Below, in pieces: positions 1-64,000 of a DNA stretch of 64,000 nucleotides (the first letter of the stretch is position 1; the number at the start of each line of letters is the position of its first letter). A model generated the notes under the pieces. It worked only from the letters and a program-made list of their open reading frames with translations, was not told where the DNA came from and ran no database searches. Origin of the DNA: Anthoceros angustus (taxonomy: Eukaryota > Plantae > Anthocerotophyta); contig MU008158.1 in NCBI GenBank assembly GCA_010909165.1, positions 3,738,809 to 3,802,808 on the forward strand, given 5' to 3'. Both the position numbers and the translations under genes were made by a program.

Positions 1-399
1 ATCGCCCACAAAGCCGAGACATTTTTCATGAACCCATTTGCGGCGTGAAACATCTCCGAGTGCTCCAGCTACGAGCATCCAGGGAGTCGGAAGTTCCTTG
101 CGAGACGGGAACCCACTAATGCAGATCCAAGCTGCATCCCCAGAGCTAACACTCCGGAATCCCGACACCAGATGGACTCGCGAATCCCGAGAACGCTCAG
201 CCAGGAAGCATTGAATCCAGAGAGGAACCCAGCTCTCGTGCCCTGCAAGCGCCCGCTGTGGTGCGATCCTTCTCCGCCGCGGAATGGGAATGGGGGTAGG
301 AATCCGGTGTAGGAAGTGGTCAGGCTGTCATTACGCGGCATGTGAAGCCGGCACAGGTGGGAACCTCTACAGGCCACGAGGAAGGACACTTCTGAGAAT

Positions 400-2720
400 A
401 GATAAAAGAGGCTGGAGCCGGTCAGAGCGGGCGGAGCTCGGGTGTATTTGCCGCGATCTGTGATGAGTCAGGCAGGCTGGCCACTCTTTCAACACCGACG
501 GCCTCCAGTCAACTTCTTAGCAACCAGGCCCAGCTGATGCTAGGTGTAAAAACCTTCGACCGAAATCTCGTGCCAAGACACTGACAAAACATTTGTTTCA
601 AGGAAAGTGGACAACAAAAGCGATAACAGCGGCGCAGTGACGTCAGACACAATTTTGCAGGTGTATCCTGGAAGGGGCAGCAGGAAGCTGGGAGGAAGGG
701 TGACAAGATGGGACCACCTCTGGCCAACTGGGCGGAAGCTCTTAGCTCACCATGCCCATCACTGTGTGGAGACAGGGGATGCCAGGGCCCCCCGTCATAC
801 TCCAGTTGTGCCAGGGACCCCCTTCGAGGAATTCAGGAGGAGTGACCCATAAAGGTCCTCGGTCATGTTCAGGTTCACGAGACGGTGATTGTGGGAAGGG
901 TACTTCCTTGACTAAACAGTAGCAGTGCTCAGGTGCAATGCTTTCTCCTGGACGAGCTTGTGGGCAGTCATGCTCTCAATGATCAGAAGATTGTGGTCAT
1001 TGTGAGAACTTTGGCCCGTCCCATTCCTGATAGCTGCGAAGCTAGGATTATGCCCCCACCTGATTGAAAGAATCTCCAACCAAATGTTGACGGAAGGTGA
1101 GGAATGAAAGAGTCTCCAACCAAATGTTGACGGAAGGTGAGGAAGCAAACACAACAGGTTGCGGAGAGCTGGCAGCTGGACTGATGAAACCATCCGCTGG
1201 AAGTGGGATGTAATGCCCAGCATTATGGCACTGTGTGTCTTGTTGAGGCCCTTGCCACCATTGTCTAAAAGGCTGGATTTACTTGCAGGTGCACGCGACG
1301 TCACCAAGCATCACAACGATGTCCATCTTCCTTGAGGCACGATTAGGCTTTCCCATCTTCTGCAAACATCTTTGGCTTGAGCTTGGCCTCAGAAGCGAAA
1401 CCTCCAGAATGTCGACAAAGCAGATCAACTACGGCGTCGTGAACTGCATCCCGGATCATTCAGAAAGTGACAGCCACTAACCTGACAAGCCTGCAAACAG
1501 TATGCCTACAGGTTTGGTGAAGCATACCACCGGCTTCCTTACAACTCTGTTGACAAACAGAGGTGCTCGGAGAGCAGGAGGTACAAAACCCAAAATGTTT
1601 TCTCCCGTCCTTCCATTTCGCAGAAAAGAAATAAAGAAACCGGGGCACTTTAATGAATATTAATGATTCTTAACAGTATAGGTATACCGATTGCGTTCTG
1701 CTTGCGGGATGTATTCAATGAGCTCTTTCTGCCCAAGCTAGGTTTTCTCCCTAACAAGCCATAGTAATATACCACTAGAATTATTATCCCATCACCAGGG
1801 AGATGGAAGGGTTTGCATACCTTTGTTGTCCTTACTATTATAAGGATTTCTCCCATCAAAGAAGGAGGAGTTGTTGAAATAATGAAAATTAATATAATTG
1901 GGTACTTATTAGATAGAGTGTTTTTATTAAAATAATGAATAATAGATTTAAATATTATTATAAATAATAAAAATTAGAATTCCATACCTAAGTAAAGTTC
2001 TCTTCGGGTATATTATGTGAAGGGTGCAAAGAAGACTACCTATGTCACGATGAAGTATCTCGGATTTGTACAATATGGTCTATAATATTAAGGAACGTTT
2101 TGTTTTGAATTCTCTTTAAAGCATTGGGTGCACAAAGGCTTCCTTAGATGTGCGTAAAAGGCTTACTTAGAAAGTCTCATGTGGTGATGGTATATAAAGT
2201 GATGTATGATCTTTGTGATATCATAACCCCAAAAATTCAAATTTCTAAAAATCGTATAACATTCTAATTCTGGACAAAGTGCGTTTATTTTTTAACAAAC
2301 AATTAAAGGAAACATCATGGAAGAAACTCGTTCTGAACTAGGATGGTAAATTCGCATCTTTTGGAGAACTCAATTGAAGGCCGCACTACCCATGTAGGAG
2401 CTTCTAGACCACTTTCACATAGGTACTAGAAGATAGTTAGAACACTAAGGTTTTGAGGTTGATAGCATTGTCTCTGTTAGTGGGAAGGGCCATAGCTCTA
2501 GAAAATATTACATGTAATAATAACTAATTGTACACTGATGGCATTGCCTCTCATTAGCGGGGACAAGCATAGTTGGATAGCAAATACTTGCAATAATAAT
2601 AGTTTGTGCACTGCAGCATAATTTAAAGCATGAACTTGTAGGTATGGGATTCATAGTTATAAGGCTTTATGCTGGGACTAACCCTTTATTATGGAATATG
2701 TGTCATAAAACCTTATTCTA
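400..2720 (-). mobile_element. Highly degenerate non-LTR (LINE/L1-like) ORF2 remnant; RT core apparently missing
   Basis: Minus-strand fragments resemble LINE ORF2 motifs in the expected order. EILIIVRTTKVCKPFHLPGDGIIILVVYY (~1770-1855) resembles the pre-RT K-A-P-G-P-D-G motif. LLDNGGKGL (~1245-1275) resembles the post-RT L-P-K-x-x-G-G-L-G motif. PVGQRW...SCC...CP (~600-730) resembles zf-RVT. Many stops and frameshifts; boundaries approximate. Confidence 0.4.
1065..1144. repeat. 40-bp tandem duplication (1 mismatch)
   Basis: tgaaaga(a/g)tctccaaccaaatgttgacggaaggtgaggaa at 1065-1104 and 1105-1144. Confidence 0.92.
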
Positions 2721-3019
2721 TCCCGCAGGCTGCGGAGACGAGGCATGATTTATAACAGAGATTTGGTCAATGAAGTGGATAAAGAACAAGGAGATAAACA
2801 GGCAAGATTTTACTGATTTCAGCCTAAATGTCGTCAATGGAACGAAAGAATTAACAACGAAGAAGCATAAATCTAGCGAATGGAACAGACAAATGGACAA
2901 TGAAGGAAACCGGCAAGATTTTTTCCTATCCCAGCATCCGAGTTCTCGGGTTCTCCCTCGGAGGTTGAGGATGCCACGGGTCACCGTTTGTATCGAGATT
3001 CATGGGGTGAAGTTGTCCC

Positions 3020-3240
3020 TGTTGAACCAGCATGGCGCCGGACGCTCGCGTATCAGCCGTGTGTGGCTAGGGCACGTTTCAACTTAATTAGTTTGAGTTC
3101 GTACCCATGGTACCCTACAGAATCAGGCAGAACTGTAGAAGAGCAGTTTAGGCAGTTGTAACGGTACAGACTCATTTGTGTACTTAAGCCCGTTTTATGT
3201 ACCAGTAAAGCATTCATTCTTCGTATCGCGTTCCACTTTA
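3020..3240 (+). repeat. 5' LTR of copia element 1 (TG...TA)
   Basis: Aligns end to end with 9534-9754; preceded by the TSD and followed directly by the PBS. Confidence 0.95.
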
Positions 3241-5397
3241 TGGTATCAGAGCTCCAGCCTTCCCCATTTTTCGACATCGTCTTGGCTCCGCGTGCGTGGT
3301 CTGCATCGATCCCGCGAGATGGAGCTCGGACGAACCGACTGCAACGGGAGCCAACGATCCTAAGGACCACGCGATGCCTCGGCGCTGCACTCCGGTGGCT
3401 TTCGTGCCAGCAAGCAACGCGACGCCTCCGAGATCAGCAATCTGCAGGAAGTGCAGAGATGGCATAGCTCGAGCATCGTTCTTCGAAAGTCTCAGAAACC
3501 AAGGAGCCCAGCAATACCATGTAAGAACCGGCCTGCCCTCGCGCTCTCCACCACACTCCAACACAGTGGCGACACCAGCAAGACGCAACAACCTCCACCT
3601 TGGATTCCACCAAGCATTTTTCCAAGAGGACGAAGCAACCACCACAATCGCTAATTACTGTCCACTTCACCCACAACTCCGTAGCATAAAATCCCAAGTT
3701 GAGGCCTTGCATTTGTCGCTAAGCAGGCTCTCCTTGAGTAGCAACCGATGTTTGTAGCTTAGAGACCCTCCTTCATAGCATGCTCGCCTTCGATCCTCTC
3801 CGCACTGCACCTGCAGCAATAAAACGCGTTAGAGCAGCCATGTCTAATCCTACCGTAATCAACACCACTAAGATATATTTTCGTGATAGAGATCGCTTCA
3901 ATGGAAGCGATTTTGACATATGGGAGATGCAGTCACCGCACTCAAGAACATGATCTAATGTCAATAACCGGCACACACCTATACCTTCACCACCACAAAT
4001 CCGACTGCACGACTTGATTGCACTGGTCAAGAAGAATTGTAGAGCACGTAGCATCGATATCAACCATAGACAAGAGCATGCTCCAAAGATACCCAAGGTC
4101 AAAAGACCGCTCACGATATCTGGAAAACCTTCAAAGACATGTTCCAAGCGCAGAGCTCAATGTCACTGATCAACGCTACAAGACAATTCTACTCATTGAG
4201 GATGGAAGACACCGAGCGTCGAGTAGCACATAAACATCTTACGGTCCTTACGGGCCAAGCTCGCCTCAAGCGGACGAGCATTCTGAGAACTCCAAGCCCG
4301 TTTTATGTACCAGTAAAGCATTCATTCTTCGATCGCGTTCCACTTTATGGTATCGAGCTCCAGCCTTCCCATTTTTCGACATCGTCTTGGCTCGCGTGCG
4401 TGGTCGCATCGATCCGCGAGATGGAGCTCGGACGAACCGACTGCAACGGGAGCCAACGATCCTAAGGACCACGCGATGCCTCGGCGCACTCGGTGGCTTT
4501 CGTGCGAAGCAACGCGACGCCTCGAGATCGAACTGCAGAAGTGCGAGATGGCATAGCTCGAGCATCGTTCTTGAAAGTCTCGAAACCAAGGAGCCCGGCA
4601 ATACCATGTAAGAACCGCCTCGCGCTCTCCACCACACTCCAACACGGTGGCGACACCAAGAAGACGCAACAACCTCCACCTTGGATTCCACCAAGCATTT
4701 TTCCAAGAGGACGAAGCAACCACCACAATCGCTAATTCATCCACTTCACCCACAACTCCGTAGCATAAAATCCCAAGTTGAGGCCTTGCATTTGTCGCTA
4801 AGCAGGCTCTCCTTGAGTAGCAACCGATGTTTGTAGCTTAGAGACCCTCCTTCATAGCATGCTCGCCTTCGATCCTCTCCGCACTGCACCTGCAGCAATA
4901 AAACGCGTTAGAGCAGCCATGTCTAATCCTACCGTAATCAACACCACTAAGATATATTTTCGTGATAGAGATCGCTTCAATGGAAGCGATTTTGACATAT
5001 GGGAGATGCGAGTCACCGCACTCCCAGAAGAACATGATCTAATGTCAATAACTGACGGCACCACACCTATACCTTCAGCCACCACAAATCCGACCGGTAC
5101 CCCTGACTTGATTGCAGCCTGGTCGAAGAAGAATTGTAGAGCACGTAGCATACTGATATCAACCATAGACAAGAGCATGCTCCAGCATACCCAAGGTCAA
5201 AAGACCGCTCACGATATCTGGAAAACCTTCAAAGACATGTTCCAAGCGCAGAGCTCAATGTCACTGATCAACGCTACAAGACAATTCTACTCATTGAGGA
5301 TGGAAGACACCGAGAGCGTCGAGTAGCACATAAACATCTTACGGTCCTTACGGGCCAAGCTCGCCTCAAGCGGGACGAGCATTACAGAACTCCAAGC
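3186..5397 (+). repeat. ~1.1-kb tandem duplication of LTR end/PBS/leader/gag start (probable assembly artefact)
   Basis: 3186-4297 is repeated at 4294-5397 with an AAGC junction. Copy 1 is rich in small deletions at its end and copy 2 at its start. Confidence 0.9.
3241..3252 (+). other. Primer-binding site, tRNA-iMet
   Basis: TGGTATCAGAGC, the canonical plant copia PBS. Confidence 0.95.
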
Positions 5398-8300
5398 AGC
5401 TGTTGCATTACTAACCTCTTTGCCTGCATCTTACAGGACGTTCGTCAGTTCACAAAACTCCGTGTTGAGGCAAGTAATCCAGTCAACCACAGTAGGAGCC
5501 ACACTAGCCTACACTCTTGCTGAAGTCGTAGGAGCACTCATGGAGGAAGAGTCCAGCCGTGGCAGCAATCCTCGGTCCAACACTGGACCCAATCAAGCAC
5601 TCTTCACGTCCCGTGGACGAGGCGGGAGAAGAGGCGGAGGACGCGGTGGTTTCTTATCCAGGAGAGGCCCCAACTCTGAAGGCCAATGTGCACACAACCA
5701 AGGAAACTATCAGTCTTCCTCAAGCAATCGACCCTTTGAGCGGCGGACATCGAAGGGATCCTGCAACTGGTGCAGAATACCAGGACACTACGAGAGCGAG
5801 TGTAGAAAAAAGATGGCAGGCGAGCCCAGGAGGGAGGCTACCAGAAATGAGTCTCACATGACGATGTCATCGAAGATTCCAGCAGCCAACTCAATCCTTG
5901 CAGTCTGCCTTACTCTTACAAGGACAGACACATGCCGCTGGTTCCTAGACTCCGGAGCCACAACTCACATCTGCAGTTGTAAGGACATGTTTACCTCCTA
6001 TCACAGTGTCCTGCAAGACCAGCATGTTCTCCTAGGAGATGACAACGCACTCCCCGTCGAGGGATCTGGAGAAGTCCAGCTTCGGTTGTCAACTGGAGAG
6101 GTCCTCACCATCAATGGCGTACTACACGTCCCTCCCATGACCAAGGACCTGCTCTCAGTCCGCAAACTCGCCACTGAACACGATCTGGTCATTACCTTCC
6201 AAGGTAACCACTGCACCATCAGTCACTCGAAAGACCCTCACCAGACAGCCCTTGCACATGGCTTACCTTTCAACGATCTTTACCTCCTCAATATTCAGTC
6301 CTCATCCTCCCTCCTCATTGATAGCACCCCTCCTAGTCCAGGAAATGAGTTGCTTCTTTGGCATTGTAGGGCAGGACGTACACATGAACCCGAGATATCT
6401 CAACATGCTAGCAAACCCCCGTATGTACCGAGACCCAGTCAAAATTAGGGTACATAAGGACTTCTTCTTTGAAATTTGCCAATACACCAAGTTGCATCAG
6501 TCACCCTTCAAGGACCCATCACGTACCCGCGCCCGTCCTCTTCTGGAGACAGTTCATTCGGATATATGTGGCCCCATGAGCACCGCATCCTTCGGTGGTC
6601 ACTCTTACTTCATCACCTTCGTAGATGAGTGGAGCAGATATTGCCACATTTACTTCTTACGACACAAGGACGAAGCCCTCACATGCTTCCAAGAATTCAT
6701 CCTCACAGCTGAGCGCCAAACAGGATTTCAGGTCACATCCCTGCGAACTGACAACGGGGGTGAGTATACAAGCAATGCCTTTCGGCTTCACAATCCAAGG
6801 TATTTCAAGACAATCGCCCACCCTCCCAATCCTTTTTCTGAACGCCTTAATCGTTCCTTGCTGGAAATTTCACGTTCTTTGCTCAAGCTAGCTGGCCTCT
6901 CTAAAGGCTATTGGGCAAAAGCTGTCTCTACCTCTAACTACTTGAATAATAGACTCCCCACAAAAGAATTGCCCAACACTACTCCTTTTGAGAGATGGAG
7001 CGGGACCAAGCCTAGAGTCTCTCATCTCCGCATTTTCGGGAGTCCAGCCTTTGCCCACATAGCAGATGAAACTCGCAAGAAGTGGGACGACAAAGGACGC
7101 AAGCTGCTTTTCATCGGATATTCCGATCAGGTCAAAGCCAATAAACCCTTCGACCCAGCTTCCCAAGAGGTAATTTTTTCTCGTAGCATCCATTTCAATG
7201 AAACCCACCTTCTTCACACATACCTCCACGTCTCTCTCGCAGCTAATCCCCTTCTTGTGCCTAGCATCCAAGGTTATCCATCCCTTGCTGAGTCCCCTCT
7301 TGATCTTGAGGGGGCCACAGATTATGACACTGACAACCAGGTATCAAATTCTCTCCAAGCTCCAGATGCAACTCAGCAATACCTATCACCTATTTCTCAA
7401 TAGCCAGTGCAGCCCATTCCCCCTCAGGTACTCTACCCAGAACCTCTAGTCTAGATGATGTCTAAGACATCATCCTTCGAAGACAGGATTTGTTTACATC
7501 ATTCATGAGGTAAACAAATTAGACGTAGTTCCAGAGGTACCCGCAGCAATTGAGGCACCCCCTGCACTGAGGCGCTCCACACGTCACCGGCCACCGAGCC
7601 ATGAGTGGAGACACCCACCTCATGTCCCATGAGACTCCTTTGCTTGCCCAACTCCAGCTCCTCTAGAGGTACCTGCCAATATTCAACCTCACACAGATCA
7701 GCTTGGGCATGCCCTTCACCAGGCAGCTGTCCAGTCCGAGTACGACTCACTCATATCCAACAAGACATAGAAGCTGACTGACCTACCCATTGGGAGGAAG
7801 CCGATCTCATGCAAGTGGACATTTAGAAGGAAATTTAATCCTAATGGAAGTGTGGCACGGTTCAATGCCTGATTAGTTGTTCGGGGCTTCACCCAGGTGC
7901 CTGGCTTTGATTATGAGGAAAATCGGCTTTTCAGCCCAGTTGTAAAATCAACCGCCATAAGAATTCTATTAGCATTCGCAGCACAGCATCACCTGCAAAT
8001 ACATCAAGTCGACGTTAAGACAGCATTCCTCTATGGCACTCTTCATGAAGACATATACATGTCACAACCACCAGGATTCGTGAAAGATCCCAGGAAAGTG
8101 TACAAGCTCCTCAAGTCCATATACGGTTTGAAGCAATCAGCACAAGTGTGGAATGAAACTGTCGACCTCTATCTGAAGAAGTGTGGTTTTACCCCACTCA
8201 CCTCAGACACAACCGTGTACATTCTCAAGGATAAAACCAGGCTCATCATTGTCACCTTGTATGTCGACGACAACTTCATTTACGGTAATGATCTGTCCTC

Positions 8301-9282
8301 CATTCAGTATGCAAAGGACCTCCTTTCCAAAGAGTACGAAGTGGTGGACATGGGACCCCTTTGCTTTGCCCTTGGTGTGTAGTTTGAGCATAACCCTGTA
8401 GATCACTCATACTTCATACATCAAGAGCATTACGTGGATCAACTCTTGGAGAGATTTAACTTGAAGGATGCAAAACCTGTGTCGACTCCCATTGCCATAG
8501 GAGAGAAAGTTTCCGCAGAAGACTGCCCAACATCACCTGAAGAAATCAAGGAGATGCAACAAGTACCTTACAATGGAGCAGTCAGCAGCCTCTTGTATCT
8601 TTCAATAAGGACAAGACCCGACATAGTCCAGGCCGTGAACATCGCCTCTAGATACCTGTCCAATCCTGGACGAGCCCATTGGACCTGCGTGAAGCGAGTG
8701 TTCCGTTACTTGAAGGGGACCAAGTCCTTGGGACTCGCATACAAAGTTGACCCCACAAGCATACTCAAGCTAACATCTTACTCAGACGGAGACTGGGCAG
8801 GAGACCCCGATGCAAGGAAGTCCACAGCAGCATATTGCATGATGATCAACCAGTCATCTCTATTCTGGAGCTGTAAGAAGATGCAAACAATTTGCTTGTC
8901 GAGCACGGAAGCGGAGTATGCTGCCACGTCACTAGCAGCCAAGGAGATATTGTGGATCAGACAATTCCTGCGAGACATTGACGAGGATCAGTTTGAACCA
9001 ACCAAGCTGCTATGTGATAATCAATCAGCGATTGCCATGACTCACAACCCAATTCTTCATGGAAGGACGAAGCACGTGGAAAGTCAGCATCATTTCATTC
9101 GGCAGGTAGTGGCAAACAAGCAAGTTCTGCTGCAATATGTGAACACAACGGACAACATCTCCGACCTCCTCACCAAAGGTCTTCCTAACCCTCTGCACGA
9201 GAAGCACGTCGCCGTCATCGGACTCACAAGTAAGGAGACTCACTTGGGAGGAAGACACCAAGCTTCCCCAACTTCAGCTTGA
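4859..9282 (+). pseudogene. copia gag-pol polyprotein, disrupted by stops and frameshifts
   Basis: gag DRFNGSDFDIWEMRV; CCHC knuckle CNWCRIPGHYESEC; protease WFLDSGATTHI; integrase VHSDICGP/FVDEWSRY/LRTDNGGEY; RT QVDVKTAFLYG, LYVDD; RNase H YSDGDWAGD/STEAEY/CDNQSAI. Stops at 5324-5326 and 8380-8382, frameshift near 6380. Confidence 0.95.
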
Positions 9283-9533
9283 GGGGGAGCCTTCAATCTG
9301 CAGCATTGTCACAACTCCAGCATCTCTTCTTTAGCTCAGCTCAGACCTGTGCTTGGGTACTTCTACTTGCTAGAGACTTATGATCTTCTCACTCCCAACA
9401 ATGATCAAGTGATGACTCGCAAGCCGAAGATGCCACCAGGTAATGGACGACAGACTCACAACCAGCTGTATGCATTGGACGTGGATGCCATTGATTCCAA
9501 GTTGAAGGCATGCAGATCCTCAGCGAGGGGGAG

Positions 9534-9754
9534 TGTTGAGCCAGCATGGCGCCGAACGCTCATGTATCAGCCGTGTGTGGCTAGGGCACGTTTCAACTTA
9601 ATTAATTTGGGTTCGTACCCGTGGTAGCCTTTAAGACCAGGCAGAACCGTAAAAGAGCAGTTTAGGCAGTTGTAACGGTACAGACTCATTTGTGTACTTA
9701 AGCCCGTTTTATGTACCAGTAAAGCATTCATTCTTCGTATCGCGTTCCACTTTA
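9534..9754 (+). repeat. 3' LTR of copia element 1
   Basis: Follows the PPT; ends CCACTTTA then GTCCC TSD. Confidence 0.95.
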
Positions 9755-9799
9755 GTCCCATTTTCTTACCCAAGCATCGGGGGATGTGCAACCGCGAGC

Positions 9800-12700
9800 A
9801 GCACAGAACTGTAGAGAGAAGAGGGAATTTGTTATGGAGCGATGTTGTTGCTAGAGCGGGAAATGCGCCTTGATTGTCTCAACTGGAGACCCTCGGGCAT
9901 TCTAAGCCCTCGCTAATTGCTGAGTTGGCTGAGAGCGAAGACTATCTTGTTGCCACCGCTGAGATTGTCCAGACATCTGGGCTATCGACTGGTTCGCAGA
10001 CATGGGAACCAGAGACCTTCATAGCTGCTGCGCTTTCACAAGTGAGTGATGCTGTTGTGGAGAGGCCCCATATATTTGCAGTGGCTACTGTACTGCACCT
10101 GAACCCCCACCCAAGTGGTCTCCAAGCAATTGTCGATTGCCTGCGCCACTTGGAGGTGGCGTGCGTGCAAATGAACCAAGATAAGTTGGTTGCATTGATG
10201 TGCCATCCATTCCCCTCGCACCGACGGTATTTCCCATTCCAACAGTTGCACTACCACTATTACTAGCTATCCCATTCATAGCCCTCACTCCTATAGTACC
10301 AGACATGGAGGCATGTTGTCTGTGCAGCATTTGCGCATGCTGATGTTGCTGTTGTTGGTGATGATCTTGCTGCTGCTGCTGCTGTAAAACCTGGAATTGC
10401 TGCTTTTGTGCAGTTTGTCCAACTAAGGATCTACTCAACTGCTGTGGATGGTGGGGCTGTCCAGCCGTCTGGGCTGCCAACGGATTTGCAGACATGGGAA
10501 CTGGAGACCTTCGTAGCTGCTGCGCTTGCACTAGTGAGTGATGCTTTTGTGGAGAGGTCCCATATACCTGCAGTGGCTGCTGTACTGCAACTGAACCCCC
10601 ATCCAAGTGGTCTCCAAGCAATTGTCGGTTGCCTACGCCACTTGGAGGTGGCATACGTGCAAATGGACCAAGATAAGTTGGCTGCATTGATGTGCCATCC
10701 ATGCCCCTCACACCGATGATATTTCCCGTTCCAACAGTTGCACTATCAGTAATACTAGCCATCCCATTCATAGCCCTCACTCCTATAGCACCAGACATGG
10801 AGGCATGTTGTCTGTGCAGCATTTGCGCATGCTGATGTTGCTGTTGTTGGTGATGATCTTGCTGCTGCTGCTGCTGTAAAACCTGGAATTGCTGCTTTTG
10901 TGCAGTTTGTCCAACTAAGGATCTACTCAACTGCTGTGGATGGTGGGGCTGTCCAGCCGTCTGGGCTGCCAACGGATTTGCAGACATGGGAACTGGAGAC
11001 CTTCGTAGCTGCTGCGCTTGCACTAGTGAGTGATGCTTTTGTGGAGAGGTCCCATATACCTGCAGTGGCTGCTGTACTGCAACTGAACCCCCATCCAAGT
11101 GGTCTCCAAGCAATTGTCGGTTGCCTACGCCACTTGGAGGTGGCATACGTGCAAATGGACCAAGATAAGTTGGCTGCATTGATGTGCCATCCATGCCCCT
11201 CACACCGATGATATTTCCCGTTCCAACAGTTGCACTATCAGTAATACTAGCCATCCCATTCATAGCCCTCACTCCTATAGCACCAGACATGGAGGCATGT
11301 TGTCTGTGCAGCATTTGCGCATGCTGATGTTGCTGTTGTTGGTGATGATCTTGCTGCTGCTGCTGCTGTAAAACCAGGAATTGCTGCTTTTGAGCAGTTT
11401 GTCCAACTAAGGATCTACTCAACTGCTGTGGATGGTAGGGCTGTCCAGCTGTCTGGGCTGCCAACGGATTTGCAGACATGGGAACTGGAGACCTTTCTAG
11501 CTGCTGCGCTTGCACTAGTGAGTGATGCTGTTGTGGAGAGGTCGCATATACCTGCAGTGGCTGCTGTACTGCAACTGAACCCCCACCCAAGTGATCTCCA
11601 AGCAATTGTCGGTTGCCTGCGCCACTTGGAGGTGGCGTACGTGCAAATGAACCAAGATAAGATGGCTGCATTGATGTGCCATCCATGCCCTTCAGACCGA
11701 CGATATTTCCCATTCCAGCAGGTACACTACCACTAATACCAACCATCCCATTCACAATTCGCATTCCTATAGCACCAGAATTGGAGGCATGTTGTCTGTG
11801 CAGCATTTGCGCCTGCTGATGTTGCTGTTGCTGGTGATGATCTTGCTGTTGCGGCTGCTGTAAAAACTGGAATTGCTGCATTTGAGCAGTCTGTCCATCT
11901 AAGGAGCTTTTCAGCTGCTGTGGATGATGGGGCTGTCCATCCATCTGGGCTGCCAACGGGTTTGCAGACCTGGGGACTGGAGACCTTCGTAGCTGCTGCA
12001 CTTGCACTAGTGAGTGATGCTGTTGTCGAGAGGTCTCATGTAACTGCAGTGGCTGTTGTATTGCAACTGAACCTAAGTGGTCTGCAAGAAATTGTCGGTC
12101 GCCACTGCCACCTGGAGGTGGCATGCATGCAAATGCGCCAGGAGAGGATGGCTGCATTGTGCCACCCTTTCCAACCTGCCCTAGTGTCGGTCTAGGAGAA
12201 CCAACATGCCACCCAAAACTCCCCACAGATGTTGCACGATCTGGCCGTTGTGCTGCGACTTCATCCCCACCCAAGTGGTCTCCAAGAAATTGTTGGTCGC
12301 CGACGCCACCTGAAGGTGGCATGCATGCAAATGAGCCAGGAGAAGATGGCTGCATTGTGCCACCCATTTCAGCCAGCTGTAGTGGCCATCTAGGAGAACC
12401 AATTTGCGACAAATAACTCCCCATAACTGCTGCATCATCTGGCATTGGACATGCATTAGATGCTGAAGTTTGTGGCGTTGCGTAGATTTCATCCATGACA
12501 AGATCGTGTCCATCTTCCATCACTTGCATTTCATCCTCGCCCCATTCCTGTCCATCTTTTGCAGTTTGTGGCGTTGCATGTCCATCTTCCATCACCTGCA
12601 TTCCATCCTCGCCCCATTCATCTTCACCTTTTGCAGTTTGTGGCGTTCCGTATATTTCATCCTCGACCAGGTCGTGAAAATCTTCTCCACGCAAGTGGTC

Positions 12701-15700
12701 TCCAAGCAATTGTCGGTTGCCAACACCACCTCGAGGTGACATGCACGCACATGAGCACGCACATGAGCCAAGAGATGATGGCTGCATTGTGCCACCCATT
12801 CCAACCAGCTCCAGTGTCGATCTAGGAGAACAAATGTACGACAAATAATAAAACCCCAAAACTGTTTCATCTTGCATCGAACCTACATTAGATGCAGCAG
12901 TTTGTGGCATTGAGTCTAACATTTCATCCTTCACCAGATCGTATCCATCTTTCGTAACCTGCATTTCATCCTCAACCAGGTTGTGTACATCTTCAATACT
13001 CTGGGAACACAAGGCAGCAAGTAGGCGGGGCAATTCCTGAATCTCATCCTCGCCGGATTCCTCACCACCTCTTGCATCCCGCATCTCATCCTTGACCAAT
13101 TCGTATCCATCTTTTACAACCTGCAAATAGAAGGTAACAATTATGTAGCGCTATTCAATTATTCCCATGTTAACGTTACACAGAATCACGCAACACTATC
13201 CAACAGGTTCTTAGCTTAATCTACCTGGTAACTGTAGTGAGTGGCAATCAGATCTGCCTCACGTGGTGAAAATACACCAAGATTTACTTGCTTCTTATAC
13301 ACCTACAAATTATGCAGCACGAGTTCATATACACAAAAGTCAAACACATGAAGAAGAAGGAGAAGTTTATTTAAGTCCATTAAGGACAGATTTCCATCAT
13401 GGAACTTGGTACTTAGCAACTTGTACATGGGTTTTCTTATAATGCACCCCCACCACCAATCTAATGTCAGTATGAGTTCACCAAATGCAACAATCACACC
13501 AAATGCAACAATCACAGGTAGACAAATGTCCCAATATGAAGACAAAGAAACATAAAAACATTGAATAATCATGCACATACATAAGTAGTCAAATGACTAT
13601 AGTGGGTGCTAAAGAGAAACCTGGTCCTCATAAAATTGGATGGACATCTCTACCGCAAGATCTTTGCTTTGTCCACTCATAAGTAACTTTATTTGAGAGT
13701 AATGGAAATATGGAGAATGACCTGTATGAATCACTGCCATGGATGTTAGCCAAATCCAAATCCAAACCAAAAGACCAATATGAACAGTGCAATCATGTCA
13801 AAGGCAAAACCAATCGTTGAAGTTTGAACATTTACATGAAATAGGTTCCATCCGTAGGAACACCATCAAACGGATCTTTCTTGAACTTGCTGAGCCACAA
13901 GTTAAACATGTGGTCATTCCCTGGGATCCAGGTATTTCATGAGGTGCATCCACCAAAGCAAGCATCATTGCATCCCAAGATGGTATAGCATAGTTGGTTG
14001 GAAACATCTCCTCCATCTTTTCCTTCTTGATATGTAGATTGTGGCTGGAGGAATCACAATGATTGCATTTGCAAAGTTATTAAAACAAGTTATATAAAAA
14101 AATTGAGTTTGACTATTTGCAAGAATTGTTGACTAACAAACAACTAAAACTGCATCACCATCCAATTAAGATTTTTACATTAGGTATCAAAAATGATTTT
14201 CTAGCAACCTGAAACAGGTCAAACAAAGTAACAATACACCATTCTATCTCATTTCTACCTTATCTTCAACTTTTGAAGCTTGTTCATTTTGGCTCGCTTG
14301 AAGTCAAAATGAACAAGCTTCATATAACTTGAAAAACCAACTATAACACTAGATCTAAACAAACAAAACACAAATCAGTAGGTAAGGAAACACACCTTTT
14401 AATAGCCGACAGCAAGGCTAGAATAGAAACATCACTCCCTGTGCACTGATGCTGCAGGAGAGGGACTTTCGGGATGCTTTGGTCAGCCCGCTGGGGATGC
14501 GTCCCTTGATTCGACACCGGGTGGAACTCATACTCCTCATTCTTCTGTGACTCCTCGGAATTCTTAATTTCGCCTTTTTGGTGAGCCTTTTCCTTCACAG
14601 GTTCACGCTTTATCCGTTTTGGTTCAGACCTTACCCCCGAAGCTTCCCTGTTCGCTCTTTTACCCAGCAGAGATAAACTACGAGCTAGTCCGGGAGTGGG
14701 TTCATGGTCGGAATTGCCTGTTGTCATAGGTATAGAACTGGTGCTCAAACGTGGTGAGCTAGACAGTTGCCTGAGTTGTGTGGGAGGTACTATTGCACCA
14801 TGCATTCCCTCTGGAACAGGCATCTCCGTTTCATGAAAGGTCCTGTGCCCCGAATCTCCAGCTCGATCTTGGTCAGGAGCTAGAACCCATAGAGCAGATT
14901 GTGCGAAACCTAGGCCTTCGTTTTCAGGTCTTCCTTCACATGTGCCCGCAGCAGGTTCAGTGACATCCCATGATCCAGAACACACATTTTCTGAGCTCTG
15001 ATTCTCCTGCGGAAGAGTAGGACTTAACCCTCTGGCTGTCACCATGTCTGAAAGTTTTACAAACCTGGATCCGATATAATCAGCAGACTGCTTGGCAATT
15101 TTTCTGGAGGACGCTCGTAGACGTCTACTTGTGAGTGCACCAAAATGAGTACTGTACCGCCCAGTTGCTCGGCAGCCAGAGTTGCAGGTTTCCACTGACG
15201 TAGTGCCCAGCTACAAGATTTGTTAGCACGCTCTCCATTAAATGCATCATTTTGCAAGACATCAACCATGAAGACACAAAGATCTCAAACCTTACCAGGA
15301 AGATTATGTGAGCCTTTGCTGCTACAGCAGGAGAAGGATGAAGATAAAGTCAAGGTCGCACTGGCTTCAATATCCTTGATTCCAGTTCCTGCCAAGCGGA
15401 GCCGTTTATGAACACGTCCCACACAAGATGAGAAGATCCTGTGGGTAATACATTCTTTGGAATCGATTCCACATTAACAGTAAAAGTAGAAGATGTAGAA
15501 GCAACCAAAACATCCGAGGAAGACCAATTTCCACCTGCCATTTTTGTAACGTCTTTCACAAGAATCTCCATTCCTGGCCGAAGAACAACCACCTCCAGTG
15601 TGGGAACCCATCCTCTTGTCCGTTGGACCGCGTGCTATCCGAGTGCTCACAATCCCTGTAGTCGAGTATCTGTACCCAAGAACAAACGCACGATCTTTTC

Positions 15701-16120
15701 TCAAACCCATGACGTCAAAGAAAGGCTCATCACAACACCACGTAGGGAATTACATATCCAAGCAGAGCCGGGCAACCCGTCAGCACAAAGAAGGAAGCAC
15801 GATCAGCTTCGCCAAATTCTCGACTGAAAGCATAAAATCATCGGGGACAATCACCCCGAGAAAAATCTTCGTTGCAATTCGGTCGTGAGGATACAGACAG
15901 TCCATTACCTCATCTCCCAGCGGAGGAGGCTGCCCCTTCTGATGCGCATCCTTGCAATGAAACACGGAGCTCGGAAGCTGCGGCCTGGACTGCACAGTTC
16001 TTGCGAATCAGCAGAGGAGTTAGAAAAACAAAAATACCGGTGCCTGCGCAGGTCTGTCTCTCTCCCGAACCCGTCTCCGAACAGATCGAGGGAAAGTTAG
16101 CCTCCATGGCTACCCCATAG
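9800..16120 (-). pseudogene. SPT20/PHL (PHYTOCHROME-DEPENDENT LATE-FLOWERING)-like gene with expanded Gln-rich C-terminus, probably pseudogenised
   Basis: Spliced segment E|ILDYRD...VVLRPGMEILVKDVTKMAGGNWSSSDVL|ELESRILKPVRP*LYLHPSP resembles the plant Spt20 domain as I recall it (EVxDYR...LENVVKDIP...WTYGDLMEVESRILKALQPxLCLDP). A large Gln/Pro/Met-rich exon starts at 13120 after a ttgcAG acceptor. Lesions: in-frame TGA at 15350-15352, a frameshift near 15600, and CAG>TAG / CGA>TGA in the last repeat. Ends approximate. Confidence 0.62.
9980..12420 (-). repeat. Coding tandem array, 492-bp (164-aa) unit, ~4.5-5 copies
   Basis: Antisense ORFs 10408-10719 and 10900-11211 are identical at an offset of 492; further diverged copies near 11400 and 11900. 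Confidence 0.95.
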
Positions 16121-16439
16121 TCCTGGACGCTCCCAGCTCTCAGACCAGGCTGGGCAGCTTCTACCGAGATGAACAAACTCCACGCGCCAAAAGTCTTTTT
16201 CTCCGAAACGAAACAATTCCCCAAGTCTAAAATCGCGCTTTCACGTGCGCGTTACTTCAGCTCCAGTCCGCAACACTATGCAGCGGATACGCGTCCTTCC
16301 GTCCAAAGGCAGTGAGCTGGAAACGGAAGGCGGAGAGCCATTTTTGCTCAACCCGAGATGGTCGACCATGAACGAAATTTAAGTTTTTTCTATTTTGGGA
16401 GATATTATACTAAAAACTCATGAAAAAAAATGGGCGTGT

Positions 16440-16830
16440 AGAAGAAGAAGAAGAATTTTATTGAAGTCCATTAAGGACGAATTTTCTTTACAAGATTGAA
16501 ATATGATAATTATATAGATTACGCGAAGTCCCAATTGCCAAGTCAAATCATCTTTTTTGGCTCTTTATGACACGCATCTCCTGGACCCCAATCTCCTGGA
16601 CCTAGCCTTTTTCGGCGTCATCATCTCCTGGACCCGTCTATTTCAGCGTCTCTCCCATCGACTGCTAAACGATGTCCCCTTGGCCCACGGGCTTCCCTTG
16701 GAGCACCTCGCGCATTTTTCATCTCATGGGCCCCGCCGAAACAAGGCGTATCCCCATCCACTGCTAGACGATGTCTGCTTGGCCTACAGATTCCCTTGGA
16801 GCACCTTGCGTAGAACTCCAAGATGAAGCA
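16440..16830 (-). mobile_element. Putative 3' end of a non-LTR element with AATAAA+(TTC)n tail and internal 99-bp-spaced repeats
   Basis: Minus strand ends ...caataaaattcttcttcttcttc. Three catctcctggac-like repeats at 16575-16635 and a ~57-bp repeat at 16656 and 16755. No TSD found. Confidence 0.4.
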
Positions 16831-18228
16831 GCCTGGACTTTAAGTAAGTAAGTTACATGGAATATAAATATGGATCAATGCGCTAAACTCAGCGCACTGC
16901 TGTTTCTTCGATCATTAGTCGTGTTAAAGATTAAATTTCCAGATTATTTAAAAAAACATGATCTGGATGATAAAATGACGTATATTCTGTGTATCTTTAC
17001 GTACCCCGTAAGTATGGTTGGAAATGAGAAACGAAGTGAGCGGTAGAAACGGTAGCCGGGACATGGGACCACTCCTAGCCATATGGGCAGTAAGTGAGCA
17101 CGCCGTGCATCTGCATCTTGTTGAAATAGTGCATGCGAGGGCCCGCCGTCACACTCATAACCGTCGGCTGGGAGCGACGAGGTCGGGGGCTCGGGGAGGT
17201 GGGAGGATGTCACACTTCATGATCCACCCACCCCTCCGGATCCTCATGTCTCAGCCACTTCAAGCTCCAAGTACCCATGTAGCAAGTGGCAACAAGAACG
17301 GCGAGTCCAAGAGACAAGTCATTTGAAGTGGCTTCTTGTTATGGGTTACCGACCAGGCATGTGAGGTGTGTGATATGGAATACGGTCGCAGGCTGCAAGA
17401 TCACCCACAATACGAAGCTCCTCGAGCCACAGAGTAATTGTAATTGTGGAAGCAGCTCGCTGTGGCTCCACAAGACCGTCTGCTTTTCTGGGAGGCCGGA
17501 ACAGGCGACCGGGTCGCTCGTGCCCCCGTTTGCGGCGCCGGGCCCGGCCCGGCCCGCTTCCACTTGGCTCGTCGTGCAGCAGAGGGAAAGACCGCCATCT
17601 GCTCCGACCGCCTCGGCGTGCCATCACCATCTGCTCTCCCTGGTGGCAGGTGCGCAAGCCCAGCCCGCCTACGGCCCACCCTTGCCGCGAGCGCGTCCTC
17701 CAATGCTGCCGCTGCGCTCATCTCTGCGTACGCCAGCTCAGGATTGCCAAAGCATGGCGACTCTTCTCTCTCTCGGGCCTGCCTTTCTGGCCTGCACTTC
17801 CCGATGTAGCTGACTCATAGACTTGTCTCTGTGGGAGGAGTAATTCCCGAACACCGTTGCGACCCGCATCCAGATCTTGCGACACTCATCGGCTGGGCAT
17901 GTGGATCGGGATTGTTTGAGGCCTTGGGAAAACCGGTTGCATGTTGGAGCCTGCCAGGGGTCTGGATCTGCTTGCCACAGTTCGGACTCGAGAAATGGTG
18001 AAGCTGGGGGTTTGAGGACAGCCACGGGGCTGCAGATCTGCGGGAATGGGTGGGCGTCGGAGGCGCAGTGGAACTGGGGAGAACCGTGCACGTGGTGACC
18101 ATTTTGGTGCATTGGACCTGGCTGCCAGCATCCGTTGCTTTCTTCTGTCAGCCAGTACTTTGGAGCGGGTTGCTCGCAGCTCCGATGTCAAGAGCTAGCA
18201 GGTTCTTACATCAGGAAGGTGGGTCGCA

Positions 18229-21200
18229 ATGAGGGAAATGCTGCGAATTACCGGAGCTCGCGCGCCCGCCCCGGCATTGCACCCACTGTCTGCGCTCCGG
18301 ATACTGTGGTTTGCTCTTTTGGTGGTGGCGGTTTGTGGGCAGACGGATCCAGGCAAGTGCTTCATGCTGTGGGTCCTGGGGACTTGGCTTTCTATGGCTC
18401 AACATTACGAGCGTCATTGCGTTCGGCTGTTGTGAACGCCTTCTCACTGTCGAGTTCTTCTTCTTACAGGAACGGATGGCTTCATAAGCATAGACTGCGG
18501 AGCTCGATCTGGCTATAACAACACACAAACGCAAATTCCTTGGAGCGCGGACGCTCTTGCTGTTGGAAGGACGTACACCGTGAATTCGCCGAATGTCGCC
18601 AGGGAGTTGCTCACCCTTCGCGCATTTCCACCGGGGGGTTCCCCAGTGCGGACTTGCTACTCCATTGCAGTCCTTCCAGGCACCGCTTATCTAGTCCGCG
18701 CAGGTTTTATGTATGCAAATTACGACAAACAGTCCAAACCTCCTCAGTTTGGGCTCTACCTGGACGCCACTCTGTGGCAACACGTAGATCTCAGTGCTAC
18801 CGGGCAAATTGTTTACTATGAAGCAATTACCAGCTCAGCCAGAGAGTATTCCTTGGGAAACATCACAGTATGTCTGCGCAGGACGAATCCTGACGCTCCT
18901 CCTATCATCAATTCCCTGGAGTTGAGGCCACTGCCCAACAACACCTACGCTGACAGGCTCCGGATGTCGCCAGGAAGTGTGGATGTCAATCTCTATCTTG
19001 TCAGCAGGATCAACTTTGGAGGTCCCTTCATAAGGTACGATACTGGGAGCACCCTCCAGTTCCGTGCTTTCCTGGTTCGATGACGTATCGCCTTACTGTG
19101 ATGTTGCTGTGAAAATGCAACAGGTTTCCTCAGGATCGATACGATCGATTCTGGCAAGGTTACACAATGCTTCCGGAGGTCAGGGGCCTTCCTGTTCTGC
19201 ATGCTCCTGGGGATCAAAGCTTCACATGGCAAACGCCAACAGATGCTCCACCGGATATTGTCTTGCAGACTGCTATCTCCGCGCCAAACATTTCCTTCAC
19301 GATCTCGTCGTTACCCACTACCACATTTCAGGCTTACGGCTCGCAGTTTTCCTGTCAGCTGAATATCGTTCCTGGCCAAGTCGATATGGATTGGAGTATC
19401 TATACCATGTTACATGGAGCATACACGCCATACATGCCGAATTATAACTCAGATATTACCCTTCCCAGCCCCTTCTCCTGCGCTCAGTATGGTGTGCTCA
19501 ATGGATCCGTTAGCTCAAACTTCTCGTTACGACTTGGGAGCAATTCGCCTTCAGGTGGCAACCCCGTGCTGGGGGCGCAGGAGATCTATTCTATTGTTCC
19601 TGTTACCCTAGGAACTTCGACTGTCGATGGTAGGGAAGATGGCCTCCTGAGGCAGTGAGTTTGGCTCGCGACTTCTGTTACCTTGTATGTGGAGCATTGA
19701 TGCAGTCGTCATTCCTTGCAGTGCTAGCCCTAGCTGATCTGAAGAATCGGTTGGGCTTAAACTTCGGAAGTTGGGTAGGAGACCCGTGCCTTCCCAATGC
19801 ATGGGAGCGCATCAAGTGCAGCTCAGACTCTCCGCCTCGCGTCACCTATTTGTAAGTTGCCGAGGATTGTTGGTGTTTGCTGCTGTTTACACAAAAGCTG
19901 ACCATTTGGCATGTCACTGGGCTCCAGAGATCTATCTAGGATACAAGCCTCGGGCCCAGTACCCGAAAGCATTGGAAACCTGACAGCCCTGGAGTTCTTG
20001 TAAGCTCAAGTTGGTGTTTCACTTTCTAGTATGTATAGGAAAAGTCTGCTGGTAGCAGTAGCAGAGGTGTGAGGCAGGAAGGGCAAAGTAGAAGTCAGGG
20101 ATGGTTCTTCATTTGAGGCATGTTCATGTGTGACTGATGTAGCTCTACCTCCGTTGGACGACGGTATAAAGAACCAGACTAAACAGGATTTCTTGTTACA
20201 CGGCAGGTCACTCGCAAATAATTCCTTCACAGGACCCATACCTGATCTGTCGGCACTCACGTTGCTATCGTTTCTGTAAGTGTCTCTTATTCGGCAGGTC
20301 CTGCTGCTTGGTATACAGTATCTTTCTAGGGCTTTATAGCGGATGAGGCCGGCTCAACTTATAGCCTTAACCTTGAGAGGATGGCCAAATGTATGTCTTT
20401 GGTAGGAGCCTGGCCACAAATCGTCTCAGTGGCAAGTTTCCTGACTGGCTAGGTCTTCTTCCATACTTGAAGGCGCTGTGAGTTGGACTACATTCCTTAC
20501 TCTTGCGAGCTCAATACCCGCTTTCTACTGGTTTGCCCTTCCAGCATTAGTTAGTGACGTGTCCCAGTCTGACTCTGATATTTTCTGCACCTATCAGGCA
20601 CATCGAGAACAATCAGATTGCGGGCCCTTTCCCACACAACCTAGCAGTTAATCTTGGCCCCAACTTCAGGTGTATGAATGGATCCCTTTTGTCATCATGC
20701 TATCCCTGGACAATGCATGTTACATTGTGTTGGTAACTCAACGCCTTTCATCTGCGCAGCTATAATGGGAACACAAAGCTTTGTGATGATTCGACACCGT
20801 CATGTATCAGTGAAAATGCTGAAGCACCGTCATCTATTTCACCATTCCCAAGCCAAGAGAAAAGCTCGAAGACTGACTTTATACTTGGAGTAGGTGCTGG
20901 AATACTGATGACGATTCTTGTTATGAATGCGCTCTTCGTAATCTACTGTATTTGCCGCTGTCGGACTCCAAAGTATCACAAGCCATCTGAAAATGGTTGG
21001 CCGGCTACTGTAACAGGTCAGTCTGCAGCTGAGCTGATAATGTCTGCTGACACTAGTGTGATCTTCTTGATGGTCGAACACGGACTCATCAACTCCATCC
21101 AGAACATTTTCACACATTGCGTCATTGTCACAGCTCTGCCCCATGATGGAGACATCGTGCACCAGCTGTATCCGGCTGAGAGGAGGCTGAGAGCTCAGTG

Positions 21201-22614
21201 TTACCCTTACTCTGCCATCAAGAGTGCCACTAGTAACTTTGGTGAGAGGCTGGGAGACGGTGGATTCGGGCCTGTGTATTACGGTGTACTTAGTGACAAT
21301 CAGCAGGTTGCTGTCAAGGTCGTGCCTGTGAAGTCAAACCGTGAAACACACGACATCCTTGACGAGGTACTTGGACTCACTGTAGATTTTTGTCAACACT
21401 GGTCTGTTCCTTTGGCATCCTGATATGACTGTTTAGAAACTTTCTTGATGATAGCACTGTTTTGTGTGCAGTTGGATGTGTTGTCAGTGGGATTGCACAA
21501 GAACGTGGTTCCTCTTGTCGGGTACAGCCAGAACATGAACGAGATACTGTTTATGTATGCCTTCATGGCAGAAGGGGACTTGCAGTCAAGACTTTATGGT
21601 GAGATTCGGTGGATACTTCAAAGCAGCTTAGTATCATGTAACTTAATCGCGTACCAGACACTTGGAAATTTTACATCAACGTCTCTTACAGGTTCAAAGG
21701 CGGCAAGCGACGCACTCACCTGGAAGGAAAGACTCAAAGTAGCAGTGGATGCTGCTGAGGGTATGTGCAGGTGGTATTAAGAGTTATGCCTTGTCCTGCA
21801 GGTGGTGCTGAGAACTGAATAAGAACCTCTGCTTTGGAACAGGCTTGGAGTTTTTGCACCATACATGCAGACCCAGTATTGTGCATGGGAACGTGAAAAG
21901 TACAAATGTCTTCTTGAGCAAATCCTTGGAGGGCAAAATGGGGCATTATGGCGTTGCCAAGCTCATGGAAGAACAGGCAGGAAACATTGCCAACGTTGTT
22001 AACAAAACCAGAGGCTACCTTGATCCTGAGTAAGTTGAAACGCTCTCACGTTGTATGGAAATGCCGAATTTTCGCCTGGAGTAGGTCGTTAACCTGGTGA
22101 CAACCTACTCCACCCTGCAGATATTATGCTACTCGCCGATTGAGTGTGAAGAGCGATGTCTACAGTTTTGGAGTTCTCGTGCTTGAAATACTTTGCGGAC
22201 GGTCTCCCCTCCTAGATCCCAGAGCACCTGCCTCTGCAAAGTGCACGAGCATTGTGGATTGGGTAAGCCGAACTTCTATTACACTGAAACTGCGAACGTT
22301 TCCAGCCAGGCCTTGAATGGAAACTATCTGTTGGTGTTCAGGTCAGGGCCTCCCTTCAGAAAGGCACGGTGGAAGGTATAATGGACCCACGCCTGAGAGG
22401 GCACTATAATCTGGCAACAGCTTGGAACGTCGCGGAGATTGCTATTCATTGTGTGGAAATGAACAGCAAATGCAGGCCAACCATGACCGAGGTTGTTCTG
22501 GATCTGACTCGTGCTGTTGAAATGGACTCCACCAGCGACGCAAAATCTGCTCCAACTCCGGCTCAAAAAAACGGCTTTGTGTATCACAGCCCACACAATC
22601 TGCCCTCTGTCTAG
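18229..22614 (+). CDS. Malectin-like domain LRR receptor-like kinase 1 (LRR-I class), predicted pseudokinase; multi-exon
   Basis: Signal peptide; GFISIDCG; YLVRAGFMYANYD; INSLELRPL; RINFGG; FPQDRYDRFW; GDPC; four LRR exons; TM ILGVGAGILMTILVMNALFVIYCIC; kinase GDGGFG, VAVK, IVHGNVKSTN, GHYG, GYLDPE. Splice sites give an open spliced frame. Confidence 0.93.
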
Positions 22615-22848
22615 AACAGAAGAGGCGAAGCCTATACCAGGACTCTGGTTTGTAGTGGCTAACTGAGTCTTCCAGGTAAGACATCTAACAACTGTATCTG
22701 TAAGTGTACACTAGGCACATTGCTTATTGTACAGCTTTTCATTGACACTTCACACAATTTGTTAACCTATTCTTCAAGACGAGGTCGACCTTCGTGCAAG
22801 TGCAACAACCAGAAGCACTTGGGAACGTCAGATGTACAATCAGAGACT

Positions 22849-24411
22849 TCAATCTTTGCTTGTGTCCTGAGACAGGCCCCAGAGATAGGCAATTAGACCT
22901 ACATATGGAACAAATCTTAACTGTCTCACCAAATCTGCTCTGTCTTTCTCCACATTCAGCAGGTTGTCTCCTATCAGCCATGGTTGGAAAATGGAATACA
23001 AGACCAAGTCCCATATGAACGCATATGCGACACGGTCGGTGTTGACGTAGTTCAGGAAGAAGTTCCACCGGTCCGCAACACTTCCATATTCTGCCCTGCC
23101 CGCGGCGAACCAGAACAGTGTCAAGACACCGACAACTGCCCCAGCGGCTCCAACTGTAAAGGCTCCAGACGTCATTGCTGCACTCAGCTTTTTGAGATCC
23201 AGAAGACCTCCTGATCCTCTGTTAAAAAGTGATGCCGAAGCTGGTTCCTTCGGCTTATTCAGACGAATGGCCATGTAAGGTATTAGAAATGCTGCAAGAG
23301 ACAACAAGAAGGATGTCAGTTTGAGAAAAAGGTAAAGCCACCAGACAGCATATGTTGGAGTGAAGGATGGTCCTCAACTATTGGTAAGGAACATCTGTAG
23401 AATCCACCATAGCTCCAAGGAACCTTGGAAGCGGTCCCTTCTTTGATCAGTGAACAGCAACGGTGCGAAGAGGACTGACCAACCGATGACAAGGTTGAAA
23501 AGAGCTTCTGCAGTCTAACAGCCAGCAGGTGTCAATCGGTTTCTGTCAAAGATTCAAAAAAGTGGCAAGTCCCCTGGCAGTACAGCAGAACTTACAGGAT
23601 GGACTATAGGAGACTCCATGACGTGAACACCCCCTGTGCTGGGAGAAAACCATGGTCAGGAGCTACAGTTTCTACAGCCTGCTCTACCCGTGGCTTTGGC
23701 AGAGCTAAAGACAACAGTCTGCAGGAGAGCAAGGAGAAGAGGAGCTACCAGCATTCAAGATGGGCAACACGTAGAAGAAGTTGAGCGAGAGGTCGATGAG
23801 CATTGATATTGTTTGTGGTGTGATGGCCCATACCGGTTCTCCCTGGTGCACAAAGCCAGTCAGTTGCGTCAGCAGGACAGGGTGGCAAGGTGAAGCAGGA
23901 CGCCGTAGCCGATGCAGAAGGTACTTCCCCGATTGGTGGGCCTCAGGCCGTAAGGCGATGAACACAAGATCGTACAGAATCCACTTACCGGAGCGTCTGG
24001 AAGAAAGAAGAGCCACACAACATAGCCCGCCGCCACACACCACAGCACACCCCGCAAAACCGTTCGTTGCCCATCTCCCAGCTCCTTATCATCTCCAACT
24101 CCTTCAACCCGAATGTCCGTGTCAGAATCGGTTCCCAAGTTGCAACAAGGAGCCGGTGCATTGCGCGATTTCCACTGAGGAAGAGGGATGGCTGACAAGA
24201 CACGCTTGCGGGTCCCTGCACAACAGATAGGGCCACCGGTTTCACGCGACGCACGCGGGAGACGATCACTCGATCCTTGGACTGATCGCCGCATCTGCGA
24301 ACAAATGTTCCAAGGGAAGGCCGTGACGCATGAAGGAGGAGCACGCCAATCCGATGAGAAACTTCCTGCCGTGACCGAGCTGCTGCAGAAGAGGCCAATC
24401 CTGTCCGCCAT
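22849..24411 (-). CDS. Conserved plastid-targeted multi-pass membrane protein (At2g04360-like), 5 exons
   Basis: Ser/Arg-rich transit-peptide-like N-terminus. Spliced core WLFFLPDAP|GEPVWAI...LSLNFFYVLP...HP|TAEALFNLVIGWSVLFAPLLFTD...QMFLTN|..FLIPYMAIRLN...DRVAYAFIWDLVLYSIFQPWLIGDNL matches my recollection of this family. Confidence 0.8.
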
Positions 24412-24505
24412 TGTTAGGTTGCAGCTTACAAGCCTGCTGCCTCCGCCTTGGAGTTCAACCGTCTCTTCATTGTCCTCTTTCCACGTAATTTCAAAAGCCT
24501 ATACG
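24412..24505. promoter_or_regulatory. 94-bp gap between divergent start codons (bidirectional promoter or overlapping 5' UTRs)
   Basis: Minus-strand ATG at 24411, plus-strand ATG at 24506. Confidence 0.65.
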
Positions 24506-26740
24506 ATGCGGAGATCCCCGGACCTTGCCTGCCGCAGAGCCTCCGCGCTGCTGTGGCTTTTGCTGATGCTAATTCTGCGCAGCGTCGGAGCTGCCGAGGA
24601 TGGCTTGGACGTGGTCATTATCGGGGCTGGGATGGCAGGTAATTCAATCATGCAGCTGGTGCCCAGTGTCTGTCTTGGATGTATCCTGACGCCTGATGAT
24701 GGGTTGGGGGAACCGTGGGACTTGTCCAGGCATTGCAGCAGGGAAGACGCTCTCAGAGAAGGGAGTGACGAACTTTGTGATTCTGGAGGCGACAGACAGG
24801 CTTGGAGGCCGCATCCGGCTCGGAGAATTCAGCGGAGTTCCTATTGAGCTGGGAGCGAACTGGGTGGAAGGCGTGAACGGGCCTCACTTGAATCCCATTT
24901 GGAAGTTGGCCCAGGACATTAAGCTGCGCACCTCCTATTCTGATTTTGACAACATCAGTAGCAACATCTACGGAAACAGGTCCGCCTCGGGCAGAGACGT
25001 TTTTGTGGCAGCTCAAGCTTGCAAGGACCTGGTGTCCCACTGGCTGCTTTCTTCTGAAATTGAAGCTTGGATTGTCTGATTTGTGGAGCTGTCTTCGCAG
25101 TGGGTACATCCCAGTGTCGCAAACTGCTGAGGCCTACAACGCGTCAAGTGAAAGCTTCAAATTCGGAGAGGAGCTGGGAGCGAGGCGGACGGAGGAGGGA
25201 GCGGACGACACGTCGATCCTGTTTGCTCAGCGCGTCTTCGGCAGGTACTTCGGATATAAGAGACGTTTAGAAACCCACAACTGCAGCGGGTTGTCACGGC
25301 TCCGTGAGCGACGTTTTGCAGAGTTCCGACGACTCCGGTGGCCATGGCGTTGGACTACTTCGATTACGACTATGAATACGCAGGTTTTGATATGATGCGA
25401 AGGTTCCCTCCTGCTTGCTCATGGTCGCATTTTGTGCTCCCGTTTGAGAACCTCGTTGCAAGCATTGCAGAGCCTCCCAGGACAACCAGTCTGGAAAACA
25501 CCCAGCCGTTGCCTACTTTCGCCAACTACGGCTCCGACGAATATTTTGTGGCGGATAAGCGAGGTTACGTGGCAATTGTAAAACACTTAGCACTTGGCTA
25601 TCTTAAGCATGACAAGGAGGAGATTCGTGATTCTCGCTTGAAGCTCAACAAGGCAAGCCATTACTATTGTGATTTGAACAGTCGCTTACTGAATGTGTTA
25701 CCATATGGTTTTGCGGACCTGAACACCAACTGGAATATTACCCCGCAGGTGGTGAAGCACATCGAGCACTCCTCGAAAGGTGTGAAAATCGTGACGCACG
25801 ATGGGACCAGGTACAATGCCAAGGCTGTCATCCTCACAGTCAGTCTCGGGGTGCTGCAAAATGGTGACATCACGTTCCAGCCTCCCTTGCCGGTACCGGT
25901 GCTCTTCTACCTTCGATCACTCCTGATGTTAGCTGCATCTGCCAGTCACGATGCCAACGTAAGTTGTGGTGGGTCTGCAGGGATGGAAGCTGGACGCACT
26001 ATGGCAATACGATATGGCAGTTTACACCAAAATCTTTCTCAAGTTTGCCTACAGATTCTGGGATCCTGCACAAGAATTTTTCCTGTACGCTGATGGGAGA
26101 CGAGGATACTATCCAGTATGGCAGGTAGCAACCCATGAATATGTGTGTTGTTCATTGTGCAGGTGCTTGATTCTCTACTAACTCCACCTTCACAGACTCT
26201 GGAAAGAGAGTATCCAGGTTCCAACATACTGTTAGTGACAGTCACAGATGATGAATCCAGACGGATAGAGCAGCAGGATGACAGCCTGACGTTGGCAGAA
26301 ATCACGGTTGTACTCAGAACCATGTTTGGAGAAACCGCGCCACAGGCTGAAGAGATATTTGTCTCAAGGTGGTGGACAAATCAGTATTTCCGGGGATCCT
26401 TCTCCAACTGGCCCGTTGGGTTGAGTCACGAAGATTTCGCCCTCCTGCAGGTATCATATCACTAGTTTTCTCAACCTGCAATTTTCTACATCTATGCAAT
26501 CGGGTCTGATGTCACGAATGGTTGCAAGCAGACTCCAGTCAACACGATTTACTTCAGCGGAGAGCACGTCTCTGAAGACTACAATGGCTACGTGCACGGT
26601 GCATACTTTTCTGGTAAGTGTGAATTCGTAACGGGATTGTCCAAATGCATCTGCTTGGGCACCACATGACGAGGCTGTTTCCATGCACAGGTATAGAGTC
26701 TGCGGAGTCTGTTGCAAGGGATCTGACATATTCCAATTAA
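24506..26740 (+). CDS. PAO: Secreted FAD-dependent polyamine oxidase, multi-exon
   Basis: Signal peptide; VVIIGAGMAG FAD motif; ILEATDRLGGR; ELGANWVEGV; YDYEYAEPPR; YFVADKRGY; RLKLNKVV; MAVYTKIFLKF; SRWW..GSFSNWPVG; YFSGEH...GYVHGAYFSG; TAA at 26738-26740. Confidence 0.93.
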
Positions 26741-26999
26741 TAGTGGCCTTCATCGTGGAAAACAAGTTTCAAAATGGCCTCCGGCCCTGTATCCCATGGA
26801 GAATCATGGAATCATTTGATGTTGTCGTTATCCCATCCCCAAGAAGTCCAGATTCGGGGTTTGAAAGCTGGCTTTGAAATGTTCCCACACTGTTCATCAG
26901 ATTACAGAAACAGTGGACAGAATGTCGGAGCAGTTGGACAAATCATGCCCCTGACAAGGCAGTTATGGACTGTAAGCCGTACAAGAACCGAGCGTGTGC

Positions 27000-28945
27000 A
27001 TGGTGGACACCTTCCATGTAATGTTTGAATGGCCACTTGCCGCTCGTTCACCTCCCCCTTCTCTGGTCGGTCTCTGGATTTCATTGCCACGCACTTAACA
27101 AGCAAAAATCCGGCATTCTCACTGCAACCATTCCCCGCCAACGAGTCTCCATGACAACGAGATCCATGACTCCTCAGCTTTGCCACTCTCCCTTGTCCGC
27201 CAACGGAAACTGCCAAAGTCGTCAGGCCGGTCTCGTGATGAGTTTGCAACCGCGATTTGGCAGAGATGAGTAACTTGCAGCAGTAGCACGCCGAAGATGC
27301 GAACAATTGCTTTGACAGTCAGCTGATAGATGACGAGGTTCTCTACATCGATTTCGCCGAGAGTGCCTGTCCATATCCTATCCTGAGGCGAATCCTCACG
27401 CTTGCTCGTTCTCGATGGCAACCCGTGAACCACCATTCTCAATTCTCCATGAATACAGTGTTCCGAAGCCCTCCGACTCCTGCCTAGACCCGCCCTGAAA
27501 GACTTTGTGTTCCGAACCGGGTCGGAACATCGGGTCGGTCAAACATTGAGTGGAAACACTGGAGGAACTGCCACTGCTGTAACAACAATAGGGGAAGAAA
27601 GGAGAGCCAGTGACCGATATCTCAATCAACCTGCTTTGTCCCACAAGTATATGCTTGACCACCTCTCGCATTGAGGGCCTCAAACTCGGTTCACCTCATC
27701 AGGATCCCAGCAAATTTTGCAAGCTGCAGCTCACCTCAGTAAGAAATTTCCTCTCCCCTTGTTTGAAATTGTCAGCAATCCGCATCACAGCCACCGGATC
27801 CCCCCTCCCCTAACAACGAGTCCTGGCTGAAATTAGCCGTCGCCCTTTGAAGCTCCCCGTAGCAAAACAGGCGGGGAGCACCATTCGAAATTTTGGTCCT
27901 GATCACCGTGCCTCGCTGCGCATGGATGCTAAGACAAAGGGATCTTCCCCATTTCCGGTACAAAATCCACCCAAGCAAAGCAGCAGAGAGGGCAACAACG
28001 ACAATCCCCGCCGGGACTGCCGACTTCACTATCCGATTCCTCCCGGCACCGGGTCCTGCTTCCGGCTCCGGTACCCCACGCCCGTTCTTAGGTCCGCTTG
28101 CAATTCCTGTCGTGTTGAGCTCCCAGTAGAACAGCTCGTTGATTTCCACCGCACTCCCTGTACAGTGCTGGCGGAGAAGCGACATACGAGTAGGAGTTCA
28201 CTCGATCTGTCAAGTTCACAGTGGTCTTGATCAACAGTTCGGCACTCATGATCAGCTTCAGGCTGCTGGACTGTCCAGCATAGCTTGGCACCGTATCTGC
28301 GATGCTCAACATCCTCACTTCTACAAGCAGGGAAGCGGGGATATCGTGGTCCAGCCACACACCGAACTTCCCGTCCCAGAATCTGTCAAGCCTAGAGGAC
28401 AAGTCACCGGCCTCGGAGGGCCGGACATTGTTCATCACCACAGCCACGTACGGCGTGTCATAGTTGTCCCCGGCGCTCTGGTATGTGTGGAACAGCAACG
28501 CGACGATTCTGCAGTCCTTGCCTCCAGAAGGTACCGCTCCTGTGTTGTAGCTCATGGTCTTGAGGAGCCCGATGCCGGCACTAGTGGACCTGTCAGGAAC
28601 CTGCAGGTCGGGAGCCAGGAGGAATGCCATCCCGTCTTCTCCAGAGTCCTGTGGGACACACTGTGAAGCCTGAGAACGAAGAAGGATTGCAGGGAGGCAG
28701 CCGAGCCGGACTCTGGATCCCACAGATGCAGTGGCTCTTACCGCATGAACCCTCACCGCCATGCCCTGGTTTTGCGTATTGTAACCTGCGAAGGGAAGTA
28801 GCTGGCTGTTACTCGGAGTGCATGTCAAGGTCAGGTTCTGCCCGGCCTCACCGGTTGTGCCTATGCGGGACCCGCATCCTCATCCGCATCCGAAGAGAAC
28901 CACAAACAAGCACAACAACAATCCGGGATACACCGCTGACGACAT
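27000..28945 (-). pseudogene. L-type (legume) lectin receptor-like kinase pseudogene with internally deleted kinase and a possible second kinase remnant
   Basis: Signal-like MSSAVYPGLLLCLFVVLF followed by a stop; lectin motifs DGMAFLLAP, VALLFHTY, VWLDHD; frameshift ~28180; TM; PRLFCYGELQRATANFSQDSLLGEGG jumps almost directly to RPSMREVV. Confidence 0.8.
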
Positions 28946-29503
28946 GTTACTACCCAGCCTCTAAGGAATCCAAAATCCCCCTCCTACAGCAGGAGTTGCT
29001 CATCTTCCGTGGAGGAGTAGGTTCGTAGGAATTCACCTTTCAGCGTCCCTGCGGCGACAGAGCCGGAGTGTGCAAAGTCCCATTGGTATTATCATTAAGC
29101 CTGCGAATTTGGGGCAATCGGCCTGTCGTCTCAACAGACCGGAACCCCAAGTCTTCAAACAATTGATGCATCCACGGACAAAAGATTATGGTGCTTTTTT
29201 CTCACCGCGATTTTGGATCTTCGTAGAGAAAAGAAAACACTATAGAAACAATACAGCAGGAAGACCCGCACAGGGAGAGGGCAGGCAAAGGCCACCCCAA
29301 ACACGACGCCCGGACAAAGATTATGGTGCTTTGGCAATTCGCTTCAACAACGTTTTCTTCACTTTTGAGAAGTTGGCTTGTCTTTGATTAAGCTATGTTA
29401 AAGCGGAATGGAAGATTAAGCTGTGTTTAAGTTTGTAAAGGATTAGGGAGTAGGTATTGAAGAGTAACTAAAGGTTACGGTGTTGGTGTGATCAGCGTTG
29501 GAG

Positions 29504-32500
29504 TCACACCATGGTGCTTGTGCCTGAATCGAGACCAGCTGTGGCAGCGAGAGGGAAACTGGACGTGTTGCTGTTGAAGCTCATAGATGTATTTGTCCCC
29601 AGGCTTTCGGTGTCGGACCCGTAGACGAAGCTGTCATGATCCATATTCCCTTGCTCCTTGATGGAAGAGCTGGTGAGGGCTCTTTCCAGTCCCAGCCGAC
29701 GCAGTTCTTTCAGGACCTCAGTCATAGGCGGTCTGTGAACACTGCTGCGCTCCACACACCACAGCGATAAATTCACCAGCCCGGAGAAAGTGGCTGTGTC
29801 ATAGTCGCCACCCAAATTCACATCCGCCAGTTGGCCCATGTCGTCTGCTGCCCATGCACCGCGCACCTGTCATGAATACAACTGCCCTGGCTGGTCAGAA
29901 ACTGACACTAGTTCAAATCAGCGCTCCTCAAAAACTGCTAGGGTTCCGTTGCTACCCAATCTACGATGAAAATGTGTTCCGAGGCCTGGCTGTGGTCCAC
30001 AACAGCTCGTCCTGTAATGGTCTCCATGAGTAGCACACCATATCCGTATACGTCGCTCTTCTCCGTGAGTTTTTCAGTGACGTAGTATCTGCAGGCAAGG
30101 TAGTGAGCTAACTGGTGATTCACTGGAAGACAAGTCTTGAGGCAGTCTCTGCTTACTCCGGATCAAGGTAGCCTGTGGTTCCTTTGACAGCGGTGGTAAC
30201 ATGCGTGGCACCTTCCTCCTCAAGCGTGAACAATCTAGATAGCCCGAAGTCTGCTACCTTAGAGGTCGTTCTTTCTGTCAGCAAAATGTTCTTGCTCTTG
30301 ACATCTCGGTGGATGATAGCTGGACTACAACCATGATGCAGGTACTCGAGACCTGTGAGTATTTGGTCAGGGCATGCTCAAACAACAAAGGAATGGTGAA
30401 CAGTGTAATTGCAGGAGCCGCAGATGTCCACAGGCAGGCAGGTAGCTGTTTTTTCTTTACCTTCCGCAACCTCCAGGATGATGCTCATTCTTTCCATCCA
30501 GGTTAGGGGATTCGCTGAAGCCATTTTCCCTGGACAAGAATTCAGGAGAAAGTCTAGCACTAGGGAAGACACATGGAATCTTGTCTGGAGGAAAACGTTG
30601 ATAGAGTCCAGCTTTACCATGAAGTCGAGTGCAAAGGTCTCCCCCTTTCATGTACTCGTAGACCAGAATTTGTTGTCTCCAGGCTTGGCAGTAACCGAGC
30701 AAGCAAACGAGGTACTTATGATGGACCACAGACAGCAACTCAATCTGCACAGGTGCCAGGCCCGGTCAATTTGAGAGACGTGTTCCCCTTATGCAGAGCA
30801 GCACACAACAAAGCACGTCATTGTCCTGACCCCTCTCTGAAACATCCACACGATGACTTGCCTCATTGTAGAACTCTTGTTTTCCTTGACGAGACTTCGC
30901 AGATAGCACCTTCACGGCGACTTCCTGACCATCCTTCAACCGGCCATAAAAAACTGGGCCGAAACCTCCTTCTCCAATCTTCTTGTTGAAGCCTTTCGTG
31001 ATCTGCCTGAGTCTAAAGAGTGAAAATGGCCTGGTCCGTGCTCCGCTGGTCTTGAGTCGTGACTGAAGCTGACGATACTGCTTGTCAAAAAGACCTGCAC
31101 AACCATGATGTTTTCAATTTCTGCGCCATCAAGCCAGGAATCTCCGACAAAGTGTCATGGCTATGGATATGGGTACTCACCGTTCTTAGAAGAATGTACC
31201 AGAAAGACGGCAAAGTAGATGACAGGCACTAAGATAATAGCAACTGCGCAAGCTCCGCCAATAATTGCACCCAGCAGCATCCGCCCTGTATGAGAACTGT
31301 GACATCCTTGGTCGTTTGAACTGCACAATCCTGCATTACCACTGTACCTGCAATACTTGAACTGCAGAAGGGTTAGAAAAAGTGGTGCAGGTTGCTCGCA
31401 CGCATCCACTCATGGCACTTTGAAAACGATCAAATGCATCTTGCAGTGACTGAGCTCCTTCAGAAGACGAGTGATGTATGTCTCTACACCTGAAATTTTT
31501 GCCAAGCTTGGTTACAAGGGACTCTGGAAAGCTACCTCCAATCCGATTGTTCGAGATATCCCTGCATCCCCCAAGCAAAGTCTCAAGAAAGCTTGCTCTG
31601 CGGAACCGACCATGCTACGTCTGGAGAGTGTGACTGGACATACAGGTATTCTAGATTGGGCAGCTGGCTCCCCAGCCATCCAGGGAATGATCCGCTGATG
31701 CTATTGTTCGAGATGTCTCTGCAAAACGCAGGTTGGCGTCATTCATGTCATGAAGTGCAGATCACAGAGGACTTACCTGTTGTTTTTCTGAATCCTGGAA
31801 CTCTCCATCACCGAAATTGACAACTTACAAGCGTGTCAACGATGTCATGGACGTGATGCTTGACGGTATTGAACCTGTTAAGTTCATGCCAGAAATATTT
31901 CTGACATACCAAGAAGAGTGATGAAGATTAGAATGATATCCTACAAGCACAGTTTGCAAACTTTCACAGATGGAACAGGAGGCATACAAAGATGTAACTC
32001 GAATGGTGGAAGTATTGTCGGTAGCACACAGTACAGCATCCCAAGGCACAGGCAGACAGGGATCCCCAAACCAGAGATGCTGTATGCTCAACTGCGCTTT
32101 CACCTCGTCCAAAGCTTGAACTGCGTAGCAAATAACACTCCTACTCAACAGCTATCCTAGCCCACCAAAGCACAAGGCAAAGCCGTGACAGAAAGTTCTA
32201 GGGCAGAGTAGTGCATACCATCAACTCCTGAAGTTCCTAAGAGGAGTTTATCCTGTACAGTGTAGAAATCGATAGCATTGAGGAGGGGATCCAAGGTGCT
32301 AGTTGGGGCTCTCGTGAATGTGCAAGTGCTTTCTTTGTTGAAGGGTACGAATCGATTCCAACTGAATGCCTCATGGGCAGAAAATGGACGTTTCAAGTCC
32401 ACTAAGTTCTCATCCAGCAAATTAGAGCAGGTGAAGCTGATGATTCTATCTTGTTCCCCACTGAGATTGGAAATTTCTGTCAAGTAAAAGCTTGGGAAGG

Positions 32501-33715
32501 CGTCGACCAATTGCTTCGTGTGGTGAACCGTCGAGCCAGCGAGCAGTTGAGGTGTCACAGTCAAAGAGAAGGAAAACGAGGTACCAGACACAGCAGTTTG
32601 CATTACCCTCTCTGGAGGTGAGTCCCTGGTGGCAGTGGTGGTGTCCACCGGTTGGAAAGTGCTGAGGACCTCAAGATTGCCAGTCTCAGGGAAGACGGTA
32701 CGATAGTCTGACCAGAAGCGGTCATATGCATCGTCGGGAAACCTGCACACAGCAGCAAAGGGACAGGGTTACAGGTGAGCTCTGGCTTCACCCTGTGTCA
32801 CGGTGAGAACAATGTGCCCATCCCGTCCCAGCAATTCCCACCTGGTGAAAGGCCCTCCAAAATTCACGCGTAGAACCGAGAAATAGTAGCGATCCAACAT
32901 GGGAGCACCCCCAACGTAAGCATCACCTGGACAGACGTTTCAGGGCTTAGAATTTGCATACACCGCAAGCACTTCATAACATAGCTGACGTGGGTACATT
33001 ACCTGAAGCTGGAGCTGAATAGGTGGGATAAGGGAGAGGCCTCAGCTCAAGGGTGTTTAGCAGGGGAGCAGCGGAATCGTCCACCCTGATCAAACAAAAC
33101 GTCAGCTGGGGCGAAGGAATGGCTGTGATGGCCTCATAATACACGGGCTCATTCCCAGCTTTGAGCTGCACAAATGCCCAGTAGTCGTTGTCCAGGCTGA
33201 TGAGAAATGAGGGGGGCCTGTTTAGCTGATCATAGTTGGCGTAAAGGAATCCAGCTCGAAATAGATAGGTTGATTTTGGAGACTCCACAGGAATTGCGTA
33301 GCAGCTTTTCACCGAGGAAACCGTAGCAGGGAAGTATTGCAGAGTCTGCAACTCCCGAGGAATGGAAGAGATGTTGGATCCTATTCTGGCTGAGAGCCCC
33401 AGAGAGTGATCAAAATTGCTCACGCTGTCCGGTTTCCAGGCAATGCCCTCAGCGCTGGTAAACTCACCACTGCCCCCACAGTCCACGCTCACAAATTTTG
33501 CACCTAAATGGTACATGTAGAAGCAACATGTCAGCGCAACTCGTTTCCTGCTTAAAACCAAAGGCACTCGCATTTGGATGGTGCGTACCAGGCTGTGCAG
33601 ATGATGTTGCAAGGGCAGCAATAAGAATGGCAGCCAAGAAGCAGCGCTCGAAAACAATGGGGCCACCATGCGCTTGCATTCTGAGCAGCTGGCAGATGTC
33701 AGTATCAGCTTGCAT
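29504..33715 (-). CDS. Malectin-like domain LRR receptor-like kinase 2 (active RD kinase); multi-exon
   Basis: FVSVDCGG; [13 protein letters not shown]; [10 protein letters not shown]; WFGDPCLP; LRR exons; [29 protein letters not shown]; [27 protein letters not shown]. Alternative start at 33679. Confidence 0.93.
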
Positions 33716-34607
33716 GTGCTGGCGCCCCCATCCATCGTCCCATTGCAACCAGAGACTAACAAACCTCCGTGCCAAGGTAGAAAATCACAAGACTGTCTCC
33801 TGCCCTTCCCTGCCTGCACCATGAATGACACAGTCTGACAGCTGAAGAGGGAAAGGTGGCCGGGCCCTCTGAGATGGCAGCCATGGACATGAGGACTGCC
33901 TTGCAAGCTGTGATAATCAGGCCCTCTACGTGACAAAAGCAGGAGGATTTGAATTTGCACGTCAAGCTGGCCGTGGCACTGGCCCACTTGCTGGGGGCAT
34001 ACTTCACAGTAAATGCACTTGCCCGGAAAGTGAGAACACATAAGGAACGATGCCTCCTCAAGTCCTGGCAATCTCTACAGGAAACGAATGATGAGTTGGA
34101 GGCTGCAGCAAGCTGCAAAGCAAACAGTGTGCGGTGATGAGAAGATCCTGAAAAGAAGCAGCTCGGTGACCCAAAAGATGCGCATTTGCAACACCCAAGG
34201 CGCTCGCTCCTCCCCACGCCGACTCCGTCACCGTCCTCGATTCTCCTGAAAAAAATCAGCGGATAATCTTGTTTAATCATGTATCTTGGTGGGATTAGAG
34301 TCTGTAGGCAGCTTCTCTTTGCTTTCCCGTGGGCATGCTGCGCGGCAATGGATAAATCAAATTGAATGCTAGCCTGGATACCGTGGGCACTGGACAGTCC
34401 TCGGCTGACGCGCTCCAGATTGACTTGCAAGGACGCAGTTTGCCGTTTCCTCACTCTATTTTCATCCCAGGGCACCTTGGCTTCTTCACAATAACGTCTC
34501 ACAGTTTGTTGTTTGTTACAGACCGTTGGACACACTTGGCGCTTCTCCTGAATCTCCCTGCTGCCAGCAGAACTGAGAAAGCATTGTGACCCCGTCAGAA
34601 TATAGCG

Positions 34608-37600
34608 ATGGTCCTTTTCATCTTCGCGCCGCTGCTTCTGCCCTTCCTCGTCCTCCACCTTTGTGCCGCAGCTGTTGTCCCTCGAGGTGATGTCTTCTTT
34701 CTCCACGGTGCACCCATTTCCCCCTCCTCTGCCTCTCAACTGTTGTGGGCCTGCTTGTGCAGGTTTTACAAGCATCAACTGCGGAGGCACCGTGGATTTC
34801 TGGACTCGTGATGGAGTGTACTGGAAGACCGATGCTCCAATCAAGCTGGTCCACCGCTCGGAAGGACTGGCTGCCAACATCAGCACCATTCCAGGGATTA
34901 GCCAGGAGTTGCAGTCACTCCGATACTTCCCGGCCTCCACCTCTCCGGCCAAGAGTTGCTACATTGTGGCACCGTCGCAGGGTTCCGACACCACGGTGTC
35001 TAATGGAACAGCCTACCTGGTCCGCCTGGGATTTCTCTACGCCAACTATGACAACCTGAACAGCCCACCATCCTTTTCCGTCAGCCTGGATCGGGACCTC
35101 TGGGCCCTGGTGCAGCTCGTGTCTGGTAACGACCCTCTCTACATTGAGACCATCGTTTTCCTCACATCCCCCACCATAGCACTCTGTCTCATCAGGCTCA
35201 CAGATACCCAAGCACCTCTTGTCAACTCCATCGAGCTTCGAGCTCTCCCATACGCATGGTATCCAGATCTTTACGGCACTCAGCTCCTACACCTGCACAT
35301 GCGAGTGAACTTTGGAGGACCATCGATGAGGTAATACAGCCTCCACGGTAGGCTTATGGCTATCTGTCTTCAAGGATTGGGCTGCATTCTGCTTAAACCA
35401 TGTGTCTGTTTGCTGTGCAGATTTCCTGTGGACCAATATGATCGGAATTGGTCTAACTACTTAGATCTTTTCCCAAATCTGACAGATGTGGAGGTTGTGC
35501 AAACTCCTGCACTCGTGGATGTAGGTACTAGTGAACATGCACCACCTGTAGAAGTGCTGAGGACGGCGATCACAAATCCTAATTTCTCGTTCAACTTCAC
35601 ATCGATTCCAAGGTTTTTGGTGAACAGACTAGATGGAGATGCACCATCTTACAAAAGTTACCCTGTCTTTTATTTTGTAGATTACGCATTGGCAGGGCAA
35701 GGCACAGAAATTAGGCAATTTAGGATGAAATGCTCCAACATATTTGACCCCATAGCTATGAATTTAAGCTCGGTTCCTCCTTTAACCACAATGGAGATAG
35801 ACGTAGCTGATGTCATTGGTACATATCCAAGAGTCAATTCTTCAAGTTCTACTACGTGTCACCTATATCAAGATCCTCAGTCCATCTATATGTTGAATCC
35901 AATTATTAGTGCAGCAGAATTTTTTATACTTCAGGATAAAACGTTTGCTGCCACCTCTAATAATGATGGTATGTTGTGAATTTTTGTACGTTTAATGCAT
36001 TCGTGATTAATTGATTTTTTATTGTTGATTATCTTATGATCTCATGTGACTTTGTTATGTGCAGTTTATGCATTGAACGGACTAAGCAAGGAATTAGATT
36101 TCGAACAACTCTGGCTTGGGGACCCTTGTTTACCTGTACCATGGAAAGCTCTTGTATGTAATGCGATATCATCGACCAATTTTCAAGTTAATATCTTGTA
36201 AGTGTTTTGAAAAGAAACTAACATTGAAACTCTTACCATATATGTTTTACATTCATTGATTTGGTTTGTTTACCATGTGTGCAGAGATCTGTCAAGAATG
36301 AATCTCAGCGGACCTATACCATCAAACATCTCGTTATTGGTTGCTTTGACTTCCTTGTGAGTTTAATAAATTCATATTTCTATTTCATTCTCTATTCGAC
36401 AATCATTTCTCATTTCTTTTTTTGTATGAATTCTTCATGTTCAATTCTCTATTTGCATGTTCTTGTTTTCTTTGGTTCGTAACATGTGCTCCCTCTTGTC
36501 ATTGTACAACGTACTATATAACTCTATGATACATTGATGTTTTCTTAGAAATCTGTCCTACAATCATTTCAATGGTTCTCTACCAGATTGGTTGAGTAGC
36601 TTGACTCAACTCACTTTTTTGTAAGTAAATATATCTCAATCTAGTTCGTTGTTTGTGGTCTCTTACTTCTTTTGGTTCTTAACATGTGTTCCTAAAATCC
36701 TTTATAAATGTTTCTTGGTTCAGAGATGTTTCTAACAACCAACTCCAAGGCACGGTTCCACCTTCATTAGTTATGAGATTGGGTAATAACTTCAGGTATA
36801 TTATTTTTGAATTACTTTGCATTCTATTTTAGGAAGAACATGCTATGGTATTCTAACGATGTTTTTGGTATTGCTTTAGATACAATGGAAATGATGGTTT
36901 ACTTTATAAGAGCCACAAAAAGTTCAACAAATTAATCCTAATTATTGCTACCTTCTCGTGCCTTGTTATGATAATTTGTATCATATTAGTTTTATTGGGA
37001 TATAAGGTGGTCCTATCGAACTCTTCGACAAATGGTGAGCATATTTCTTTTAATAAGTCATTTTCACTTTATAAGGAGCAATTGGTAATTACAGTTGTGA
37101 GTAGAAACAATGAATAGGTAGTGTATTGCTGATTGCCAAAATATACTCAGCTGGAGGTGAATATGTGCAGGCTTTTTCGACAAGGAATATAGAGAGCTTC
37201 AAAGGAGGTTACAAAGTCAGGGAGCGAAAGCTCAACCCTTTTCGCTTACCAAAATCAAGCGCGCCACAAACAATTTTGAGAAGAAGATTGGCGAAGGTGG
37301 TTTTGGACCAGTTTATCATGGCACACTTGAAGACGGACAAGAAGTTGCAGTGAAAGTTTTGTCAACAAAGTCTAGTCAAGGTCGACGTGAATTTTGCAAC
37401 GAGGCAAGTATTGAGTGCTGCATAGTTTAACTGTAGCTGAAGAGGGACCCTGCGAATTCAGAGAGTGGCCTTTTTGACAAATCATTGTCCGGCAGGTTGA
37501 GCTGTTATCTACAGTCCATCACAGACATTTGGTCTCCCTACTTGGGTATTGCCAAGTCTTTGGAGATCAGATTCTTGTTTACGAGTACATGAAAGGAGGA

Positions 37601-38970
37601 GATGTCTATGACAGGCTTCACGGTAGGCACTGGTAGTCTCTACACGACTAAAGCTGGTAACTGACTTCACTTGTTCCCAGGACACCAGTTCAGTAATGTG
37701 TCCCTTGCAGGAAAGACAGCATCGGCAAATCCACTTGCCTGGTCGGAAAGGAAAAGCATTATCATAGAAGTAGCAGAAGGTAAGGAAGGTTGATCAAACT
37801 GCACCTGCATTGCTGCCGTCGGTTTCGTCATGCTGAAGTCCGTGATCCTCACCTTTGAGCAGCTCTTGAGTATCTCCACCAGGGGTGCAATTTGTGCATC
37901 ATTCATCGGGATGTGAAGAGCAAAAACGTCCTCCTTTCGGAAACAACGAAAGCAAAAGTGGCAGATTTTGGACTCTCAAGGCTTAAGTCCACGGAAGAGC
38001 AGGAGGCCACCCACATCACGACAACAGTGAAAGGCACCACCGGTTATCTTGATCCCGAGTAGGAGATCTCAGCCCTGCTTAAGTATCCTCTCCACATGTG
38101 CCCTTACCAAAAGTTTGCTGGCCTTCATCCTGACGGCAATTCTATGTTGCAGGTATTACGTTACCAAGAAGCTCACAGAGAAGAGTGATGTGTATGGCTT
38201 CGGTATCCTTATGATGGAGATAATATGCGGCAGAGCTCCAGTTATTCGCAGCCTCCCAATAGAGCAGATGTATATTGCTGATTCTGTAAGATAAGCTCCT
38301 CTTCAGCCAGTCGACATTTCTGTCTTGATGAGCTGCAAAGCACATGGAAAGCACGCTGACAAGGATTTCGGTTGTGCATCAGGTACGGACAGCTTGGAAG
38401 GCTAAAGCCCTGGAAGACATAGTCGACCCCAACCTGCAGGGCAACTTTGAGGACGAGACCTTGTACAATCTTGTCAACCTGGCTCTGTGGTGTGTAGAGC
38501 ATACCAGTAAACGAAGACCCTCCATGACAGAAGTGGTACAGGAGCTACGCCAGTTTGGTCTAGAGCCATCAGCGTCCTTGAGCTGGAGCATGAGAAATAT
38601 GAAGATTTGCAGTTGTGGACAGTTTGGATGTGACAACGAGGATCATCATCCGTTCTCCAGCAGTGACTCCGAGTCCTCCATCTCGGAGGTCTCCATTCAG
38701 CTCAGTATCCGCCAAGATGAGGAGGCCTCTCCTGACGGTGAAATTTCATCCCTCCGATTGAGTAACCCTACCCAGGCAACCATCGAGAGCACCAGCAGCA
38801 ACACTCTGATCACAACAGCGAGTGTTAAAGAGGACGCTCAGGATTCAGTCTGCAGCGAGGCCGTGGAATGCAACCTTGAGGAAGCTAAGCACATAGGTGG
38901 AAAGTCGATTTGGAGGACACTGGTGAACCGGACAGCCCAAATTTTCCACAAAAAACGAGAATCGCAATGA
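34608..38970 (+). CDS. Malectin-like domain LRR receptor-like kinase 3 (active RD kinase); multi-exon
   Basis: Signal peptide; GFTSINCGG; [13 protein letters not shown]; [10 protein letters not shown]; WLGDPCLP; three LRR exons; TM; [30 protein letters not shown]; Ser/Glu-rich C-terminal tail. Confidence 0.93.
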
Positions 38971-39951
38971 GAGAGGGACTTTACCTTGTCGAAGTCCGCT
39001 ACAACCGCGATTCTCCCCTCACAGCAGATACACGACAAGATTAGAACCTTCTTCGGGAGCCCTTTCACGACAACCGTATACATACCTCCCCCACTTCTGC
39101 GTTTGAAAACAGGAGACAGGTTCTGAGCAGATTGTTTTACTCAGCGTGCGTTTACTCAGAGTATCAGGAACAGTGTGTGTCCAAACGCCAAAAGGCGACA
39201 GAAGTAAGCTCACTGGAGGATTTCCAAGCTGGTTGAACAGTTTTTCCACCCTCACAGTATTGTGAGAGTCTGGATCGTGTAACCTACTGGGTTTTCTACT
39301 GCGCAATCTGCTCCGCGATTGACAGATACAACTCCTGCTTGTACAGATGCCTCAAACAATGACTATCAGGCACCTATCTCAAGCACTGGTCAAGATCCTC
39401 GGTAAGAACTATAGGTACTTCGACCCCAGCTTTTGGGTCGTCACAGGAGGTGGCTGCTACAGTGATTTGCTATTGTGATGTGCATTCAGCTATTGTGTTT
39501 CAGACTCGTGTCTCCTCAGGTATTTCGGAAACAGCAGGCCATGCAGCTCAGAGGACCCGAAATGCTCAGAGAAACAGACATTGAAGGCCCCACTTTGGAG
39601 GACGTGGGTGAAGTAGTCATTCTAGTAATTATTTTGAGTCCCGTCATCTACATAACTTTGCCGTCAAATTCTTCTACAAATGGTAAGGACTGGCGGACGT
39701 TTGTGTTTCATTTCCTTTCACATGGCAAGGAATGGGCTCTCAGTATGGTGTACGGAATGCTGAGTTTTAAAAAAATCTGTCTAGAACATGTGGTCCCACC
39801 ATTGGGAGTGCCCCAAGTATTAAAATGGTTTTTTCAAATCATCCTCCTGCCTACGTACCAAATACACACATGTTAGGTTAGGGGTGCATTAGGGTTTGAT
39901 GGCCAGCGTTGACCTTGTTAACACATGGACATGCTGACATATTGACAATGC

Positions 39952-40080
39952 AAGAAGATGAAGAAGAATTTTATTTCAGCAAGGGTTGCTTGTATGGCAT
40001 ACCAAAGAGGACATAGGGGATGGGGCATTAAGCATCTTGAAGAATATACCCCTGAAGGTATAAAGGTGCACCCTCACAAC
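39952..40080 (-). mobile_element. Second AATAAA+(TTC)n-tailed fragment
   Basis: Minus strand reads ...gaaataaaattcttcttcatcttcttg, the same tail junction as at 16440-16462. Confidence 0.3.
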
Positions 40081-41294
40081 ACATGCTGAAATGTCCCGCT
40101 TTGGCGCCCTAACCAAGAGCGGCCAAGCACCAAAGGAGACACAACTCTTTCTCTTCCAAACGTGTGTGTGCTTGAAAATGTTTCAATCCTTGCAACTTGA
40201 AAACAAAGAGGCACTGTGGTTTGACAAACCTCGACGCCTGCCTGCCTCGCCCTTGGTCGTCCCACCCAGTGTGCGTGCCTCGCCCCTACCTGCCCCGCCC
40301 AGCCTGCGTTCCTCGCCCCCGCCCCAAATCCTGCTCCCACATTGCTAGAAGACGAACCCTAAAAACGGCCACTGCAAAATGGCCGCGGTGGCTTGCCGCA
40401 GCCACGTGGCGCACGCCTAAACTCGAACACAACGTCTGAAAATAAATTTCCTTGTTGCGTGTGCACGAAGAAACCATATTGCGGAAAAAAAAGGGAGTTC
40501 CGTTTGTGTGTACCAGTGCTCGCGAAGTGGCCGTTTTGGTGCATCCGCTTTGGGCTACCTCATTTCGGCTGGATTACCAAACCGGACACAAGAAAGCTGT
40601 GTGGTACAAAGAAAAGTTTTGCAAGCGAAAATAGTGCCCCGTCCCCTCTGTCCTTTGGTATGCCATACTTGGTACACCATGCCTGAGGATATTGAAGGCT
40701 GTTGCAGGTCTACTTGATAGGGATTACCAGAAGCTTCAGGCGCGAGGGACAGAGCTTAGCCTCTTTGCCTAGTTGAAGTCTGAAAGGCAACCAAAAAGGT
40801 TCCTCAAATCCTCCTCCTGGCGTACCGAATGCAAAGATCTCAAAATATTTCTACACAATGGGTTAGGGTTGCATTAGGGTTTATATTTTCGTTATTAACC
40901 TTGTTTGGTCATGTTCTATGTTGAACAAAAGTCAGCTTCGGGACGTCTTAAGTCAATTATGGGCACCTGCGTACTTCAAATGTCGGGAATCACATGACAT
41001 ATTTTGTATTCAACGCCCGTGTTGATGGCTCCTATGTGAAATTCCTAAACCATAAACCCACCGTGTGAACACGACAAATTTGAAGTTAGATCCCAAAAAA
41101 CAAAATTCAAAAGCGGTAGGCGAGGTAGGCTAGGCACGCGGAACGCGCACTTGAACTTGAACCGTGGAAAGAAACCTTGCACACCATATGAAACTGTATA
41201 ATAAAAATTCATAAATATTTAATATCAATTGATAAAAAGATTTACAGACTTATCGGAAATAGAGACTACATAAAAAACTTTATCGGTGCACCGG

Positions 41295-41569
41295 GTACAC
41301 CATAGGTACGCACAGCAGCCGGCACCATCACCTTCAACAACTATGACTTAAAACAGAGCAAGTGGGCCATCCGGTAGCGCCTCCTCATCTCACAAGGCAG
41401 CGTAGGTGACCACCCACTTTGCGCACTTGGCCACCCATGAGATGCAACCACAACAGAAAGCAATAGTAGTGGACTGTCAGCCAACTCACGTACAATCTTT
41501 GCTCCTTTTCGCCATGCATGACATTCCATGCAGAGCACGGTACATGGACGGCTGTATGTACCTATGTAC
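41295..41569. promoter_or_regulatory. GTAC (CuRE/SBP-binding core) cluster, 6 copies
   Basis: GTAC at 41295, 41306, 41490, 41540, 41558 and 41566; about 1 would be expected in 275 bp at uniform base composition. Function not shown. Confidence 0.45.
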
Positions 41570-41859
41570 CGTCAGTCAAGACGGAGTGCCATTGCCAAGG
41601 ATAAGGATGCTGGAGCCTGGAACCCCTGATACGAGGGTCCTGATTATAGCAAGTCACTTCACCATCACCACTTGCAACTAGAATGTCTGGGGCAGATTCT
41701 CGTCGTCTTTGCAGAATCACACTGTTTCTCATCAGACTAGAAAAATCTGCATGGGGAAAGCAAACCTGTCCTGTCCGAGATGACACATCCTATCAGGTAT
41801 TCCAGATATGGAGACGTGACAGCAAGTGGAACACACAACAACACAGTCCTCTGTTGGCC

Positions 41860-42040
41860 CTACACGGTGGTCGCTGTTGATACTGTACGTTGCCCTTACT
41901 GTTGCTTGTTGCTGTATCCAGTTCTGAGCACCACCACCTCAGCTGGTCCTTTTATGTGGTAGCCCTGATGAGCCCACCAAAGCCAATGCTGCAACGGTGA
42001 GCAGCATGTCCCACAACAACCATCCACCACTGTGCTGTAG
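41860..42040 (+). ncRNA. Candidate structured RNA / pre-miRNA-like hairpin
   Basis: Five helices on one diagonal: 41860-64/42036-40, 41863-71/42026-34, 41875-79/42014-18, 41885-92/42002-09, 41895-905/41991-42001. G.U wobbles work only on the + strand. An inner ccag..ctgag/ctcag..ctgg stem is also present. Judged by eye; no match to a known miRNA recognised. Confidence 0.4.
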
Positions 42041-42920
42041 AATCCGAGGCTTCCAGACCAGCAAGCTGCTACGGGACAAGAATCAACAAAGCATCATCGA
42101 AGCACTGATGAAACCAGTGCAACAACCAGCCGCAGCAGCAAGAGCACATTCTGTCCGTTTGATGTGATGTCCACGTGGAGCATCTCCTTTCTTCAGCACC
42201 GGCTACGGCGTCCCTGACTCTCGCATGAAGACATTTGCCACCTCCAATATCCATCACCACCAACCAAGTTAGCCAAGATAGGGTTGGTGTCCTCAACAAG
42301 AAGTGGGCCAGGGCTTAATGGAACAAATGCCAAGCAAGGCCTCTCTGCCAATCGGCTCTTGGCTGCCTTGCAAACAGCGGAAATCACGGTCCCAGATGCA
42401 GACACAGGCTGCACGGAATGTGTACTTCCATCTTGGCTACAGATACTTTAGTACAAGAAGACCCTGGAAGGTCAGCCGTAGAGCTTCTTCGTTTTACTAA
42501 GAGCATCTTCGTCAAGTTGACTGCACCAGCATTCTAAGTCCTCAATCAAGAACACATCCTACATGAAAGAGCAGCCAAAATATGACATTCAGCAGATGAG
42601 GCAGCTGCAGAAATTACATCACACAAAACTTTGACGAGCAGTAGTCCTGACTGTGGAAGCCCATAAAGGGCAGATGAATTGAGGTCCTGGCATTTGCCAG
42701 GACTTGAAAGGACGCCATGCTGCTAGCACCACGTATTTGTGGTGCTGCACATCACAAGACAGCAACCTCCACAGAGACGTGGCTGCCATTCTAACAAACC
42801 ACCCATCCTCAGGAGGAGGCTGCAACCCTTGCGTATGATAACCCCAAATCACACATTTCTAGAATGGCAGAATATTTGCTTGCCAAACAAATCTCTGAGA
42901 CTGTATGCTGTACAAAGAGC

Positions 42921-44645
42921 CTAGCTATCTGACGACCTGACTGAATCTTTGGGAAGTTGCAAGCTCACAATATCCTCACGGGGGAGGCCGCCCCCAAACA
43001 ACTCTACTTCAGTTTGGTCAGCGCCGGGATCCTCCTCCGCTCTCCTAGCATCGCTCTCATCCACCGGAAGCAGGTAAGTCACCTCCCTGTCTGTCCGGAA
43101 TGCCAGATACCCGATTCCACCCAAGTACACAAGAATTCCAGAGAAGCCACTAATCCCAATCAAAGCCTTCCAGGCAACATGGATTCCGAGACGAATCAGC
43201 CAGCCGACGAAAGCAGTGGACAGGTAGTAGATGTTCACCGTCATGATCGCAAACCCAATCATCCAGGTGGTGACCGCAATAACCCTAGAGTTCTTGTGAG
43301 GCCCCATCTTGACTGCACTGCTGGTGAACTTGAGCAGAGGCAGCAGGGCAAAGGGCAGCTCGAAGGACAAAATCATGGAGGATATGATGATGAGCCTTCC
43401 AGCACCCTTAGACCCCGAGATGATAGCCACAATCAAACTGGGCACGATGGCCACACACCTGGTGAACAAATTCCGGAGCCAGGGTTTGATCCGCAAGTTG
43501 AGAAACCCCTGCATCACAAACTGCCCCGCATACGTCCCAGTGATGGTAGAGCTCTGCCCCGACGCCAGCAGGGCAATAGCGAACAGAGTAGAGCTCCACC
43601 TCCCCAACACATTCCTGAGCAAAAAAGAAGCCCTGTTGAGATCCAGGTCGTCGCAGCGGCTCCGGTTCTCCTCCGACAAGCCCTGGCTCCCGCACACAGC
43701 CCCGGACACGGAGATGACGGACACGTTAATCAAGAAGGCGAGAAACAGCGCAAATGCGCTCTCCAGCATGTAGTACCGGCATCCGTCCTTGATCCCCCGG
43801 AGGGAGCGGGGGATCTTCCTGGACAGCACCAACGCGGAGTGGAGGAAGAGGTTGTGCGGCATGACCATGGCCCCCAGCAGCGAGATGGCGAGCCCCGTGG
43901 CCCCGCTGCCCTGCAGCCGGGGCACGAACATGCCCTTCAACACCTCCCCGGGGTCCGGCTTCGCGTATCCCAGCTCCACGAAGAAGCAGCCCGCCATGGT
44001 GAAGACCAGCAAAGCGATGAGGATCTCCAGCTTCCGCACCCCGTACTGCTGCAGCGCGAGCAGGATGAGCGTGCTGAGCCCCGTGAGCAGCACCCCCGCC
44101 CACACCGGGATACTGAAGAGCATGTTGAGCCCGTACGCCGTGCCGATCACCTCAGGGATGTCGGAAGCCACGATCGCCACCTCCGCCACCACCCACAGAG
44201 CGTAGTTCACCCGCCTCGGGTACTCGGCCCGGCAATGCTCCGCCAGATGCTTCCCCGTCACCACCCCGAGGTTGGCCGCCAGCATCTGGATCACCAGCGC
44301 GGAGCAGGACGCCACCAGGATCACCCACAGCAACTCGTACTGGTACTGAGCTCCCGACTGCAGATCGCTCTCGAAATTCCCCGGGTCGATGTAGGCGATG
44401 GCCACCAGGAAGCCCGGCCCCAGGTACGCCAGGAACTGCTTCCATCCCCGCTTCTCCGGCACGTGCACCAGGCTCTTGCCCTCCTGCTCCTCATCCCCCG
44501 CCACTGGCCCTCCCGTGCTGCTGCTCCTCTGCTGCTGCTGCTGCTGCTGGTTGTGCGGATGGAGAGGGTTTGTGCCGGCGAAATGCGGCGGCGAGGCGCT
44601 GCCGCTGCTGCCGCCGCCGCCGCTGCCGCCGCCAAATGGGGCCAT
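42921..44645 (-). CDS. NRAMP: NRAMP family divalent metal transporter (AtNRAMP1/OsNRAMP5-type clade), intronless, 574 aa
   Basis: [54 protein letters not shown]-terminal [12 protein letters not shown]. Single uninterrupted ORF; start chosen as the first in-frame ATG downstream of the TATA box. Confidence 0.96.
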
Positions 44646-44764
44646 GATCGATTCTCGATCTGACCGGTCTGCTCTGCCTCTCCTTCTTGGGCTGCTTCTG
44701 GCTTGAGCGAAGATCGAGGGATGAAGAGAATCACCCGCCTCGGGGCCGAGCAAGCGTGACGCCC

Positions 44765-44779
44765 TCAAGCGGTCCGCAT
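44765..44779 (-). promoter_or_regulatory. uORF2 (MRTA*) in predicted NRAMP 5' UTR
   Basis: ATG CGG ACC GCT TGA between the TATA box and the main ATG. Confidence 0.5.
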
Positions 44780-44826
44780 CTCGGGATCGCGCAAACCGCC
44801 TGGGCGCCTGGCTGCCGGGGAAAGGC

Positions 44827-44856
44827 TCACATCGGCATGGCCATGGGCATGGGCAT
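44827..44856 (-). promoter_or_regulatory. uORF1 MPMPMAMPM* (five in-frame AUGs ending AUG-UGA) in predicted NRAMP 5' UTR
   Basis: ATG CCC ATG CCC ATG GCC ATG CCG ATG TGA, about 70 nt downstream of TATATAA. Confidence 0.65.
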
Positions 44857-44925
44857 CGGCGATCCGAGGCTGGCCGGTGCTGCCTGCGAATGTGCGAATG
44901 CCCCCTGCAGATAAGGCCTGCTCTC

Positions 44926-45128
44926 TTATATAGGGTAGGGCGAAACTGACAAACTGGTTTGGGCAGCATGCGCCCGGCCCAAGGTGGTGCCCGCCCGCGC
45001 TTGCCAGTAACCTTCTCACCTGCTACCACTGGTCGACATGCACGACTGCAGTCCGCGGTCCGCGGCCCGCGGCCCACGGGACGCAGGGCAAGGGCAAACG
45101 AATCCAACTGTACACTGTACATATGTAC
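44926..45128 (-). promoter_or_regulatory. NRAMP core promoter: TATA box and triple GTAC cluster
   Basis: cccTATATAAg at 44926-44932; GTAC at 45110, 45117 and 45125 (three within 19 bp). Confidence 0.6.
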
Positions 45129-46497
45129 TTTGGACGCTTGCACTGACGGCCTCTCAACCTGAGTTGTATGGAATTGCATTAAAGCGCCCCCAGATTTATG
45201 ATAATCAGCACATTTATCTTGTTCCATACGTAGACGTTATTAGGTAGGTATCGGCATTTGTGAATTTGCAATGCGATACCCGCAAAAACATAATGTGCAT
45301 TGCGATGCACGCACAGGTTTTGTTGTTGTTGCTGGCAAGCATGCGAGTGCGTTGGACATCTTCAGCGATTTCACAGCTGAGAGGAAATCGGATCGGGCTG
45401 CCACTGCTGGCTGAGTTCCAGGTGGTGCACGCTGCAGACTGGACATTATGGACACCTGGACCGTACATTATTGCAATAGAAAGAGCAACTGCATCCTTCC
45501 AATTTCCTGTGCGCCATGCTCGCGACTGCACACTTAGGGTTACCTCCTGGCCTTGAAAAGCTCTCTACACCAGGTCCTGAGCAAGCTCAAGTTTGGAGCA
45601 TGGAAATCGAAGGTGCAGCTCGATCTTGCTGTTCCGAGTGCAGATGAGAGCTAATGAGAAGCGGCAGCGGCAGCTGCAGGAGCGCCATGGAGGCTATCCT
45701 GGAAGCTGCAGCAGCCTGCTACCCGCTCTGATTCCACCAGAGCGAACGCCACTGAAACCAGGCTGTGAGCCTGACCGGCTGCCTCCACACGGTCGCCAGT
45801 CCAACTTCCAACTGCAGTCGGCCGCCCGAATCGACAGCGCACGGATGCCTCTTCAGAAATTCGATCACGGAAGTGGCGGTTCCTCGGAGGACAACTGTGC
45901 GTTGTTTTTATTTTTTTTAATTTAATATTTTGAAAATATATCGGGGACAGGCAGGGTATGAACTATGAAGCCCTTGAATCGTGTGGCGAATCGATTCGCC
46001 GGGTGCTACACTGGTGAGATAAATCGTACAGTAGTGTGGACGAGGACGCCACACGCTCACAGTGACGCCCCACGCTCCCTGCGCAAGCAGGCTCCTCCCA
46101 TCGGCGGCATTAGCCTGGCACATCATCTCTCTCAGTCCAGGAACGATTCTAAAATGTTATTAAATCTGCACACCTAATTACGAAGTACTTAGCAGCACAC
46201 ATGGAGACCAGTGTGCACTGCACTGCCCCAGCACAGATGGAACCAGAGCGCAGAAAATGCGAAAATTGGAATCGGAGTCGAAAATTTTATTGATCATTTT
46301 TGTGCTCTAAAAAAGGGGTGCTAGGCTAGCCCTACAGTTATAAATGGCAAGTGACAGGTTCACCCGTTGATCGGGTCAACTGTCATGTGACCCTGACTGG
46401 ATACAAAGTTCCCGTCTGTGAGATAAGGCTTCACGGTGAAGAAATCTCCCCTTCGCTCAGGGATCGGGTTTCTCCATCCGCGCTTCAGGATCGTCAT

Positions 46498-46552
46498 CGG
46501 GATCGGGATCGGGATCGGGGTTGGGACCAGGACCGGGACCGGGACCGGGACC
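46498..46552 (+). repeat. (CGGGAT)n/(GGGACC)n hexamer microsatellite upstream of RLK4
   Basis: cgggatcgggatcgggatcgggg...ggaccaggaccgggaccgggaccgggacc. Confidence 0.9.
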
Positions 46553-46656
46553 GACTCCAGCTCGGGCTATCCGCGATTCGAATGCCCAGAAAGAGGAATG
46601 CGCGCTCTGACGGCGGCATCTGAGGATCTGCTGTCCCCCCGTCGGCGCCCATTCCC

Positions 46657-49600
46657 ATGAGCCAGGATCCCCTGGACTTGCGAGGATCTTTCATGGCCTT
46701 GTCCGGAGCTCGAGGATGGCGGACGCTACTTCTGCTCCTTCAGCTCCTTGCTCTCTTTCCCCCCACCGTTCGGACTCAAAGTGGTATAGTACACAGAATC
46801 AGAGCCTGTCCCTTCTGCACTTGGCCTCTGCCTGTCTGCTACTAGTACTTTCCATGCTCAGCCTTGCTCAGTCTGTTGCGCAGATCAGGTTTGTGGGTTC
46901 CGTGCTAGCTAGTCTGGGGATGGGATCCGGTGACGTAGATTTAGCAAAACATTTCAAGGTGTTTGTTGTGATGCAAGGCTTTACCAGTGTCAACTGTGGA
47001 GGAGGCCCGGGTGGGAGTTTCATCGATCCGGGCACGGGTATCATGTGGCAAACAGATGATGGCAACTTCGTTGCTACAGGCGAGACTGCCTTTCCACACC
47101 TCTCCGCCAACCTCGCTGGCGTTTTGCCACAGGAAATGCAGACGCTCAGGTTCTTTCCCAGCTACACCAAGAATTGCTATGTCATTCCCACGCAAGCCAC
47201 TTTTTCCCACCTCATTCGAGTCGGCTTTTTCTACGGCAATTACGACGGCAAGGCTTCATCACAGATCCAATTCAATGTATAATCCCTGCTGCCCTGCTGC
47301 CCTGCTGCACAGCTGCACAGCTGCACAGCAGCAACGCCTCAAGGCCTGGCCTGCAACTCTTCCTGCTTCTCTTCACACTTTCGTGAATGTGATATTAGAT
47401 GATCCGGTGTGTGCAATGCATGATGCAGCTTTCTTTGGACAGCACGGCGTGGGAAACAGTGACTCTAACATATGACCCTGCCGGAGGTAATGCCCCTCGG
47501 TACTTCGAGGCCATAACGTCCAACGCCACATCCACCAACATTTCGGTCTGCTTGATCAAGTCGGGTGTGGATACCCCATTTATCAATTCTTTGGAGGCAA
47601 GGTTGATAAGCTCCGAATATGTGTACTCCGGCAGCTTTTCCGACCTTGTAAACCTACATCTTGTCGGCAGAGCCAACTTCGGAGAGCCGACCACTACTTA
47701 CAGGTACTATATTGCCTGCAGGTGCTGAACAAAAGTTTGATTCTCAAAGAATCTTCCAGATGGAGCTTGAGTTGGTCGGAATCTGGTTGTCTCCCCAGGC
47801 TGAAGTTGCATCTCACAGGTATCCAGATGATCTTTGGGATAGAAGGTGGCCCCCGTACGTTGAAGAGTTTCCACAGCTCTCACAGCTGGAAACTCTCAGT
47901 GCTCCATCTGGTCAGGCCATCAACAACAGCGGCGACTTCTCCAGGGATCAGCCTCCCAGCATTGTTATGGCCACAGCGGTTCAAGGAGATTCCATCTCTT
48001 ACTCTCGTCGAATGCCTGCCACTGATTTTTTCTGCGCTTATCAATACTTTGCGGAGCTTGCAACATTAAGTGTCTTTGGCAGGTAGCTGTGTGTCTGATG
48101 CCTCTACTGTGTGGAACCAGTTAATGACGTGGCCATCAGTCCAGCCCAATTCTCACCCGTGTGCACTGGATTCGTGACTGACCAACTGTGCAGCCGCTAT
48201 ATCAACTGGACGACTAACATCATGACAGGCCCTCCGGCTGTGATAAACCTTACCTCTATCCCCTCTTTCACCACATATGAGTATGGATATCAGCAAGCCT
48301 ATACGACTGGTTCCGTGCTCATGTATACGCTTATGCCCAACTTCCAGTCAACACTTGGGGCGATTCTGAACGCCGATGAGATGTACGGTGTTCAACCTGT
48401 TGCAGCAGGCACGAGCTCATTGGACGGTACGTCTTTCCGTCACAGGACCATCTGCTAAGTGTGCGTGTGTCTGCCTGCAGTCATCCTGTATGCGTCGTCA
48501 TTTGATGCTTCGTGGGGCACGTTTCTTCCAGTGCTGGCGCTGTCAAGGATAAGCAGTGTTCTGGGTCTAAGGCAATGGGTGGGTGATCCCTGCTTACCAG
48601 TCTCCTGGGACGAATTGAAGTGTTCCTTACCTGTTGACCTACCTCCAAAAGTTGTCAGCATGTAAGCCCAGACCCACAGGCCAGCACGGCTGTAGTCTAA
48701 GCTTGCCAATCTTCTGTTGTAGCTGGCAGGGATTGTTTCTCACCGCATTTGGTGCTTCTCTGCAGAGACTTGTCCAACCACAATCTCTCTGGCCCTCTTC
48801 CTGCAGGCTTTGGAAACTTACCATCACTGGATACCCTGTAAGTTTGCACCGCAGGGTCCCTGTTTCGGAACTGGCTTTTACGTGCATGATGGTTTTGGCT
48901 CATATGTTTGCGATCCCTACAGTTTACTAAACGACAACTCTCTTTCGGGTCCTCTTCCTCTCGACTTCGCCAGTCTGACCAATCTTCGGATTTTGTAAGT
49001 CGGTCTGCTTTGTGTCTAATTTGTGATTCCAGATGCTTGCTTGAATCATGTTTCTGTGTATGGTGAGGTGCAGCTGCGGATCTCACATTCATCTCTTCTC
49101 ACTGGTTGCTGCTGTGTAGAAACCTGGGGAACAATAGCTTCAGCGGTCCTTTTCCAATCCTCCTCACCAACCTGAGGAATCTTACCTCGCTGTGCGTTCA
49201 AATACAACCTTGTTATGCCAGTTGCTGACCTTTGCTGAGATACTTGTTGCTCCAACGGCCCAATACACAAACTCAGTTGTGGACTGCGAATGCAGGGATG
49301 TTTCGAACAACAACTTTTATGGAACCTTTCCAGATACCTTGCTTCGTATAAACTTCAGGTGAGAATGTTGTTCTTTCAAGGCAGATATGATGTCATTGTG
49401 CCTCTTCACCCATGTGCGAACTCAAAGCTGGGCTGTGGTGACATGTTCATGTTGGTAGGTACGCTGGGAACCCGCTACTAAGCTGTTCTGGCCCTACCTG
49501 TCCGGCAGCGCCACCGCCGCCTCCACCACCAGCTCGAGCTCCACCGCCACTATCCAACTCTACTGATAACTCTCCGGGAGGAAAGAAAAAGTCTTCACTA

Positions 49601-51486
49601 GTGGTGATCATTGCTGCAGTGGTGGGCGGCATAGCCATCCTTGCCATCATCATCATTATTGCTCTAGGAGCCTACTGCTGCTGCACAAGGAGGCCAGATC
49701 AAGCTGGCACAAGGGCTATTGAAGCATCTGTTTTCGCGGTCTCTGCTGCCTCCTCACCTAGAAATGTTCAAGCTGCCTCCTCACCAAGAAGTGTTCAAGC
49801 TGCCTCCTCCCCGAGAAGCCTCACACCTGCCTCCCCCCCTCGAAAGCTGCCTCCATTTGGTACATAGAACTAGTCAGTCTGCATGTGGCTGCTCTTGTTT
49901 GCCTTCCGTCAGATATTCTAGCATTTCACACTTTGTTATTGTGGCGTCTACAGTATCGGCTGGACCAACGAAGACTGGTGGCACTAACTCTCCAGGCTCT
50001 GCTCTTTTCCCTCTTCCTACTGTCGTAATTGCAAAAGGCAAGGCACAACCATTGCCGCTGTCAGCCATTAGGAATGCCACATCCAACTTTTCCACAAAGA
50101 TTGGCGAAGGAAGCTTCGGCTCTGTTTTCAGTGGGCAGCTGGTGGACGGAAACCAGAAAGTGGACGTTGCCGTGAAAGTACTCTCATCGACATCTGCCCA
50201 GGGAGAGAAGCAATTTTCAACTGAGGTGCATTAAGCTTCGGCTCTGCTTCCTGTTTGTAGCATGGAACACCTGTGTTCCCAACGCCTGTGAAATTGCATG
50301 TTGTTGTACATGTACTGACGGAGCTAGCTGTTTCGATGCTGTTTCCTCTGAACAGATCGAGTTCCTTTCCATGCTGCACCACAAGAACCTTGTTCAAATC
50401 ATTGGCTTCTGCCAGCATGGACCAGAACGCATTCTTGTCTATGAATATATGGCAGGGCGAGATCTTGGAACACGTTTGCATGGTGACATCTTCGTATCTG
50501 TTCCACCCGTTTGTCTGATGTTGCTTTGGCCTGAGTAGTACGCTGCCAGATAAGTGCACTCTGTATGTCTGATGAACACATGTGTATACATCACGTTTTG
50601 AGGTATGCAGGCCCAGAGGCTGCAGCGAATCCACTTAACTGGGAACAGAGGCTTCAGATAGCGTTGGATGCTGCTCAAGGTACCCATGTCTTAAGGAGAC
50701 TGTGCTGCTGCATGCCACCTCCAATACGCTAAAAATTCTGACGATGGTCTGTGGTGCATGTGCGCGCGCCTGTAGGACTGGAGTATTTGCACCACCTTTG
50801 CAGCCCCAGCATCGTCCACAGGGACGTGAAGAGTAGTAATATCCTGCTGGGCAAGACGCTGGAAGCAAAAGTGGCCGACTTTGGGCTGTCGAAGATGATC
50901 TCCCAAGACGGGGAGATGACTGCTGATACAACCATTGTGAAGGCAGGCACTGTTGGGCATGAATACATTGACCCACAGTACATACTCAACCCTGCCTCTC
51001 GTCCGGTATACTACTTCCATGTTCGATGCGTTGCCTGTTTGACACCATAGTGGAAATCCTCAGGTTCTTCACCACGAACAGCATCACTCGAGAAAGTGAT
51101 GTGTTCAGCTATGGGGTGATACTCATGGAAATCATCACTGGGCGATCACCTATCATGGCACCCAATTCAAACGCGGCACCACTGGTTGGATGGGTAAGCC
51201 AAGTCAGTCCTTTTGCTGCAACTCCTGTTTTGAACCATATCATCACATGTCTACAGACCAGCTTGCTAACCTCGTGGTGTCTGCTTAGGTTCGGACATTA
51301 GTAACAAAGGCAGATCTGACTGCCATCGTGGATCCTTTGCTGGCACATCAGTATGATAGCCCGAGCATGTGGGAGGTGATTGAAATCGCTCTGCGATGCA
51401 CAGATGCCTTCCGTAGCAACCGGCCAACCATGGTCGAGGTTGCTCGGGATCTGGCTCAGCTGGTTAAGCAACTAAAACATGGATGA
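46657..51486 (+). CDS. Malectin-like domain LRR receptor-like kinase 4; multi-exon
   Basis: Signal peptide; GFTSVNCGG; [13 protein letters not shown]; [10 protein letters not shown]; WVGDPCLP; four LRR exons; poly-Pro stalk; [30 protein letters not shown]; [32 protein letters not shown]. Alternative start at 46693. Confidence 0.92.
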
Positions 51487-53199
51487 CAGGATCTCAAGAA
51501 GGAGTCCCACGTACAAGGAGTAGACAAGAGGCATTACCCAAATACTTCCCGCGGTGGAAAGAGGCTGAAGCCACACCGTAGGCGTGGACAGTGATCACCT
51601 TGCTCCGGGCTATGGAGCACCATGCGTAAGGAACTTGCGGACCTAGGTTTGAGGCAAGACTACAATTCTATGGGAGGCCCCGAGGATTGAGCGGGGTATA
51701 GGATGTAGAGAAGCCTTTTGTCCGCTTGCCAGACAGTGTGGAATTTTCATTTGTGTCGAACTGAAACATGAGCCAGTGCTGGTTTTGTTTTTGGTCAGAT
51801 GTGTGACCTCCTCTGTGAAGTAATCCTCCCAATCACATGATCAAGAAGATGGCCTGGAGCGGGCATGCAGGCTTTGCAGTCGCGCGAGGCCTGAATGGTT
51901 GTACTCATCTCCCACAGAGGCCTGCTGAAGGTTTGTTGACGGCATACTGAAGGCCTATGCAAGGCTCTTTCTCCGATGTGCCGTACTCTGTGGCTCAGGT
52001 TGTGGTTCGCGATCTGTGGCTCACGTTGAGGTTCGCGAGATATGGGTGCGTGCAAGGATGTGTAAGGGCCAATATTTCGACAACCCTAACAAAGAAAACC
52101 ATGCGTATTGCACGCAAAACAGATTCTTGACATACCTTCGGACGACATCAGTACAGACGACTGGGCACAGCCCCTGGCCGATGTTAAGTGCATGACCTAA
52201 GAGTCTTCCTACCGTCACCTTCGATAAAAACCCTTGGTGGCGTGGCCCCGTGACGACTTCGATATTCCATACATAGTGAGCACGTTGATATGGAATACCG
52301 TTCTGGTCAGCGGATTCGTGTGTGTGACTTTGTTCTTTTTGGGTGTACTCTACGGAAATATGCCATGGCATCTTTAAGATTCTCACGTACAATACACATA
52401 TAATACGTGCCACATCAGCTTTGGTAGGTTCGTATGCGGGGCAAAAACTTTGTATGTGTGGACGAAGGAAGAATGGTAGACTCCCCTTAGGGAGGTAATA
52501 GGATTTTTTTTGTTTTTTCTATGTGTTTGGTGTAAGGAATAAAGCGGAAGATGAGGGAAATAAGGTTGAGCAATAAGGTTGAGCAGACCCATCCGTGGTG
52601 GTCAAGGAAGGCGGGGAAGGGGGACCTCACTGGGCAGCGTCGGGAACTCCGGAGCGACTCCGGAGGAACTCCGATGGCCGATCGGGGTGACTTGGGGAAT
52701 GGGCGTGGGGGCGTAATTGGTAAGCAGGACACGTGGACGGTGCCGAGTGGAGGACTCACATGTAGCAGACCAGGGCCGCAAAGTTGTCAGCAGCCGTTAT
52801 AGGCAGGCAGCCACGACCCAAGAACATGCGCCAAGAAGGCGGCGGGCATGAAGTTACGGTACAGGATGCAAGACTGCAGCAGTGCAGGTGAAGGACACCT
52901 TCCCGCACATCGACACGCCCGGCCCGCCATCGAGAAAGTCATCTTCTCGTGCAACCTCGGCAGTTCTCTCAGTCGCTCGCGCTTAGGCACCCTGCTCTTT
53001 GGCGCCTTCTCTTTCGAGGTTCGAGCGCACCGCCCGGTGGCCTTCGACTCTTTCCGCCGCGCCAATTCCTCCCAAGATTAGGAGCGCAACGGAGAGGATC
53101 ACCGCCCGCCCTACCTCAACAGCAGAACTAGCGGCGAGCGCACATAGGGCCCAAGAAAGCGGTGGAGGTCTTGGAGCCCTAGCGCCTGGTGGAGAAGAA

Positions 53200-56100
53200 T
53201 ATAGTGGCGCTACCCCGACTTCGGCCCCTAGCTCGAGGAAGTGGGTGCGCTTGTGCAGGAGTGGCACCTGGACATCTTCCAAGCAATATGGACCTACGAT
53301 GTGCTCGGGTCCGAGAATGCTGGAAGATCTCGGCGATGGAAAGTGACAGGCCGTCGTCAAAAGCTTGAGGGAGGACCCGAGGCGATGGACAGTGGAGGTC
53401 CTTCGCGCAGTATACAACCGGCCGACGGAGGAAGTTGGGGGAGTAGTGCCGGAGCCTCTGAAGGTAAAGGGAAGATTGGAGGCAGCCAAGGCGGCTCTGT
53501 TGAAGCGCGGGACCCAGAGGTCCTCCAACGGGTGGCTGATGTCGGACCTGTTGGACCGGCGGGTGAGGGCAGTGGCAAAAATCATTGTCCACTGGAACAT
53601 GCTCACCAAGGTGCACATAAGGATAACTGTCTAGTGTTCCTACATGCTCTCCTGAGGGGCAAGAGGGCCCTCCTGGGGACGGATCGCCGGATAGAGCCTT
53701 AAGGTCCCAAGATCGAGTGGCCTCCCCTCGTGTCGCCCCCTTCATCTTGCATGTCTAGGGACACCACAACCTCTTAAAGGAGGAGGAGGAACGAGCACTC
53801 CGGCGGGGGCTGGCCACCTTACCGGAGGGAGAGTGGGATGGAGGGGCGCAGGACCCGGACAGCCAACCGGTTGAGGGGACCAAGACGCGGCGTGTGCAGG
53901 AGGAGGAAGATTGGGAGTACCAATGGCTCCGGTGGTGACAAGGTCCGTCCGAACCCCCCAGTTGAGCCCTGATGGACAAGGACGGAAGGGCAATAGAAGA
54001 AGGGTGGGTGCCCACCCACCACTCCCATGGATACACGGCCCCGCCCCCATGACAACAGAGTGGGCGGAGGCGACTGTAAGGAGGGCGGAGAGAGACGCTG
54101 CTCAAGGCACTGGAGGTCACTGGCAGCAGCCTCATCCGAAGCCAGTTCTCTCCCCTACGAGGAGAGGGAAGAGAGCTAGCTCCCGGACCCCTTCACCCCC
54201 ACTGGACCCCAAGCGACAAAGAGCGAAGAAGGAATTGGCTGCGAAACGAGCCAAGGAGGTGGATGGACCTGCTCCGGACGAATAGGACCTAAGGGTCCTA
54301 GTTGGGTCCGGAGTACCCAACCCGGACCACTCACACAGTCTGTTCGGTCCAACGGACCGGAATGTTCGCGCCGGTGGGGTTTATGGGAGCATGTTACAGA
54401 TGGATAATCGCGTAACCCCGATCACCATTAGTCGACGTAATTACTAGTGTTTAATAATTACGAACGGGTGTGCCTCTTCGGAAGAGACACCCAATGACAC
54501 TATTTAAGACACACTTTGTATACACCTTCTAGGCAGATTAACACGAAATATCTTTCTGAGCATAGCGTCATGATCATGCTAGATTAGATGCAATCCTACT
54601 GCTAGGATTTTCACATGGTATCAGAGCTTTGAACAATCTTGGATGAAAAATGAAGTCAGGCAGGTCCCTCATCCGGGTCCTGATACAGTCCAAGGGTGCT
54701 TAAACCGGGAGTTTCTAGGGAGCCTAGCTACTCCCCTCCTGCTTTCGCAGCTTGTTTAGTTTTTGCAAGCCCGCAGATATCAACAGTCAGGAGTTCAAAT
54801 GAACTTAAAAAACAACAACGGGAGAGGCGCCTCTCCTTTCGCGACTGTAACGAAACTTCCCAGCGGCATGCGATCGATGGCGAGGCGAAGATTCGGCACC
54901 AGCTTCCCGGCCCTCGAGTGCATGCCTGGGCTGGCTACGTGCCTTCCGCCCAATTTGTGGCTGCCACTCATCGTCGCTCGAGGCGAAAGAGACAAGTTGA
55001 CGAGCAGCAGCAATTTCAAGCGGAATTGCGACCACTCACCCTAGTTCCCTCTTCCGAGGCGCGGCTACACCGCAGCCCGGGGTTGGACAAGCTGATCCGG
55101 AGAGGGATCGCCGCGCGCCTGCCGTCATAATCGGCGACAATCGAATTCTGCATCGAATTTCCACAATTTTCCCCCTTTTTTTTCACGGCACGCACCTCCT
55201 CAGTCGATTTTGCAAAAGTTTTGGCTGAGCAAGATTGTTCAAGCTCAATTTTGGACAAAGAAACTATGATTTCCTCTCGATATGTAGCCCGGGCGCCCAA
55301 GGATCACTCACTACGGCCTTCGAATTCTAATTCACCAAGAGGAGCGGAGGCAACCCCCGGCCGCATGGAGGCTGCAGCCTCCCCATACGAGCGCACGCAG
55401 CGCAACCGCCGCCTGTGCGGATCCCGGAACAAGCGCGCGCACGGCGCGCGATCACGGGAGGGGTGTCGCCCGCGAAGCAGGGTGCCCGTGGCGGCGCACC
55501 GCTCAACGGAACGGCGTGCCCATTCCTCCAACGGGTGTCACCCCCGTTACTTCTCCAACGGGCCTAATATCTTTTTATCCTTGACTGTTTTTTCCCTTGG
55601 GTACTGGTGTAAAAACAGGAGGAAGGAAGAGAAAAAGGAAGGGAGAACTCTCACATGAGAGATTAAAAGCTAGCAAGAGAGGGATACCCATTTTCTCCAG
55701 ATCTCCCGACTCTTTCGGATATTGACTGCTCTTGATTTTATGACCACGACGGGGGCTTGTGGACCAGCTTATACAGCACTTCAACTCGCTTTCTATTAAC
55801 CCACCTGCTACCATGGCCAGCACCTCCTCCTTCGCCCTTACAGGCTCGAATCCCATCTTCACCGACCACATTAGAGAGAAAGACCGATTCAACGGCCAAC
55901 ACTACCCTGTGTGGCGCGTTCGGATGAAGTCGATCCTTATTGGTCGAGGCGTTTGGAAGCTTATCGACGGCACTCTTCCAAAGCCCAATCACGCAGCAGT
56001 TCCACAGCCTTCTGCTGCAGACATTGAGAAATGGGAGTACTTGAACGGGATAGCTGTGGCACTCTTGATCAGCGGCCTGGATTCGAGTCTTGTGCCTAGT

Positions 56101-58750
56101 GTCGAATTTCTCTCAGATGCATCCTCCATCTGGGACCAGTTGTCTAAAACATACAATGTTAACAATGTTCTAACCTTATGCGATTGTCTGGCGAATTCAA
56201 CTCCTTAAGGATGAAGGAGACCTGACGCGTACGCCCACACCTCGAAGTTCGTGACACAGGGCAGCCTCGCCTCCTTGGCTCAACCATGTCGGAGACCGAT
56301 GCCGCTGCACAGCTGCTAATGAGCTTACCACCGTCTTATCAAAATTTCGTGACCAGCCTGATGTTGGTATCAACTCATGGTAAGTCAGGTACACCCTCCA
56401 CCCTTACAGTGGAGGACATTATCGGCGCTCTGTATCAGCAGGAGCAGAGCCACCTTAGCTCTGCAGGAGGATCCAAGCCCGAGGCAGACAAGGCGTTTTC
56501 CACTCGCTTCAAGCCCGGGAAGAACTTGAAGGGCAAGGCGAACTTCACCCCTAAAGGTGAATCAACCTCTACCCCTCCTAGCCGAGCTGGAAACTGCAAT
56601 TGGTGCGGAGCTGCCGGCCATTGGGCACGAGAGTGCCGCAAGAAAGAGGCCGGAGAGTTGAAGGGTGACCAGACAAAAGGCATTGCGATTAAAGGAACGC
56701 CAATGGAGGCGAACCGTAAAGATACTTACGGTTTGCCTCAACACCCAGTTGCATCAGGATGCGGGGTGGTATCTGGACAGTGGAGCCACCGCCCACATAT
56801 GCAACGATCGTACTCTATTCACCAAGTTGGATACTCGTCCTCTCAGGGAAAGGGTGTTACTCGGTGATGAATAGAGTAGATCCAGCCTGCCAATCATGGG
56901 ACAAGGCACTTGTGAATTTCCCCTAGAGGACAGTTCGGTGCTTACCTTGGAGCCTGTGCTCCTCATCCCACAGATGGGCAAGAACCTGGTCTCCATGACT
57001 CAGCTGCTGAAGCAAGGCGATCTTAAGATGCTTGCTTCAAGGGGGTCATGCTACTTTTTCGGGACCACAAATCCTGACTTGTGCCTCTCTTGCCGTGCCT
57101 CAAGGCGGCTGTCACGAGCTCATTAGCCTCGTGAGGAGCGCACCAAAGAGGAGCGTCGCGCTCCATGGGAGATGGACTCCACCACTGGTCAGGTCACGTC
57201 CAGCTTAAGAGGAAGTGTTACGGAATGGATAATCTGCCCATAACCCTGTCGACCAGCTAGTTCCAGAGACCGTAATTATGATTTAATAATCTGACGGGTG
57301 CCTCTTCGGAAGAGACACCCAATGACACTATTTAAGACACACTTTGTATACATCTTCCAGGCAGATTAACACGAACTATCTTTCTGAGCATGGCGTCTTG
57401 ATCATGCTAGATTAGATGCAATTCTACTGCTAGGATTTTCACAGAGCATCGCCGGTCGCGGCCGTGGAGGAGACAAGGCGGGTCTTGGCGGCCGTTGTGG
57501 ATGGCATGTTGTGGGGGGTCTACGGTACCGCAGAGAGGACGCAGGAAGTGGAAGCCACCCGGAGAAGTGTAACTCCGAGGCGGATGAGCGGCCGTAAGGC
57601 GGAATCCACAGCCTGGATCAAGATGAGGCGGCGAAAAAGGCAAGGTCCATCAGATAGGGCTCGGGTGCTTCAACCGTATGAACAGTTGAAGCACGCTCAG
57701 GAGGGTCAGGCACGAACAGAGGCCTTGAGCCATCAAAAGGAGGAAGCGAGGGTGGCAGCAGATGTTGCGTGACAGCAGACGGAGGATGCTCGCGACTCGG
57801 TAGAGGCCACATGAAGGGAGGAGAGCAAGGCTCTGGAGGCTCAACTAAAGGGAGCCAAGAAAAGCGGCCAACGCCAAGAGATCGAGACTACTAGGCTGCA
57901 GAACTTGGAACCTGAGGAGGCGGCCGAGGCCTAAAGGAGGAGGCAAAGGCAGGGATAAAACGCCAGGCCCATGAAGTAAATGCAAGAGCGGCTGAGGGAG
58001 ACGGGAGATCTCCAGATGCAGCTTCATGAGATGGACGAGGTGCGCAAGGAGCTATAGGGCCAGAAGGAGACCTTGGAGCTATGGCTCTGGGTGGTGGAGG
58101 AGAGAAACGGGATCCTCCAGGGTCTGATTGGGGACAATGAGCGGGAGGTAGAAAGACTCCAACTTTGCCTTAGGGTGGAGGAGAGCCATCGGCGAAGCAA
58201 GGAATTAGATGTCGCGGAGCTTCAGAAGGAGCCGACCGATGCCAACCGCCTAAAAGAACTCCCGGACCGGCTGGAGAGGGAGATGGAAGTCCTGAGCTAG
58301 AGGGTGACGAACCAGCAGCAACAGAGGAACGAAGAGCAGAAGTTGTTGGTCCATCTGCGAAGGGCGGAAGGGGAATCCCCAGTCTTGGCGGGCCAATTGG
58401 CCGCTCTACGGAGCGAACAGGAAACAGAGCGGGCCAACGAGAAGCGACGGCTTCAGGAGCTGGCGGAAGCTTCTATAACGGCTTCCAGAGATGCTGCAAA
58501 GGCCCGGCTAGAGGGCCTGGGGGATGGAACGGCCCAATGGGCGGACGAGCACGCTCGATTACCGGAGAAACTCTGGAGGCGGGAATACCGAGTCCTTAGG
58601 GCCCATCTGGCGGAGGCCATTCAAGCAGTCACCGCGGTGGGGGTCCGCGCAGGGTTCGGACTTGGGGTCCGGACTTGGGGTCCGGACTTGGGGTCCGGAC
58701 TTGGGGGTCCGGATACCGGAGGCGGGTTCGGACTTGGGGTTCCAAACCCC
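53200..58750 (+). mobile_element. Degenerate TE-associated accessory ORF (globular region plus long coiled coil), interrupted by the nested LTR element
   Basis: GC-rich, intronless + strand frame with many stops on both sides of the insertion (REDPRRWTVEVLRAVYN...; E/R/A-rich coiled coil at 57460-58600). Resembles accessory ORFs of large gypsy elements; host termini not found. Confidence 0.45.
54392..57443 (+). mobile_element. Non-autonomous copia-type LTR element with gag+protease only (TR-GAG-like), 3052 bp
   Basis: LTRs 54392-54615 and 57216-57443 (TG...CA); TSD GAGCA (54387-91, 57444-48); PBS TGGTATCAGAGC at 54616; PPT AAGAGGAAG at 57207-15; gag DRFNGQHYPVWRVRM, CNWCGAAGHWAREC; protease WYLDSGATAHI; no IN, RT or RH. 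Confidence 0.95.
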
Positions 58751-58812
58751 TGAGGAAAGACCGGACTTAGAGGGCCGGATTCGGAGGTGAGGCCGGACTT
58801 GGAGGTCCGAGC
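58652..58812 (+). repeat. 13-bp minisatellite (GGACTTGGGGTCC)n
   Basis: Four near-perfect tandem units at 58658-58710 plus degenerate copies to ~58810. Confidence 0.92.
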
Positions 58813-59154
58813 CCCTGATATGAGGACGGACCCAGTAGTCCGCATCCGGTATATGGATGTGGAGTGTCGTTAGTACATAAAATAGAGATTGGGGCGACGA
58901 AGCTGCGGAGCGGAGGAGGCAGCAAGGCTGCAAGAAGAGCTGGCCAAGCTCACCGTAGACATTGAGGCAGCTGGCGCACCCGGAAGAGGAAGAGGGTGTG
59001 GGCGGGAGGGGTAGTAGACCGAATGGTGGTCGGTGCCCGTGCAAACAAGCCGAGGAGAGTCTTAGGGGCGGTCCGATCCTAACGCAGTGTGAATGGCAGC
59101 ACAAACTGGATAACCATGTTTTTCATGTGGAAATCATATGGCGCCATGGCCCGT

Positions 59155-60050
59155 GCAGTCGGCCATGGAAAAAACCATACGAAAATAATATCCTCAATGG
59201 TATGTATTCTTATTTTTATTTTTTATGTGTTCTACATTATTTTTGTTTGAGTCCTACAAAGAGCTCATATATTACCCATGAAAGGACAATATACTCATGT
59301 TATAAATGTCATTCGGTGTCTATGTAGTTTACTTATTTCAATATATAGGTGCTCTTATATGGAATCTCTTATGAATCTACGTAAAAATGAATATAAAAAT
59401 GAATATAAAAATAATTACATTCCTAAATTTTATGCCTTTCATACCAGTCTTATATGCATATTTATGAAGTAAATTTATTTTTTAATAATTAAATATTTTT
59501 ACTTTATAAAAATTATCTAATAATATAAAAACATGAATAAGTACATCCAATAAAATTCATATGTAATTTAATACCTGTATCATGTGTAAAATAATATAGA
59601 GAGCATGTAGATAGGGTCCACACAGTCGGCCATGAAAAGAGGGCATGAATATAATATCCTGTCAATTTATGATTTATGTTATTCCTTGTAAAGTCTTTGT
59701 ACCCATTTGCTTTTGAGTACTACAAAGAACTTGTAAATTACTCATGAAGCTATGAGTATGCTAAATGCATGTACTTTCTTTATATCAAAATATATGTACG
59801 CTTATATGAAATCGGTATGGGATATACACATCATGCACTAATGGCTATGATTCGTATATGCCTTTCACAATTCCTTTCTGAATATCTAACACCTTCGTTC
59901 TAAATTTCTATCATGAATATATTTCTATATTTTATACCAATAAATTACAAATAATAATCTATAATACAAATAATTCGATTAAATACAAAATATTTTATAA
60001 TTTTAAAACAATACAATCATTAAACAATTACAACATTCAGCTTTATGTGA
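59155..60050. repeat. Degenerate ~468-bp AT-rich tandem repeat, 2 copies
   Basis: cagtcggccatg...ataatatcct at 59156 and 59623; tttgagt.ctacaaaga....ttac.catgaa recurs at a similar offset. Confidence 0.7.
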
Positions 60051-60161
60051 ATCCAATCTAAGGCTTTTTGTGCACGATTCTCCCCGCTCGAGCTACTCGA
60101 GACCATGATCCCTCCCCATCAATAGGAACTCACAGGTCAAAGTTTTCTTGCAGGGTGCGCC

Positions 60162-62095
60162 TAACATATGCATTCAACCCATACGCTATAAAGTTGACGA
60201 GCCCTTGCAATCATACAGATGTAAGGGGCTATCATACAGGATCAGAGACTGAAAATCCACCAAGGCAGGGTGCCCTTACCATGAGAGCTGCAATGCCGAT
60301 GTGAAGGCAATACAGCCAGAACAGCCGTTGATGTGGTTTCACAGAATCATGAGTTCGGTTGATAGTTGCAAATGTGGACTCCAGGAGCCTATCAGAATCA
60401 ATGGATAAAGGCACCACCTGTTCATGGCCTGAAAAGATGATAACGAAGTTCACAGTGATGACTAGATAATGGCGTATGTAAGTAATGTTATAAGCAACAA
60501 CCACACCGAACGGTAGGGACAAGGTTTTGCATTCAGCTACCTACATTCATGTCAGCGCGCACCTCCACTTGTCGCTGATGTTCAGACATGCCCACTGCCA
60601 TTTGCAATAACCAAGTGCTTAAATCAAGCAATATATGGCAGATGGAACTAACGCGCTTGAGCCTGATGATGGCGACAGAAAGCCAGATACTTACTCGGGT
60701 TGTATGATTTATCATGCGAATGACTGGAAAGTAAGCTGTTCCATTGAACAGTATAGCTCCCCATAGGGGTACATAGAATGTGATAGAATGTGAAAAGCCG
60801 TAGCACCTGGTACCAGAGTTTTGATAGTTGGCATCCATGGTTGCACAGTGGTCCTCCCACACTGCAATTGAAGAAAACCACAAAGCCTTTCCATACCTTT
60901 CCGTAGTTGTCTCTATCACGACAAGCACCAAGCACCCGGTCCATAGTCATTTGAGCTGCAAATGCCAATAAATTGACCACTACGCTAGGAAAGACATGAA
61001 GATCACCACTAACCTGTCCAAACTTGAAATTCGGCAGTCCTTCTTGGACCACCAATGCATTAGGGCCACTCCCAAATGCATCTTCCAGTGCATGAACGTG
61101 CACACAAAAGAACCTTTAGATGGTCCGTAAAACTATACGGTGTGGCACATTGTTGCGGTAACATATGCATTCAACCCATACGCTATAAAGTTGAAGAGCC
61201 CTGCAATCATACAGATGGGCTATCATACAGGATCGTGAAAATCCACCAAGGCAGGTGCCCTTACCATGAGAGCTGCAATGCCGATGTGAAGCAAATAACA
61301 TGTTGATGTGGTTTCACAGAATCATGAGTTCGGTTGATAGTTGCAAATGTGGACTCCAGGAGCCTATCAGAATCAATGGATAAAGGCACCACCTGTTCAT
61401 GGCCTGAAAAGATGATAACGAAGTTCACAGTGACAGCTAGATAATGGCATGTACAGGCGAAGTAATGTTATAAGCAACAACCACACCGAACGGTAGGGAC
61501 AAGGTTTTGCATTCAGCTACCTACATTCAGCACACCTCACTTGTCGCTGACGTTCAGACATGCCACCGCCATTTGCAATAACCAAGTGCTTAAATCAAGC
61601 AATATATGGCAGATGGAACTAACGCGCTTGAGCCTGATGATGGCGGCGAAAGCCGATACTTACTCGGGTTGTATTTATCATGCGAATGACTGGAAAGTAA
61701 GCTGTTCCATTGAACAGTATAGCTCCCCATAGGGGTACATACATAGAATGTGAAAAGCCAGCACCCGGTACCAGAGTTTTGATAGTTGGCATCCATGGTT
61801 GCACAGTGGTCCTCCCACACCGCAATCGAAGAAAACCACAAAGTTTCGTACCTTTCCTGTAGTTGTCTCTGTCTGACCCAACACCAAGCACCAGCCATAG
61901 TCATTTGAGCTGCAAATGCCAATAAATTGACCAGGAAAGACATGAAGATCACCACTAACTGTCCAAACTTGAAATTCGGCAGTCCTTCTTGGACCACCAA
62001 TGCATTAGGGCCACTCCCAAATGCATCTTCCAAAGCATGAACGTGCACACAAAAGAACCTTTAGATGGTCCAAAACTATAAGTGGCACATTGTTG
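60162..62095. repeat. ~1-kb tandem duplication (probable assembly artefact)
   Basis: 60162-61158 is repeated at 61159-62095; the copies differ mainly by scattered 1-3-nt deletions. Confidence 0.9.
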
Positions 62096-62275
62096 TAAGA
62101 ATATATGTCGATGCGGATGACTACCTAGGCGACATGCCGAGAATGAACAGGAGCGTACCAACTAAAGTTCAAACCGGTCCGTTGTGGGTTTCAGGACTTC
62201 CATGTCAGTTAGATCATCTGCAAGGTAACGCCATTCTCCACTCACAAGATGGGCAATTGATGCAAACATGGCAGC

Positions 62276-63420
62276 ATGACGGTGACGAGGCTCTTGCAAC
62301 GGCACCCGGAATGGCGCGGCGTGTATGGGCGGCTATCCGTGGTGGAGGTCTGCACGCTCATTGCAACTCATATGCCCATCACACAGCACAGAGTCAACGC
62401 AGGAATACGTATACGCTTCGTGCAGGTGGAGCTGCAAGTCGATGGAATCGACATCCCAAGGAGGCAGGTGACGGAGGCGCTGTGGTTGATGTAGCCGGAG
62501 GACATGGCCCGCCGCTCGACGGTCCGCATCCGTCGCGTGTAGTACACCAACACGATGCCCATGTTCATGTGGCACATGGATTGTGAGTGGTTCCAGCAGT
62601 TTGCCGCGGTGTGTGCTGTGCGCTAGATTGGAATGGGAGCGATTCTTTGCTTGTCACCGAAATGGATGGTTGGATTGTGTGCGGCCTATGACAAGTATAT
62701 AATTCTGCAGTCCATGGTGCAATAGATGGGGCCACCCACTACGTCCCATGGTTGGTGGAAGATAACAAGCGGGGACAACCATTTTCAACGCCTATGTGGA
62801 TGCAAAGTGAGGAGGTTTGGCCATCCCAGGATTCGGTCGGACTGTAGTGAGCACAACTGATAGAGGCGGACATGATGATGAGGCCAAGGGCACAGCAACT
62901 TCATCCGTGGCCTCCGTGCCTGACCGGGTCGTGGTTGCTTGCGATGCCTTTGTCGGTGAGGAGGTATGGTAGTAATCATGCATGTCTGCAGAGGATTGAG
63001 CATTTTGGCGGTCATTGGGGAGAAGTGGCGTTCACTGCAAGGGGTACATGATGGATTTGGTGAGGAGAAGCGAGTTGGACATCACCAACCCCTGGCACAT
63101 CCATTCCCTACATGTCACCTTCATGCCCACCATGAGGGCGGAGCTGGAACGTTGGAGGCAGGTGTGGAACAGGCACAGGGTGCGCAGGATAAGGGCCGCG
63201 GACATGGACATCCCCGGCTATGTGCTTGCAATAGCGTTCCAGGAAGAGGCTCGGCTCCAAGGGCGGGTGCAGCCACCCGCATATGGGACTGCGGATGACG
63301 ATGGCGAGGAGTTCGATGCCTGTGGTCCTCAATATGCACAGAACGTGGCCCCCGAGATGCCACCGCTAGGTGTGATTGAGCTGTTGTCCGGGGTGAGTCT
63401 TCGGCTGCAGCACACTTGTC
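62276..63420 (+). mobile_element. Intron-containing integrase-fold DDE transposase (IS3EU-like), frameshifted
   Basis: RIRRVVYTNTMPMFMWHMD (D1), then a GTGAGT donor at 62584; VHGAIDGATHY...DNKR; RFGHP.RIRSD (D2); an acceptor then RIEHF (E); LDITNPWHIHSLHVTFMPTMRAELERWRQVWNRHRVR. Confidence 0.72.
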
Positions 63421-64000
63421 TTTCACTACTACATTTTGCCCCTCAAAACAACGCTCCAAAACAACGGTTGGAAAAGGCGTTGTTTCTTAGGTTCGGAGCC
63501 ATACCTCGTTTGGTGTGGATTTAGGTGCGACTAGGTCCGGGTAATTCTTAATGAGTAATTTTAGTTCTTAACAAATAATTTTAATTCTTAATGATTAATT
63601 TTATATTTAATCAATATAGTGTATAATTAATCAGATATTTAGTAAACAGTGGAATACACTTAACGCGGCTTCATCCGCATCCAACGGGCCCCGTCCCGTT
63701 CCAACTTGTCGAACTTAGCAGCCGTCCGAATCCAACGGGCCCCGTCCCCACATCATGAGCACATCCTGTCTCGTTTGGAGCTGAGAAGCGCATCCGTCCC
63801 AAGGGAACAAGGGCATAGAAAGTTGAGTATTTGCTGCTCCATGAGTTTCACACCCGCAAGTTCATTGTCCTAACAAACTTACTCTCCGCGAGAAAGAGTG
63901 AATTGCTGTCAAGCGAAAGAAGTTGTCAAGCTTGGAAGTGGAGGACAGAGAAGAACTGGTCTTTGGAGATGAAAATGTCCAGGAAGAGACGCTTGTTGGG

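Follow-up and report, generated by a model that had tools for sequence, protein, structure and literature searches.

Probable repeat origin of a methionine-rich upstream open reading frame in the leader of an intronless NRAMP gene of Anthoceros angustus

Why does the leader of a plant NRAMP transporter gene contain a run of methionine codons that looks like a copper-binding motif and ends with an AUG directly before a stop codon? The gene in question lies in the 64,000-nucleotide stretch of Anthoceros angustus DNA analysed here (the window). Between its TATATAA box and its start codon are two upstream open reading frames (uORFs). The first, uORF1 (44827..44856, minus strand), reads ATG CCC ATG CCC ATG GCC ATG CCG ATG TGA and thus specifies MPMPMAMPM-stop from five in-frame AUGs and a UGA; the second, uORF2 (44765..44779, minus strand), specifies MRTA-stop. 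The initial annotation of this locus saw here a possible metal-responsive switch, acting through translation or through splicing. Direct reading confirms the letters and coordinates that it gave for both uORFs, the TATA box, a GTGAGC splice donor and a CAG acceptor. We conclude, with a probability of roughly 0.6, that uORF1 is a young, lineage-specific uORF born from a repeat, with a mild and probably constitutive damping effect on NRAMP, no role for its peptide and no spliced extension of the transporter.

The gene downstream of the leader is an intronless coding sequence of 574 amino acids on the minus strand (42921..44645), running from an ATG at 44645 to a stop at 42921. The start codon has a strong context (aucAUGG), with A at −3 and G at +4. 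The product matches the Nramp domain over its full length (Pfam PF01566, positions 1-357 of 357, E 9.6e-120), and a word-based protein search gave identities of 66-73% to land-plant NRAMP1/6-type proteins from ferns, liverworts, gymnosperms and angiosperms, 73% being the ceiling among the best 120 matches listed. Carriers of the NRAMP1/6 type transport Mn, Fe and Cd. Exact look-ups of the full and extended NRAMP products and of two contig-shaped partial ones returned no match, and a metagenome scan found no relative of the product. The orthologous loci used for comparison were genomic sequences from Calypogeia fissa (L001), Marchantia polymorpha and M. paleacea (L002, L005), together with five plant transcriptome contigs that represent three distinct proteins (L003/L004, L006/L007 and L008). 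All of these orthologues share with the window NRAMP the N-terminus MAP, which marks 44645 as the start.

The liverwort orthologues (L001, L002, L005) span 4.3-4.6 kb for 565-567 residues, whereas the gene in the window is intronless. The gene may be a copy of the retrogene kind; on its 3′ side no remnant of poly(A) was seen. Its N-terminal coding region carries (GGC)n and (CAG)n repeats, detected by TRF as arrays at 44597-44633 and 44516-44549, and the tract that crosses them (44513-44678) is 9 nt longer in one relative (X3) and 3 nt longer in another (X14), both multiples of three.

Is the repeat transcribed at all? Contigs from four sequencing runs match the window, one of them (X1, from the same species) with 0 differences and the other three, from other organisms, at ~90-95%. 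All four behave as transcript assemblies, with a total contig size of 29-60 Mb per run. The contigs of the relatives are ~0.7-2.4 kb long and start and stop at gene borders, and the stretch 44948-46000 is without coverage in any of the four runs. From contig size, gene-border ends and this bare upstream stretch we read the runs as RNA, their automatic label being only a guess ('RNA?'). One X1 contig covers 44180-44896 with 0 differences at a depth of 119, and another covers the rest of the coding sequence (to 44148) and the 3′ side at a depth of 87. The 5′ end of the former, 44896, lies 31-36 nt downstream of the TATATAA box (44926..44932, minus strand). The contigs of X3 and X14 end at 44879 (with three further letters, at ~44882) and at 44877, so that all three 5′ ends cluster within ~20 nt, a short way downstream of the TATA box.

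These ends define a 5′ leader of at least 251 nt, with a GC content of 65% (44646..44896, minus strand). A transcription start downstream of 44827 had been named beforehand as the outcome that would speak against the switch; the contig ends lie upstream of that position. Since the contigs extend upstream of 44856, in X1 and in both relatives, both uORFs are within the main mRNA, as had been proposed; this main transcript is unspliced and also carries the repeat. The analysis gives firm anchors for the start of transcription, which we predict at 44896-44905, for the start codon and for the lack of introns in this NRAMP gene. Compared with the relatives, the leader shows ~10% mismatches and 10 gap letters over ~201 nt, against ~6% in the coding sequence; the leader evolves faster than the coding sequence. 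It contains no match to Rfam, whose sole match is a chance-level snoRNA inside the coding sequence, and no unusual fold (z = −1.16). The possibility that promoter and leader belong to a dispersed repeat was rejected, as they are single copy in the window.

Some further features of the transcript and its surroundings may be mentioned here. In X1 the contigs are broken at a variant bubble (44149-44179), a one-letter difference at a depth of ~7 against ~137 (~5%) that is probably an allele or a sequencing variant. The X1 contig with the 3′ part of the gene continues 746 nt beyond 42000, to ~41254, whereas the contigs of the relatives end at 42432-42503; the run-on may represent either an extended 3′ UTR or a convergent transcript that overlaps. 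Upstream of the start codon the NRAMP frame is free of stops for 197 codons (44646-45227, minus strand), across the transcription start and the TATA box, as happens in 0.13% of dinucleotide shuffles (~1% by a frame-assignment estimate). A coding role for this open frame was rejected, because its GC3 is 0.55, compared with 0.81 in the coding sequence, and its codon log-odds are negative.

Within the leader, the first AUG of uORF1 is at least 40 nt from the 5′ end, 47 nt separate the stop of uORF1 from uORF2, and ~119-120 nt separate the stop of uORF2 from the main AUG. The −3 bases of the five uORF1 AUGs are, in order, C, C, C, G and C, and the AUG of uORF2 also has G at −3. Each of the two frames has an AUG and an in-frame stop inside the transcribed leader, upstream of the main start, as any uORF must. 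The number of ATGs in the leader is not unusual (six, where shuffles average 4.1, P = 0.15). For so GC-rich a leader an AUG-stop is rare, being found in 2% of shuffles (P = 0.02), a feature that was picked after the fact. In the literature, the best-ranked matches naming both NRAMP and uORF contained no uORF of a plant NRAMP gene.

The repeat nature of uORF1 is evident from the DNA itself. The uORF consists of an (ATGCCC)-like microsatellite that has a period of 6, 5.2 copies and 84% matches (TRF, 44830..44860). Of the six period-6 arrays in the window, it alone, on either strand, has four or more ATGs at 6-nt spacing, and this it owes to being a tandem repeat. Such an array is far from what base substitution would give by chance, yet it is just what slippage of an ATGCCC unit produces. 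The repeat also accounts for the metal-binding look of its translations. The initial annotation had pointed out that the same letters read CPCPWPCRC in the NRAMP frame and DAHAHGHAD in the third. Both readings are present, but within the transcript only the Met frame has an AUG; all three frames resemble metal-binding peptides since the repeat holds ATG, TGC and CAT as overlapping triplets. The locus illustrates that a multi-AUG uORF can arise from a microsatellite in a leader, and that a repeat, once translated, can look like a metal-binding motif whichever frame is read. Another hexamer repeat of the window, (CCGCAT) x3.5 at 28872-28892, reads ATGCGG on the opposite strand, so that ATG-bearing period-6 repeats recur here.

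Bin depths from the relatives bear on the stability of the array. In both X3 and X14 exactly 6 positions are missing within 44814-44879, the covered part of the 134-nt bin that holds the array, and 3 more are missing within 44680-44813, one of them listed at 44783. Each also has 1 inserted letter, and the totals agree with the 10 gaps and a net loss of 8 letters. The loss of 6 nt in or beside the hexamer array, as deduced from depths and not from letters, fits a change of one repeat unit.

How might such a repeat act? In the reading that we favour, a hexanucleotide (ATGCCC)n-like microsatellite would have grown in the 5′ leader of an intronless NRAMP1/6-type gene and so given rise to uORF1. 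Its five in-frame AUGs, each in a weak or moderate context, would jointly capture many scanning 40S subunits. With at most nine codons in uORF1 and four in uORF2, termination should be quick and scanning should resume, and the ~119-120 nt that follow uORF2 would then allow reinitiation at the main AUG with its strong context. The expected net effect is a mild, probably constitutive damping of NRAMP translation, possibly sensitive to the general capacity for reinitiation, without a spliced N-terminal extension and with a Met-rich peptide that would not itself have any specific role. That ribosomes are captured and reinitiate is inferred here only from start contexts and spacing, under established scanning rules. 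In plants, nonsense-mediated decay is not an expected consequence of uORFs of this length. Potential uORFs are present in 30-70% of plant genes, most of them without peptide conservation (PMC11062462), and like these ordinary uORFs the present pair is AUG-initiated, only a few codons long, placed ahead of a main AUG in strong context and not conserved in its peptide. What distinguishes uORF1 is its origin from a hexanucleotide repeat, with five in-frame AUGs and a Met-Pro peptide.

Comparison with orthologous leaders argues against a selected peptide. The ATG repeat, the Met-rich uORF or any similar peptide is absent from the leaders of the orthologues, five of them independent, from liverworts and plant transcriptomes, although presence of the motif in orthologous leaders had been put forward as a check; in the close relatives the stretch holding the repeat is, by bin depths, 6 nt shorter. 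Conserved-peptide uORFs (CPuORFs) are defined by conservation of the peptide across species, and it is for them that sensing by short uORF peptides is known (PMC11062462); the same leader set shows no such conservation among taxa. What uORF1 shares with CPuORFs such as those of SAMDC and bZIP11 is the idea of a nascent uORF peptide that senses a small molecule in the ribosome; it differs in that its peptide is absent from orthologue leaders and looks length-variable. Known cases of peptide sensing rest on conserved motifs, which are absent here.

Could the element nevertheless be a nutrient or metal switch? Under this proposal either the nascent MxM peptide, while in the exit tunnel, would sense a metal such as Cu(I), or the AUG-UGA would stall ribosomes in the manner of Arabidopsis NIP5;1 and destabilise the mRNA. 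The MxM repeat does resemble the Cu(I)-binding Mets motifs of Ctr/COPT proteins, with the same clustered MxM/MxxM spacing in MPMPMAMPM. Those motifs, however, sit in the extracellular N-termini of mature copper importers, whereas here there is a separate 9-codon ORF before an NRAMP-type carrier and not an N-terminal segment of a copper transporter. A copper sensor would also have no clear logic on a carrier of the Mn/Fe/Cd type, and the peptide is simply a translated microsatellite. Metal sensing by this peptide is speculation, prompted only by the MxM look of a translated ATGCCC repeat. Copper-sensing uORF peptides do exist in bacteria (PMC9426467; PMC9973294), and Bordetella CruR/Bp2923 offers a parallel in that a nascent upstream peptide senses a metal and controls a downstream transporter gene (PMC9426467); a nascent exported protein is the subject of PMC9973294. 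The bacterial leaders encode far longer proteins and depend on a CXXC motif, a RAPP arrest motif and Rho-dependent termination, none of which applies here. A triple GTAC cluster upstream might also be taken to favour a switch: three GTAC cores fall within 19 nt (45110-45128), at a distance of ~180-200 nt from the TATA box on its upstream side. The window has no other cluster of this sort, but with random placement the probability of finding some such cluster is 0.29 per window. A link between SPL7 and Nramp5 is mentioned in a rice review (PMC12748393).

The AUG-stop also speaks for a switch, both for its rarity in shuffled leaders and for its recurrence in liverworts, and we count these two points against the repeat-born reading. 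As in NIP5;1, the gene encodes a nutrient transporter and its leader has an AUG directly before a stop codon (here ATGTGA, 44832-44827; 44827..44832, minus strand). In NIP5;1 the AUGUAA stands alone, the P site being occupied by the initiator Met-tRNA and the A site by eRF1 (PMC11915504), and decay of the mRNA also needs a conserved element that lies 12-19 nt upstream (PMC12666852). In the window the AUG-UGA is not a stand-alone minimal ORF but the last codon and stop of a 9-codon uORF, preceded by four in-frame AUGs. Only ribosomes that have scanned past these four meet it as a true minimal ORF; those that have started at one of them do not reach the NIP5;1 state, with the initiator tRNA beside the stop. 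Boron-dependent stalling and decay are features of NIP5;1, with which the window leader was compared in its AUG-stop sequence; the NRAMP gene is not known to have a link to boron. Among the orthologues, the Calypogeia leader has a uORF, MHFFAVVLHRM-stop, that ends in ATGTAG at −201 (L001, ~1800), and both Marchantia leaders have M(S/P)YM-stop, kept between the two species and ending in ATGTAA at −48 (L002, L005, ~1953); the three transcriptome leaders have no AUG-stop. By shuffling, the probability of at least one AUG-stop is 0.02 for the window, 0.105 for Calypogeia and ~0.16 for Marchantia, and that of finding one in at least two of the four other independent leaders is ~0.07, the window itself being left out because it was chosen for the feature, a choice on which this value remains conditioned. 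As stop codons, positions and peptides all differ, the liverwort AUG-stops appear to be a weak lead, although they may leave some room for a selected feature. We regard the switch as improbable, and would be at least as sceptical of the more specific proposal that the AUG run ending in an AUG-stop is a selected sensor, one of a recurrent set of Met-stop uORFs in non-vascular NRAMP1/6-type leaders (window, Calypogeia, Marchantia) that would couple stalling at termination to metal or nutrient status. Were a switch nevertheless to operate, a metal-responsive uORF would be on record for the first time for a plant NRAMP, and AUG-stop control would no longer be confined to boron.

The same observations could instead mean that the repeat does nothing at all, its AUGs being bypassed by leaky scanning or offset by reinitiation, with no measurable effect on NRAMP. 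C at −3 in four of the five uORF1 AUGs is consistent with such a neutral element, as are the apparent length variation of the array between species, the faster change of the leader and the lack of conservation in orthologues. Complete bypass is, however, unlikely for five consecutive in-frame AUGs and one more upstream AUG, and the fourth AUG of uORF1 and that of uORF2 have G at −3. We therefore consider neutrality a possible but unlikely outcome, and prefer the mild damping set out above for the repeat-born uORF.

There remains the splice, by which uORF1 had been proposed to join the transporter. Removal of a 133-nt leader intron in some transcripts would fuse MPMPMAMP to NRAMP and give an N-terminally extended protein. 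The candidate intron (44698..44830, minus strand) has the expected motifs between its GT...AG borders: a GTGAGC donor at 44830, a TTCAT branch-like site at −28, a tract with 74% pyrimidines and a CAG ending at 44698. A frame test by script shows that the removal would indeed join uORF1 to the NRAMP frame. This part of the proposal stands, but it carries no weight, since 8 of the 16 AG acceptors that follow the only GT donor of uORF1 are in frame; in-frame fusion is uninformative because the NRAMP frame is stop-free through the whole leader. The donor motif GTGAG occurs twice more in the unspliced coding sequence, the candidate intron has a GC content of 67%, the rest of the gene is intronless, and the conserved MAP terminus places the start at 44645. 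Contigs of three species (X1, X3 and X14) are all colinear here, with no joint across 44830-44698, although contigs can drop rare isoforms. The X1 contigs, which are broken at a bubble of ~5% depth, run unbroken through 44830 and 44698, suggesting that a spliced isoform, if there is any, is rare in the X1 sample. The mammalian gene DMT1/SLC11A2 (NRAMP2) has alternative 5′ ends that add an N-terminal extension; these arise from alternative promoters and exons documented by cDNA, whereas here no spliced form is seen. We find a spliced extension very hard to credit.

Finally, two other features of the window may be noted. Large split ORFs that were considered as intron-bearing genes for comparison turned out to be degraded remnants of copia-type retroelements (4859-9282 and 55759-56867), with gag, integrase, RVT_2 and Pol beta-barrel domains. 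A tandem repeat of 492 bp (9966-12159, 4.5 copies, 92% matches) lies inside a minus-strand ORF of 1013 amino acids (10085-13126).
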